In this document: positions 1 to 44,029 of the stretch, in pieces
How positions within the stretch are numbered: position 1 is the stretch's first letter
Layout of the letters: each line of letters begins with the position of its first letter
Source: a virus
Lineage: Duplodnaviria > Caudoviricetes
Reading direction: 5' to 3' (one strand)
DNA length: 44,029 nt
Virus record (IMG/VR): IMGVR_UViG_3300033489_000020
Coordinates: 1 to 44,029 of that record
Notes under the pieces: model-generated
What the model saw: only the letters and a program-made list of their open reading frames with translations
Told to the model about the DNA's origin: nothing
Database searches by the model: none
Translations under genes and position numbers: made by a program

Positions 1-707
1 GGCGAAAATGGTGGCGGAGGAGTTGGTTGCCATCGAGGCTGAGCGCAGGAACAGCGGCACGCTGGGAGAATACTTTGACAACGATCAGAGCAGCGCAGAC
101 GCCATCGCCGCTATCCAGGGGGCGTGATGGATAAGGACTTCTCTGACTTTGTAAGCGAAGGGCGCGGCCTGATGCAAGCGCGGGATCGCAATAGCTGGGG
201 CCTGGGCGATCTGGCCTGCGAGTTCGAGGTAACGGTAGGGCGTCCGGGCGATCCGGATGCCCTTACCCTGAGTGACTTGGCGGGCGAGTGGGACGCCAGC
301 ACTCAACGGGTGAGCGAGTGGCGCAATTGCAGCGCATTCTATCCTACGGACGCGCGTACATTTGACCTCACGTGGACACACTACAACCAAGCGCGGCGAG
401 CGGCAGGGGGTGAGCTAGACAATGCGCTTGAACTGCTGGAGATGGCCGTAAAGCTGCACATGGGAACGCGGGCATTCGAGCGATACATCAAGGGCATCTA
501 CTTCGAGGGCCCCGTCAAGATTGGCGAGTTGGCGGTGGGCCTCCAGGCGATGATACCTGGCGGAGTCAAAGAGGTGTGGTTGGTTGTAAAGAGGACAGAG
601 GTATGAACTCATACGCACACAAGGTTGACAACAACCAGAAACAGATCGTAGATGAGTTGCGCGCGCTTGGGTATACAGTCGCTAACATGTCCCGGGCCGG
701 TGCCGGA
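1..707. repeat. Left copy of imperfect terminal direct repeat (other copy 43323-44029)
   Basis: 1-111 identical to 43323-43433. The rest is colinear at offset 43322 with many, mostly synonymous, substitutions. Confidence 0.95.
124..606 (+). CDS. Hypothetical DNA-binding protein (WxLGD...HTH...LTWTHY, LmbU-like pattern), allele A
   Basis: GTGA overlap with the upstream ERF stop. ORF is conserved in the diverged second copy. Family resemblance is from motif memory only. Confidence 0.6.
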   Translation: MMDKDFSDFVSEGRGLMQARDRNSWGLGDLACEFEVTVGRPGDPDALTLSDLAGEWDASTQRVSEWRNCSAFYPTDARTFDLTWTHYNQARRAAGGELDNALELLEMAVKLHMGTRAFERYIKGIYFEGPVKIGELAVGLQAMIPGGVKEVWLVVKRTEV

Positions 708-881
708 ATACCTGACCTAGTGGTAGGAGATAACCAGCGAATCGTGTGGGTCGAGATAAAGCGCAAAGGGCAGAAGTTAACGCCATACGAGCAAGCGTTT
801 TTTAACGAGTGGGCAGAGTGCACGCGGATTATTGCATACTGCACGGAAGATGTACTCAGATGGTTCGGGAGGCTATCATGA
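603..881 (+). CDS. VRR-NUC / PD-(D/E)xK nuclease (Holliday junction resolvase-like)
   Basis: VDNNQKQIV...GIPDLVVG...VEIK...KLTPYEQAF...W pattern; ATGA coupling to the upstream gene. Confidence 0.85.
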   Translation: MNSYAHKVDNNQKQIVDELRALGYTVANMSRAGAGIPDLVVGDNQRIVWVEIKRKGQKLTPYEQAFFNEWAECTRIIAYCTEDVLRWFGRLS

Positions 882-1087
882 AATGTGGTGACTTAGTTAG
901 TGTGAAGGCAAATGGCAAGACAATGAGCGCTACATATTGGTATCGCGCGTGCACTGGGAAGCTAGTGGTGTTCGTGACCGACGAGACGCAGAAAACAGAG
1001 TACGTGCAATTCTGCGCGCCGGAATGCGTGAGCTTGCAGGCGATATCGGCGCCAGGAGCGGTGAACATACCAGTGTGGGCGCGGTGA
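878..1087 (+). CDS. Hypothetical protein
   Basis: ATGA and GTGA coupling on both sides; GGAGG upstream. Confidence 0.6.
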   Translation: MKCGDLVSVKANGKTMSATYWYRACTGKLVVFVTDETQKTEYVQFCAPECVSLQAISAPGAVNIPVWAR

Positions 1088-1281
1088 CCATTGTCCTAGT
1101 TGACCCACGCGACCCCACTGTCCGCATCGTGCTGGACGGCCAGTTCGCCGAGTACGACGCCGATGTTCTGTTGCGGACGTTCCCGTGGCTGCGCGTATGC
1201 AAGACGCCTGACCAACCGCCGCTGTTCGCGCTTGACGAACCTCGCGCGGAGCAGGGGAGTTTGTTCGAGGGGATACCGTGA
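1084..1281 (+). CDS. Small hypothetical protein with C-terminal QPPLF/QGSLF motifs
   Basis: GTG start overlapping the upstream stop, AGGAG upstream; paralog remnant at 38652-38819. Confidence 0.65.
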   Translation: MTIVLVDPRDPTVRIVLDGQFAEYDADVLLRTFPWLRVCKTPDQPPLFALDEPRAEQGSLFEGIP

Positions 1282-1286
1282 TCCGC

Positions 1287-1315
1287 TTGCTATGCTACAA
1301 TGAGTGTGGTATACT
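1287..1315 (+). promoter_or_regulatory. Sigma70-type promoter TTGCTA-N17-TATACT with extended -10 TG
   Basis: Spacing and consensus read directly; lies upstream of a structured leader. Confidence 0.65.
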
Positions 1316-1321
1316 CATGGG

Positions 1322-1428
1322 TGTTGAGGGAAAGCGGTTTTTTTGTTGCCGACAGATCGCCGGATTGGTGAAACCGCCTCCCTCAACAAGTGGCAACGAC
1401 ACCAGTCCGGCGGTTTGTTTTCTAGGAG
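1322..1428 (+). promoter_or_regulatory. Structured 5' leader (hairpin whose loop pairs with downstream sequence)
   Basis: 1322-1340 pairs with 1371-1388; loop 1352-1370 pairs with 1400-1418, just before TAGGAG. Confidence 0.6.
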
Positions 1429-1434
1429 CAGTTC

Positions 1435-2481
1435 ATGAAAGAATCCCATCCCGTAGCTGACATATTCCCGATGCTTCCGCCAGACGAATTACAGCGACTA
1501 GCTGATGACATCGCCGCGCGCGGCTTGCTGGAACCGGTGGTGATGCTTGACGACATGATCCTTGACGGGCGGAACAGGTACGCGGCCTGCAAGTTGGCTG
1601 GTGTTACACCGGACTTTGTGACTTTCAGCGGCAATGATGCACTAGGCTATGTGATTGCCAAGAACCTGCATAGACGGCACCTGAACGAAAGCCAGCGGGC
1701 CGTGGTGGCAGCTAAGATTGCCAACATGAAACCACATCGACCGATTAAGTCGGCAAATTTGCCGACTTATGACAATGGATTACCCCATCCGGTAAGCCAA
1801 GAGCAGGCTGCTGCTATGCTAAATGTTAGCGTGCGATCCGTAACAAGCGCTAAAGCAATAGAGCGCGATGCGCCAGAATTGATACCACAAATAGAGAGCG
1901 GAACATTGTCTGTCGGAAAAGCCGAACAAACCATCCGCAAAATACAGCACAGAGAAACGCTGAAAGAGGTTTCGATGGATCAGGTGGTGAATGGCAAGTA
2001 TGCCGTCATCTATGCTGATCCGCCGTGGTCTTACAGAAACTCCGGTTTCAACCAGTCGGCTGCTAACCAGTATCCAACAATGTACGTAGAAGAGATCTGT
2101 AAAATGCCAATCGAAGAGCACACCACCGAAAACGCGGTACTGTTTTTGTGGGCAACGTCCCCCCTGCTCCCAGACGCTCTATCGGTAATGTCTGCCTGGG
2201 GGTTTGAGTATAAGGCCAGTATGGTATGGGTCAAGAACTCGGCTCCAGGGATGGGATGGTGGGTACGCACCTATCACGAATTGCTACTGATCGGCTGCAA
2301 AGGAAGCATCCAGCCAGAAACAAAGCCGTCCAGTGTGATTACATCGGAAGTCAGCAAACACTCCCAGAAACCGGATATGGTATACGATCTGATAGAGAGT
2401 ATGTACCCTGGACTATCCTATCTCGAATTGTTCGCGCGTAATTCTAGGGCAGGATGGGAGGCTTTCGGCAATGAAGTCTAA
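1435..2481 (+). CDS. ParB/Spo0J-like N-terminal domain fused to MT-A70 family adenine methyltransferase
   Basis: ILDGRNRY and NLHRRHL (ParB-like); YAVIYADPPW, LFLWAT, HSQKP, LELFAR and GW..FGNE (MT-A70). Confidence 0.9.
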   Translation: MKESHPVADIFPMLPPDELQRLADDIAARGLLEPVVMLDDMILDGRNRYAACKLAGVTPDFVTFSGNDALGYVIAKNLHRRHLNESQRAVVAAKIANMKPHRPIKSANLPTYDNGLPHPVSQEQAAAMLNVSVRSVTSAKAIERDAPELIPQIESGTLSVGKAEQTIRKIQHRETLKEVSMDQVVNGKYAVIYADPPWSYRNSGFNQSAANQYPTMYVEEICKMPIEEHTTENAVLFLWATSPLLPDALSVMSAWGFEYKASMVWVKNSAPGMGWWVRTYHELLLIGCKGSIQPETKPSSVITSEVSKHSQKPDMVYDLIESMYPGLSYLELFARNSRAGWEAFGNEV

Positions 2482-2740
2482 AGAAAAAATAGATGTTCTT
2501 GTCCGCAAGATGTACGGCAAGAATTGGATGATGATCAAAATAAAGCGCGGGAACGAATTAGTGCCGAGCTTCGAGGACTGGTTTCGGATGATACAAGCGC
2601 TATCTTTCTGCGAGAGAGGTAAGTATAAGAGTGTTGCAGACCCACTTGAGATGCCGAAGCGTTTTTTTATGCGCTGCTTTGACGAAGGAATTACATGGGA
2701 ACAAATACGAGAAGAGTTCGGTATACCGAGCAGAGAATAG
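2471..2740 (+). CDS. Hypothetical protein
   Basis: Overlaps the MTase stop; GGAGG upstream. Confidence 0.6.
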   Translation: MKSKEKIDVLVRKMYGKNWMMIKIKRGNELVPSFEDWFRMIQALSFCERGKYKSVADPLEMPKRFFMRCFDEGITWEQIREEFGIPSRE

Positions 2741-2766
2741 CCTACAGGCAAAAGGATGATTGAGGC

Positions 2767-3516
2767 ATGACAGAACGAACCTGGATCAAAATACACAGCG
2801 GTCTTACCAACGACCCAACGCATAGGGAACGTATGGGAATTAGAGTATGGTTGTTCGTGTGGTTAGTTGATCACGCCGACTGGGATACGGGCGTCGTCTA
2901 CAACTACAGCGACAAATGGGCGGGTGAGGAGATGGAGGTATCTCCGAGAACAATCGAGAGACAGCGCCAAGACCTAGAGGGACAAGATTACATATTCTGT
3001 CACGCTGGCTTTCAGTGCCAGCATATCAGGATCATGCGCTGGCGAAACCCGAAACTGGTGAGCCCACCCCAGATCAATGTACCGGGACTGCCTGATACTT
3101 GCGCAGAGTTGCGTACCCATAGTACGCAGAGTTGCGTACCCATCCCTACAGCAAACTGCGTACCCCTACATATAGATCACAATATATCAGAGTCTATCAC
3201 ACAGCCTGTCGTCTTTAACGAAAACGGAAACACATGGATATTCCAGATGTATCTGGACGTATTCAAGGAAGCTGTTAGTGCAGGGGAGCACGACGCTCTC
3301 CGCGACATGGCGCAGGCGTACACGCAGGCCGATGTCAAGGAGGCCATGACTATTACTCATGACAAGCACGCCCGCCAGCGCCTTACGCGTAAGGTTGCAT
3401 ACATGCGCGGCATTCTCCAGGATTGGGCGAAGAACGGCAAGGACGCGCCAACACAGCTGGCTCCGCTACAGCGCGCGCCAACACTCGAAGAGCTTGGGTA
3501 CAAGGTCGTGCGATGA
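2767..3516 (+). CDS. Phage replication initiator (N-terminal wHTH, C-terminal DnaD-like domain)
   Basis: WIKIH N-terminus; YMRGILQDW..NG DnaD-like motif; precedes DnaB; internal repeats. Confidence 0.8.
   Translation: MTERTWIKIHSGLTNDPTHRERMGIRVWLFVWLVDHADWDTGVVYNYSDKWAGEEMEVSPRTIERQRQDLEGQDYIFCHAGFQCQHIRIMRWRNPKLVSPPQINVPGLPDTCAELRTHSTQSCVPIPTANCVPLHIDHNISESITQPVVFNENGNTWIFQMYLDVFKEAVSAGEHDALRDMAQAYTQADVKEAMTITHDKHARQRLTRKVAYMRGILQDWAKNGKDAPTQLAPLQRAPTLEELGYKVVR
3102..3167 (+). repeat. Putative iterons / replication origin inside the initiator gene
   Basis: CGCAGAGTTGCGTACCCAT at 3102-3120 and 3125-3143; degenerate third copy at about 3149-3167. Confidence 0.65.
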
Positions 3517-4928
3517 GCGACAAACAACAGCTAACCCCTCATTCTGTTGAGGCTGAGCAGGCCGTTCTGGGCGCTATCCTGGTCAATCCAGGATCGCTCT
3601 ACGAGGTTAGCGACTTCCTGCGCGCAGACGACTTCTTCGTAGTGCGCAACGGATGGATCTACGATGCGATGCTCAATATCAGCGCTCGCCACGACCCGAT
3701 TGATTACCTAGTGGTGGTTTCCGAGCTTGATCGTGCCGGGAAGCTCAAGGAATGCGGCGGCGCGGCCTACATCCTCAGTCTGATAAACTCCACGCCTTCG
3801 GCGCTCAACATTGATGGTTACGGGCGCATGGTAGAGCGGACGGCAACACTCAGGCGCCTTGAACTGGCAGCTGGCGAGGTTGCAAAGGTATCTCATGCGT
3901 ACGAGATGGAATTGGAAGATGCGCTCAGCGTGGCCAGTGATGCAATCGTTAGCGTTATCGACCGCCACACAGGGACGATAGAGACGGCGCAGACGGTGCG
4001 TGACATTGCGGGCGACGTATCAATGGAGGCTGTTATCTGGGCAGAAGACCCGCGCGACGTGCGCGGCATCGCAACTGGTCTGCACGGTCTAGATACCAGC
4101 ACCGGCGGGTTTGAGGCTGGGCTGTTGTATTACCTGGCTGGCAGGCCTGGTGCTGGCAAGTCAGCGCTGATATCCAGGGCGGCGCGTGGTGTGGCAGAGA
4201 ATGACCATTGCGTCATTGTATATAGTCTAGAGATGACAAAGCGTGCAATGGTGCGCCGCATGGGGATGCAACTGTCAGGCGTAAACGGGACACAGCTCAA
4301 GCAAGGCAGGCTACCAAAGCCGGAGTTGCACAAATTCCTCCAAGCTCTCGACCAGATCGCCAAGCTGCCAATCATCATTGAGAGCCGATCCAACTTATCA
4401 ATCCTTGAGATGGAGGCCATCACGCGTAAGTATTCGCGCGACTACGACATTGGCCTGGTTGTGATCGACACGCTGAATGTGGTGCGCGATCGAGCCGATG
4501 GTCTGTATGAGAAGATGACTAACATCAGCCGCCAGGTCAAAGACTGGGCGCACTCATCGCCGTATGGCATTCTGGCTGCCGTCCAGCTATCTCGCGTCAA
4601 TGAGAAGTCAACCGACAAGCGACCAACACAATCGGCACTCAGGGACAGCGGAGCGCTTGAGCAGGACGCAGACTGGATCGGTGGGCTTCACCGCGAGTTT
4701 GCCTATGCAAAGACTCCGGAAGATCGGGCGCTGCTGGCTGACAGAGAGCATGTAGCAGAACTACTTCCGCTCAAGGTACGGGACGGCGCTTGTGAAATGG
4801 CGGCGGAGCTGTACTGGGATGCATCATGCGTTAATTTCAGCGACATGTACAAGCAAAATGTCAGCCTTGATTACGATAAGCACCCGTTTGTCCTTGGACG
4901 CGATGACGCGGGAGAGGCGTCCTTATGA
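3513..4928 (+). CDS. dnaB: Replicative DNA helicase, DnaB family
   Basis: PHSVEAEQAVLGAIL, Walker A GRPGAGKS, SLEM, QLSR, LRDSGALEQDAD. Confidence 0.95.
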   Translation: MSDKQQLTPHSVEAEQAVLGAILVNPGSLYEVSDFLRADDFFVVRNGWIYDAMLNISARHDPIDYLVVVSELDRAGKLKECGGAAYILSLINSTPSALNIDGYGRMVERTATLRRLELAAGEVAKVSHAYEMELEDALSVASDAIVSVIDRHTGTIETAQTVRDIAGDVSMEAVIWAEDPRDVRGIATGLHGLDTSTGGFEAGLLYYLAGRPGAGKSALISRAARGVAENDHCVIVYSLEMTKRAMVRRMGMQLSGVNGTQLKQGRLPKPELHKFLQALDQIAKLPIIIESRSNLSILEMEAITRKYSRDYDIGLVVIDTLNVVRDRADGLYEKMTNISRQVKDWAHSSPYGILAAVQLSRVNEKSTDKRPTQSALRDSGALEQDADWIGGLHREFAYAKTPEDRALLADREHVAELLPLKVRDGACEMAAELYWDASCVNFSDMYKQNVSLDYDKHPFVLGRDDAGEASL

Positions 4929-5101
4929 ATTACACATTTGTGAGATGGTACGAGCGTGGCCGCTGGTCACGTTGGCATCTAGTCAAGCCCGGCACGCTAC
5001 GCTATACGCTGTGTGGACATGCCATCGGGCACACTCTGCAACTTAAAGAACTCGGTTATTGCGATTGTGGCAGGTGCTCTAACAAAGAGGCGAAGCGATG
5101 A
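4925..5101 (+). CDS. Small putative Zn-binding protein (paralog 1), not in ORF track
   Basis: Manual translation MNYTFVRWYERGRWSRWHLVKPGTLRYTLCG...CDCGRC; ATGA-coupled at both ends. Confidence 0.7.
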   Translation: MNYTFVRWYERGRWSRWHLVKPGTLRYTLCGHAIGHTLQLKELGYCDCGRCSNKEAKR

Positions 5102-5280
5102 CCACTACACGATTGTTTGTGCGCTGGAAGACGCGCGGTCACTGGTCTCTATGGCACATAACAGACCAGAAGCGCGCGCGGCATACGCTGTGCGGTGTTA
5201 GCTATACATCGCCAGTAGAGATGACACAGATGTGGGTTTGCGACTGTAAGATTTGCGGAAAGGCGGCAACGGACAAATGA
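5098..5280 (+). CDS. Small putative Zn-binding protein (paralog 2)
   Basis: FVRWKTRGHWSLWH...HTLCG...CDCKIC, similar to the preceding ORF. Confidence 0.7.
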   Translation: MTTTRLFVRWKTRGHWSLWHITDQKRARHTLCGVSYTSPVEMTQMWVCDCKICGKAATDK

Positions 5281-5567
5281 CATCAACAGCTCAGAGTATC
5301 AGAGAGAAGGAAGCGACAGCGAAAGCGCGCGGCATTATCATGGCACGCCTGGATATGCACCGTGTTCCATTCGATTGTAAGCGGTGTGAGTATGAGATCC
5401 GCTGTGCGTCGCTGGCGCCGGCCCGGGCGGTGCTGTGTGAGTTGAGCGACGAAGAGCTGGGGCTGCCACTGGTGTCACCTCGCGATGGCGACGGTGAAAG
5501 CAGTGAGAATTACGCTGAAGAGAATGCGAGCTACTACCTGCAAGTGCATGTGGTAGGAGCACGGTAA
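5277..5567 (+). CDS. Hypothetical Cys-containing protein
   Basis: ATGA coupling; CxxC...C...C pattern. Confidence 0.55.
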   Translation: MTSTAQSIREKEATAKARGIIMARLDMHRVPFDCKRCEYEIRCASLAPARAVLCELSDEELGLPLVSPRDGDGESSENYAEENASYYLQVHVVGAR

Positions 5568-5827
5568 CAATGGCATATGAGTGCCCTTACCCGCCACCCC
5601 CGTTTTTCTACCCGTCCTACTGGCCAGCGCATCACAACGGACGCACGTTATCCTGGTGGTGGGGGCTGTACATATGTTACTTGGCTGGATGGGCCTGGTG
5701 GGCATCGACGGACACTGGCGGGTATCTCCAGTGATTGACATCTGCTGGCATCTCCCGATTTTGCTGATTGTGGCGCTAGTTGGCGGGGTGCCGGCTCAAC
5801 TGATGGCTGATCCGTACCGGAGGCATC

Positions 5828-6811
5828 ATGGCAAGCAATGACGACAAGTTGACGGGCGAGTATCTGTTGGCCGAGTGGCAAGGCGCACACAAGGCCAATG
5901 GAATAGGCAAGCGCGCGTGGGTACGCGAGGCATACCCTGGCATGACATACGGTCAGTGGTGGGGGAAAGTGTACAGATACCAACAGTCTCTCGTTGGCAA
6001 GCTGGCTCCACAGGAGCAGTGGTTCATGCAAGACATCGCACCAGAGCTAGAGCTTGATGGCGACTGGATGGTGATCGGAGATGTGCACGTTCCTTGCACA
6101 GATTACGGTTTCGCACAACTGGTGACGGCGATTGCCGACAAGCACCTGCCGAATTGCAAGGGGCTGATCGTGGCCGGTGATCTGCTCAACGCCGATGCGT
6201 ACAGCAAATACTCATCGCTGATCAGTCTGCCATCATTCAACACTGAGATCCAGGCCGCCAAGCACTTGGTTGAGTTATGGTTAGAGACGTTCCCGCGCGT
6301 GGTGTGGTTGATGGGTAATCACGACGCTAGGTTCCTTACGCATGATAACGGCCAGATAACCGCTGACATGCTGAAGGACATCATAACGCACAACGGGCGC
6401 GTAGAGCTGTCTATCTGGGATCGGTGCTTTGTAACCACAGATAATGGACGTTGGGTTGTCGCCCACGGTGCCAGTTATTCGCGTAACCAGCTCAATAATC
6501 CGGCCGAGTATGCGCTGCAATTCCAGTGCAACGTTATCAGCCATCACGAGCACCATTTTGGTGTAGGCATGGATAAATATCGTCGCTATACAGTTGTCAA
6601 CAATGGAGGGCTATTCGACCCCAAGAAGATGCTCTATTCCCGGCTCAAGACCACTAACCGACCGGCGATGGCGCAAGGGTTTGTAATGCTGCGTGGCGGA
6701 TATCCGTATCTGTTTGGCAGCGACGGCTTCACGGATTGGGACTTGTGGTTGGGCGATGACGACAGCTTTGTTACCCCGCGACAGATAGATGTACAGGTCG
6801 CGGCGGCGTGA
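5828..6811 (+). CDS. Calcineurin-like metallophosphoesterase
   Basis: GDVH, GDLL, GNHD, HG and HHEH motifs; GGAGG RBS. Confidence 0.9.
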   Translation: MASNDDKLTGEYLLAEWQGAHKANGIGKRAWVREAYPGMTYGQWWGKVYRYQQSLVGKLAPQEQWFMQDIAPELELDGDWMVIGDVHVPCTDYGFAQLVTAIADKHLPNCKGLIVAGDLLNADAYSKYSSLISLPSFNTEIQAAKHLVELWLETFPRVVWLMGNHDARFLTHDNGQITADMLKDIITHNGRVELSIWDRCFVTTDNGRWVVAHGASYSRNQLNNPAEYALQFQCNVISHHEHHFGVGMDKYRRYTVVNNGGLFDPKKMLYSRLKTTNRPAMAQGFVMLRGGYPYLFGSDGFTDWDLWLGDDDSFVTPRQIDVQVAAA

Positions 6812-6822
6812 AGGAGAGTGAT

Positions 6823-6960
6823 ATGAGAAACAACGACAACGATGCCTTGGAACGTTCGACTGTAGTATTTTGGGCAGCGGTTTACTATATTGTCTACGTA
6901 ATCGGATGCTTGCTTTTAACGATGGGCATATGGTTGCCACTGGTATTAAATAGCAACTAA
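6823..6960 (+). CDS. Small membrane protein
   Basis: AAGGAG RBS; 45 aa with one long hydrophobic segment. Confidence 0.5.
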   Translation: MRNNDNDALERSTVVFWAAVYYIVYVIGCLLLTMGIWLPLVLNSN

Positions 6961-6998
6961 GTGAATATGCGGCTTATCGGCTACTAAGTGAGGGCGCC

Positions 6999-8165
6999 AT
7001 GAAATTTGGATCGTTGTTTGCTGGCATTGGTGGATTTGACTTAGGACTGGAACGTGCCGGTATGGAGTGCGCCTGGCAGGTCGAGATCGATCCTTATTGC
7101 CAGAAGGTTCTGGCGAAACACTGGCCAGAAGTAGAGAGGTTCAGCGATGTCAGAGAATGCGGAAGTAAGAACCTATCAACAGTTGACCTTATCTGTGGAG
7201 GGTTCCCCTGTCAGCCGTTCAGTGTCGCCGGGAAGCAGCGAGGCGCGGCAGATAACCGTTATCTCTGGCCTGAGATGCTTAGAATTATTGCAGAACTCCA
7301 TCCAGGGTGGGTTATTGGCGAGAACGTTCCTGGCATCGTCAGTATGGCACTCGACGATGTGCTTGCTTCGCTGGAGGGTGAAGGCTACACCTGCGAAACG
7401 TTTGTTATTCCAGCTTGTGCCGTCAACGCGCCGCACCGCAGAGACAGAGTATGGATTGTGGCCCACACCGAATACGTTCGACAGTCTGGCCAACCCCATA
7501 CAGGGCAAGGAAGAAACATTCGAGAATCTACACGCATTGAAACTGAGCAATGCGGTGAGACTGTGGCCGACCCCAGCGGCGATGGATGCCACCCCGATAA
7601 CTGGTGGGGATTTGTACAAAACGGAAACCGGAACGGTGCGGGCGCGGTACGGGAAGGCGAGCAGCAACAGAGGGCTTGGGGCAACGGTAATGTTCCAGAC
7701 TCCGACGGTCCCCAACGGGGGACGATCTCCAAAGGGCGGGATGTCTCCAACGGGGATGACACCAGACGGCAAGAAACGCCAGATGGACTTGGGGTATTTT
7801 GTGAAGATGTTACCTACACCGCGGGCAACGGACGGCAGCCATGGGGGCCGGGTAACTCCGAGAAAAGCTCGGAACGGTGGGAACTTGATCGAGGCGGTAA
7901 GCGCGGATATGTATGCAACCCCATCGGCTCGGGATTGGCGAAGTGGGAAGGCCAGCGAGGAAACTCACGCCCGCAACAGCAGGCCACTGTCGGAGCAGAT
8001 CGGGAAATTGGAGAATGGTGGGCAGTTGAACCCGAACTGGGTAGAGTGGCTCATGGGATACCCCATCGGGTGGACAGACTTAGAGCCCTCGGAAATGCCG
8101 TAGTCCCGCAGGTGGTCGAGTTGATCGGGCGGGCGATTGTGGATGCTGACGCATGTAAGCGATAA
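6999..8165 (+). CDS. C5 cytosine DNA methyltransferase, alpha chain (motifs I-VIII and X)
   Basis: FAGIGG, GGFPCQ, ENV, PHRRDR, LGNAVVP; motif IX not seen in this frame. Confidence 0.92.
   Translation: MKFGSLFAGIGGFDLGLERAGMECAWQVEIDPYCQKVLAKHWPEVERFSDVRECGSKNLSTVDLICGGFPCQPFSVAGKQRGAADNRYLWPEMLRIIAELHPGWVIGENVPGIVSMALDDVLASLEGEGYTCETFVIPACAVNAPHRRDRVWIVAHTEYVRQSGQPHTGQGRNIRESTRIETEQCGETVADPSGDGCHPDNWWGFVQNGNRNGAGAVREGEQQQRAWGNGNVPDSDGPQRGTISKGRDVSNGDDTRRQETPDGLGVFCEDVTYTAGNGRQPWGPGNSEKSSERWELDRGGKRGYVCNPIGSGLAKWEGQRGNSRPQQQATVGADREIGEWWAVEPELGRVAHGIPHRVDRLRALGNAVVPQVVELIGRAIVDADACKR
7147..8103 (+). CDS. Nested +1-frame ORF: putative beta chain of the C5 MTase (TRD repeats plus motif IX)
   Basis: 318 open codons inside the MTase gene; five (W/F/L/Y)xTP repeats; LNPNWVEWLMGYPIGWT motif IX-like end. 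Confidence 0.75.
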   Translation: MSENAEVRTYQQLTLSVEGSPVSRSVSPGSSEARQITVISGLRCLELLQNSIQGGLLARTFLASSVWHSTMCLLRWRVKATPAKRLLFQLVPSTRRTAETEYGLWPTPNTFDSLANPIQGKEETFENLHALKLSNAVRLWPTPAAMDATPITGGDLYKTETGTVRARYGKASSNRGLGATVMFQTPTVPNGGRSPKGGMSPTGMTPDGKKRQMDLGYFVKMLPTPRATDGSHGGRVTPRKARNGGNLIEAVSADMYATPSARDWRSGKASEETHARNSRPLSEQIGKLENGGQLNPNWVEWLMGYPIGWTDLEPSEMP

Positions 8166-8212
8166 GGCTAACTACTTGTTACTACGAAAGGCACCAGGAG
8201 GATAGGGAGACG

Positions 8213-8428
8213 ATGGTTACTCAAAAGCTGCTCAATTTAGTAACGCAGTGCGTTAAGCACTACAGGAGCTTTCCATTTACCGTAAGCGATATTTCTATAT
8301 CGCTGGGTACTAGTCACAGCTACGACAAGTCAGAAATCCGCGAGGCGATCTGGCTACTGATTGACAGAGGCGTAGTTGATATCACGCATGATCTGCGATT
8401 CAAATTAGTTCAGGCAAAGGAAGGGTGA
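8213..8428 (+). CDS. Hypothetical protein, winged-helix-like
   Basis: Strong RBS; EIREAIWLLIDRGVV pattern. Confidence 0.55.
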   Translation: MVTQKLLNLVTQCVKHYRSFPFTVSDISISLGTSHSYDKSEIREAIWLLIDRGVVDITHDLRFKLVQAKEG

Positions 8429-8432
8429 GGCG

Positions 8433-8624
8433 ATGGAATGCTATTGTGCAGTGTGCTTTGAGTGCGATGGTACCGGGACGGTTTGGTATAGCTCGAACGG
8501 CAAGTTTTTATGGCATCACCGGTGCGATGACATGGATGAACCGGAGACATGCCCGGAGTGCTATGGGAGCGGTGTCGAGATTTATGGCGATTGCCCAATA
8601 CATGGCTATGACGATGACGAGTAA
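8433..8624 (+). CDS. Small Zn-finger protein (CxxCxGxG repeats)
   Basis: CFECDGTG and CPECYGSG. Confidence 0.65.
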   Translation: MECYCAVCFECDGTGTVWYSSNGKFLWHHRCDDMDEPETCPECYGSGVEIYGDCPIHGYDDDE

Positions 8625-8664
8625 GTATCTAGAATTGTGAATAACATTGCTTAGGGAGAATGAC

Positions 8665-8922
8665 ATGGAAACGTTTTGGACAAAGGTTTGGCAGATTTTA
8701 CGTGAGGAATGCGGAGCCTACGACGACGACATGGGGTTCATCGCCACTCTAGGTCAGTTCGGCGAGTGGCGCTTCCAAGGTGCGCTAGGCTTTGGCGGGA
8801 AGATTTGGCACGTTAATGATGATCTGTATGTCAACTACTACCCAGAGGATCGGAACGCTAAGCGCGACAAAATGGTTGAGCTCGCAAATTTCAGACTGGC
8901 AAAGCTGTTAGATAGCAGGTAA
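8665..8922 (+). CDS. Hypothetical protein
   Basis: GGGAG RBS; EWRFQGALGFGGK. Confidence 0.65.
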   Translation: METFWTKVWQILREECGAYDDDMGFIATLGQFGEWRFQGALGFGGKIWHVNDDLYVNYYPEDRNAKRDKMVELANFRLAKLLDSR

Positions 8923-8966
8923 CGATATCCCAACTAATAGAAATATTTGGAATTAAGGAGAGATAC

Positions 8967-9272
8967 ATGGAACCAATGCCAGAACTAACCTACACGGTAA
9001 CGCTAACGAACGACGAACTTAATTTGATTTGGCGTGCAAAGTTGATGCTCGATGACGCAATTGGCTTCAAGAGTCACTGGGGCAAGTACACAAGCGGGAC
9101 GACATCGCGGGCGCTGTTTGATTTAGTTGGGCGCATCAAGGATGCCCCGCGCCTGAGCAACAACTGCCATTGCCCCCGATGCGACCTCGACGGCATCGAG
9201 GCGTGGCTCGAAGCGAACGACGAGGAAGACAAGGCCGAGCAGGCCGAGGAGAGACACAATGACACAGTATGA
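8967..9272 (+). CDS. Hypothetical protein
   Basis: AAGGAG RBS; CHCPRC. Confidence 0.6.
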   Translation: MEPMPELTYTVTLTNDELNLIWRAKLMLDDAIGFKSHWGKYTSGTTSRALFDLVGRIKDAPRLSNNCHCPRCDLDGIEAWLEANDEEDKAEQAEERHNDTV

Positions 9273-9474
9273 CCGTTTGGAATTAAGACAAAAAACATGC
9301 CGTGATTGCATGTACTTCATCACCGTAGCGCCTACGCTCCCCCATCTGGGCGGATGTACCAACAGGTATGCAGATCACTGTGGACACATTATTACTGACG
9401 TACATTATCAGTGCGATTTGTTCGAGCGCGGGTTTCAAGTTACCGCCGAATCCGATGAGGACACCAATGGTTGA
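9259..9474 (+). CDS. Small Cys-rich protein
   Basis: AGGAG RBS; CRDC...GC...C. Confidence 0.55.
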   Translation: MTQYDRLELRQKTCRDCMYFITVAPTLPHLGGCTNRYADHCGHIITDVHYQCDLFERGFQVTAESDEDTNG

Positions 9475-9640
9475 TTGCAAGTGCAAAGAGTGGCAAGACA
9501 GTATCCAACAAATCGACGCAGCTCAAACGTTGGCAGATTGTCATGGGTTTACCTACACTGGCTCAGTGATGCGTTTCTGCCCGTGGTGCGGAGAAAAGAT
9601 GGAGATGCCGGAGCAAGCCGGGGAGGACAACGATGGTTGA
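9467..9640 (+). CDS. Small Cys-rich protein
   Basis: GAGG RBS; CKC...FCPWCG. Confidence 0.6.
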   Translation: MVDCKCKEWQDSIQQIDAAQTLADCHGFTYTGSVMRFCPWCGEKMEMPEQAGEDNDG

Positions 9641-9785
9641 TTGTCCGTTTTGCAATCAGTCAGACTTTACGCTGTCACAGTTGAAGAAGCACTTGGTAGA
9701 CGATTGCTTGGACTTCGTGCTCACCGACTTCGAACTAGATGAATTATGGGAACTGAGAACAGAGGAGATACACAATGGGCAATGA
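9633..9785 (+). CDS. Small Zn-finger protein (CPFC...H...C), not in ORF track
   Basis: GGAGG RBS; manual translation MVDCPFCNQSDFTLSQLKKHLVDDC... Confidence 0.55.
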   Translation: MVDCPFCNQSDFTLSQLKKHLVDDCLDFVLTDFELDELWELRTEEIHNGQ

Positions 9786-9960
9786 AAAGCAGTACATACT
9801 GGACGATATCAAGGAAGCGTTTATGTACGCCTTCCTGTTCGAGCACGAAACAGATGAAGCACTGGACGAGGCATGGCGCGATCTGGAGCGCAACCTGCTT
9901 ACGTCTGACGAATATAAGGCCAAGTATTACCCAGATACCAAGGATGGCCAGGATGAGTAA
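9775..9960 (+). CDS. Hypothetical protein
   Basis: AGGAG RBS; fills the operon. Confidence 0.55.
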   Translation: MGNEKQYILDDIKEAFMYAFLFEHETDEALDEAWRDLERNLLTSDEYKAKYYPDTKDGQDE

Positions 9961-10219
9961 AATGAAAACGTGGTGGCTGTTTGGTTTTCAGCGGTGGGGC
10001 GGGTTGCGCCCGGTTGCCATGTGGTTCCCGGATGGAAGATGCTTTCGCCCGTTGTTTCTTGGCGTGTGGATAAGAGCTAATGACGATTGGAGCCAATACA
10101 CCAGTATGGGAGATAATGTTGTGGAACGAGAATACGTTGATGGCACATGGATACTCATTGCCATTATGATGCTTTTTGTGTGCGCCGCACTGGTCATGGC
10201 ACTTGGTGGTATGCGATGA
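9953..10219 (+). CDS. Hypothetical protein with C-terminal transmembrane segment
   Basis: Overlap coupling; hydrophobic C-terminus; start uncertain. Confidence 0.45.
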   Translation: MSKMKTWWLFGFQRWGGLRPVAMWFPDGRCFRPLFLGVWIRANDDWSQYTSMGDNVVEREYVDGTWILIAIMMLFVCAALVMALGGMR

Positions 10220-10321
10220 ACAGACAACTGTATTGGGTGCACGCGATGGCGTTTGTGTCGTACTGGACAGCGCTCCGGCTCCTGCTGTGGCTAACAGAGA
10301 TGTACTTGAGAGTGAGGCAAT

Positions 10322-10519
10322 ATGCCATTCGTGACAGATAGCGACAGCGAAGATGAGGTGCTTGAGCTGCGCCAAGCGCTGATCGACATCATAAGCGAGT
10401 TGCAGCATGACAAGGATTGCTGGATATTTCCGACCGCTGGGGCAGGGCGCGCATATGCAGTGCAATCTCTTAACAAGGCACTGGATAACGCGATCCAGGT
10501 TGTGATAAGACAGCGGTAA
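10322..10519 (+). CDS. Hypothetical protein
   Basis: GAGG RBS. Confidence 0.5.
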   Translation: MPFVTDSDSEDEVLELRQALIDIISELQHDKDCWIFPTAGAGRAYAVQSLNKALDNAIQVVIRQR

Positions 10520-10546
10520 ACCAGTGTAATACCGGTGGTATACTAC

Positions 10547-10933
10547 ATGACACAACATAAACTATCAGTATCTCTAAATGACAATGATGCTGAAGAGTGC
10601 GAATGGGTGAATGGGATAGCCTCATCTGGCATGATCCCGGCACACGTATTAAAGGAGGCACTGCGAGCATACTTTGGCACTACTCGCGAGGCCAGCAACG
10701 TCGTCACCACGGGTGATGTTGTTGACGCCATCAATGCCGGATTTGCAATGCTATCCGATAGACTACAGAATATCACCGTAGCGCAGGTGCCGCGTCAGGA
10801 GACGCCAGAGCTGCCGCCAACGATGACGGATACGCCAGTCGAATGGGAGGCTATTGATCCAAACGCTGATACGCCATTTCTCAAGGGTGTTCGAGAGATG
10901 GGAAAACGGCCAGCCATGCGGCTACATGACTAG
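10547..10933 (+). CDS. Hypothetical protein (possible ribbon-helix-helix N-terminus)
   Basis: KLSVSL...HVLKEALRAYF; start uncertain. Confidence 0.5.
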   Translation: MTQHKLSVSLNDNDAEECEWVNGIASSGMIPAHVLKEALRAYFGTTREASNVVTTGDVVDAINAGFAMLSDRLQNITVAQVPRQETPELPPTMTDTPVEWEAIDPNADTPFLKGVREMGKRPAMRLHD

Positions 10934-10946
10934 AAAGGTATCGCCT

Positions 10947-11252
10947 ATGGAAGAACCATGTCCACGATGCGGATACCCGGACGATAAGACGGACTACGTT
11001 ATCACAGAGATGGAGCGCCTTGTTATTGAGACATTGCGAGATGTGCGAAAGTCCCCACTATCGCCGGTGTCGGCCCAGGTGCTCGCCGACGTGCTCGGAT
11101 ATTCGCAAAAGTACATCAGCGAGGTGCTAACGGGCATGAAGTCACGCGGATTAGTGTGCTTGCCGTTTGGACATAGGTGTAGCGGGTGGTTAGAGGGCGA
11201 TGTAATGCGAGAGCTGGCCGACATCATCCGCGGATGCTCTCATTTCTCGTAA
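10947..11252 (+). CDS. Zn-ribbon plus HTH protein, candidate late regulator
   Basis: CPRC; AQVLADVLGYSQKYISEVL HTH; located just before the packaging genes. Confidence 0.6.
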   Translation: MEEPCPRCGYPDDKTDYVITEMERLVIETLRDVRKSPLSPVSAQVLADVLGYSQKYISEVLTGMKSRGLVCLPFGHRCSGWLEGDVMRELADIIRGCSHFS

Positions 11253-11270
11253 TATAACCGTTACCTATCC

Positions 11271-11313
11271 GTTACCCTTGACAAAGCCTCTGCTATACTA
11301 TAGACAGAGGCTT
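11271..11313 (+). promoter_or_regulatory. Candidate late promoter overlapped by inverted repeat AAGCCTCTG...CAGAGGCTT
   Basis: TGC-TATACT extended -10 with TTGACA nearby; palindrome spans the -10 element. Confidence 0.45.
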
Positions 11314-11401
11314 GTTATTTGCAGCACTCCATAGGGCGACACAAGCACAGCAGCCATTAATACCCGAACGGGTGGAGTCAAGCAAATAGGCCAACAAACA
11401 T

Positions 11402-11827
11402 ATGGCAAAGAGAAAACGCTACACAGACGAATATAGGGCAAGCGCTGTCTTAATGCTGGAGGCGGCAGGTTATCCAGACATAGAGGGCGCGCTTTCGCGT
11501 GTTGCGGATCATCTTGGAATGCATTACCAGACACTCAGTAGGTGGTTCAGAGCAGTGCAAAATCCACCCCCGCACGAACTGGTGCAAGAAAAAAGAGAAG
11601 ACTTCTTGCAGCAGCTCCAGGCCATCAAGGGACTAGCGGCCGGTAAGATTATCGAGCGGATAGAAGAGTACGATCCGCGCGATCTAACCGGGCTGTTGAA
11701 GATTAGCGCGGAGTTGGCCGAGTTACTGACGGGCGGGGCGACGGCAAGAGTCAACTTGACGTGGGAGCAACTCGTTAAAGATGCATCGGGGAAAGAGCCA
11801 AGACTCCTTGACAGTCCCTACGCCTAA
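11402..11827 (+). CDS. Terminase small subunit (HTH)
   Basis: KRYTDEYR...VADHLGMHYQTLSRW HTH directly before TerL. Confidence 0.7.
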   Translation: MAKRKRYTDEYRASAVLMLEAAGYPDIEGALSRVADHLGMHYQTLSRWFRAVQNPPPHELVQEKREDFLQQLQAIKGLAAGKIIERIEEYDPRDLTGLLKISAELAELLTGGATARVNLTWEQLVKDASGKEPRLLDSPYA

Positions 11828-13217
11828 TGAGGTTTTTTACAACCCAGAAGAATACGCGAGGACGTTTCTGTATATCCTCGATAAGCAGAAGAACAAGAAG
11901 CGCCTGATATACAACCAGGCACAGCTACATTACCTTAACAATCGCACACGCAGAGACTACATACTAAAGGCCAGACAACTGGGAATGTCCACCGCAATCC
12001 AGGCCGAATTCTTCAGGGTGGTGACGACACGAGCAGCTGGCACCATGACGCTGGCGCATGACGACGACACTACGCAGCGCTTGCGGCGAATGGCAGACTT
12101 CTACTATGACAACTTACCGGACGGGTTCAAGCCTACCCGCAAGTATGCCAACGCCAGCGTGACAACCTACCCGCTGCTCAATAGCGAAGCAGCAATCGGG
12201 ACTGCGGGCAGCTTGAAGGTCGGACGCGGTTTCACTCTCACACATTTTCATGGGTCAGAGGTTGCATTCTGGCCTGATGCGGAGAGCATACTGGCCGGCG
12301 CAATGCAGGCTGGTAATCCGGCCATCGTACTGGAGAGCACGCCAAACGGCGCCCAGGGCTACTTCTACGAAGGCTGCATGGAGGCCCTGGACGGCAACAA
12401 GGACATCAACCTCTTCTTTTTCCCGTGGTGGTGGGATCCGGAGTACAGGAAACCGCTAGAGCGGGGCGAAGAGATTGAGTACACACCAGAAGAGCAAGAG
12501 CTAGTTGATAAGTACGGACTTGATGATGAGCAAATCAACTGGCGCCGGGCTAAGAAGCGGGAGCTTAAACACCTATTCCCGCAAGAGTACCCGGAAGATC
12601 CGATCACCTGCTTTCTGCTGTCGGGCACGGGCTACTTCGGAGATATCTCGGGTGTATGCAAGGTCAAGCCCGGCAGTGTGCAGTACAACCCGGATCATCG
12701 TTACTTTGCGGGATTGGACTTTGCGCAGACGGTTGACTGGCTGTCACTCAGCATCATTGACGACACGATAGGCGCTGAGGTTGATTTACTGAGAATACAG
12801 CGCTTGCCGTGGGAAGAGCTGAGAAAGCGTGTGATAGACAAGTTTCTTGAGTGGAGTGTCATAGGGTGCCAGGCGGAGTCTAACTCGATGGGGACTACCA
12901 ACATCGAGGCACTACAGACAGAGATGCAAGAGCAAGAGTGTCACACGGTAGTCGAAGCGTTTGAGACGAACAACGATAGCAAGCACAGCATCATGAGTGC
13001 CTTACACGAATCAATGCATAGCAAGCGGTTAGCGGTACTCGATGACCAGATAAGACTGAAAGAGTTGCGAGTATTCACATCAGCGCAAACAAAGACAGGC
13101 CTTTGGCAACTGGCAGCACCGGCTGGCGAACACGACGATACGGTTATCTCGCTGGGGCTGGCGCACTACGCAAGAACACACTACATGAGCCCAGCCGGGA
13201 TGGTTGACTGGGCGTGA
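11781..13217 (+). CDS. Terminase large subunit
   Basis: ILKARQLGMST, HGSEVAFW, ESTPNG, QEYP, GLDFA, HDDTVIS; start may be TTG at 11808. Confidence 0.95.
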   Translation: MHRGKSQDSLTVPTPNEVFYNPEEYARTFLYILDKQKNKKRLIYNQAQLHYLNNRTRRDYILKARQLGMSTAIQAEFFRVVTTRAAGTMTLAHDDDTTQRLRRMADFYYDNLPDGFKPTRKYANASVTTYPLLNSEAAIGTAGSLKVGRGFTLTHFHGSEVAFWPDAESILAGAMQAGNPAIVLESTPNGAQGYFYEGCMEALDGNKDINLFFFPWWWDPEYRKPLERGEEIEYTPEEQELVDKYGLDDEQINWRRAKKRELKHLFPQEYPEDPITCFLLSGTGYFGDISGVCKVKPGSVQYNPDHRYFAGLDFAQTVDWLSLSIIDDTIGAEVDLLRIQRLPWEELRKRVIDKFLEWSVIGCQAESNSMGTTNIEALQTEMQEQECHTVVEAFETNNDSKHSIMSALHESMHSKRLAVLDDQIRLKELRVFTSAQTKTGLWQLAAPAGEHDDTVISLGLAHYARTHYMSPAGMVDWA

Positions 13218-13262
13218 CGACAGATTTGTAGACTTTTTGTAGATTGACAGAAAGCAACAGCA

Positions 13263-13565
13263 ATGAAACACGAGGATAAGCAATCGTTAGACGCATTAGC
13301 ATTCATCAGGGCTCACCCAAGACTGGGCGACGAAGAATGCAATAGAATAACCGAAAAATATCCAACACTGTCGGGGAGAGAGCTTTTGGTTGAGCTGTTA
13401 TCGACGACGGTTAAGCACTACAACGATATTCGTATGGCGGATAACAAAGAACTTTATGCATTAGCATGTGGTCACGATAGCCGCGTAATCGATTTTACCT
13501 GCCCGACATGTAACAAGTGCATTTATTGTTGCTGGTGCGAAGAGCAAGAAAACGATAGGCATTAG
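13263..13565 (+). CDS. Hypothetical protein with C-terminal Cys cluster
   Basis: ACGH...CPTC..C..CCWC; inserted between terL and the capsid gene. Confidence 0.55.
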   Translation: MKHEDKQSLDALAFIRAHPRLGDEECNRITEKYPTLSGRELLVELLSTTVKHYNDIRMADNKELYALACGHDSRVIDFTCPTCNKCIYCCWCEEQENDRH

Positions 13566-13576
13566 AAGGTGATAAT

Positions 13577-15832
13577 ATGCCATACAGACTAAGTGAAGAC
13601 GGTCTATGTGTGATGAAGGGCGAGGAAGAGGTCAAGTGTCACGAGACACACGACGAAGCGCTGGCGCACATGCGCGCGCTGATGGCCAACGTCGAAGATG
13701 CCAAGAGCGCAATCAAGGCTGTTGGCGACTGGGAGTTGGAAGTAAGGGCTATCCCGTTCGACGACATGGACGCGGACGGCCAATACTTCGACGCCGGCAC
13801 TGACATCATGCAGGCACAGTTCTCGTCGCCAGTAGTTACATACTACCACGGCATCAAGCAGGACACGCCCGCGATCATAGGCAAGACGGCACGCATCGAG
13901 AAGCGCTCAGACGGATGGTGGGCGCGTGTTGTGCTGGATAAAGCTCAGGCGCTCGCCCAGAAGGTATGGGATGCTGCCAAGCAGGGCACAGCATACGCCT
14001 CATCTGGGTCTATACGCCACCTGGCGCGCCTACAGCAGAATGGGCAGATGACGGCATATGATAAGAGCATACCTGGGCGCATAGCCGTCTGGCCGTTTGC
14101 GGAGCTGGCTATCTTCGACACACCAGCAGGGCAGCGCCCGGCATCGTGGCGCGCGGTTGCATACCCAGCGCTTAAATCGGTGTACGAACAGGCCGGAATC
14201 GACTGGCCTGATATTGACAACCCAAGCGACAAGGACGCAGCGAAAGGCGAGAAGCATAGCGCGGCGCCGGAGCATAGGGAGGAACAAACACCAAACAATT
14301 CAAACGGAGATAGCGAAATGGACGAGAAAGAAATTGAGGCCCTGGTTGCCAAAAGAACAACCGAGGCAGTAGAAGCCGCACTCAAGGCCGACCGAGCAGC
14401 GGTTGAGGCGGAAGCAAAAGCTAAGGCTGAAAAGCAGGCAGAGATCGAAGCAGCGGTTAAGTCTGCGCTCGACAAGCAGGAAGAGGAAAACAAGAAGTCG
14501 CGTCGCCTGCCGTTTTACGGCGAAGACGCTCCGATTGTGGGAAAGTTCGGTTTCACCCGCAAGTACAACAACCTGAGCGGCGCCGACTTGGCGTTTGCCA
14601 TTGACGTGGTGAAGTCGTCCGGCAAGCGGCCAAGCGAAGACGCATACAAGGCCGTTGCCGTCAAGTTGGGCGATGAAGCCACTAAGAGCGATTATGCCCG
14701 CATTGGCAACGATGCCCTCAAGGCCGCTGGCTACGCTTTCGAAGGTGATGCCATTAAGGCCAATGAAATCAACTACTCGACGCTCACCAGCTATGGTGAT
14801 GAGTGGGTTGTGACGGCCAACAGCTCCGCACTGTGGGAGCAGATCCGCCAGAACGCCCAGATCGTTTCCAAGCTGCCAAGCATCGAAGTTCCGCAGGGCA
14901 GTGAGGCAGTGAAGATCCCCATCGAGAGTACCGACCCGGTATTCTACAAGGTTGCCCAGGCTGCCAGCGACGCCGCAACCGGTGGGCTTTCTACGCCCGC
15001 CCCGACTGTTACTAGCTCTCGCCTTGGCACCAGCAACACCACGCTGACGGTTTCCAAGATGGGCGCGCGCGTGCGCTGGGCTGGCGAGACGGACGAGGAC
15101 AGCATTGTCCCGTTCGCGCCTCAGCTGCGCAAGCAGATTGCAACTGTCGCATCTGAGTACATGGATCATGTGGTTCTCGATGGCGACACTAGGGCAACAG
15201 CAAGCACCAATATCAACGACATCACGGGCACGCCCGCTAGCACTCACGCTTTCCTGTTGGCGAACGGCTTCCGCTATCTGGCATTGGCCACCTCCGGGCG
15301 CAATCGCAGCGGCGGCGCACTCGACGAGGACGACTTTGTTGAGACGATGCGCCTGCTTGGAACGTCCGGCATCGCATCTGATCCTACTAAGTGCGCCTTC
15401 ATCGTTGACCCTCATACCTATATGAAGATGCTCATGGAGATCACGGCTATGAAGACGTCTGACGTGTATCCTGGCAATCCAACGATCCAGAGCGGCGTGA
15501 TCACTTCGATCTGGGGATACCCGTTGATCCGCTCGTTCCAGATGGGGTATGTCTACAAGTACGGTGGACACACCATGACCGGATACGAGAACAAATTCAA
15601 CACCTCGGGCAAGGTCGACCAGGACACAACCAGCGGCTCGAACAACGTCACCGGCACGATCCTGCTGCCTCGGTTTGATCGCTGGTTCTTCGGTTGGAAG
15701 CGGCGCATGACGATGGAAGTCACTCGCCACCCAGAGTGGGACGGCAGCGAGATCGTTGCTATGACCCGCTTCGGCTTGATCTACAGGGATACCACGAACG
15801 CAGTGGCCTGCACCTATAACGTGACACTGTAG
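13577..15832 (+). CDS. Fused prohead protease / scaffold / HK97-fold major capsid protein
   Basis: N-terminal protease-like region (DADGQYF, YYHG, SSGS), coiled Ala/Glu/Lys linker, capsid-like C-terminus; GGAG RBS plus in-frame ATG at 14318. Confidence 0.85.
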   Translation: MPYRLSEDGLCVMKGEEEVKCHETHDEALAHMRALMANVEDAKSAIKAVGDWELEVRAIPFDDMDADGQYFDAGTDIMQAQFSSPVVTYYHGIKQDTPAIIGKTARIEKRSDGWWARVVLDKAQALAQKVWDAAKQGTAYASSGSIRHLARLQQNGQMTAYDKSIPGRIAVWPFAELAIFDTPAGQRPASWRAVAYPALKSVYEQAGIDWPDIDNPSDKDAAKGEKHSAAPEHREEQTPNNSNGDSEMDEKEIEALVAKRTTEAVEAALKADRAAVEAEAKAKAEKQAEIEAAVKSALDKQEEENKKSRRLPFYGEDAPIVGKFGFTRKYNNLSGADLAFAIDVVKSSGKRPSEDAYKAVAVKLGDEATKSDYARIGNDALKAAGYAFEGDAIKANEINYSTLTSYGDEWVVTANSSALWEQIRQNAQIVSKLPSIEVPQGSEAVKIPIESTDPVFYKVAQAASDAATGGLSTPAPTVTSSRLGTSNTTLTVSKMGARVRWAGETDEDSIVPFAPQLRKQIATVASEYMDHVVLDGDTRATASTNINDITGTPASTHAFLLANGFRYLALATSGRNRSGGALDEDDFVETMRLLGTSGIASDPTKCAFIVDPHTYMKMLMEITAMKTSDVYPGNPTIQSGVITSIWGYPLIRSFQMGYVYKYGGHTMTGYENKFNTSGKVDQDTTSGSNNVTGTILLPRFDRWFFGWKRRMTMEVTRHPEWDGSEIVAMTRFGLIYRDTTNAVACTYNVTL

Positions 15833-15854
15833 TGTATACAGTGACACACTAAGA

Positions 15855-15883
15855 CGACGGGGGCGTTAATCGCCCCCCCGTCG
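15855..15883 (+). other. GC-rich hairpin after capsid gene (no U-tract; mRNA stabiliser or attenuator)
   Basis: CGACGGGGGCG-TTAAT-CGCCCCCCCGTCG. Confidence 0.5.
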
Positions 15884-15896
15884 AGGAGATAAAAAT

Positions 15897-16877
15897 ATGC
15901 CAAGCAAATTGTATAACCTGAAAAGAAAGAACGCTGTTGTCCCAGACCTGGCTGGTGGTATGGGCCTGATGGGACTTGGAATTGGCAATGTGTACTACGT
16001 TGTGCAGGCGGCCAACACACACGTTTACAACTATGTCCAGGCTAACCTTGCTCAGACCTACTCAGACGGCTCGGTATCCGTTCACACCACGATTGCGTCC
16101 GCATTGACGGCCACGGTCGCCAATCGCAACGACTATGTAATCGTCATGCCTGACAGCTCAGACTATGACATCACCGCAGCGCTTGCGATGAGCAAGCGCA
16201 ATGTTCACCTGATTTGCCCGGCAGGTTATGACGCTGGCGGTCTACCGACCAATGCCGCGCGCATTCACCAGAACACGAATGCAACCGCATGTATCACTGT
16301 TTCCGCCGATGGTGTCGAGATCGCTGGCTTGTTTTTCAAGGGCGAAGAAGGGTCAGACATCATCACACTGAGCAGCACCCGCTGGCACGTCCAGATCCAT
16401 GACAACTTCTTCGGGATCGCTGCCACGGCGTCTAGTAACAACTATGGCATCGTGGGCACTGGCGCTTGTTCGCACTGCTCGATCTACAACAACTACTTCA
16501 CCAACTACTCGCCCGGCGCTATGTCTGGCACTAACAACGATGTGGCCGCGTTTGTAGCGCTCACGTCAGCGTCAAGCACCAGAAACAACATCAACAACAA
16601 CTACATGATGACTGGCGCAAACACTACCGTTGCGGCAGCAATCAGCTACGCCGGATATGGTGGGTTCATCGTTGGCAACTACATCTTTGAAAACCTGGCG
16701 TTTGGTGGTTCTGACGCTGGCACCCTCACCCTGGGCATCAGCACAAGCACCGATTGTCTTGTGGTTGACAACAAGATCGGCGTTGTCACTGCGGCAAACG
16801 CTGTAAGTGGTGGCACCGCTGACAGCTCTTATGTGACCAACTACGAGGCCACCAGTGGCGGCACTCTAGCAACGTAA
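15897..16877 (+). CDS. Right-handed beta-helix (pectin-lyase-like) virion protein, possible head fibre
   Basis: TIASALTA...YVIVMP cap and Asn-ladder repeats (IHDNFF, IYNNYF, IVGNYI); follows the capsid gene. Confidence 0.65.
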   Translation: MPSKLYNLKRKNAVVPDLAGGMGLMGLGIGNVYYVVQAANTHVYNYVQANLAQTYSDGSVSVHTTIASALTATVANRNDYVIVMPDSSDYDITAALAMSKRNVHLICPAGYDAGGLPTNAARIHQNTNATACITVSADGVEIAGLFFKGEEGSDIITLSSTRWHVQIHDNFFGIAATASSNNYGIVGTGACSHCSIYNNYFTNYSPGAMSGTNNDVAAFVALTSASSTRNNINNNYMMTGANTTVAAAISYAGYGGFIVGNYIFENLAFGGSDAGTLTLGISTSTDCLVVDNKIGVVTAANAVSGGTADSSYVTNYEATSGGTLAT

Positions 16878-16932
16878 TCGCACCATCTAGCGAATGAGGG
16901 GAGGAGATAACTCCTCCCCTCTGGGGGCATAC

Positions 16933-17301
16933 ATGCAAGGATTGCACAGCAAGATAATGCGGGGAACAACCAACGGGTCAGGCGCGTTGACTGTAACGAG
17001 CGAAACCGTCTCCGGATGGATTTATGCTGTCGAGTGGATCGACGGCGCACTTGACAACAGCCATACGGCCGTGCTGTCGATGACACAAACGCAAAGCGGC
17101 ATTGACCAAACTATCCTGACTGTGGGGGCTGGCGAGGGCGATAGCGACACCTGGTTCTACCCTCGCGTGCTTGAGTGCGATAACGGATGCACGTCAATCG
17201 GCACATATACCTTGTTCTGCGGGTCAGGCAAACTGAAATTGGTAATCGCCAGCGGCGGATCAACGCACGAGGGCGGCTGCATTGTGTATATGTTCGAGTA
17301 G
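16933..17301 (+). CDS. Hypothetical beta-rich virion protein
   Basis: Position in head module; composition. Confidence 0.55.
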   Translation: MQGLHSKIMRGTTNGSGALTVTSETVSGWIYAVEWIDGALDNSHTAVLSMTQTQSGIDQTILTVGAGEGDSDTWFYPRVLECDNGCTSIGTYTLFCGSGKLKLVIASGGSTHEGGCIVYMFE

Positions 17302-17313
17302 AAAGCGTATTTA

Positions 17314-18087
17314 ATGAGCCTTCTCCCGATCGCGCGCCTATACCTGAATGGTTTTCCAAAGGCTGGTTTGCACTTCGCTGAGCAATGGGTGTCGACAGTG
17401 CTGGAGCCCGAGCTGAGCCATACCGGGAATTGGTTCGGTACGTTTAACGGAAACGGGTGGACTACCAGCCAGGGCAACCTGGAACACGTCGACGCCATGC
17501 TGGAGAGCATTAGACCTGGGTACTACGTCAAGGGCCACATGGGGTGGTCTCCAAGCCTGGCAGACAAAATCAAAACCTCTGGGGTTGGCCTGGTGTTTGT
17601 GTACCGCGACTTGCGCGATGTAGTGGTAAGCCATGCGCATCACGTGCTGAGCAATGACGATGAAAAGCTAAAGCATCCGGGGAAGGCTCTGTACAAAGCG
17701 CTCCCCACATTTGAAGATGTCCTGATAGCCTGCATTGATGGCATCGGGCCATATCCGGGCATCTTCCAACGCTGGGAGTTGTACGCGGGTTGGTTGCTTG
17801 AGGGTTGGGTTCTCAAGTTAAAGTACGAGGACATGATAAACAGCCCGCGCGCGCAAGCGGACAGGCTCGCGCGTCACCTGTACGATGGCAGACAAGACAA
17901 CATGCTCATTGACCAGATTGCGCTATTGATGGTGCAGCGCGGGCGAGAAACAAAGAAGTCAATGACATTCAGGCGCGGTAAGACAGGCGATTGGCGCAAA
18001 GAGTTTACACCACGGGTTAAGGCGGCATTCAAGACGGCGGATCCGGGGTGGCTCGACAAATTGGGGTATGCCCATGGCGATTGGTAA
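17314..18087 (+). CDS. PAPS-dependent sulfotransferase (Sulfotransfer_1-like)
   Basis: GFPKAG (5'-PSB loop), YRDLRDVVVS (3'-PB), KYEDM, FRRGKTGDWRKEFT. Confidence 0.9.
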   Translation: MSLLPIARLYLNGFPKAGLHFAEQWVSTVLEPELSHTGNWFGTFNGNGWTTSQGNLEHVDAMLESIRPGYYVKGHMGWSPSLADKIKTSGVGLVFVYRDLRDVVVSHAHHVLSNDDEKLKHPGKALYKALPTFEDVLIACIDGIGPYPGIFQRWELYAGWLLEGWVLKLKYEDMINSPRAQADRLARHLYDGRQDNMLIDQIALLMVQRGRETKKSMTFRRGKTGDWRKEFTPRVKAAFKTADPGWLDKLGYAHGDW

Positions 18088-19771
18088 CTTTTGGGACAGG
18101 CTGGCATTTCTAGCTGGATACGTGAAGGCTGACGGAATCAAGGCCGACCGCATAACAGCACCCGGTTGGGCGCTCGCCGGTCTGGACGCCTATTCGGATA
18201 TGCCCGACCTGTCTGTTACTAAGAATCAACTGCAATCTATGCAGGCTCTGTCGTGGGTACATACCGCCGTAAATGCTTGCGTGCAGACGTCAGCGGGTAC
18301 ACGGTTTTCCGTCAAGCAGCGCGCGGGCGAAGAGCAGAAGGATATTGACAACCACCCGTTTGAATTGCTGCTTGAAAAGCCTAATCCTCTCCAGTCGCGC
18401 TTTGAGTTTCTGGTTGCGTGGTTTGGCTATCGCAAGTTGGCTGGTAACGATTACGTGTGGATGAATCGGACAGGGCCGAATGCGCCACCTACAGAGCTAT
18501 GGCACATTCCGCCCCACATGATCAGGCCTGTGCCAGATAGTCGTCAATACCTGCTTGGGTACGACTACGACCCAGGCAACGGGCAAATCATCAGGCTGGA
18601 GACGTGGGAGATTTGCCACACTCGCACATGGCACCCGGTTAACCGGTTTGTAGGATTGTCTGCCATCGAAGCTATTGCGCTATCGGTAGACAGCGACATG
18701 GCGCAGCAGCGCTGGAACAAAAATTACTTTTCCAAGAACAACGCAAAGATGCCCGGCGCTTTAGCCTTTGCCGATCCGATCAACGAAAATGACTGGCTGC
18801 GCATAAAAGAGGATTTAAGAGCTGATCACGGCGGTACAGAGCGGCGCATGATGATGTTGCGCAACGCTGGCAAGGGCGGTGTTCAGTGGTTGCAGATGGG
18901 CGTTACGCAGAAGGACATGGACTTCCTGGCCAGCCGCCAGTTTAGCAAGGAAGAGATATTTGGTGTGTTGGCGCCTGGATTGGCTTCCATCCTGTCCGTT
19001 AACTCAACTGAAGCAAATGCGCTGGCAGGCAGTAAGACATTCAACCAAATGGCGATATGGCCTGAGCACCAGGCCGTCGCTGAGCGTATCACTACCGACA
19101 TTCTGCCCTCCTATGGCGAGAACCTGCGCGGCGAGTTTGACGACGTGCGAATCTCCGACAGGGCACTCGAATTGCAAGAGCAACAAGCGTTCGAGAAGGC
19201 GCACACCATCAACGAGATCCGCAAAGAGTATTATGACGACGAACCATTAGGTGACGAGCGCGGCGATCTACTGCCGGCTGAGATTACCGGTCCTACCGGC
19301 ATTGGGCCAACATACAAAGAGCCTCAGCCAATCCCCGCACAGCTGCAAGCGTTTGCCGGGCAGCAGACAGCGGACGAAGAGCAGGAAGAGCAAACGCTAG
19401 AGCAGCGGATGAACAAGAAAGAGGAAGATGTACCAGAGGAAGAAGACGAACAGGCAGCTAAAGCGGATCTCCTCCGGTGGCAGCGCAAGGTAACGAAGCG
19501 TATAAAGGCGGGCCACGATGCGCTGGTTGACTTCGACAGCGAATTGATCGGCGACGGCCTCAAGTGTGCTGTGCTGCACGGGCTAGAGCACTCAGAGACG
19601 GTAGAGGAAGTGCGCGATGTATTCGACAGGGCCATTAAGGCGCGGCGCACCAGTAACGCGCCAGACGACGCAGAGCGCAGGAGAGCGGAGCGCGAGCTAC
19701 AGGCTATCATGGAAGAGTTTTTCGCGGGGCAGGTGAAGCGCATCAAGAAGGCGGTGCAAGTTGGCGCTTGA
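18068..19771 (+). CDS. Portal protein (HK97-like) with C-terminal extension
   Basis: HPFELLLEKPNP, GNDY, GLSAIEA, YFSKNNAKMPG, DMDFL, TINEIR. Confidence 0.92.
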   Translation: MPMAIGNFWDRLAFLAGYVKADGIKADRITAPGWALAGLDAYSDMPDLSVTKNQLQSMQALSWVHTAVNACVQTSAGTRFSVKQRAGEEQKDIDNHPFELLLEKPNPLQSRFEFLVAWFGYRKLAGNDYVWMNRTGPNAPPTELWHIPPHMIRPVPDSRQYLLGYDYDPGNGQIIRLETWEICHTRTWHPVNRFVGLSAIEAIALSVDSDMAQQRWNKNYFSKNNAKMPGALAFADPINENDWLRIKEDLRADHGGTERRMMMLRNAGKGGVQWLQMGVTQKDMDFLASRQFSKEEIFGVLAPGLASILSVNSTEANALAGSKTFNQMAIWPEHQAVAERITTDILPSYGENLRGEFDDVRISDRALELQEQQAFEKAHTINEIRKEYYDDEPLGDERGDLLPAEITGPTGIGPTYKEPQPIPAQLQAFAGQQTADEEQEEQTLEQRMNKKEEDVPEEEDEQAAKADLLRWQRKVTKRIKAGHDALVDFDSELIGDGLKCAVLHGLEHSETVEEVRDVFDRAIKARRTSNAPDDAERRRAERELQAIMEEFFAGQVKRIKKAVQVGA

Positions 19772-20330
19772 TGCGGGTTTCTGGACTGGCGAGCGCAGGA
19801 TGCTCTATAACGCGATGTTCCCGCGCATTCTCCAGGCAGGAACAAGTGGGGCCAAGAATGCGCTTGGGCAACTCCTAAGCAATATAGAGGTTGGCGTTGA
19901 TTGGGGGCTGGTGAATGACGCGGTATACGACTGGGCGCAGCGGTACACATTCGACCTGGTGAACAACATCACTGACACCAGCGAGCGGTACTTACAGAAG
20001 ACGGTTAGCAAGTGGATAAGCAGCGGGGCGCCCATTGATGACCTGATGACTACTATCGAGCCTATGTTCGGAGATATTCGGGCGCGAATGGTGGCGGTTA
20101 CTGAGGTAACACGGGCATACACAGAGGGCAACATAGCAAGCTGGAAAGAGAGCAAGGTGGTAGACGGACAGCGTTGGATGACGGCAGAAGACGACAGGGT
20201 TTGTCCAGAGTGCGGGCCGATGGCAGAGGCAGAAGACAGCCTGGGAGGCGACTTTGGCGGCCAGGGACGCCCGCCGTTGCATATCAATTGCAGGTGTTGG
20301 GTACAACCGATTGTGAGGTTGCCTGAATGA
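19761..20330 (+). CDS. Minor head protein, SPP1 gp7 / MuF family
   Basis: RARMVAVTE, WMTAEDDRVCPEC, PPLHINCRC. Confidence 0.9.
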   Translation: MALDAGFWTGERRMLYNAMFPRILQAGTSGAKNALGQLLSNIEVGVDWGLVNDAVYDWAQRYTFDLVNNITDTSERYLQKTVSKWISSGAPIDDLMTTIEPMFGDIRARMVAVTEVTRAYTEGNIASWKESKVVDGQRWMTAEDDRVCPECGPMAEAEDSLGGDFGGQGRPPLHINCRCWVQPIVRLPE

Positions 20331-20737
20331 TAGGCATACGCATCGAGGGGATGGAAAACCTAAACAGGCGCCTGGCTAAAATTGGCAGCATTGACAAAGA
20401 GTTACATGAGACAACCGACAGGGCCATCAAATATGTGCATAGCCAAGTACCGCCATACCCGTCCACCCGTCCAGGCCAGCGCTACGTGCGAACGGGCACG
20501 CTGGGGAGGTCGATAGGCACGGAGGTGCGCTCGTTGGGAACCAGCATCGTCGGTGCGATTGGCACGGCGGTTGTGTATGCTCCTGATGTTATATCTGAGA
20601 GCGCGGTAGGCGGGCGTGGGCCACAGTCGCGCTGGCACGTAGGGCGCTGGTGGACACTACAGGGCGTTATGCGCAAGGCAAGAGACGGCGTGATCAAGAT
20701 TTACGAGGATATGCTAAGGAGGCTCGTGCATGGCTAA
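20327..20737 (+). CDS. HK97 gp10-like neck/tail-completion protein
   Basis: IRIEGMENL...YVRTGTLGRSI...GTAVVYA. Confidence 0.7.
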   Translation: MIGIRIEGMENLNRRLAKIGSIDKELHETTDRAIKYVHSQVPPYPSTRPGQRYVRTGTLGRSIGTEVRSLGTSIVGAIGTAVVYAPDVISESAVGGRGPQSRWHVGRWWTLQGVMRKARDGVIKIYEDMLRRLVHG

Positions 20738-21365
20738 TGACTACATCACTGCGGCAGACATGGAGGCCGAGCGCCCAGACACGACGTGGGACAGCACATA
20801 CGACACGCTGATGGGGCTGATCGCCACGGCAGCCAGTCGCTATATCGACAGCCTGTGCCTCAAGCCTGCCAGCTACTTCTATGCAGACACGGCCGCGGCG
20901 CGATACTTCGATGGCACATCTGGCACCAAGCTATGGGTAGACCATATGGCGGCGGCTCCGTCGGCGGTCGCTGTGGCAGAGATGGGCGACGTAGACGGCG
21001 CTGCCGGAACAGGCGGAACCTACACAACATGGGCAACGAGTGACTATTATTGCTGGCCAATGAACGCGGCGTCAATACCAGAGCCGTACCAGGCGCTTGT
21101 GATCGACGCAATAAACGGGAGCAAGAATACCTGGTATACCTATCCGCGCTGCGTAAAGATTACTGCGCAGTGGGGCGGATACACCGCCGTTCCGAGCGAC
21201 ATTAAGCGGATCACAATGGCCGAGGCGGTGCGTATGCTAAAGAAAGCACAACAAAGCTATCGAGACACTGGCGGGATCATCGAACTTGGGAAGCTGACAT
21301 ACACCAAAGCTATTGACCCGATGACGGCCCTGGTTATAGCGAAATACAAGACGGTGAGCGTATGA
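20730..21365 (+). CDS. Head-tail connector/adaptor
   Basis: YITAADM, AASRYIDSLC, VKITAQWGG...VPSDIK. Confidence 0.75.
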   Translation: MANDYITAADMEAERPDTTWDSTYDTLMGLIATAASRYIDSLCLKPASYFYADTAAARYFDGTSGTKLWVDHMAAAPSAVAVAEMGDVDGAAGTGGTYTTWATSDYYCWPMNAASIPEPYQALVIDAINGSKNTWYTYPRCVKITAQWGGYTAVPSDIKRITMAEAVRMLKKAQQSYRDTGGIIELGKLTYTKAIDPMTALVIAKYKTVSV

Positions 21366-21766
21366 CACTATCGGCAGCAATCGCAAAAATACAAGCGCAC
21401 GCTATCGCGGTAGGAATGGCAGAGGCGCCAACGTATCCACTAGAATCCCAAGAGGTGTATCCGTTTGCTATTGCATATGATAGGCGCGGAAATCTAATAC
21501 AAGAGAGTGCTGGATGGGGTATTGATATGTGTACTGTGGTTTGCGAAATGCATTTTATAAATCAATACCTACCGCTTGCCGTTACTAAGGCCATGACATA
21601 CCGCGAATCATTTATAAAGCGCATTATAAGCGATCCAACGCTCGGCGGAACAGTTACCACAATCAACGGGTTACGTTATGAGTTTGGAAAGTTAGGAGAC
21701 GATGAATCGGCTGACCTTGGATACAAGTGGGAGTTTGACATTAAAACAGTGCTAGACGGGTCATAG
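21362..21766 (+). CDS. Tail terminator-like protein
   Basis: Position; DPTLGGTV motif. Confidence 0.6.
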   Translation: MTLSAAIAKIQAHAIAVGMAEAPTYPLESQEVYPFAIAYDRRGNLIQESAGWGIDMCTVVCEMHFINQYLPLAVTKAMTYRESFIKRIISDPTLGGTVTTINGLRYEFGKLGDDESADLGYKWEFDIKTVLDGS

Positions 21767-21778
21767 AAAGAGGTGAAT

Positions 21779-21979
21779 ATGTTGCGATACACAGGCGGGG
21801 GATTTGGAGGATCGTTGCCGGGGCTGCCAGCCAGGGACTTGACGGATCAGGAGGTACTGGACTTGGGCGGAGAGAAAGCACTGCTTGACACTGGATTGTA
21901 CGCCAAAGGCGCACAGGACGACAAGCCGCGCAAAAACAAAGCGGTAGAAACGATTGTGGAGAATGACGAAGCAGAGTGA
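21779..21979 (+). CDS. Small hypothetical protein
   Basis: GAGGTG RBS; LPGLPARDLT. Confidence 0.6.
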   Translation: MLRYTGGGFGGSLPGLPARDLTDQEVLDLGGEKALLDTGLYAKGAQDDKPRKNKAVETIVENDEAE

Positions 21980-22673
21980 CGATAAACCCTGGCCGCGTGT
22001 GCTGGTAGGAATGCCGCGCGAGCGCACGATTCCCAACTGCGGGCACGTCAGCATGATGAAGGTTGCCCAGCGCGGCTACCCAATTATCGACCTGCCATAC
22101 TCGCGCACCGACGTGGCGCGCAACAAGTTTGCCGAGCACCTGTTGGACAGCGACTTCACACACCTGCTCATGCTCGACTGTGACCATGAGCACCCAGATA
22201 ACATTGTGGCGACATTGGCGCGGTGGGTAACAGACGATCCGAGCAAGCAGGTGATAGCGGGCAAGGTGAGAAGGCGAGGCGAGCCTTACGATTTGCTGAT
22301 GTTCTTGCCGGACGGCGAAGGTGCTTACTACAGCCCGGCAGATTTACCGCCAGGTCTGATCAAAGTGGTAAACGGTAACGGGCCTGGATACGTGGCAACA
22401 TCTGCGATCCTGATAGCCAGAGAAGTATTTGAGACGATACCCTGGCCATGGTTCAAATACGAGTATCCTGAGCAGGGGCAGTACCCGACAGAGGATATTT
22501 GGTTTTGCAAGCAGTGCAGCGCGCACGGGATTGACATTTGGATGGACACAACGATTATTAGCCCGCACATGATAGAGGGCTTCGTGACGGATGAGACTTA
22601 TCACACATATGCAAAGGCTCACCCGGAAGTTGTACAGAAAATAGAGGAAACGGAGGTAATCAATGGCAGTTAA
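21963..22673 (+). CDS. GT-A fold glycosyltransferase (GT2-like)
   Basis: ARNKFAE, HLLMLDCD (DxD), LIAREVF, TEDIWFC. Confidence 0.85.
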   Translation: MTKQSDDKPWPRVLVGMPRERTIPNCGHVSMMKVAQRGYPIIDLPYSRTDVARNKFAEHLLDSDFTHLLMLDCDHEHPDNIVATLARWVTDDPSKQVIAGKVRRRGEPYDLLMFLPDGEGAYYSPADLPPGLIKVVNGNGPGYVATSAILIAREVFETIPWPWFKYEYPEQGQYPTEDIWFCKQCSAHGIDIWMDTTIISPHMIEGFVTDETYHTYAKAHPEVVQKIEETEVINGS

Positions 22674-23658
22674 AGCACTAAGATCTATACAGGTCGGGTT
22701 GGAAACCACAGCGGGAACTGAGGTGAATGCTACTACCATCCTGCGCGGTACTGGCACAATCGAAGATAAGGGGGTGCCAACCCTGGCTGATGAGGATGTT
22801 GGTTACATGATGGGGACAGACAGAACTTACACCCCCAAACTTGAGGGCACGCTGACGTTTGAGTGCGATGCCACATACGAGCAGCTCCCCATCATACTGG
22901 ACGCTGGGATCAAGACCGTTAGCCCTACCACAACCGGATCGGGAAGCGGGTATATCTATACCTATCCATTCCCGACTACAGCAGCGGGCGCTATCAAGAC
23001 CCGCACGATTGAGGCAGGGGACGACGCTGGTGACGAGATTATGCTGTACTCGTTCGTAAGCGGCTTCAAGCTGAGCGGCAAGAGTGGCGAGGCGATTATG
23101 CTGTCCGCCGACTGGGTGGGCCGAGATGTTAACCCAACCACAGCAACGACAAATGCCACTCTGCCCACGGTATCAACTATCCTGTTCGGAAAATGCTATC
23201 TGTATATCGACACGGCGGGCGGAACGGCAGGGGCTACAGTCAAGAGCAACACGCTCTTGGCGTTTGACCTCGACGTAAAAACTGGACAGACGCCGGTGTA
23301 CACCGCTGACGGCAACCTGTACTTTGGTTTTGTAAAGCAGGTGCAACCTAAGGTCGAGTTGAAGGTAACGTTCGAGAACGACGCTACCAGCATCGCAGAG
23401 CATGCAGCTATGAAGGCGGAAACGGCTGAGCAAGTGCGGCTGAAGGTGGTCGGCCCAGCCCTACAGACAACCGGGACGGCGTACACTACCAAGACCATGA
23501 TCATCGACGTTGTTGGAAAGTGGACAAAGTTTGACAAGGTTGGTGAGCAGAACGGTAACGACATTCTGACCGGAACGATGGCCGGAAGGTATGACTCCAC
23601 AGCAGCAACCGCTGGGCAAATCCTGATCGTGAACGAGTTGGCTGCCCTCGCGGGCTAG
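22663..23658 (+). CDS. Major tail (tube) protein
   Basis: IQVGLETTAGT N-terminus; Thr-rich beta protein; precedes chaperone and tape measure. Confidence 0.8.
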   Translation: MAVKALRSIQVGLETTAGTEVNATTILRGTGTIEDKGVPTLADEDVGYMMGTDRTYTPKLEGTLTFECDATYEQLPIILDAGIKTVSPTTTGSGSGYIYTYPFPTTAAGAIKTRTIEAGDDAGDEIMLYSFVSGFKLSGKSGEAIMLSADWVGRDVNPTTATTNATLPTVSTILFGKCYLYIDTAGGTAGATVKSNTLLAFDLDVKTGQTPVYTADGNLYFGFVKQVQPKVELKVTFENDATSIAEHAAMKAETAEQVRLKVVGPALQTTGTAYTTKTMIIDVVGKWTKFDKVGEQNGNDILTGTMAGRYDSTAATAGQILIVNELAALAG

Positions 23659-23670
23659 AAAGAAGTAGCA

Positions 23671-24006
23671 ATGGATCTAAACATACACATAACAGACGAG
23701 CGCAAGATGGAGCTGACGCTTAATGCTATCTGCGCGCTAGAGGATTGGGTAAGCGGTGCGGAAGGAGACATGAGAGCAACGCGCGAACTTGTCGCCACCT
23801 TCATGACAGATGCGGACGGAAACTACCTGGACGAGCAGTCTGCTATGCGTGTCATTGGGCGCGTCAAGCAAAAGGACTTTGTTGCGAAAATATTCACGCC
23901 GTTCTTTGACGCGTTCAAGGATCACCTTGTCCCAAAAGCGAACGGGGAGCACTCATCGTCGCCGTCTACCACGGAGGAGCAGGCCCAGCATGGCTCGGCG
24001 ACCTAA
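23671..24006 (+). CDS. Tail assembly chaperone (G)
   Basis: Lies between tube and tape measure; contains slippery heptamer. Confidence 0.75.
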   Translation: MDLNIHITDERKMELTLNAICALEDWVSGAEGDMRATRELVATFMTDADGNYLDEQSAMRVIGRVKQKDFVAKIFTPFFDAFKDHLVPKANGEHSSSPSTTEEQAQHGSAT

Positions 24007-24218
24007 TACGAGCCAACAAGTGGGGCAAGGCGCCGTGGGAGTTGGGTTGGTTCCCCGACAAGATAACGCACTGGGATAGACTGAGGTGGCGGTACAGGTG
24101 GGAATTGTGGCAAGAGCTACGCGCCACATGGCGCAGTCAGCAATACAAATCGATGACGCCAGAAAACATCATGGCGATATTGATGGTTATTCAATCGGAA
24201 CTAATGAGCAATGGCTGA
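23931..24218 (+). CDS. -1 frameshift extension of tail chaperone (GT form); slippery site C CCA AAA at 23931-23937
   Basis: X XXY YYZ heptamer in the correct frame; -1 frame open to TGA 24216-24218 (…WGKAPWELGW…). Confidence 0.75.
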   Translation, partial: PKSERGALIVAVYHGGAGPAWLGDLIRANKWGKAPWELGWFPDKITHWDRLRWRYRWELWQELRATWRSQQYKSMTPENIMAILMVIQSELMSNG

Positions 24219-25692
24219 CGAAGAACTAAAAGTTAAGATAACCGTCGAGGGCGGAGACAAGGCCAAGGACGCTGTTGATGGCTTGTCTAAATCTTCGTCT
24301 GGTCTAGCTGGCGAATTGACTAAGCTTATACCAGGTGCGTCACAAGCCACAAACTCGCTCACAAATATGGGCGGTATTGTTAAAACGCTTGCGCCAACGC
24401 TGGGCGTATCTACCGAGGCCGCAGCTGGTCTCTCGACATCACTGATAGCTATGGCTGGGCCTATTGCAGCTGTAATAGCAGTTGTAGGTATTGCAACCGT
24501 CGCCATAACTGGAATGTCAAAGGCGTTTGCCTTTGCGATGGAGAGGGCTGAGGAGGCACAGAAGGTAGAAGTCCAGTTAGAGGCTGTCATAAAATCTACT
24601 GGGGGCGCCGCTGGCGTGACAGCAGAACAGATAATCAGTTTGGCGCAAAACCTGAGCGCATTGTCAGGGGTAGAAGATGACGTGATTATAGCGTCGTCTA
24701 ACATCTTGCTAACATTCACTCAGATCGGAAAGGACGTATTCCCTAAAGTACAAGAGACGGCGCTTGACTTGTCACAAGCATTCGGGATGGACTTGCAGAG
24801 CGCCAGTGTGATGCTGGGTAAGGCATTGCAAGACCCAGCAACAGGAATGACAGCACTGACCAGAGTCGGTGTTACGTTTAGCGAAGAAATGAAGGCGGCC
24901 GCGCAGAGCATGGTGGATAATGGCCAGATAGCTCGCGCGCAGGGCATGATACTAGAGGAGGTTGCTCGCCAGGTTGGCGGTAGTGCGGCAGCTATGGGCG
25001 GTACAGTGGCAGGCGAAAGTTCCAAGATCAAGAACCTGATCGGAAATATGGGGGAAGACTTTGGGAAGGCATTTTTGCCTCTTAAGGGCGATTTATTGGT
25101 TATCGTAAGAGAGTTTTTAACTCAGGTTTCACACAGTCTACAGCCGGCCATGGCATTATTGCGTAATGAGGTAAGACAGTTCCAAATGGTTCTACGTGAC
25201 CCTGAAATGAAAAAGGCTATCGATGAAATGATTACCGCATTTGCCGAATGGCTTGGAGCCGGGGCAATTAATGATATAAAAATCATGTCGATGGCGGTGC
25301 GTGATTTTTTGACAAGATTTCGCGATGGCGGACCAGAAGCTATACAGATGATCACGTCTATGGTTAGAGACATGGCCAAGTTGGCAGAAATAGTTGGGCG
25401 AGTGCTCGATCTTATGGACAGGTTTGGCGGGAAGAGCGCGCCTACGACTAGGCTGCCAGGCTACGCCAGCGGCGTAATGAATGCACCCGGCGGGTGGGCG
25501 ATGGTTGGCGAGAGCGGGCCAGAGTTGATGCAGGTGCCGCGCGGGGCGAATATATACCCGAGCGGATCCGCGCCGACTACGGATGCCGGCGGCATGAAGA
25601 TCTACGGGCCTATTAGCATTACAGCGCCAAACGACGGCAGCTTGTCGGCACTGATGCACAACTTGGAGGCAGCCGCGACGGCGACAGCATGA
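24211..25692 (+). CDS. Tape measure protein (short, 493 aa)
   Basis: Ala/Gly-rich helices, LGKALQDP, GYASG...VGESGPEL C-terminal motif. Confidence 0.9.
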   Translation: MADEELKVKITVEGGDKAKDAVDGLSKSSSGLAGELTKLIPGASQATNSLTNMGGIVKTLAPTLGVSTEAAAGLSTSLIAMAGPIAAVIAVVGIATVAITGMSKAFAFAMERAEEAQKVEVQLEAVIKSTGGAAGVTAEQIISLAQNLSALSGVEDDVIIASSNILLTFTQIGKDVFPKVQETALDLSQAFGMDLQSASVMLGKALQDPATGMTALTRVGVTFSEEMKAAAQSMVDNGQIARAQGMILEEVARQVGGSAAAMGGTVAGESSKIKNLIGNMGEDFGKAFLPLKGDLLVIVREFLTQVSHSLQPAMALLRNEVRQFQMVLRDPEMKKAIDEMITAFAEWLGAGAINDIKIMSMAVRDFLTRFRDGGPEAIQMITSMVRDMAKLAEIVGRVLDLMDRFGGKSAPTTRLPGYASGVMNAPGGWAMVGESGPELMQVPRGANIYPSGSAPTTDAGGMKIYGPISITAPNDGSLSALMHNLEAAATATA

Positions 25693-27977
25693 ACCTGGAG
25701 ATCGTTAGCTTCAACGGCACGAGCCTGAGCGATAGTTCATTCAAGGCATACTTTCCAAAGCCCTCCGTGATGGCTGGCCCGGAGGGGGACGCCGGATTTG
25801 TTGAGCGTTCGTACTTTAGTCCGGTGTTTACCTACAAGCGACGCAAGCCTCGCACGCTGCCCGTGCACATCAAGATGCTGGAAACGATTGCATCGAACGT
25901 TGATACACTCAAGGCGCTGTTTAATCCATACGCCAATGACGAGTACAAGCTGCTTGTCAAGGATCTGAACGACAGCGACAAGCAATATTATGTGTATGGC
26001 ACTCCGATCAGCATCCCAGACGTTGATGGTCAAGAGATGGTTGTCAACCTGTGGGTTGCCGATCCGGTGTGGAAAACAGAAACCGAGACATCGGTTAGTT
26101 GGGCGGTTACGAGTAGCGGTGACCAGGAGAGCATCACTGTAGGCGGATCATTCTATAGCGAGCCAACATTCGAGATAACGCCCACTGCGGCGAAGTCTGG
26201 CGGTAAGGCATACCGCATCTTCTGCCCGGTGTACAACCCAAGCACGACGATCACCTATACCGATTACCCGTTGGACATTGTAAACAATGCGCTGGATACT
26301 GCCGCGCTTGTGGCGGACACCACGCGCCACGTCACGATCAACGATGGCGATGGGATCACCGATGCGGATGCGACGATAACCTATGATGGCGAGGTGGGAA
26401 CATTCCCGACCTCTGGGCTTGCGTATCTGGGAACCGAGCAGATCACATATACCGGCAAATCGGCAACACAGTTGACGGGATGCACACGTGGCGTAAACGG
26501 AACCAGCGCGGCGGCCCACCTTGATGACGTGGTGATATACGCATCTAAGATGGAGGCTGACGGAGGCGATATTCAGGTGCTTGTTGATGGTATTGCTGTT
26601 AACTATTGGCTGCAAGACATCAACAACGCCACGACTCAGGTTTGGATCAATGCCGATCTGAGTGCTGGCTATACCATGACCAACGGCGTGCTTATTGCTG
26701 CTGCTGGCGCCATTACAACCATCACGCTGGAGAATAGTACAGCCAACATCGACGCGATCAACGCACTTCCCAGCAACGGGCGGTTGATGATCGATAGCGA
26801 ACTGTTTAGCTATACAGGGAAGAATGTCACAACGCGGCAGTTCACGGGCGTAACGCGCGAGGCATTCAATACGGCAGCGGCAGAGCACACCGTGGGCGAT
26901 AGCGTGCGATGGATCGAGCACGAGGTGTATATCTACCACGGCGTGCACGACTTGCCAGCGTTTACAGTGGATGATACCTACAAGCCATACATCGAGCTAG
27001 ACAGCACGAATTCAGAATGGACATGGGACGCGACATTTGCTAAGACGGATACTAACAATTCGTATCTGTTGCGCGCTGACGCATGGAGATCGAAGTGGCC
27101 AGAAGCCTGGGATAATACAAGCCAAACATATCACAACAAATATGATCGCTACTATAATGTCAATTGTGACTATGGCTACTATGTTGGCATGGACACAACT
27201 GCGCCAAGCGCACAGACGACAGAAAACGACCTGACTTTTTCTGTACTTGGAACCTATTATGCGAATTTAGGTTGGGGGCAAAGATACCAATACCTTAATT
27301 TTATGGGCAGTTCTCCATTCTGCGTTTACGTACCGAGTTACTTTACTCATATAGCCGCAACGGGCAAAAGATATTTGGCCAGCGACGCTGGAGCAGATTG
27401 GTACCGGACTTCTGCTGGTTTTTATATGTTTCGCATTGCGTCTTCCACGTCAGCGGAAAGTCTAACGAGTTCCTCTAGTTTTAGCGATGCTTTTAGTGTT
27501 GCAGCTCCAGCCGGGACAGGTGCATCCGATCCATGGTCGCAGGCAACCCTTGATTTAAGCGGTTCTTTCAATTACCTGGCGTTTGATCCAGTACGTACCG
27601 ATGCTGCAAAAGATGCTGAGGTAAGAATAGAAGTCGATACTCTGACTCTGACACTTGTTTCGTCCAATATACCCGTAGCCGCCGCGGGATTATCTGTTGA
27701 GTTTTATCATATAAATGCCTCACTCGTAAACTCCACGACTGGCGATTACATCGACATCGACTACGACATCAACCTCAACACAGCGCTGATTTTCAACACG
27801 TCAGCGCACACGGTAGTCGATAACGATAGCGGTGCATATGCGCGTGGTGCTATTGCGCTGTCAAGTTATCGCCACGACTGGTTAAAGATGGCGCCCGGTG
27901 CCAATGTGCTGCAATGGGATGAAACAGGCGCGGCCGGCCTCACCATTGTTGTCAAAAGACGGGAGCGCAAACTGTGA
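25689..27977 (+). CDS. Distal tail (Dit-like) protein with large inserted domains
   Basis: Follows TMP; DPVW...EPTFEI and LKMAPGANVL Dit-like ends; internal repeated motif. Confidence 0.65.
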   Translation: MNLEIVSFNGTSLSDSSFKAYFPKPSVMAGPEGDAGFVERSYFSPVFTYKRRKPRTLPVHIKMLETIASNVDTLKALFNPYANDEYKLLVKDLNDSDKQYYVYGTPISIPDVDGQEMVVNLWVADPVWKTETETSVSWAVTSSGDQESITVGGSFYSEPTFEITPTAAKSGGKAYRIFCPVYNPSTTITYTDYPLDIVNNALDTAALVADTTRHVTINDGDGITDADATITYDGEVGTFPTSGLAYLGTEQITYTGKSATQLTGCTRGVNGTSAAAHLDDVVIYASKMEADGGDIQVLVDGIAVNYWLQDINNATTQVWINADLSAGYTMTNGVLIAAAGAITTITLENSTANIDAINALPSNGRLMIDSELFSYTGKNVTTRQFTGVTREAFNTAAAEHTVGDSVRWIEHEVYIYHGVHDLPAFTVDDTYKPYIELDSTNSEWTWDATFAKTDTNNSYLLRADAWRSKWPEAWDNTSQTYHNKYDRYYNVNCDYGYYVGMDTTAPSAQTTENDLTFSVLGTYYANLGWGQRYQYLNFMGSSPFCVYVPSYFTHIAATGKRYLASDAGADWYRTSAGFYMFRIASSTSAESLTSSSSFSDAFSVAAPAGTGASDPWSQATLDLSGSFNYLAFDPVRTDAAKDAEVRIEVDTLTLTLVSSNIPVAAAGLSVEFYHINASLVNSTTGDYIDIDYDINLNTALIFNTSAHTVVDNDSGAYARGAIALSSYRHDWLKMAPGANVLQWDETGAAGLTIVVKRRERKL

Positions 27978-28993
27978 GCACGATCCGCCTTTTCGACAAG
28001 ACAGGTGTACCCCTACAGGGTGGGGAGTTTGACGCGCTGGTTGATCGTTCCTGGGTGCTTAACGGAATCGGGCAGGCCAATATCACCATAGCCAAGACAG
28101 ACGCATCTTGTACCGATACTCTATTGAAATTTGGCAATCGCATCCTGATCCAAGAGGACGACATGGGATCGTGGGGAGGGGTAATCTTACCACCGCGCAA
28201 CTGGACAGCAGATGGCATCACGTTCACCGCATACACTATCGAAAAACTGCTAGAGCACCGCTATCCGGGCGCGTCAAGCTACACGGGCTACGCGGGGGAT
28301 ATCTTCGAGGATCTGATCTCTTCGGCTAACATCACAGAGGATACGCTGATCGACTTTGGAACAGCGTATGCTGGCGGTGAGAGCTGGACAGAGGAAACAA
28401 CAGACACTATCTATAAGGCGCTGGCGGCGATTGCCAAGCGAACAGGGCAAGACTGGGTGATTGAGCCGGGCATCGACAGTGTGGGCAAAATGGAATGGGC
28501 GGCGTATTGGCGATCCTCGCGCGGCGAAGACCTGAGTGAAAGCGTAGTGCTGGAAGAAGGAACACACTTCAAGATCGCCACCGGCCCGCTTTTGTCAGAG
28601 CAGGGGCCGATCTACAACTCGATCAAGCTGGTTAAGTATGACGGCGTTGGCATCACGACTACGGCAACGGCAACCGACGCTACAAGCATAGCGACGTACG
28701 GAACACTGCAAGGGTTGTTCAGCGAGACGGTGCCAACGGGGTACACGGCGCAAACATACTGTGACTACTTGCTGAGTGTATACAAGGAACCGCGTAAGAC
28801 GTTCAAGCTATCAGTTATCAACGACGAGGTTGATACGCTCAAGAATATCAGGCTCGGGAACACGATCAGCATATTGCTTGTTACGTATGGCTTCACCGGG
28901 AACGGGCTGGGGATAGAGATGCACGTTCGCATTATGGCAATGGAAGCAGACGAGCGCGACAGCACGCTAACGCTTGTCGTGAGTGAGGTATAG
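27974..28993 (+). CDS. Baseplate hub / Tal-like tail protein
   Basis: Position; DATSIATYG and IRLGNTI motifs. Confidence 0.65.
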   Translation: MSTIRLFDKTGVPLQGGEFDALVDRSWVLNGIGQANITIAKTDASCTDTLLKFGNRILIQEDDMGSWGGVILPPRNWTADGITFTAYTIEKLLEHRYPGASSYTGYAGDIFEDLISSANITEDTLIDFGTAYAGGESWTEETTDTIYKALAAIAKRTGQDWVIEPGIDSVGKMEWAAYWRSSRGEDLSESVVLEEGTHFKIATGPLLSEQGPIYNSIKLVKYDGVGITTTATATDATSIATYGTLQGLFSETVPTGYTAQTYCDYLLSVYKEPRKTFKLSVINDEVDTLKNIRLGNTISILLVTYGFTGNGLGIEMHVRIMAMEADERDSTLTLVVSEV

Positions 28994-28994
28994 C

Positions 28995-29240
28995 ATGAGC
29001 GATGAACTAATATCAGCAAAAGCGACAGAGGGAAACCTGCTGTCGCGTCTGGCCAGGATTGAGGATAGGTTGGCGCAGCTCGAGAAGAACCAACGCCAAC
29101 CGTTAACGCCTCCAACGTATTCCGCTACGAACGTTACAACAGATCGCGCATATAATGCGGATACTGTTGTTGTTGCAGAGCTGGCCGACGTCGTTGGGAC
29201 AATGATTGCAGACTTGAGATCCCAGGGGCGATTTCTATGA
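28995..29240 (+). CDS. Small tail-associated protein
   Basis: GAGG RBS; coiled segment; TMIADLRSQG. Confidence 0.6.
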   Translation: MSDELISAKATEGNLLSRLARIEDRLAQLEKNQRQPLTPPTYSATNVTTDRAYNADTVVVAELADVVGTMIADLRSQGRFL

Positions 29241-29686
29241 AACGGTACTATCTTCTTTTGGGCGTGTTTATGACACTTGCGGTCATTGTTGGGTTGGCAG
29301 ATCGCCGTAATATACAAGTGCAACCGCCAAAGCCAATTGTTACGATCATACCACAGTCAACAGCTGTATACGAGTGGGGAGAAATAGAGATCGAGCCATT
29401 TCTGTATGCTGTTCCGTTGGGAACATTCACCCCGTACAGCGACATAAGCGTATTTGATTTGCCAGTTGCCACTGCACAAGTTGTTGGTGTGCTTGTCGCT
29501 GGCGATGCGGTTGGCTATACATCAGAATATACATTCGATGGCGAAACTTGGCTGTGTGTTAAGTGGACGGTTGACGAAGATATTTCGTCGTGGAATTGCT
29601 CAGGATGGGTACCAGCAAGCGCAGGAACGGTTGATCGTGATTGGGAATATTCTCCAAACAGTGGCACAGCAAGTCAGGAGGCATAA
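29237..29686 (+). CDS. Membrane-anchored/secreted protein with SH3b-like domain
   Basis: Hydrophobic N-terminus; VFDLP...VVGVL..GD.V...WLCV...GWV. Confidence 0.55.
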   Translation: MKRYYLLLGVFMTLAVIVGLADRRNIQVQPPKPIVTIIPQSTAVYEWGEIEIEPFLYAVPLGTFTPYSDISVFDLPVATAQVVGVLVAGDAVGYTSEYTFDGETWLCVKWTVDEDISSWNCSGWVPASAGTVDRDWEYSPNSGTASQEA

Positions 29687-30468
29687 TGCACGGACGAGGA
29701 TCGCGTAGATATTTCTTTCCCACCATCGGCGTCGCCGGTGGCGGGCTATCAATAGCAGGGCGCATCCAGTCAATCGAGACGGCGAATTTGATTTCTTACA
29801 AGATACTAGGTGAGGCAAGTGGAACGGTAGCAGTTGATCAGATTAACTCTGCTATGAACGGGACGCATAACAATGTAACGCTTGCTCAACAAGGGATTGG
29901 AGGATACACAAGTGCGTCCTACAATGGAACAACGAGTAATACGTTGACATATACGGCAGCGTTAGCAGCGGCTTTTAATGGGGCCGCAGGGACGATCATA
30001 GCCTATGCAAAACCATCAGGCGCATCGATATGGACAGATGGCGCAGCAAGGTACGTGCGTAGATTATTCGCAAACTCAAACAATCAGATACGCATTTACA
30101 AAAGCACATCTAATAACACAATATACGCCAATTACACCGCTGGTGGAACGTCTAATGATGTGTCAACTACAGCATTCGGTGGTAATACTAGCTGGATGTT
30201 TTTAGCAATCACATGGGATAAGAATTCTGGAGCTACAGGGGAAGTAAAGTTTTACGGTAACGTAAGCGGAACCGTCGCCCAAATAGGAACAACACAAACC
30301 AGTCTCGGGACGTGGTCAGGCGCTATAGCAGACAATTACACGTCAATAGGATCTGCGGCCACAACACCTATTGCGTCACCTTGGTCTGGGCTTTTGCAGC
30401 ATATGCCAATATACACAAAAGCTCTTACTCTTGCGGAATTACAAATAATATATGGCAATGGAACATAG
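29686..30468 (+). CDS. LamG / concanavalin-A-like virion protein
   Basis: LGEASGTVAVD, WMFLAITWD, IYTKALTLAEL; AGGAGG RBS. Confidence 0.75.
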   Translation: MHGRGSRRYFFPTIGVAGGGLSIAGRIQSIETANLISYKILGEASGTVAVDQINSAMNGTHNNVTLAQQGIGGYTSASYNGTTSNTLTYTAALAAAFNGAAGTIIAYAKPSGASIWTDGAARYVRRLFANSNNQIRIYKSTSNNTIYANYTAGGTSNDVSTTAFGGNTSWMFLAITWDKNSGATGEVKFYGNVSGTVAQIGTTQTSLGTWSGAIADNYTSIGSAATTPIASPWSGLLQHMPIYTKALTLAELQIIYGNGT

Positions 30469-30477
30469 GGAGATAAA

Positions 30478-31563
30478 ATGCCAACAGTATATCCTGTATC
30501 AATAGACACAGAGGAAAACTGTGAAAACGAGGCTGTTCGCTCAATAGAGGTTACTTTGGGAAGTAACCCGCAATCATCATATGCTACCGTCTCTGCACGT
30601 ATTGATCATATAGACACAATGCTAGATGCTAGTCTTTTTAGGATGCAGGATTATGCAACGCCACAGTCCGCCATCGATGCAGCTGCTCTTGCTGGCGGTG
30701 GCATTGTTATTGTCCCGTGGGGGGTAACAAATTTATCGCTTGACGCCACAACTAGACGATTCCTGACGCTAAAGCCTAATGTTAGTTTGATTGGGCATGG
30801 GCCAAAGTCTGTTTTGCGCGTCCCTGATGGAGCTGGTAATTATTGTGCCATAATAGGAACATCTTCATCTGATACATGTGACGATCTTGCTGTATGTAGT
30901 CTAACAATCGACGGGAATCAGTCTGGGAATGGGCCATCATCTATTGATGACTTCGAGCCCGTTGGTGGGAGTTTCTCAGCCCCGCGGATGGCCATAAATT
31001 TACTGGGAAGCGGCAAGCGACCAACTGTGTCAGATGTCCATATTGTAAATCACGATAGTATAAACGCAATATGGAGTGGCCTGGATGACACTTGCGTATC
31101 AGGATGCAGAATAGACGCTATCTCTACATTCTCGCATGATCACGCATCAATCTATACACATTGCACAGGACAGCGCATTATTGCCAATATCGTTGACGGA
31201 AATTCTGTAATGCGAAGCGCGCTAGAAACACATGGAAATGAACAACTAGTGGCATGGAACACTGTTAGACGAGTTAAGAAGGGAATGTCTCTAACAGGGG
31301 TGTCCCCTCACGGTAGCTTTGGCGCAACAATTGTAGGCAATCAGTTTATAGATGTTGAGGCTGGTGTCAACATTTGGGCGCAAACATATCCTGGCGGCGA
31401 CACAATACAGGCATTTAGGGCACTTATAATCGATCAAAACATTGTGTGCCTTAATAAAACAATGTGGCCAGAGGCCAGTTTATCGTCTGGCATATGTCTA
31501 TATGCAATTGGCCAACAGCCACTAGACGCGCCGCAGGGGAACAATATTGTTCAATTGGTATAG
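30478..31563 (+). CDS. Pectate-lyase-like beta-helix protein (tailspike / depolymerase candidate)
   Basis: QSAIDAA..GGGIVIVP.G, NVSLIGHG, LTIDGN. Confidence 0.75.
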   Translation: MPTVYPVSIDTEENCENEAVRSIEVTLGSNPQSSYATVSARIDHIDTMLDASLFRMQDYATPQSAIDAAALAGGGIVIVPWGVTNLSLDATTRRFLTLKPNVSLIGHGPKSVLRVPDGAGNYCAIIGTSSSDTCDDLAVCSLTIDGNQSGNGPSSIDDFEPVGGSFSAPRMAINLLGSGKRPTVSDVHIVNHDSINAIWSGLDDTCVSGCRIDAISTFSHDHASIYTHCTGQRIIANIVDGNSVMRSALETHGNEQLVAWNTVRRVKKGMSLTGVSPHGSFGATIVGNQFIDVEAGVNIWAQTYPGGDTIQAFRALIIDQNIVCLNKTMWPEASLSSGICLYAIGQQPLDAPQGNNIVQLV

Positions 31564-31611
31564 GCAGGCTTGGGGGATCGACGAACGACTTAGCACCGCC
31601 AGCGTGCGGAA

Positions 31612-32130
31612 ATGGGTAACACTATGGAGTCATTGTGGATTAAACTAGCGGATGGTATACCAGCTGTGGCTGTCACGCTTATCATGTTTTTGATTGCCTA
31701 CATGGTTGTTTATCCAATCGTTAAGTTGATGGTCGAGAAATTCATCCCGCTAGCGGATCGCGTTATTGTTGTGCTTGAGGTACATGGCAAATCGAGCCAG
31801 CAGTTGGCCGAAACATTGCAGAGATCGTTGAGCGACCAGAGAGAACTGTTCGAGTTGCACATGAAAGAAAAGCTGGAGGAATTTTCCATGTTTGAAGATC
31901 GGATCAAAGCACTAGAACAGTTGTTGGAAGAGAAGGATAGGCGTATTCGCGCGCTTGAGACTGAACTCAGTGAACTCAAGAAAACAAATGGTGAGAGAAT
32001 AATAGAATTGCAGCAAGAGCTGGCTGCTGTTCGTGCTGAGCGCGACGACTTGCAAAAGCGCCTAAAGGTTCTCGAGGAACAGAACAAGCATGACAAGACG
32101 CGAAAAGAGAAGATAGCAAATGCTAAGTAA
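31612..32130 (+). CDS. Membrane-anchored coiled-coil protein (lysis accessory candidate)
   Basis: N-terminal TM segment and long coiled coil, upstream of the putative lysin. Confidence 0.6.
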   Translation: MGNTMESLWIKLADGIPAVAVTLIMFLIAYMVVYPIVKLMVEKFIPLADRVIVVLEVHGKSSQQLAETLQRSLSDQRELFELHMKEKLEEFSMFEDRIKALEQLLEEKDRRIRALETELSELKKTNGERIIELQQELAAVRAERDDLQKRLKVLEEQNKHDKTRKEKIANAK

Positions 32131-33205
32131 CTATCGCACAAGCGTCATCCTTGGTGACACACCAAAAGGCGTCAACATGCTGCTATCGTCTGGCGCTCGC
32201 CCGCCTGTCATCAAGATCCACAACAATATCAGCCACGCTCAAATTATACATGAGAAGCTTGGCAACGACACAATCATCATTGTGCGTATGACGGGGACTG
32301 AGGGCGTGTTTAACAGATCGAAGGCGGCAGCGGTTAACGCAGTTGAGTGGTGCACCGTCATGGAGCCCGCTTTTAAGCAGGCGCCTTATGTGTACTGGGA
32401 AGCAGGGCCGCCATTGCAGCCGTGCGACAACTGGTATCGCGATTGGTTGTTGGCTGCGATGAACTGGTGTCACGCGAGAGCGTTGCGTCTTTGTGTCATG
32501 ACAACAAGCGAGGGAACACCAGATGTTCCCAGCGCTGGCGTTGACGGTTGGGCGCCTATGTGGCCAGTTGTGCAACTGGCCGCTTCGTATGGCTATCTTC
32601 TGGGGCCACAAGCGTATTGGATAGATGGCAACATGGATGTAAATGACGATTGGCACATGTTCCGAATCTATCGCGCGTTTATGGACTATCCAGGCAAGTG
32701 GCCATCTGGAACGCGGATCGTGTTTACCGAAACGGGCATCGACCTGCGCAACGGCCTTGGTTGGCGTACTGCGCTGGGTGGTGACTGGCCACGTTATCGT
32801 GCCGGTCTTAAGCTGCTGAGTGAAGAGATAAAGCGCCGCCAGTGTCCGCCTGGTGTCCAAGTGGTAGGCGGTACGGTGTACGCTATCCACGAGGTAGACA
32901 ACGAATGGCGAGACTTTAATTACCTAGATCATCTCATGGATCAGATAGAAGATATAAGGTTGGAGCAGGGTATTGTCGAGGTGCCTCCATCTCCTGATCC
33001 TGAGCCGCCAGCGTATGGCATCAAGGAAGTTGTCATTTACAAAAATGGCTGCAATCAGCGCGAACAGCCTACAAGTTCCAGCACGAAGCTGGGATTTATA
33101 GCGCAAGGGACACATCTGGTGGTACAGTATCCACCAACGAATGATTACGTGCGTGTCATGGACAGAGGCTGGGTGTACGTGCCCAACCTACAGATTATAG
33201 GATAA
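32120..33205 (+). CDS. Putative endolysin: TIM-barrel glycoside-hydrolase-like domain plus C-terminal SH3b
   Basis: IVFTETG nucleophile-like motif, Pro linker, NQREQPTSSS..LG...GWV SH3b; next to holin-like gene. Confidence 0.55.
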   Translation: MLSNYRTSVILGDTPKGVNMLLSSGARPPVIKIHNNISHAQIIHEKLGNDTIIIVRMTGTEGVFNRSKAAAVNAVEWCTVMEPAFKQAPYVYWEAGPPLQPCDNWYRDWLLAAMNWCHARALRLCVMTTSEGTPDVPSAGVDGWAPMWPVVQLAASYGYLLGPQAYWIDGNMDVNDDWHMFRIYRAFMDYPGKWPSGTRIVFTETGIDLRNGLGWRTALGGDWPRYRAGLKLLSEEIKRRQCPPGVQVVGGTVYAIHEVDNEWRDFNYLDHLMDQIEDIRLEQGIVEVPPSPDPEPPAYGIKEVVIYKNGCNQREQPTSSSTKLGFIAQGTHLVVQYPPTNDYVRVMDRGWVYVPNLQIIG

Positions 33206-33215
33206 GGAGAATAAC

Positions 33216-33575
33216 ATGAGCCAATTTCTAGTGTTTATCGAGACGTTGTTGGGATTCATTCCTGCCGTTGCTGGGGCTGCAATTGCCATCGCCGCGCTTG
33301 TTGACGGATTGAAGAAGATAGGGTGGCTTAAGGATGGCTATGCGCCTTTGGCCAGTGGATTGCTTAACCTCGTGGTATTTGTCGCGCTGTTTTTCTTCGG
33401 AGACCAGTACGGCAAGGAAGTACAGAGCGTGCTTGATGGTATTGCAATCGTTGCGCCCGTCATCGTCTCTCTGCTAATTGCGCTGCTGTCAACCAGCAAG
33501 GCGCACGATTTGCTCAATAGCATCGGCCTTGGCTACAGCTACACAGATAAAAACGATGTGAAACTGCACGGATGA
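33216..33575 (+). CDS. Holin-like membrane protein
   Basis: About three hydrophobic segments; TAAGGAG RBS; follows lysin candidate. Confidence 0.7.
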   Translation: MSQFLVFIETLLGFIPAVAGAAIAIAALVDGLKKIGWLKDGYAPLASGLLNLVVFVALFFFGDQYGKEVQSVLDGIAIVAPVIVSLLIALLSTSKAHDLLNSIGLGYSYTDKNDVKLHG

Positions 33576-34153
33576 AGCATCTGTCTCGCCTCCTTATAAC
33601 GGTTGCGCTATCGGGGTGTGTTGTTACCCCGCCAGGTATCACCCGGACGGCGTTGACTCCTAGCGCCACGCTGGCGGAAACTGGCACGGATGTACCGTCT
33701 CCGACCGCTACGGCGCGTCTTGTGACAACACATGCTGTCACAGGTACAACCGCGCTTACTTCGACAGCGGAACAAGCGCCAACGTCAACTGTTGACTGGA
33801 GCGCCACACCAACGCGGATCACGCTCACGGCAAGCATCATTGAGGTGACGCAAATTGGCGGCTACCCTACGCAAGCGGCGGGACAAAAGATGCAGGACAT
33901 CGAGGGCGAATACTTGCCGTTCGGCGTGCTAAACGTGCGCTCGTGCGCGGAGGTGTCTGCCGCCTGCCGTGTGCTGGGGCAACTGTCGGGGAGTGTCTCG
34001 GTGCAGGTATACGGGATGATAGTCGGGTACCCTCAGGGAGATGTCTGGCTGTGCATTGATGGCCCGCCAGCGCCATATGTGAGCAGTGATTGTAATCTGG
34101 TGGTGGCGTATATCATCGCCAGACGAGAGTTTGGCAGTTTTGTGATATACTAG
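33572..34153 (+). CDS. Lipoprotein with Thr/Pro-rich linker and SH3b-like domain
   Basis: Lipobox LSGC; LNVRSC...VLGQL...WLCI. Confidence 0.7.
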   Translation: MKHLSRLLITVALSGCVVTPPGITRTALTPSATLAETGTDVPSPTATARLVTTHAVTGTTALTSTAEQAPTSTVDWSATPTRITLTASIIEVTQIGGYPTQAAGQKMQDIEGEYLPFGVLNVRSCAEVSAACRVLGQLSGSVSVQVYGMIVGYPQGDVWLCIDGPPAPYVSSDCNLVVAYIIARREFGSFVIY

Positions 34154-34412
34154 GAGAATAGGGCAGCATCGCCGGGCCAGATAACCGCGCACGCAGTCGT
34201 ACAAGATCGGCGATAACGTCTGCGCGATACACTAACTGGTGGCTACGCTTTCGCGGGTGCGTTGACTACGCTGCAAAATGTGTAGGAAAAGCCACTGCCC
34301 TATGCACACTCCACTCCCTACGGGAGACGGAGATCGGGATGCCAGCGGGAAGACAAGTAGGGGGATAACGCCCTTGCTCGTTGGCGTCCTGCATGTTTAG
34401 ACGCTAGCAAAT

Positions 34413-34444
34413 AAAAAACACCCCGCCAGTTATGGCGGGGTGTT
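34413..34444 (-). terminator. Intrinsic terminator between convergent operons
   Basis: AACACCCCGCCA-GTTA-TGGCGGGGTGTT stem; A-tract on the left gives a U-tail on the minus strand. Confidence 0.85.
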
Positions 34445-34445
34445 G

Positions 34446-34613
34446 TCACTTCTTGGCGCCCCATCTTGTCTGGGCGTCCTCTTTGCGTATGATCCATTGG
34501 CTACCAATCTTCCGCGCTGGTATCCACTTATTGAGGCACGCGCGCCGGATCACGCTTACCTCTCGCTTGTACAACTTACTTGCTTCGCTGACCGTGATGT
34601 AATCGTCAAACAT
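34446..34613 (-). CDS. Helix-turn-helix (HTH_17 / excisionase-like) protein, not in ORF track
   Basis: MFDDYITVSEASKLYKREVSVIRRACLNKWIPARKIGSQWII; TAAGGAG RBS. Confidence 0.8.
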   Translation of the reverse strand: MFDDYITVSEASKLYKREVSVIRRACLNKWIPARKIGSQWIIRKEDAQTRWGAKK

Positions 34614-34742
34614 GGCAACTCCTTATTGTCGATAAGATGACCTATCACTCGTGATTGTCCACACCTCCGAGGGGGGGCGAATGCCCCATGCCGGTCTGGC
34701 CGGCTGGCAGCAGGCCATGGATCGGCCTGATGTCATGCCTTG

Positions 34743-34940
34743 CTAGACATAGGCACCTGTCCAATAATCGTAAATCTCGATGAGCATTGCTTCTCCGAAG
34801 CCGTCCGGAAATCCTTCCACGCCAAAGCTCTCGTCGGCGTACTTCTCGGCGAATTCATCCGGCGTGTCGAAGGAGCTGAAGTAGATACCACGATTCCTCA
34901 TCCAACTTATCACGATATTGGCATACATCTCGCTGGTCAT
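34743..34940 (-). CDS. Small acidic hypothetical protein (cassette A)
   Basis: AAGGAAGG RBS; enclosed by IR pair. Confidence 0.75.
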   Translation of the reverse strand: MTSEMYANIVISWMRNRGIYFSSFDTPDEFAEKYADESFGVEGFPDGFGEAMLIEIYDYWTGAYV

Positions 34941-35065
34941 TTTGTGCCTTCCTTGTGGCTATCAGCAAACCGGATTGTCTGCTGCCAGACGTCCAGATCC
35001 GTACTTCGTCCACAACCCTGAGCAGGGGGCATTGCTGCCCGACTGCAAAACTGCTACGAGATTGT

Positions 35066-35371
35066 CTATTCACTTTCGAGAACCACATCAAAATCGCCGT
35101 CGGCAAGTTTTTCGAGTGCCCACATAGGCCCCCAGGTTCCCAGGATATAGAATACATCAGCCGCCAGCCCGCTATTGATTGGGTTGTCCAAATTGCGCTT
35201 GGCAATCTCCGGGATGTATTCCTCAAGCTCAGGAACGCGGTGATCGCTGTTCTTGAACTCAGATTCTGGATCGACTTTTTGATCGTCGATGGAGGGATAG
35301 TTGCTTCGATCAACTTGCACTGTAACCTTTTTGTTTTCTTCGTCGATTAAGATTGTGTATTCGAGTGACAT
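35066..35371 (-). CDS. Small acidic hypothetical protein (cassette B)
   Basis: AGGAG RBS; enclosed by IR pair. Confidence 0.75.
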   Translation of the reverse strand: MSLEYTILIDEENKKVTVQVDRSNYPSIDDQKVDPESEFKNSDHRVPELEEYIPEIAKRNLDNPINSGLAADVFYILGTWGPMWALEKLADGDFDVVLESE

Positions 35372-35466
35372 TGCATCTCTCTCCTGAGTATATAGCGGTT
35401 CTCAACGTCCGCTGCTCAGGGGTGTGGACTGTGCTAGTCTCTGAGTAGGGGGCTATGCCCCGCTAC

Positions 35467-35712
35467 CTAGAAAGGTGCTACCCCATCGCGCCGAGTTTTT
35501 GCATACTCGGTATCGGCTGGGTAGGTTCCATCGTGTACTTGTACATTATTCCAGTGAGTGAGTTCTGTTTGCCTCCATTGTTGTCTGCCGTCGCTGTATG
35601 TCTGCAACCACACTTTAATGGTTATAGTAACAACGCGCTTGTGCTGACCGTATGGGGTTTGTTCAGTCTCCTCTGTCTTAACGTTCCAAGTACCGGCGAT
35701 TAGGTTTCCCAT
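35467..35712 (-). CDS. Small hypothetical protein (cassette C)
   Basis: AAGGAG RBS before MGNLIAG; enclosed by perfect 18-bp IR. Confidence 0.75.
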   Translation of the reverse strand: MGNLIAGTWNVKTEETEQTPYGQHKRVVTITIKVWLQTYSDGRQQWRQTELTHWNNVQVHDGTYPADTEYAKTRRDGVAPF

Positions 35713-35803
35713 TGTAGTCTCCTTGAGTGGTGTGTGTAGCAAGTCCGCTACTCAGAGACTAGCACTGTGCTGAACAATGTAGGCGGCAAGTGCCGCCGGG
35801 GTG

Positions 35804-36052
35804 TTAGTGAACCAAAACGTATGTTGTTTTGAACTCACCTCCGACTGCGTCGGCTACCTTTAGCAGCGCATCGCTGTCGGCTATCATCTTTGAAATGATT
35901 GGCTCAGAAGTCATGCTCTGTCGCGCGTTATCTGATATACCGCTGTCGTTAAGAAAGACCTCGATGCGACCCAGGCCCATATTCTGAATGTTGTAATCCG
36001 ATACTTTAAGCCCAGCGTCTTTGATTGCTTTCCTTACTTCGTTTGTAGTCAT
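35804..36052 (-). CDS. Small hypothetical protein (cassette D)
   Basis: CAGGAG RBS before MTTNEV; enclosed by 26-bp IR. Confidence 0.75.
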   Translation of the reverse strand: MTTNEVRKAIKDAGLKVSDYNIQNMGLGRIEVFLNDSGISDNARQSMTSEPIISKMIADSDALLKVADAVGGEFKTTYVLVH

Positions 36053-36202
36053 TGTGTATCTCCTGTTTATTATTGGCTTCACTTGTCGTCTACATTGTCC
36101 AGCACTTGCGAAGTGCCCCTTCGCTTGTTTTCTCGCCATTTGGTGTGGGGCGGCCACCCCGGTTCTGCTTGCTCTTATTTGTTTCTCTCAACTTATAAAT
36201 AC

Positions 36203-36231
36203 AGTATACACGACTTCGTGCATAATGTCAA
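36203..36231 (-). promoter_or_regulatory. Strong leftward sigma70 promoter TTGACA-N17-TATACT driving the cassette array
   Basis: Near-perfect consensus on the minus strand. Confidence 0.85.
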
Positions 36232-36313
36232 TAGGCAAACACAACAAAAAGATAACAGTTTTAGAACGGGATTAGAACGGATATTACCCAATATCATAAC
36301 CTGCTTTTGCTCA

Positions 36314-36342
36314 TTGACATTCAGGACGTGATCGCTTATAAT
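36314..36342 (+). promoter_or_regulatory. Rightward consensus promoter TTGACA-N17-TATAAT
   Basis: Perfect consensus. Confidence 0.9.
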
Positions 36343-36348
36343 GGTAAG

Positions 36349-36453
36349 TGACGCCATAGCTTGTTCGTACCCTCTCGGGAAGCCTGGGCCTCACTAACGA
36401 ACAGCGATAGTGGCGTCAAGGCGCAGGTTTCCCGAGAGGGTTTTTGTTAGGAG
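36349..36453 (+). promoter_or_regulatory. Structured 5' leader (hairpin whose loop pairs with downstream sequence)
   Basis: 36349-36368 pairs with 36397-36418; 36369-36391 pairs with 36419-36441; then TTTT and TAGGAG. Confidence 0.65.
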
Positions 36454-36458
36454 AATGC

Positions 36459-37277
36459 ATGAGACAGTTATCAATATTTGAGCCGCAGTTTGACGACCGC
36501 ATCCGACGCGAAGAGAACGCAATGAATGCCAATGAGATGGCAAACTTGTTCTTTGAAATCGCTGGCGTTTCCTCGGACTTATGTATCGACGAAACAGAAA
36601 TAGCACAATGGGACAAAAAACGTTTCGAGCTTCTTGACGCCGACAATTTCGGGCGAGACATGAGTCATCTGATATTTTGTAAAGCGGGCGAGTACAACAT
36701 GCTTATTGCTCGCGTTTTTGCATATTTCATAGTGAGACTGATACACAATCTATGCATTCTTGAGCAAACAAGTCACGCATCTTTTTCCAAGATGTTGGAA
36801 AACATGAATGAATGGATGCTTGGAGGTGGCAACAAGTACGAAGCTGTCATGTGTTGTATTCACCTGGCTAGATGGACTCTACAAGTTGAGCACATTACAT
36901 CTGTGCAGATGTTCGACAACCACAACGTGATAAACAACAATCAAGAATATTCATACTTTCTGCTATGCCCATCTCAGAACACGATTAAGATTGGGAAGAG
37001 CATTAACCCAAAAACAAGAATAGGCAGCATTCAAGCACAATCCCCGGCGGCTGTGTTTTGCATATCTATTTGCAAGACACCTGAAAAAGAACTTCACGCA
37101 GCATTCAAACAATATCGTCGATCAGGATCTGAATGGTTCGAGGCCGATCAATCTATTGTTGCCTACGCGCTCGAACATTGTGTCTATCAGGATGTGCTTG
37201 ATCTCCTCGGCATCGACGTGGTAACAGGCCGACGCCTGCTCGATTCAACCGACGCGATTCGGGGGTGGATGCAATGA
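36459..37277 (+). CDS. Protein with C-terminal T5orf172 / GIY-YIG-like domain
   Basis: YSYFL...IKIGKSINPKTR...EKELHAAF...SEWF; N-terminal QLSIF. Confidence 0.75.
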   Translation: MRQLSIFEPQFDDRIRREENAMNANEMANLFFEIAGVSSDLCIDETEIAQWDKKRFELLDADNFGRDMSHLIFCKAGEYNMLIARVFAYFIVRLIHNLCILEQTSHASFSKMLENMNEWMLGGGNKYEAVMCCIHLARWTLQVEHITSVQMFDNHNVINNNQEYSYFLLCPSQNTIKIGKSINPKTRIGSIQAQSPAAVFCISICKTPEKELHAAFKQYRRSGSEWFEADQSIVAYALEHCVYQDVLDLLGIDVVTGRRLLDSTDAIRGWMQ

Positions 37278-38317
37278 CCGTGCAACTGCATCTCGGCGAT
37301 TGCCTGGAGTTCATGCGCGGCCTGCCGGATGGGTGCGTCGACTGCGTGTTTGTCGATTTGCCATACTTCGAGATTGCTCCTTGCGAATGGGATAAGCAGT
37401 GGGAAAACAGAGACGCTTATCTTGACTGGGTATGTTCGCTTGCAGAGCAGTGGAAGCGTATCACAAAGACAAACAGCAGTGTGTTTGTGTTCTGTGACGA
37501 GAAAACCGAGGCGTATTTGCAGGTAAGACTTGACGCCTACTTTTTGCTGCTTAATAAGATCGTATGGTTCAAACCTAACGCTCTACCGCAGATAAACGCG
37601 CATCTGTTACGCACGTTTGCGCCTATGACCGAGCGTGCGCTTTTCTATGCTTCCTATAATGACCGATGCGAGTGGGATACCACCGGGTGGCAGTCGGTGA
37701 AGCTAGACCCCGACAACTTCAAACCTCTGCGTGATTACTTCCGTGAATATCAAGAGGCTATCGGCCTCAACATCAAACAGATCAACGCCAGGCTAGGCCA
37801 CAGAAAAGCAGAGCACGCTTTCTACTGGGGCACTACGCAGTGGGACTTGCCCACACAGGAAACCTACGATGAACTGGAAAAGCTGCCGTCCAATCACGGA
37901 TTTGTGCGGCGCGAGTATGAAGACCTGCGGCGCGAGTATGAAGACCTGCGGCGCGAGTATGAAGACCTGCGGCGTCCATTCAACGCAGACGGAGAGACGC
38001 TTGACGTTATTAGCTGGCCGATAATCAACAGTAGCGAAAACACAGATCACCCCACAACCAAGCCACTGGGATTATGCAAGCGCATCTTGTCAGTAATCAC
38101 CAAGGATGGAAATACCATTCTTGATTGTTGCATGGGTAGCGGCACCACCGGCGTCGCTGCCGTCCAGCTCGGGCGGAACTTCATCGGCGTGGAAATTGAT
38201 GAAACCTATTTCAAGATCGCAGAGCGGCGTATCCGCGAGGCGGAAGCACAGCCCCCGCTATTCGTGCTCGACACCCCGCGCGCGCAACAGTTGACGCTAG
38301 AGGAGGCGCAATCGTGA
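37274..38317 (+). CDS. N6-A/N4-C DNA methyltransferase (beta class)
   Basis: GDCLE, DLPY, HPTTKP, DCCMGSGTTG. Confidence 0.92.
   Translation: MTVQLHLGDCLEFMRGLPDGCVDCVFVDLPYFEIAPCEWDKQWENRDAYLDWVCSLAEQWKRITKTNSSVFVFCDEKTEAYLQVRLDAYFLLLNKIVWFKPNALPQINAHLLRTFAPMTERALFYASYNDRCEWDTTGWQSVKLDPDNFKPLRDYFREYQEAIGLNIKQINARLGHRKAEHAFYWGTTQWDLPTQETYDELEKLPSNHGFVRREYEDLRREYEDLRREYEDLRRPFNADGETLDVISWPIINSSENTDHPTTKPLGLCKRILSVITKDGNTILDCCMGSGTTGVAAVQLGRNFIGVEIDETYFKIAERRIREAEAQPPLFVLDTPRAQQLTLEEAQS
37905..37974 (+). repeat. 21-bp tandem repeat (3.3 copies) encoding LRREYED
   Basis: TGCGGCGCGAGTATGAAGACC three times plus TGCGGCG. Confidence 0.95.
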
Positions 38318-38655
38318 AACAAGTACAAGCATACAGGTGTGGTAGTTGCCAAAAGCTATACACCAGCGAGGCGGAAGTTATAGAGTGCGAAACCATGCAC
38401 AAAGGCGTTTTGGAGTCTCACGAACGCTGGCGCAAGGATGCCGATCTGTACAGACATGAGGCGCTGGAGGTAGCGCGCACCAGCAAGGCTATGCGTGTGC
38501 TGGTTGTGGCTAACGAAATGGACGCCGCGCGATGGGTTGCGGATAAGTTGTACTGGAAAGAGATCGGATGGGATGCCAATAGCTCGTGGTGGACAGAAGC
38601 CACACTTGACGAGATGGTAGACGCCGCGCTTGCAGTTAAGGAGCCAGCAGCATGA
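38314..38655 (+). CDS. Hypothetical protein with N-terminal CxxC...C..H
   Basis: GGAGG RBS; GTGA coupling. Confidence 0.65.
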   Translation: MKQVQAYRCGSCQKLYTSEAEVIECETMHKGVLESHERWRKDADLYRHEALEVARTSKAMRVLVVANEMDAARWVADKLYWKEIGWDANSSWWTEATLDEMVDAALAVKEPAA

Positions 38656-38819
38656 TCATTATCATCGACCGAACCGATCCGGACGTGCGTATCGTGCTAA
38701 AGGGCAAGTTTTCGGAGGACGACGCCGACGCGCTGTAACGCACATTCCCGGAGCTGCGGCGGATCACAGTTAAGCAGACCGATAAGAACCAACTGAAGTT
38801 GTTTGCGGAGGAGGAATAA
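38652..38819 (+). pseudogene. Paralog of 1084-1281 interrupted by in-frame TAA at 38736-38738
   Basis: MIIIIDRTDPDVRIVLKGKFSEDDADAL*RTFPELR...QLKLF versus MTIVLVDPRDPTVRIVLDGQFAEYDADVLLRTFPWLR. Confidence 0.75.
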
Positions 38820-39052
38820 TGGGCGTAAAAACAATCTACCTATTCAGCCCGGAGATGCTGATCGTCGGGCGCGAGACGCGCGGATTGTCGGCTGACGATC
38901 TGGCCGACGAGGTTTGCATAGCGCCAGACATGCAAGCAGACATCGAGGCGGGAATATCTATCCCGTCGCACTGGCTGGTTAGTAGATACTCGGATATCCT
39001 GCGATGCCCAGTACCGTTATTTTATCGCTCCAACAAGACCGGAGGCGAATAA
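38819..39052 (+). CDS. XRE-family HTH protein
   Basis: RETRGLS..DLA......ADIEAG...P; GGAGG RBS. Confidence 0.75.
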   Translation: MGVKTIYLFSPEMLIVGRETRGLSADDLADEVCIAPDMQADIEAGISIPSHWLVSRYSDILRCPVPLFYRSNKTGGE

Positions 39053-39186
39053 TGAAGACACAGAGAGCGCCTGGCATTGGCCACGGTAAGCAGCGCAAAG
39101 GCAAGCATGGCGGGCCGAAAGCGTATCGGCGCGATAAGCGGATCCGCAAGGCAGCAGAGCACAGCCGGAGGCGTAATAGGCGATGA
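39052..39186 (+). CDS. Small very basic protein
   Basis: GGAGG RBS; TAATG coupling. Confidence 0.5.
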   Translation: MKTQRAPGIGHGKQRKGKHGGPKAYRRDKRIRKAAEHSRRRNRR

Positions 39187-39280
39187 TGGGCGTCCCGTCG
39201 CGCGCGATGCGACGTTTGATTGCTGCAACGTGCTTTGCCAGATTACACGGTGATCAACAATCCGGCATCTTAACAATCAT

Positions 39281-39348
39281 TGCGGGGCGGCCGGTGCCGA
39301 CCTGGGCCCCATAAGCCCGGAGAGAGAGATCGACACTCTCCCCCGCTA
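39281..39348 (+). tRNA. Atypical tRNA-like element, anticodon CAT (Met/Ile2), shrunken D arm
   Basis: GCGGGG/CCCCGC acceptor; TGGGC-CCCATAA-GCCCG anticodon arm; GAGAG-ATCGACA-CTCTC T arm; no encoded CCA. Confidence 0.55.
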
Positions 39349-39699
39349 TAGGGCAGGTTCGATTCCTGCTCGTTGGCTGAGTGCTGGTGCGAAGGGAGCC
39401 AGGATCGTTACCTGGTGATATGTGTCACGGCCTATATGCGGTGACTAACTCAGGGAGACACAGCCCCGGAACCCCACCGGTTACTTGGGGAACATCGGAG
39501 GTGGCAGTGCCCGGCGCGATACATGAAGCGCAGCCGTGCAACTCGGCGCCTCTGTCTACCGGGTGGCGTTACTCCCGGATGCCAGTAACGCACTATCGAG
39601 GCAGTCCGATAGCTTATCACAAATTTGGATCTAAGAGCGATAGCATTTGGAGAGTGTCGGGGTGGCGACTGCCCCACCCCACAAGTATAGGAGGATATT

Positions 39700-40263
39700 A
39701 TGGCTAAACTATACATCTCATCAAAAGAAGACAAAGCCAAGGCACAGCGCCTCGAGGCGGCAATCGACAATGGCGATCTCCCGAGGCCGCCAGCTGGTAC
39801 GCAATCTCGCAACGTGTGCGAGATATGCCATGCGGCGACAGTCCTGCGCTATTACATCCGGGCGCACGGCTGGTGCTGTGGTGCGTGCTTTGACGATTAC
39901 CGCATTGCGCCTGGATGGTGCAACACACGCGCAGACCAGGTGCATCGCGGGCGCTTCCACATTGTTCCGCAGTGCGTTATTGATGCGGAATCCGCCAGCA
40001 ATACACCCGTGGTTGATCGTGATGTCCAACTTGTGCACCAATCACATGGCGATGAGTTAGTACAGCGCGCAGTCGAAAATCTTGGCAAACAACAGGACGC
40101 ACGACACGCGGCTGAAGCATTGTCGCAATCATGGGTTGGGAAACAGGTAGCCAGTATAAAGGCACATCGCGAAGTGGAAAGCCTAGCATCAGAGCAACGC
40201 TGGCACGCAGCACGAAGGGCTGGAGAAGCGAGACGTGGTGCCGCGATATCGAGGTTGCCATGA
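39700..40263 (+). CDS. Hypothetical protein with CxxC...CxxC
   Basis: AGGAGG RBS. Confidence 0.65.
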   Translation: MAKLYISSKEDKAKAQRLEAAIDNGDLPRPPAGTQSRNVCEICHAATVLRYYIRAHGWCCGACFDDYRIAPGWCNTRADQVHRGRFHIVPQCVIDAESASNTPVVDRDVQLVHQSHGDELVQRAVENLGKQQDARHAAEALSQSWVGKQVASIKAHREVESLASEQRWHAARRAGEARRGAAISRLP

Positions 40264-40478
40264 GCGACTACTATGACCTTGACAAAGTGCTTCAGCGCCA
40301 TCACGAACTGATCGTCTGCGTGCGTGGGCGCGAGTTTAAGTTGTGGCGTGTAGCGCCCAACGCATTTGTCTGTCGTATCGATTACGAGAGTAAACGATAC
40401 ACAAATTGCACGTTCGATGAGATTAAGGCTGATCTTGAAAATTATCGGCCGGGAGGTTGGGTGCCATGCCAGAAGTGA
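40260..40478 (+). CDS. Hypothetical protein
   Basis: GAGG RBS; ATGA coupling. Confidence 0.6.
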   Translation: MSDYYDLDKVLQRHHELIVCVRGREFKLWRVAPNAFVCRIDYESKRYTNCTFDEIKADLENYRPGGWVPCQK

Positions 40479-40675
40479 CTATCACAGCCGAGTGGACTCC
40501 AGACCAGCACCGCGAGGAATACTTTCGCCTATTCTTTGCACTACTTGAGGCACAGAAGTACATATGCCTCGTAGTATGCAGCAAGCTGGGTGATAATCAC
40601 TCGCTGGCTTGCATGTACGCAGACAAAGCACTGATTGACGCCGACGCTGTGCTCGATGGGTGGGAAGTGACATAG
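40466..40675 (+). CDS. Hypothetical protein
   Basis: GGAGG upstream; overlaps previous gene. Confidence 0.55.
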   Translation: MPEVTITAEWTPDQHREEYFRLFFALLEAQKYICLVVCSKLGDNHSLACMYADKALIDADAVLDGWEVT

Positions 40676-40757
40676 ATCCGAGGAACTTATGGTAATTACT
40701 ATAATTAGGAATGTGTTGACAATGATCGTAAATAGGATAGCACAACCATCAAGCGAT

Positions 40758-40943
40758 ATGTACACAATACCGGAAGCCGCCAAGTTGATGGGCATCACTC
40801 GCCAGCGATTGCACCTCCTGGTGCAGCATGGACGAGTCAGGGCATATCGAATTGGAAGAGTTTGGATGATCCCATGTGACGCAATAGGTCACATACTCCC
40901 CGCTGGCCGCCCCGCTGGCCGCCCCAGGAAACACAAAAGGTAG
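40758..40943 (+). CDS. HTH_17 / excisionase-like DNA-binding protein with GRP (AT-hook-like) tail
   Basis: YTIPEAAKLMGITRQRL..LV..GRV.AYRIGRVWMI...GRPAGRPRK; start uncertain. Confidence 0.8.
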   Translation: MYTIPEAAKLMGITRQRLHLLVQHGRVRAYRIGRVWMIPCDAIGHILPAGRPAGRPRKHKR

Positions 40944-40965
40944 GGTAAATACCCATAAAAACCTA

Positions 40966-40994
40966 TTGACGTGGCCAGCGTTGTGTGCTATTAT
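40966..40994 (+). promoter_or_regulatory. Sigma70 promoter TTGACG-N17-TATTAT with extended -10
   Basis: Consensus and spacing read directly. Confidence 0.75.
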
Positions 40995-41051
40995 AGTAGT
41001 GTAATCACAAAACGCTATACGGAAGGCTTACTGGTATCAATAGGAGACAAA

Positions 41052-41351
41052 ATGTTAGCAAATACACTGGGGAATGATAACTGGGCAGTCGAGAGCAGGA
41101 GCAAGTTGCGCGAGGGGTTGAGATCCAGGACAAATGTAGACTACGGTGGGTTGAAGGTGTATCGCGTATACGAAAACATCATCCTAAGCGATGGCGCTTT
41201 CTGCGAGTTTCCTGTCTCATTTAAGCATGAGGCTGAGGCGGTAATGGAATTCCAGAGGATCACATCCGGCTTGGATCGCGGTTGCACCATTAACGAATTG
41301 ATGCCTGGCGTCGATCTGCCGGTTGAGATCGCGACAGCTTGGGTGAATTGA
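41052..41351 (+). CDS. Hypothetical protein
   Basis: TAGGAG RBS; first gene after the promoter. Confidence 0.65.
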   Translation: MLANTLGNDNWAVESRSKLREGLRSRTNVDYGGLKVYRVYENIILSDGAFCEFPVSFKHEAEAVMEFQRITSGLDRGCTINELMPGVDLPVEIATAWVN

Positions 41352-41358
41352 GAGAGCT

Positions 41359-41532
41359 ATGAACAAACGACCGTACTTCATCGAAGACAAGCATCTGTTG
41401 ACCCTTGATTTCTTCAAGGCCAGCGGGAAGTTGAACAACGGTAACGCGATTACTGAGTTACAGAAGGCGTATCAGGGCATGAGCCAGCGGGTTGCTATGG
41501 CGATAGTGGCGTACTGGCTGACAAAGAGGTGA
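41359..41532 (+). CDS. Small hypothetical protein, not in ORF track
   Basis: Manual translation MNKRPYFIEDKH...AYWLTKR; fills the gap and is coupled to the next gene. Confidence 0.5.
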   Translation: MNKRPYFIEDKHLLTLDFFKASGKLNNGNAITELQKAYQGMSQRVAMAIVAYWLTKR

Positions 41533-41744
41533 TAACAGTGAACACGTGCCCTAATTGCGAGCACACCCTGGTTAACGATGGAGAACAACCAAACGTGGTT
41601 AGCGGCACCATGAGCACGTTAGGAAGCTGCGTAAATCCAAGTTGTGATAGCTTCGATAGCACCTTTTCGTTTGGAGAGCGGGCTATGACCAGGACGGAGT
41701 TGGACAAATACGCAGAGTTACGCGCAAGACTGGGAATTGCATGA
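41529..41744 (+). CDS. Small Zn-ribbon protein
   Basis: CPNC...CVNPSC. Confidence 0.55.
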   Translation: MITVNTCPNCEHTLVNDGEQPNVVSGTMSTLGSCVNPSCDSFDSTFSFGERAMTRTELDKYAELRARLGIA

Positions 41745-42006
41745 GCAGGTGCAGCCACATCAACACGCGGTGATGTGGCTGCATGTGCCCATGACGGGCA
41801 GATCGCAAGACCTACTATCTGGAGGCCAAATGTGCAAGGAAGCGCGGAGATTTGTGATTTGGGCTGGTGGGTATGTAGAGACGACCCGCAACCTGAGAGA
41901 CGCACTACGTAGATCGCGGATTGATGGCGGGTTGGCGGTAGAAGACGAAGGGCCACGCGGCAAGAAGCGCATGGCGGCCAGCGGTGAAGATGTTAGTAGA
42001 CGGTAG
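41737..42006 (+). CDS. Hypothetical protein
   Basis: ORF fills the operon; start uncertain. Confidence 0.4.
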   Translation: MHEQVQPHQHAVMWLHVPMTGRSQDLLSGGQMCKEARRFVIWAGGYVETTRNLRDALRRSRIDGGLAVEDEGPRGKKRMAASGEDVSRR

Positions 42007-42014
42007 CATGAAGC

Positions 42015-42080
42015 GGGGCCGTGACCGGGATCGACGCCAGATGTTATAGGCGGACGCGGGATCAACACCCGCCGGCTCCA
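42015..42080 (+). ncRNA. Mini-tmRNA: tRNA-like domain only
   Basis: GGGGCCG/CGGCTCC-A acceptor with G3.U70; stemless D-loop ending TCGA; CGCC/GGCG short P2; GAC linker; GCGGG-ATCAACA-CCCGC T arm. Confidence 0.75.
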
Positions 42081-42112
42081 TCGAGCAATGACGGCACAAG
42101 ATCGGAGAGATA

Positions 42113-42362
42113 CATGGTTGAGATGAAAAGAGGGCCACACCTAAGTAAGTGCGGATGGGCATGGGAGGATTACAGTCCAGCCGTTGGATATGAATTTATT
42201 TGCGACAATCCATCCTTTCACCCTAAAGATACCGTTACCTGTGACGAATGCCAGCTAGGAACATGGGCAAAGGATAGCGAAATTAAACAGTGTAAAATGT
42301 GTGGCTATTGGGCTCACATATTGGGCGAACATGACGTTTGTGATTTTTGTATAGAGGAGTGA
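42113..42362 (+). CDS. Cys-rich hypothetical protein (start approximate)
   Basis: Multiple CxxC; GGAG upstream of MVEMKR. Confidence 0.45.
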
Positions 42363-42365
42363 GAC

Positions 42366-42587
42366 ATGAACTATCCAATCGTAGATCGGACTTACCAAGA
42401 AGATCCACAGGAGTGCCCTGACTGTCTAACAAGGCACCACAGCTTGTACACAATTGGTGACAACCAGGTTGGGCGCTGCTTCGTATGCATGGTTTTGGCG
42501 TGGCACCATCTGCGTGCTTTGTGGGTACAGGAAACCAGGAATGACGCTGAAGACAACCTACCAGCGCGTATTCAAGCAGAGATGTAA
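42366..42587 (+). CDS. Small CxxC...CxxC protein
   Basis: AGGAG RBS. Confidence 0.55.
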   Translation: MNYPIVDRTYQEDPQECPDCLTRHHSLYTIGDNQVGRCFVCMVLAWHHLRALWVQETRNDAEDNLPARIQAEM

Positions 42588-42600
42588 GAGAGAGAGACAT

Positions 42601-43449
42601 ATGGAACACAGTGAATCAATAGCCAACTTAGCAGCAGCCCTATCGCAATTCCAGGCCAGCGTGCCCAGCGTGCCATTCGATGGTACTAACGCATTCCTCA
42701 AGAATCGCTACGCCACACTCAAGGCGATGATCGAAACCGCGCGACCGGTACTGGCTGATAATGGCCTGTCAGTCTCGCAGATCGTTGTGAGTTACGATGG
42801 CCAGATCGGCGTAGAGACTGTGCTTATGCACTCATCCGGAGAGTGGATCAGCAATACCGCGATCCTGCCCGCCAATGATGAGAAAGGCAAGAGTGCGGCA
42901 CAGGTAGCAGGAAGCATGATCACCTATCTGCGCCGATACAGCTATGCCTCCATTTTAGGCCTGTACGCGGACGAGGACACTGACGGAAACGGGTCTCAGC
43001 AAAACGCCAAACAGACGGCACCTAAGCCGCCACAGGGCAATCAGCAAGCGACTGCTCCACAGCGACCGTATACGCCAGAGCGTTTGCGCGCCGGAATTGC
43101 CAAGCGACTTGCCGGTAAACCGCAGGACGGTGTGACGGAAGACGCCGCGCGCAAGCTGGCGATCAACTGGAAAAACATTACCGGGCAAGACAAGGCCGTC
43201 AGGCACAATGCCTGTGTGAGCATCATCGACCGCACGGTTGACAGCTTCAAGAACCTGACCATCTCGGAGGTTGAGGCGCTGACTGACTGGCTAAACGGTA
43301 ATCCGCCCATGGCGCGCGAAGAGGCGAAAATGGTGGCGGAGGAGTTGGTTGCCATCGAGGCTGAGCGCAGGAACAGCGGCACGCTGGGAGAATACTTTGA
43401 CAACGATCAGAGCAGCGCAGACGCCATCGCCGCGATCCAGGGGGCGTGA
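42601..43449 (+). CDS. erf: ERF-family single-strand annealing protein
   Basis: NAFLKNRYATL, HSSGEW, GSMITYLRRYSYASILGL..DEDTDGN. Confidence 0.92.
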   Translation: MEHSESIANLAAALSQFQASVPSVPFDGTNAFLKNRYATLKAMIETARPVLADNGLSVSQIVVSYDGQIGVETVLMHSSGEWISNTAILPANDEKGKSAAQVAGSMITYLRRYSYASILGLYADEDTDGNGSQQNAKQTAPKPPQGNQQATAPQRPYTPERLRAGIAKRLAGKPQDGVTEDAARKLAINWKNITGQDKAVRHNACVSIIDRTVDSFKNLTISEVEALTDWLNGNPPMAREEAKMVAEELVAIEAERRNSGTLGEYFDNDQSSADAIAAIQGA

Positions 43450-43928
43450 TGGATAAGGACTTCTCCGACTTTGTTGACGAAGGTCGCGAGCTGATGCAGG
43501 CGAGGGATCGTAATAGCTGGCTCTTGGGCGATCTGGCTTGTGAGTTTGAGATCGAAATAGGAAGGCCATCTGATGCCGACGCCCCAACCTTGGGAGACCT
43601 GGCGCGTGAATGGGACGCCAGTACACAGCGCGTGAGTGAGTGGCGGAATTGCAGTGCCTTTTATCCTACGGACGCGCGTAGATTTGATCTCACGTGGACA
43701 CACTACAACCGGGCGCGGCGTGCGGCTGATGGTGAGATTGACAATGCGCTGGAGCTGCTGGAGATGGCTGTTAGGTTACACATGGGCACGCGGGCATTCG
43801 AGCGATACATCAAGGGCATCTACTTTGAGGGCCCCGTCAAGATTGGCGAGTTGGCGGTAGGCCTCCAGGCGATGATACCCGGAGGAGTCAAAGATGTGTG
43901 GTTGGTTGTAAAGAGGAACGAGGTATGA
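43446..43928 (+). CDS. Hypothetical DNA-binding protein, allele B of 124-606
   Basis: Same length (160 aa); near-identical protein. Confidence 0.6.
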   Translation: MMDKDFSDFVDEGRELMQARDRNSWLLGDLACEFEIEIGRPSDADAPTLGDLAREWDASTQRVSEWRNCSAFYPTDARRFDLTWTHYNRARRAADGEIDNALELLEMAVRLHMGTRAFERYIKGIYFEGPVKIGELAVGLQAMIPGGVKDVWLVVKRNEV

Positions 43929-44029
43929 ACTCATACGCACACAAGGTTGACAACAACCAGAAACAGATCGTGGATGAGTTGCGCGCGCTTGGCTACACAG
44001 TTGCCAACCTGTCGCGCGCTGGGGCGGGT
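43925..44029 (+). CDS. VRR-NUC nuclease, partial second copy cut by the window end
   Basis: MNSYAHKVDNNQKQIVDELRALGYTVANLSRAGAG. Confidence 0.8.
   Translation, partial: MNSYAHKVDNNQKQIVDELRALGYTVANLSRAGAG

Follow-up and report, generated by a model that had tools for sequence, protein, structure and literature searches.

A hypervariable early operon of a soil phage in which each small gene lies in a slot bounded by conserved modules complementary across the gene

The window analysed here is a 44,029-nucleotide stretch of an uncultivated soil phage, and it contains an early operon read leftward, with all of the operon features described below on the minus strand. A promoter is followed by four small orphan ORFs in the order D, C, B, A, then by a small HTH gene and a terminator; this order of slots depends on a metagenome assembly that spans shared modules. 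The sigma-70-type promoter (36203–36231; TTGACA-17-TATACT), which the initial annotation had described as consensus, is near-consensus, with a match of 11/12. Within the array the best promoter match is only 9/12, and the junctions between genes are devoid of any match of 10/12 or more. The leader from the promoter to the first repeat arm (36106–36200) holds two short GC hairpins. At the far end of the operon, the last gene (34446–34613) encodes a 55-residue DNA-binding protein of the HTH_17 (PF12728)/excisionase family, which is kept at 81–85% in relatives. It is followed by an intrinsic terminator with a 12-bp stem and a T run (34417–34444), the sole terminator-like site of the operon, the hairpins at the 3′ ends of the cassettes being without a T run. 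Rfam gave no match within the array, and no rRNA was found anywhere in the window.

Every slot displays the same anatomy, namely a 5′ arm, a small hairpin, an SD, the ORF, a GC hairpin and a 3′ arm, with 1–3 nt between slots. Cassette D opens with a 5′ arm starting GTGC (36075–36105), encodes a protein of 82 residues (35804–36052; SD AGGAG) and closes with a 3′ module (35767–35797) in which the GC hairpin (35797–35782) overlaps an arm (35792–35767) ending GCAC. A single junction base, A at 35766, leads into the 5′ arm of cassette C (core 35765–35748, starting GTGC) and the start of a local hairpin, the whole unit spanning 35742–35766. ORF C (35467–35712; 81 residues, SD AAGGAG) is closed by a 3′ module (35431–35461) comprising a hairpin (35461–35449) and an arm (35448–35431, ending GCAC) that matches its 5′ partner at 18/18 positions. 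Another junction A (35430) precedes the 5′ module of cassette B, which together with that base covers 35378–35430 and contains an arm (35429–35412, starting GTCC), a local hairpin and the SD. ORF B (35066–35371) encodes an acidic protein of 101 residues (pI 4.2), and its 3′ module (35008–35040; hairpin 35040–35027, arm 35025–35008, ending GGAC) matches the 5′ arm at 17/18. Cassette A follows a GAA linker (35007–35005) and consists of a 5′ arm starting GTAC (34974–35004), an ORF for another acidic protein (34743–34940; 65 residues, pI 4.05) and a 3′ arm (34693–34718). Behind it stands a partnerless 3′ module, the fifth of its kind (34657–34687; hairpin 34687–34674, arm 34673–34657, ending GGAC), which can pair with the B 5′ arm and is of the type that closes a further cassette, X, in the related phages L019 and L017. 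The junctions as read on the coding strand (GCAC-A-GTGC, GCAC-A-GTCC and GGAC-GAA-GTAC) and the local hairpins inside the arms are as first annotated.

For ORF D there are three distant relatives and no Pfam, PHROG or NCBIfam family, ORF C has a single homologue at 60% identity (P0007), and ORF A is without a family match in the same three collections. ORF B has no relatives among 5.8 billion proteins, and the ESM Atlas gave no usable match.

All four inverted-repeat pairs were recovered where they had been annotated: D at 35767–35797/36075–36105 (31 nt, 84%), C at 35428–35454/35742–35768 (27 nt, 89%, including the 18/18 core 35431–35448/35748–35765), B at 35008–35034/35403–35429 (27 nt, 85%) and A at 34695–34718/34974–34997 (24 nt, 83%). 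When the whole 44 kb was scanned for arms 250–370 nt apart with at least 83% complementarity, these were the top four gene-length inverted repeats. We also scored ungapped complementarity between the 110 nt before and the 110 nt after each ORF, which gave 17, 18, 15 and 13 for D, C, B and A, respectively, compared with a value of 7 for the HTH gene. Shuffled sequences (300 per ORF) peaked at 10–12. For 69 crudely called ORFs of the window the median was 6 and the 95th percentile 9; the boundaries of D, B and A are misplaced in that set, so that only C stands out there. A further 217 crude ORFs, taken from 27 unrelated loci, all stayed below 13, with a maximum of 12, and a chance origin of the repeats is rejected on the basis of the shuffles and these control ORFs.

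The arms lie outside the ORF and its SD on the transcribed strand, 22–42 nt before the ATG and 6–24 nt past the stop codon. All of the modules belong to one family with variable centres, following the patterns GTNC....C.CTGAG.AG at the 5′ side and CT.CTCAG.G....GNAC at the 3′ side, and the two kinds are mutual inverted copies down to the hairpin bases (42 nt at 71% in L019).

Folding of a 1791-nt transcript predicts three of the four closing helices (27 bp for D, 14 bp for C and 18 + 10 bp for B), the stem of cassette A being missing. Folded singly, all four cassettes are predicted to be closed by their own arms, in the MFE as well as in the centroid structure, again with a 27-bp helix for D; the predicted stems thereby combine terminal repeats, a length of about two helical turns and a position closing the element. 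The z-scores of the single-cassette folds were −5.3, −6.8, −4.6 and −3.0, with equally good shuffles numbering 0, 0, 0 and 1 of 100. Calculated arm-to-arm pairing favours the partner across the gene, at −39.5 kcal/mol for D (−7.8 to −13.3 with other partners), −42.4 kcal/mol for C (−17.6 to −25.9 with others), −41.5 kcal/mol for B and −33.4 kcal/mol for A. Pairs formed across a junction are weak (−12.8 to −17.6 kcal/mol), and we conclude that complementarity has been selected or inherited across the gene and not across the junction; a junction-local palindrome as the functional unit is rejected on the same basis.

In a manual count the arm mismatches comprise three G-U and five A-C, with no bias toward the transcribed strand. 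A reading of the B and X arms shows three positions that differ on both sides with pairing kept, and the X arms pair at 14/18 positions plus one wobble. A single polymorphic arm position (position 8) is crossed, with C facing T in the window and A facing G in L019, such that two Watson-Crick pairs would result from an exchange of partners. In matching contigs the C and D arms are invariant (three differences are listed in 441 nt), and there is therefore no orthologous covariation for or against pairing. Neither covariation nor wobble asymmetry backs the RNA level. Of the 21 inverted pairs found in L019, none provides its C-type 3′ module with a 5′ partner.

The operon was compared with four relatives (L017–L020) and with contigs of soil sequencing runs from four studies; seven runs were found, and no RNA run was listed among them. 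These comparisons reveal that the arm, hairpin and SD modules are kept in relatives and soil contigs while the enclosed ORFs differ. In L019 and L018 one different ORF, X, takes the place of both B and A, and what L019 and the window share is limited to 60 nt at the C/B junction (92%) and to the final module together with the HTH gene (84%). The C 3′ module is kept next to other genes in both L019 and L020, and in L020 the C-type 3′ arm runs directly into the HTH leader, the joint falling exactly where the arm ends. Soil contigs from runs of all four studies branch at the modules. Eleven of the 15 listed loose ends fall at ORF edges, three lie at or within 3 nt of an arm–arm junction (35430 in X1 and X4; 35763 in X4) and one is inside an arm, which places all 15 at module limits; among those listed, none falls deeper within ORF C, the one ORF that is fully covered. 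Another ORF is joined to the cassette D 3′ module at 35800 in X1 and X4, three other ORFs stand behind the cassette C 5′ module (in X2, X4 and X7), and at least three other sequences continue from the cassette B 5′ module at 35378. Within their arms, ORF A and ORF D are left out or exchanged at some joints, and no junction-skipping joint was present among those listed. Contig depth in X1 is 213 at the junction arms versus 21 in ORFs B and C. Each window ORF is found in X1 on one contig with one whole arm (the 3′ arm for A) and part of the other, with 0 differences, and X2 yields pieces matching window ORFs and arms which are shorter than those in X1.

These data partly support the initial annotation, in which the locus was an array of single-gene cassettes: gene content does vary in relatives at these boundaries, but mostly it is the ORF alone that changes, inside kept arms. 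The expectation that breakpoints would coincide with the GNAC/GTNC junctions holds for only 3/15 loose ends, as opposed to the 11/15 at ORF edges, and the idea that a gene travels together with arms of its own does not match the population, in which the same 5′ module precedes several ORFs. Since the ORFs change between kept modules, the arms are conserved scaffolds or "slots" and not private gene ends. What emerges is an early operon of hypervariable content: every small gene has a slot of its own, conserved untranslated modules form the borders of that slot, and the outer arms of the two modules are complementary to each other across the gene.

Other searches for relatives gave little. A blastn search of phage records with the 2.1-kb region returned no match, and viral contig scans with the ORF B protein, a T5orf172 protein or the C alignment found none. 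Matches to the HTH alignment at six loci in viral contigs (46–50% over 22–26 residues) and at nine in genomes, mostly over 14 residues, are weak and partial and were not counted as relatives. The five arm-motif matches in viral contigs all lack a hairpin or array and are taken as chance, and a portal protein search returned only four short fragments, none of which reaches the array.

We think it likely that the arms pair in the transcript and close each cistron in its own stem-loop. The closing stems of 18–27 bp would present double-stranded RNA targets for host RNase III, or would at least act as structural insulators, such that each cistron may become an end-paired message that is separately stable and separately folded whatever its neighbours. 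Conservation of the modules could meanwhile allow co-infecting relatives to swap the ORFs by general homologous recombination, for which the phage-encoded Erf and VRR-NUC nuclease may be used. In this view the operon could be a rack into which early accessory genes, probably for host takeover or anti-defence, are plugged. The combined reading, a stem-loop device for RNase III-type processing, stabilisation or insulation whose modules also serve homologous recombination, is in our judgement about evenly poised between right and wrong.

In the T7 early region, RNase III sites are local intergenic hairpins and the processed ends stabilise the messages. The array resembles that arrangement in that double-stranded RNA elements (predicted ones here) split an early polycistronic phage message between its genes, but differs in that the helix is formed by sequences on both sides of a gene. 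Release of a cistron would follow the way in which ORF-bearing intervening sequences and 16S/23S rRNA are cut from their precursors. The Coxiella 23S intervening sequence is described as a 428–444 nt element with an ORF and a 28-bp stem of terminal inverted repeats, cut out in vitro by both Coxiella and E. coli RNase III (PMC4990558), while large stems flanking 16S and 23S rRNA are reported to be cleaved by RNase III (PMC6582327). Like such rRNA inserts of 300–450 nt, as they are described, each cassette is an ORF-bearing segment closed by a terminal-repeat stem (predicted at 14–27 bp here compared to 28 bp in Coxiella). Unlike them, the phage loops are translated cistrons of an mRNA, four in tandem and 1–3 nt apart, the array is part of a phage mRNA operon and not of an rRNA helix, its cleavage is putative, and the ORFs are unrelated orphans and not S23p (no NCBIfam match for A–D or X). 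With this precedent, the suggestion that the transcript is cut into end-paired mRNAs, which had been offered initially as an alternative to mobility, fits the anatomy of the array; its circular-RNA version has no observation in its favour. If the stems do act in RNA, RNase III excision as in rRNA and intervening sequences would be extended to messages that are translated. We found no description in open-access text of phage operons that combine RNase III with repeats flanking the genes.

A rival explanation lies at the level of DNA. Here, the modules would be recombination linkers only, swapping ORFans without any long-range RNA pairing, and the gene-spanning repeats would be the by-product of a palindromic element present in both orientations. 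DNA-level duplication could indeed yield inverted-copy modules without any RNA role. The breakpoints at module limits in four studies, the junction unit kept between the window and L019 with both neighbouring ORFs different, the presence of Erf and VRR-NUC genes, the inverted-copy relationship that includes the hairpin bases, the lack of wobble asymmetry and the crossed alleles at arm position 8 are all consistent with this explanation. It also has a precedent in the promoter-early stem-loops (PeSLs) of T4-type phages (PMC2839356), which are described as conserved intergenic modules of ~100 bp, running from stop codon to SD and start, that flank ORFans in variable early regions and at which gene gain, loss and replacement break (PMC2839356; PMC4122927). 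The array shares with PeSLs the conserved intergenic modules flanking ORFans and the breakpoints at those modules. By those accounts, however, each PeSL is a direct repeat with its own sigma-70 promoter and local terminator stem-loop, whereas the array has one promoter, hairpins without T runs and inverted gene flanks that pair across the gene. Recombination requires direct and not inverted homology, and linkers alone do not explain why a 5′ arm is matched by its own 3′ arm at 17–18/18 positions (C and B) compared to ~11/18 for its neighbour across the junction, nor why the variable arm centres stay complementary across the gene. We regard linkers without an RNA role as rather improbable.

True mobile cassettes, in which a trans-acting enzyme specific for structure or ends would cut out and insert whole arm–ORF–arm units (integron-, MITE/TIR- or IS200/REP-like), are unlikely. 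Crossover would occur at the GNAC/GTNC junction, and the excised circle would restore a perfect palindrome. The tandem array behind one promoter, the 1–3 nt spacing, the conserved GT..AC ends, the subterminal hairpins at both ends, the three loose ends at or near arm–arm junctions and the arm-end joint of L020 are all in keeping with such units. On the other hand, the loose ends at ORF edges, together with 5′ modules that each serve several ORFs, imply that the arms do not travel with the genes, and no junction-skipping joint is among those listed. The initial annotation had seen no recombinase in the window, and Pfam and PHROG scans of its ORFs likewise found no site-specific recombinase; in a record estimated to be 57% complete and with some small ORFs unscanned, the scanned ORFs contained no tyrosine or serine recombinase and no DDE or HUH transposase. 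They also gave no match to the Y1_Tnp/RAYT family, though GTNC ends and hairpins inside both ends exist. No transposase catalytic domain was found in them, the only match of that type being HTH_Tnp_1 in a likely small-terminase ORF (11402–11824). TIR-type ends are present on the units, and no target duplication can be read because the units abut.

Integron arrays (IntI, attI, attC) have a similar layout, with tandem promoterless single-gene cassettes of variable cargo behind a common promoter (here at 36231–36203) and structure more conserved than sequence. In contrast to integrons, the phage genes are not separated by a local attC with its R and L boxes, the repeat instead spanning the gene, and the breakpoints are mostly at ORF edges and not at one crossover point. 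Membership is rejected given the lack of an integrase in the scanned ORFs, ends of GNAC/GTNC and not RYYYAAC/GTTRRRY, and the weak cross-junction pairing. A hybrid in which genes leave as palindrome-joined circles and re-enter other junction centres via a structure-reading enzyme in trans, their ends doubling as RNA processing stems, would turn the array into a phage-borne equivalent of the integron that works without an integrase, but we consider it very unlikely.

Equally far-fetched to us is a translational switch, in which the 5′ arm pairs first with the SD region and is then displaced by an SD-like 3′ arm, such that a cistron is translated only once it is fully transcribed: the C and B 5′ arms are complementary to the SD region, part of which the 3′ arm repeats, and adding the last 20 nt raises the predicted probability that the SD is unpaired in B (0.21 to 0.55), C (0.50 to 0.65) and D (0.76 to 0.87), but no effect is predicted for A (0.73 to 0.69), nor for X (0.37 to 0.38), and the D and A arms are without SD complementarity.

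Two further systems bear comparison with the closing of each cistron by its own arms. REP elements are intergenic palindromic units, found in both orientations, that stabilise upstream mRNA, and in hok mRNA pairing of the 5′ and 3′ ends closes the message and controls its translation. Unlike REP/BIME elements, the array has no RAYT transposase or GTAG-type REP consensus; unlike hok, it shows no antisense RNA and encodes no hydrophobic toxin in its ORFs. As to cargo, acr-aca operons are described as combining a strong early promoter with several small, mutually unrelated orphan ORFs and, in last position, a small HTH gene (PMC9410906, PMC6765145). The match to the array as described is one of layout alone: the HTH protein here is of the HTH_17/excisionase-like type, gene-spanning repeats are absent from the acr-aca description, and a sequence search of solved structures in the PDB gave no match. 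The fast-changing early genes flanked by the modules are likely to be host-takeover or anti-defence genes and, whatever the mechanism, the conserved modules provide a handle with which to fish a large pool of such genes from soil metagenomes. If the stems do work in RNA, each slot would be a natural version of the insulated standard expression slot that synthetic biologists build by hand, into which any small early gene could be plugged without altering its own or its neighbours' folding, lifetime or translation.

On the other side of the leftward promoter lies a divergent rightward promoter (36314–36342) with a 12/12 match. The rightward leader carries a second long hairpin (36369–36441), and its counterpart in L019 stands in the same place but is spelled differently.

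The array belongs to a tailed phage (a 44,029-base IMG/VR record classed as linear, completeness estimated at 57%) whose window encodes a DnaB-like helicase, a terminase, a portal, a tape measure and several DNA methylases, together with an Erf annealing protein and a VRR-NUC nuclease. Nearly all genes of the window run rightward, and the array is a short leftward operon. It begins at a sigma-70-type promoter (36231-36203, - strand, 11/12 match), divergent from a rightward promoter of the same type (36314-36342, + strand, 12/12 match), and continues on the - strand through four small ORFs: D (36052-35804, behind the leader), C (35712-35467), B (35371-35066) and A (34940-34743). The last gene, of the HTH_17/excisionase family (34613-34446, - strand, 55 aa), is followed by an intrinsic terminator (34444-34417, - strand). 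Together the two promoters make up an imperfect inverted repeat of 38 nt (36202-36343, 71%), where the terminal HTH protein might have an operator region common to both. The array resembles anti-defence operons that end in a regulator gene, as outlined in PMC9410906 and PMC6765145, in having a strong promoter, small ORFs that are acidic or orphan, and an HTH gene last; by analogy, the cargo may be of the anti-defence type. The four ORFs look real, since each has an SD 5-9 nt 5' of its ATG and C and D have relatives. Protein C has an 81-aa homologue (60% identity) in which the C-terminal half is conserved, and protein D has three distant relatives; the best of these, P0009 (825 aa), matches D in five separate stretches, so D may be a single copy of a repeat domain. 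For protein B no relative was found among 5.8 billion proteins, and proteins A-D had no match in Pfam, PHROGs or NCBIfam.

The initial annotation had described a separate inverted-repeat pair around each ORF. All four pairs were located where it had placed them, each slightly longer than reported, and in a whole-window scan they are contiguous and rank as the top four inverted repeats with arms 250-370 nt apart. A complementarity score comparing the 110 nt before each ORF with the 110 nt after it was 17 for D, 18 for C, 15 for B and 13 for A; it was 7 for the HTH gene, and the shuffle maximum was 10-12 (300 shuffles each). Crudely called ORFs of the window (n = 69, a set containing only C because the calls mis-set the limits of D, B and A) had a median score of 6 and a 95th percentile of 9, and none of 217 crude ORFs from 27 unrelated loci reached 13. 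The shuffle, window-ORF and unrelated-locus controls exclude a chance origin of the repeats, and the original observation holds in a stronger form than was claimed for it.

On the coding strand, every unit reads 5' arm (starting GTNC), small local hairpin, SD, ATG, ORF, stop, GC-rich hairpin without a T run, and 3' arm (ending GNAC), with linkers of A, A and GAA between neighbouring units. The modules, each comprising an arm and its adjoining hairpin (and, on the 5' side, the SD), belong to a single family: GTNCNNNNCNCTGAGNAGCGGAC describes the 5' modules of C and B and GCCCCCTNCTCAGNGNNNNGNAC their 3' modules, those of D and A being more distant. The common CTGAG/CTCAG part would allow any 3' arm to pair weakly with the next 5' arm; the variable arm centres make the predicted pairing specific. 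In a matrix of duplex energies the most stable partner of each 5' arm is the cognate 3' arm, with predicted cognate duplexes of -39.5 (D), -42.4 (C), -41.5 (B) and -33.4 kcal/mol (A), non-cognate duplexes of the D, C and A arms at -7.8 to -25.9 kcal/mol, and the three across-junction arm pairs at just -12.8 to -17.6 kcal/mol. Folded singly, all four cassettes are closed by their arms in both MFE and centroid structures (z = -5.3, -6.8, -4.6 and -3.0 for D, C, B and A). The predicted fold of the 1791-nt transcript contains closing helices for D (27 bp), C (14 bp) and B (18+10 bp) and lacks that of A. A fifth 3' module (34657-34687), with no ORF of its own, lies behind cassette A and is predicted to pair with the B 5' arm at -30.4 kcal/mol.

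All or part of the stretch was present in seven soil-metagenome DNA runs from five studies, and contigs from runs X1, X2, X4, X6 and X7 were aligned to it. The contigs break at the modules. Pieces from X1, with no differences, cover 34519-34985, 35017-35429, 35439-35800, 35771-36109 and 36108 onward, such that each ORF shares a contig with one whole arm (for A, the 3' arm) and part of the other; those from X2, a different study, match them but are shorter. Depth in X1 is 213 at the C/B junction arms versus 21 in ORFs B and C, a trend also seen in X4 (about 21 versus 2) and X2 (9-21 versus 4). The window's order of slots (ORF places between conserved arms) depends on a metagenome assembly that runs through modules shared between slots. 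Within 35372-35812 we counted 16 loose ends, 15 of them listed. Eleven of the listed ends lie at an ORF-side module edge (35378 and 35467/35468, each in X1, X2 and X4; 35710/35717/35718 in X7, X2 and X4; 35800 in X1 and X4), three on an arm-arm junction or no more than 3 nt from one (35430 in X1 and X4; 35763 in X4), one inside an arm (35423 in X1, of the type found in the related contig L019), and none deeper within ORF C. What follows the B-type and C-type 5' modules varies between runs, and several of these sequences read as new ORF starts behind the kept SD. There are also contig joints at which ORF A (34730 to 34956) or ORF D (35800 to 36080) is left out or exchanged within its arms. These breakpoint sites and ORF-only joints indicate that, for the most part, single ORFs are what is exchanged; the arms are common scaffolding, and the 3' and 5' halves of a junction have recombined to some extent.

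No relative covering the array region was found in phage records, viral contigs or species genomes. The HTH protein has relatives at 81-85% identity, and an HTH-alignment scan of metagenome contigs returned the window itself (L016) and contigs of four relatives. One of these, L019 (9.3 kb; the L018 array reads identically by eye), shares just four blocks with the window over the 2.3 kb that were compared (34300-36600): 23 nt where the rightward gene starts, 60 nt at the C/B junction (35468-35409, 92%), the last 3' module with the HTH gene and terminator (34687-34410, 84%), and 37 nt beyond. Between the junction and last-module blocks, L019 carries a single 70-aa ORF, X, with a B-type 5' arm and, as its 3' module, the one that is partnerless in the window. 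Upstream of X, a 36-codon ORF leads into a 3' module of the C type, for which no 5' partner was found in L019. In L017, X has diverged and the last module is the same; L020 starts with a C-type 3' arm directly adjoining the HTH leader. Comparison of L017-L020 with the window thus shows that gene content varies while junction sequences stay, and B-plus-A in the window looks like a replacement of X within an older slot. The first rightward gene is also mosaic (window 36444-37277, +; L019 3147-4112, -): the two proteins have common first residues and a C-terminal stretch and differ in the middle, with a T5orf172/MUG113 (GIY-YIG-like) domain in the window that is not in L019. Just 5' of this gene in the window is a leader hairpin (36369-36441, +; 23-nt arms, 91% complementary, 27-nt loop), matched at the same place in L019 by one of equal size and other sequence (4115-4190; 24 nt, 88%), which looks like a processing or regulatory stem.

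The array is a hypervariable early operon made up of slots, in each of which the conserved sequences on either side of the gene are complementary to one another. We judge the chances about even that the closing stems act at the RNA level and that the conserved modules double as sites of homologous ORF exchange. RNase III-type excision would cut the transcript into end-paired monocistronic messages; alternatively, the stems would stabilise and insulate messages without cleavage. Exchange at the modules would resemble that at the promoter-early stem-loops of T4-type phages, described as conserved modules serving homologous ORF exchange (PMC2839356). Several features favour an RNA role: on the transcribed strand the arms flank both the ORF and its SD; the post-stop GC hairpins resemble 3' stabilisers; and the rightward leaders of the window and L019 have 23-24 bp hairpins spelled differently. 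The arm pairing is moreover cognate across the gene and not across the junction, which argues for an RNA role because homologous recombination neither needs nor explains such pairing. That the modules are recombination linkers devoid of any RNA role is a rather doubtful reading. Erf and the VRR-NUC nuclease would serve general recombination. A direct precedent for a stem-closed ORF, alike in its gene-spanning closing stem, is the ORF-bearing intervening sequence of Coxiella 23S rRNA, reported as a 428-444-nt loop on a 28-bp stem of terminal inverted repeats that is excised by RNase III, the E. coli enzyme included (PMC4990558); large stems flanking 16S and 23S rRNA are reported to be cut by RNase III too (PMC6582327). 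Searches of open-access full text turned up no account of a phage mRNA operon in which each gene has its own closing stem. Other features count against an RNA role or are neutral. Arm mismatches comprise 3 G-U versus 5 A-C (manual count), giving no sign of sense-strand selection; at the single polymorphic arm position, the alleles of the window and L019 are crossed; the X arms pair at 14/18 positions plus one wobble; and the 5' and 3' modules are inverted versions of each other down to the hairpin bases, a likeness that could have arisen at the DNA level. The C and D arms are invariant across contigs, which is neutral between RNA and DNA. Between B-type and X-type arms, three positions are altered on both sides with the pair kept (read by eye); such positions are few, and the modules are paralogous.

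Cassette shuffling, as initially proposed, was borne out in that ORF content varies at the modules, but in the listed loose ends and joints it is mostly the ORF that is swapped and the arms are shared. It is unlikely that the units are true mobile cassettes: among the joints listed, none takes out an entire unit, both arms included, with its ends at the junction bases. In agreement with the initial annotation, which saw no recombinase, the scanned window ORFs contained no tyrosine or serine recombinase and no DDE or HUH transposase, the only transposase-named match being an HTH domain in the ORF preceding the terminase. The integron and REP/RAYT readings each fall on a defining feature, the former having no integrase and no attC-type local site to point to, the latter no Y1 or RAYT transposase among the ORFs scanned. 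As for a TIR element, terminal inverted repeats are present and no transposase catalytic domain was found in the scanned ORFs, while the abutting units leave no target duplication to be read. Any of these three ways of working would need an enzyme acting in trans. A translational switch as the main function of the arms is very improbable, the predicted release of the SD by the 3' arm rising in B, less in C and D, and not at all in A or X.

Elsewhere in the window, a 69-nt match to the Rfam tmRNA model RF00023 (42015-42083, +) scores 48.6 bits, the gathering score being 47, and covers nothing but the tRNA-like ends of the model (ends 1-374). ARAGORN called no tmRNA or tRNA in the window and no integrase was seen there; the element could be a mini tRNA-like element or an ssrA attachment-site remnant. 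The phage has at least three DNA methylases: an N6/N4 enzyme with an internal threefold REYEDLR repeat (37265-38317, +), an MT-A70 (1435-2481) and a C5 methylase (6999-8165). Finally, a tandemly duplicated GC-rich 14-mer (40891-40925, +) lies ahead of a promoter-like site near 40967. The first of the two copies doubles as left arm of an inverted repeat (21 nt, 86%), the right arm of which lies 1061 nt downstream (41973-41993), and the pair of arms brackets two or three small rightward early-region ORFs.

Follow-up and report, generated by a model that had tools for sequence, protein, structure and literature searches.

Can a phage carry a transfer-messenger RNA (tmRNA) gene of which only a tRNA-like domain (TLD) is left, and what would such an RNA do in the host? 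The question is raised by an element of IMG/VR virus record IMGVR_UViG_3300033489_000020 (Caudoviricetes), all 44,029 nucleotides of which were analysed and are called the window below. The record belongs to a tailed phage whose genes, all on the plus strand, include those for a terminase, portal and tail proteins, DnaB, a helicase loader and methyltransferases. An initial annotation, made from the letters alone, had described the element as a phage-encoded mini-tmRNA, and every segment that it listed lies at 42015-42080 on the plus strand, exact to the base (Table 1). The RNA is 66 nt long as encoded and 69 nt with CCA added after transcription.

The window's RNA has a 7-bp acceptor stem with G3·U70 and A73, a stemless D-loop ending in UCGA, a P2 helix, a GAC linker and a T arm, and no anticodon arm. 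An Infernal-type check with the tmRNA model, suggested in the initial annotation, came out in its favour: RF00023 matches end to end over 42015-42083 (48.6 bits against a gathering score of 47; E 2.5e-17) and is the sole Rfam match over its gathering score in the whole window. The RNA has all the TLD elements of a standard ssrA tmRNA; it differs in the absence of pseudoknots, resume codon and tag reading frame, 316 model positions being replaced by 10 bases. Because those positions of the mRNA-like domain are replaced in this way, the RNA is not filed as a standard tmRNA, and since the message part is absent, it cannot tag. P2 with its 10-nt loop stands where the pseudoknots, the tag frame and the inner hairpin of the mycobacteriophage DS6A type would be. 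The consensus T-loop starts with U54; this one has A54 and A60 instead. ARAGORN, the other program suggested for the check, reported no gene at 42015-42080 when run on the window. Minimum-energy folding predicts a TLD shape, with acceptor, P2 and T arms, at an unexceptional energy (z -1.14; 25 of 200 shuffles fold equally well); the case therefore stands on motif and pairing, not on stability. A TLD descriptor matched once in the window and in none of 300 shuffled windows. The TLD-only feature at 42015-42080 is genuine.

Table 1. Coordinates of the mini-tmRNA, its parts and its neighbours in the window
Feature	Position	Strand	Details
TLD-only mini-tmRNA gene	42015..42080	+	66 nt; RF00023 match, fold, conservation in related phage L280
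Acceptor stem, 5' strand	42015..42021	+	G3 = 42017; 7/7 pairs with 42073-42079
Stemless D-loop with GG and terminal UCGA	42022..42034	+	aligned to RF00023
P2 helix, 4 bp, with variable 10-nt loop	42035..42052	+	stem strands 42035-42038/42049-42052
GAC linker and T arm	42053..42072	+	compensatory pair 42057/42071 in L280; A54-A60 covariation
GAC linker alone	42053-42055	+	exact sequence check
T stem	42056-42060/42068-42072	+	exact sequence check
T-loop	42061-42067	+	first base A; A54 = 42061, A60 = 42067
Acceptor stem, 3' strand, and discriminator	42073..42080	+	U70 = 42077, A73 = 42080
Upstream ORF, no family found	41737..42006	+	stop codon 8 nt before the RNA
Downstream Cys-rich ORF	42114..42362	+	ATG 42114 behind purine-rich ribosome-binding site; missing at this position in L280
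Erf-family single-strand annealing protein	42610..43449	+	PF04404, E 4e-26; marks recombination/replication region
Candidate sigma-70-type promoter	40966..40994	+	10/12, extended -10; 1 kb upstream; tentative

The element is not a tRNA such as tRNA-Ala (RF00005): ARAGORN finds none, tmRNA comes out on top within its Rfam clan (from each clan cmscan retains a single best match), and the cloverleaf with D stem and anticodon arm is absent. A 113-aa ORF opening at GTG 42021, which would make the element overlap a coding sequence, was also rejected. The RNA is kept in L280 while the next gene changes, and in a strain contig from sequencing run X1 a one-base insertion behind 42098 would shift this frame and spare the gene that starts at ATG 42114.

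L280, a metagenome contig of a related phage, carries a relative of the mini-tmRNA identical at 56 of 65 positions. Of its nine changes, the D-loop and the P2 loop have three each and T-loop position 57 has one; the other two turn a T-stem C-G pair into U-A (42057/42071). None breaks a pair, and the T-stem change is compensatory. Beyond the RNA the 3' flank of L280 diverges from the window, its next gene being a homologue (63% identical) of the window's second downstream gene, and a RecT family gene (PF03837) is found where the window has Erf. Judged from these comparisons, the mini-tmRNA is under selection.

The sequencing runs that contain this DNA are soil metagenomes of three studies, one of them possibly the source; run X1 may be the window's source sample, and the strain contigs of X3 and X4, soil runs of two further studies, keep the mini-tmRNA. 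Strain contigs from four runs show changes in the D-loop (42022, 42026), in the P2 loop (42040, 42041, 42046) and at 42018 in the acceptor stem, where G4 becomes C; the partner of that base, 42076, falls in the unlisted end of the alignment, and C4-G69 pairs occur in 4 of 113 class members. In X1, X2 and X3 the contigs cease to resemble the window at 42001-42004 or 42081, and their flanks are unlike. From 42006 onward some strain contigs of X2 and X4, which match the upstream gene as far as its stop codon, have a different sequence with a GGGG-type acceptor-like stretch 7 nt later and ACGA replacing UCGA (30 letters seen), possibly a divergent allele in the mini-tmRNA slot. IMG/VR searches with the two ORFs flanking the mini-tmRNA found no relative, and at 80 IMG/VR loci with Erf neighbours no TLD was found by the descriptor, which likewise missed the DS6A RNA with its CAC linker.

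The contig ends (window 1-691 and 43323-44013) are two versions of one stretch, with an overlap of 691 bp (88% identity); this points to a full turn of a circularly permuted genome assembled from two strains. Erf follows the mini-tmRNA at 0.5 kb, and the helicase loader and DnaB genes also lie downstream on the same strand. It is this context, together with one sigma-70-like site, that places the RNA in an early operon, as the initial annotation had it. The site (Table 1) could tentatively be taken to drive a transcript holding the mini-tmRNA; the promoter scan of the window was not above chance (3 found, 5.2 expected). DnaB has its best named matches in Anaerolineae/Chloroflexota (37-38%), and the terminase matched an Acidobacteria MAG (42%) and, among the 401 genomes from the class to which Anaerolineae MAG G001 belongs, a single one (38%). 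Because the terminase fails to confirm the signal of DnaB, an Anaerolineae/Chloroflexota host stays tentative.

The same setting bears on whether the element is merely a decaying ssrA remnant or attachment site, a reading that the initial annotation had set against its own proposal. An excisionase-type HTH gene lies 1 kb upstream of the mini-tmRNA, one of 137 flanking ORFs scanned around other copies of the class encodes an integrase, and an integrase could be missing from the record, given a CheckV completeness of 57%. On the other side, the six frames of the record, which may be incomplete, contain no tyrosine integrase (PF00589) and no serine recombinase (PF07508), and the overlap of the ends hints at a full genome turn. 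Both halves of the TLD are present, paired and joined by a closed helix, and L280 not only keeps the RNA but shows a compensatory change in it. Moreover, the element is not a near-identical piece of a host ssrA as far as the candidate class shows: P2 and the T-loop differ from those of all 31 parsed tmRNAs of the candidate host class, itself a tentative assignment. The remnant reading is already largely refuted and barely credible.

Other features of this phage are recorded here in their own right. A sulfotransferase-domain gene (PF00685, E 8e-15) lies at 17314-18087 (+), just upstream of the portal gene, and there are three DNA methyltransferase genes. A tRNA-like element without a D arm occupies 39297-39378 (+) in a 500-bp ORF-poor stretch; it has an acceptor-like helix, an anticodon-like arm (CAU, 7-nt loop), a long variable arm and a canonical T arm, matches tRNA-Sec weakly (26.6 bits, E 0.005; fold z -1.94) and is missed by ARAGORN. 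A second T-arm-like hairpin occurs near 39535-39550.

The nearest known RNA is that of Mycobacterium phage DS6A, located here at L263 8479-8558 (80 nt; tmRNA Website tmID 11587, Phage__Mycobacterium.9), where it scores 43.2 bits with RF00023, less than the 48.6 bits of the window's RNA. Both are free-standing, intergenic phage genes for a complete one-piece TLD and little else, with a closed P2, no tag frame and no encoded CCA; both have G3·U70, A73 and a UCGA D-loop, and their acceptor stems are identical. The DS6A RNA differs in that its P2 encloses an A-rich internal loop and a small hairpin and that its T-loop is of the standard U54/U60 kind, whereas the window's RNA has 66 nt, A54/A60 and no inner hairpin; DS6A also has an integrase about 10 kb away, and none was found in the window. 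For the inhibition of tmRNA by TLD-only molecules, PMC4131195 and PMC11915505 both cite Mao et al. 2009. The DS6A tmRNA has been classed as 'TLD only', and a similar molecule, chargeable or not, is described as strongly inhibiting tmRNA, perhaps by titrating SmpB (PMC4131195); the DS6A form is also stated to inhibit endogenous tmRNA in Escherichia coli (PMC11915505). The SmpB decoy proposed in the initial annotation agrees with that published suggestion (PMC4131195), so both the TLD-only kind and the titration idea are already in print. With no inner hairpin and an unusual T-loop in the window's copy, the DS6A results may not carry over to it.

Message-less tmRNAs occur outside phages as well: tmRNAs without a coding sequence are reported from jakobid and oomycete mitochondria, and genes of about 65 nt from Mallomonadaceae plastids (PMC11915505). 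They share size class and message loss with the window's RNA, but they are the organelle's own, while the window's gene would act beside a full-length host tmRNA. A TLD of 25+34 nt joined by UUCG has been crystallised with SmpB (PDB 2CZJ; PMC3985003); it likewise connects the 5' and 3' halves through a short loop and is nearly equal in length, but is an engineered construct, whereas the window's RNA comes from a natural gene and departs from the standard T-loop.

Among cultured phages BLASTN found partial matches only. Bordetella phage PHB04 (L261) and Tunturi_4 were rejected as TLD-only relatives, both RNAs being permuted full tmRNAs. PHB04 has an unannotated permuted tmRNA and unannotated tRNAs, and the acidobacterial phage Tunturi_4 (L262) has a gene annotated as an RF-1-domain release factor and, immediately behind it, an unannotated permuted tmRNA (1120-1467 and 1472-1881; 79 bits). 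Since the Tunturi_4 tmRNA is permuted and full, its adjoining release-factor gene is no evidence for the window's RNA. The phage tmRNAs treated in the relevant part of PMC9004378 are full two-piece molecules and have no bearing on the TLD-only form. A literature search covering few subscription journals found no account of the class as widespread, nor of the A54/A60 form.

Pattern searches indicate how widespread the class is. Two IMG/VR scans gave 59 loci and, from 21 of 64 parts of the data, 120 loci; with the loose pattern, about 380 matching IMG/VR stretches are estimated. An acceptor/T-stem filter passed 141 of 159 parsed matches, or 107 distinct sequences including the window's, 77 of which are 78-80 nt long. 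RF00023 matched in TLD-only form above its cut-off at 18 of 20 chosen loci, several of them in tRNA arrays. False pattern matches numbered 18/159, 4/5, 19/24 and 54/120 in separate scans. The 120-locus scan, in which no base 3' of the T arm was prescribed, left 105 passing loci and 81 distinct copies: G3·U70 is present in 81/81 and A73 in 81/81, and the D-loop, the SmpB-contact region of tmRNA, has its GG in 78 of 81. CCA is encoded in 24 and absent in 57 of these copies. The initial annotation was right that the window's RNA has no CCA after A73 (42080), but this is not special, being equally true of DS6A and, in the candidate host class, of 21 of the 31 full-length tmRNAs that were parsed.

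Homologues with covariation, which the initial annotation had proposed to look for in viromes, were found. The covariation set comprised 113 distinct copies, the 3' end of one probable full tmRNA having been dropped. Of the 339 cells for P2 pairs 2-4, 325 keep the pairing, whereas 2000 shuffles gave a mean of 154 and a maximum of 184, related sequences not being independent. P2 pairing was unfiltered; acceptor and T pairing doubled as selection filters, and acceptor pairs 5-6 and T pairs 1-2 show all four Watson-Crick types across the class. The match to RF00023, this covariation and the relative in L280 together uphold the identification as a phage-encoded TLD-only tmRNA, and on these grounds the window's RNA is a genuine, conserved member of the DS6A type.

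Around the other copies, 137 of 273 flanking ORFs were scanned and proved to be mixed phage genes, among them several for terminase, portal or capsid proteins; they contained no conserved partner gene and no member of the SmpB or release-factor families. In six phages (L010, L015, L029, L035, L048 and L051) the TLD-only RNA lies directly upstream of the portal gene, and in three of these also immediately after the terminase gene; the portal-upstream copies mean that the class is not confined to early operons. Another copy (L017) lies 1.4 kb from a ROOL RNA (RF03087, 333 bits; 3443-4045, minus strand), with tRNAs between.

The position of the RNA also allows a reading as a cis-acting processing signal, an RNase P/RNase Z site that splits a polycistronic mRNA and leaves the freed RNA without a job. 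The mini-tmRNA lies 8 nt past one stop codon and 33 nt ahead of the next start, no promoter or terminator of its own was found in the window, and other copies sit between terminase and portal genes. Processing does not require UCGA, GAC or G3·U70, however, and the D-loop GG and U70 (81/81) are kept though the scan did not demand them, which makes this a very unlikely explanation.

A scan of GTDB gave 120 loci, 66 of them passing. Of these, 31 are 81 nt or shorter, and 35 are 82-88 nt long and resemble the 3' ends of full-length tmRNA; one such match that was checked (L322) is a 390-nt full tmRNA. In a MAG labelled Saccharibacteria (L329 3324-3393, G407:C12), smpB lies about 580 bp away from a TLD-only tmRNA of 70 nt that encodes its CCA; a full-length or permuted tmRNA was not found in this incomplete MAG, and the gene is possibly a cellular message-less tmRNA. 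Three other MAGs so labelled (L308, L346 and L364, 4001-4062) hold a 62-nt TLD-only gene with CCA and also have smpB and a complete tmRNA about 390 nt long.

Within the class the window's copy belongs to a short subtype. The main subtype of 75-81 nt, which includes DS6A, was defined in this analysis by the A-rich internal loop and small hairpin inside P2, present by a crude rule in 63 of 74 long copies; the window's copy lacks this hairpin. A complete scan for hairpin-less forms gave 15 loci, 13 of them passing, of 56-69 nt and all with U54/U60. Set against the estimate of about 380, short copies would make up a few per cent of the class. Searches for A54 recovered true TLD-only RNAs in L267, L272, L280, L285, L291 and L293/L294, and an unconstrained scan added L342. 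The initial annotation had remarked that the T-loop begins ATC rather than TTC; this holds, and it is more than a defect, for A54 covaries with A60. Indeed, A60 is found in 7 of 7 A54 copies, the window's included, and in 0 of 108 copies without A54 (L293/L294 were left out of the count, as their pattern forced A60). The A54/A60 copies form four sequence groups. In the candidate host class, the parsed full-length tmRNAs (30 with the highest scores out of 110, and one more) show U54/U60 in 31 of 31 cases and A54/A60 in none. A54 was also rejected as a host trait: only one of the 401 genomes from the class that includes G001 contains its pattern, and that match has no 5' half. The A54/A60 T-loop is best read as an apparent alternative elbow rather than decay. 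Eukaryotic initiator tRNA, whose elbow is described as having A20, A54 and A60 (PMC10602860), likewise combines A54 and A60 in the T-loop; the RNA is unrelated and only the two bases match, and the parallel may serve as a lead only. What appears to be new here is the combination of a hairpin-less minimal form with a covarying A54/A60 T-loop.

Such a loop could tune recognition if the RNA were a decoy for anti-phage systems that sense or cut tmRNA or tRNA, such as CoCoNuT with its SmpB-like domain or tRNA-cutting toxins. A54/A60 is indeed found in phage-type copies and in none of the 31 host-class tmRNAs, and many copies of the class lie in phage tRNA arrays. The window's RNA, however, is without an anticodon loop, where nucleases usually cut; the alanine identity pair could be dispensed with in a decoy, and no defence or anti-defence gene family lies beside the mini-tmRNA. 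CoCoNuTs are predicted, and only predicted, to bind tmRNA by an SmpB-like fold (PMC11090510), and t(m)RNA fragments are reported to act in the anti-CRISPR AcrIIIA1 (PMC11662646). Taken together, these points leave the defence decoy unlikely.

The main reading, given a probability of roughly one half, is that the RNA is released from an early transcript, is given CCA and alanine by host enzymes, and becomes a rival of host tmRNA for stalled ribosomes and SmpB, which would lower SsrA tagging. It would be transcribed within the co-oriented run of early genes; RNase P would cut at 42015, 3' trimming would halt at A 42080, and the CCA-adding enzyme would finish the end. AlaRS would then charge the RNA through G3·U70, and SmpB would bind at the elbow formed by D-loop, P2 and GAC. 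The resulting Ala-RNA·SmpB·EF-Tu would draw SmpB off tmRNA and could fill empty A sites; no resume codon is supplied, and therefore no SsrA tag would be made. The likely benefit to the phage is that, under host defences that harm mRNA or tRNA, its proteins would escape being tagged and degraded. The six frames of the record encode no SmpB, which fits this reading. These steps have published counterparts: G3·U70 is the AlaRS determinant and the deformed D arm of the TLD is bound by SmpB (PMC3985003, PMC8012679), a 4-bp P2 with a loop suffices for SmpB binding in the crystallised 63-nt TLD construct (PMC3985003), and Ala-TLD·SmpB·EF-Tu enters empty A sites and takes the peptide, after which the message gives tag and stop (PMC3985003, PMC8012679). 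By its sequence, the window's RNA holds all the parts that appear to be needed up to peptide transfer and none of those after it.

The invariance of G3·U70 and A73 (81/81) suggests that charging matters, since a passive sponge would not need it. Because inhibition is reported to work whether the molecule is chargeable or not (PMC4131195), pure competition for SmpB leaves the invariant G3·U70 unexplained, and the invariance favours a role inside the ribosome. Phage lambda-immP22 is reported to require active trans-translation (PMC2481249); a plain block would therefore not evidently serve a phage, and blocked rescue without ribosome release could hurt the phage itself. Nor does any neighbouring gene point to translation, among the 137 of 273 flanking ORFs scanned around other copies.

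The invariant alanine identity pair keeps alive a tentative second reading, the main rival, that the RNA carries out rescue without tagging. The alanylated RNA with SmpB and EF-Tu would enter non-stop ribosomes, take the nascent chain and eject the broken mRNA; the chain would leave by drop-off and Pth or through ArfB with one alanine, or repeated entries would give a short alanine tail, and the phage would free ribosomes without losing proteins to the SsrA tag. Apart from the invariant acceptor features, it is the TLD together with SmpB that goes into the A site and receives the peptide (PMC3985003, PMC8012679), and some mitochondria and plastids are reported to have kept message-less tmRNAs along with SmpB (PMC11915505). 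Against it, the sole reported experiment on such a molecule, as cited by PMC4131195 and by PMC11915505, showed tmRNA inhibition. Release also needs another factor where there is no stop codon, and none was found among the 137 flanking ORFs or the window's ORFs. Competition and tag-free rescue are not mutually exclusive.

A bolder proposal, and a rather doubtful one, is that phages widely hijack trans-translation: a charged message-less tmRNA would free ribosomes untagged or add alanine tails, the 66-nt copy would be its natural minimal form, and A54/A60 would be a recurrent rebuilding of the elbow that escapes T54 methylation or host enzymes reading the T-loop. ARAGORN misses the window's RNA, and the class therefore goes unannotated. 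If it is true that these RNAs suppress or bypass SsrA tagging, they would amount to an RNA-only phage control of bacterial ribosome quality control, far commoner than the single published case implies. Two features of the window's copy are ready for testing as nature supplies them: the minimal form, which has no inner hairpin, and the A54/A60 T-loop. Trans-translation is a drug target, and a natural 69-nt inhibitor, if that is what this RNA is, would be useful as a tool.
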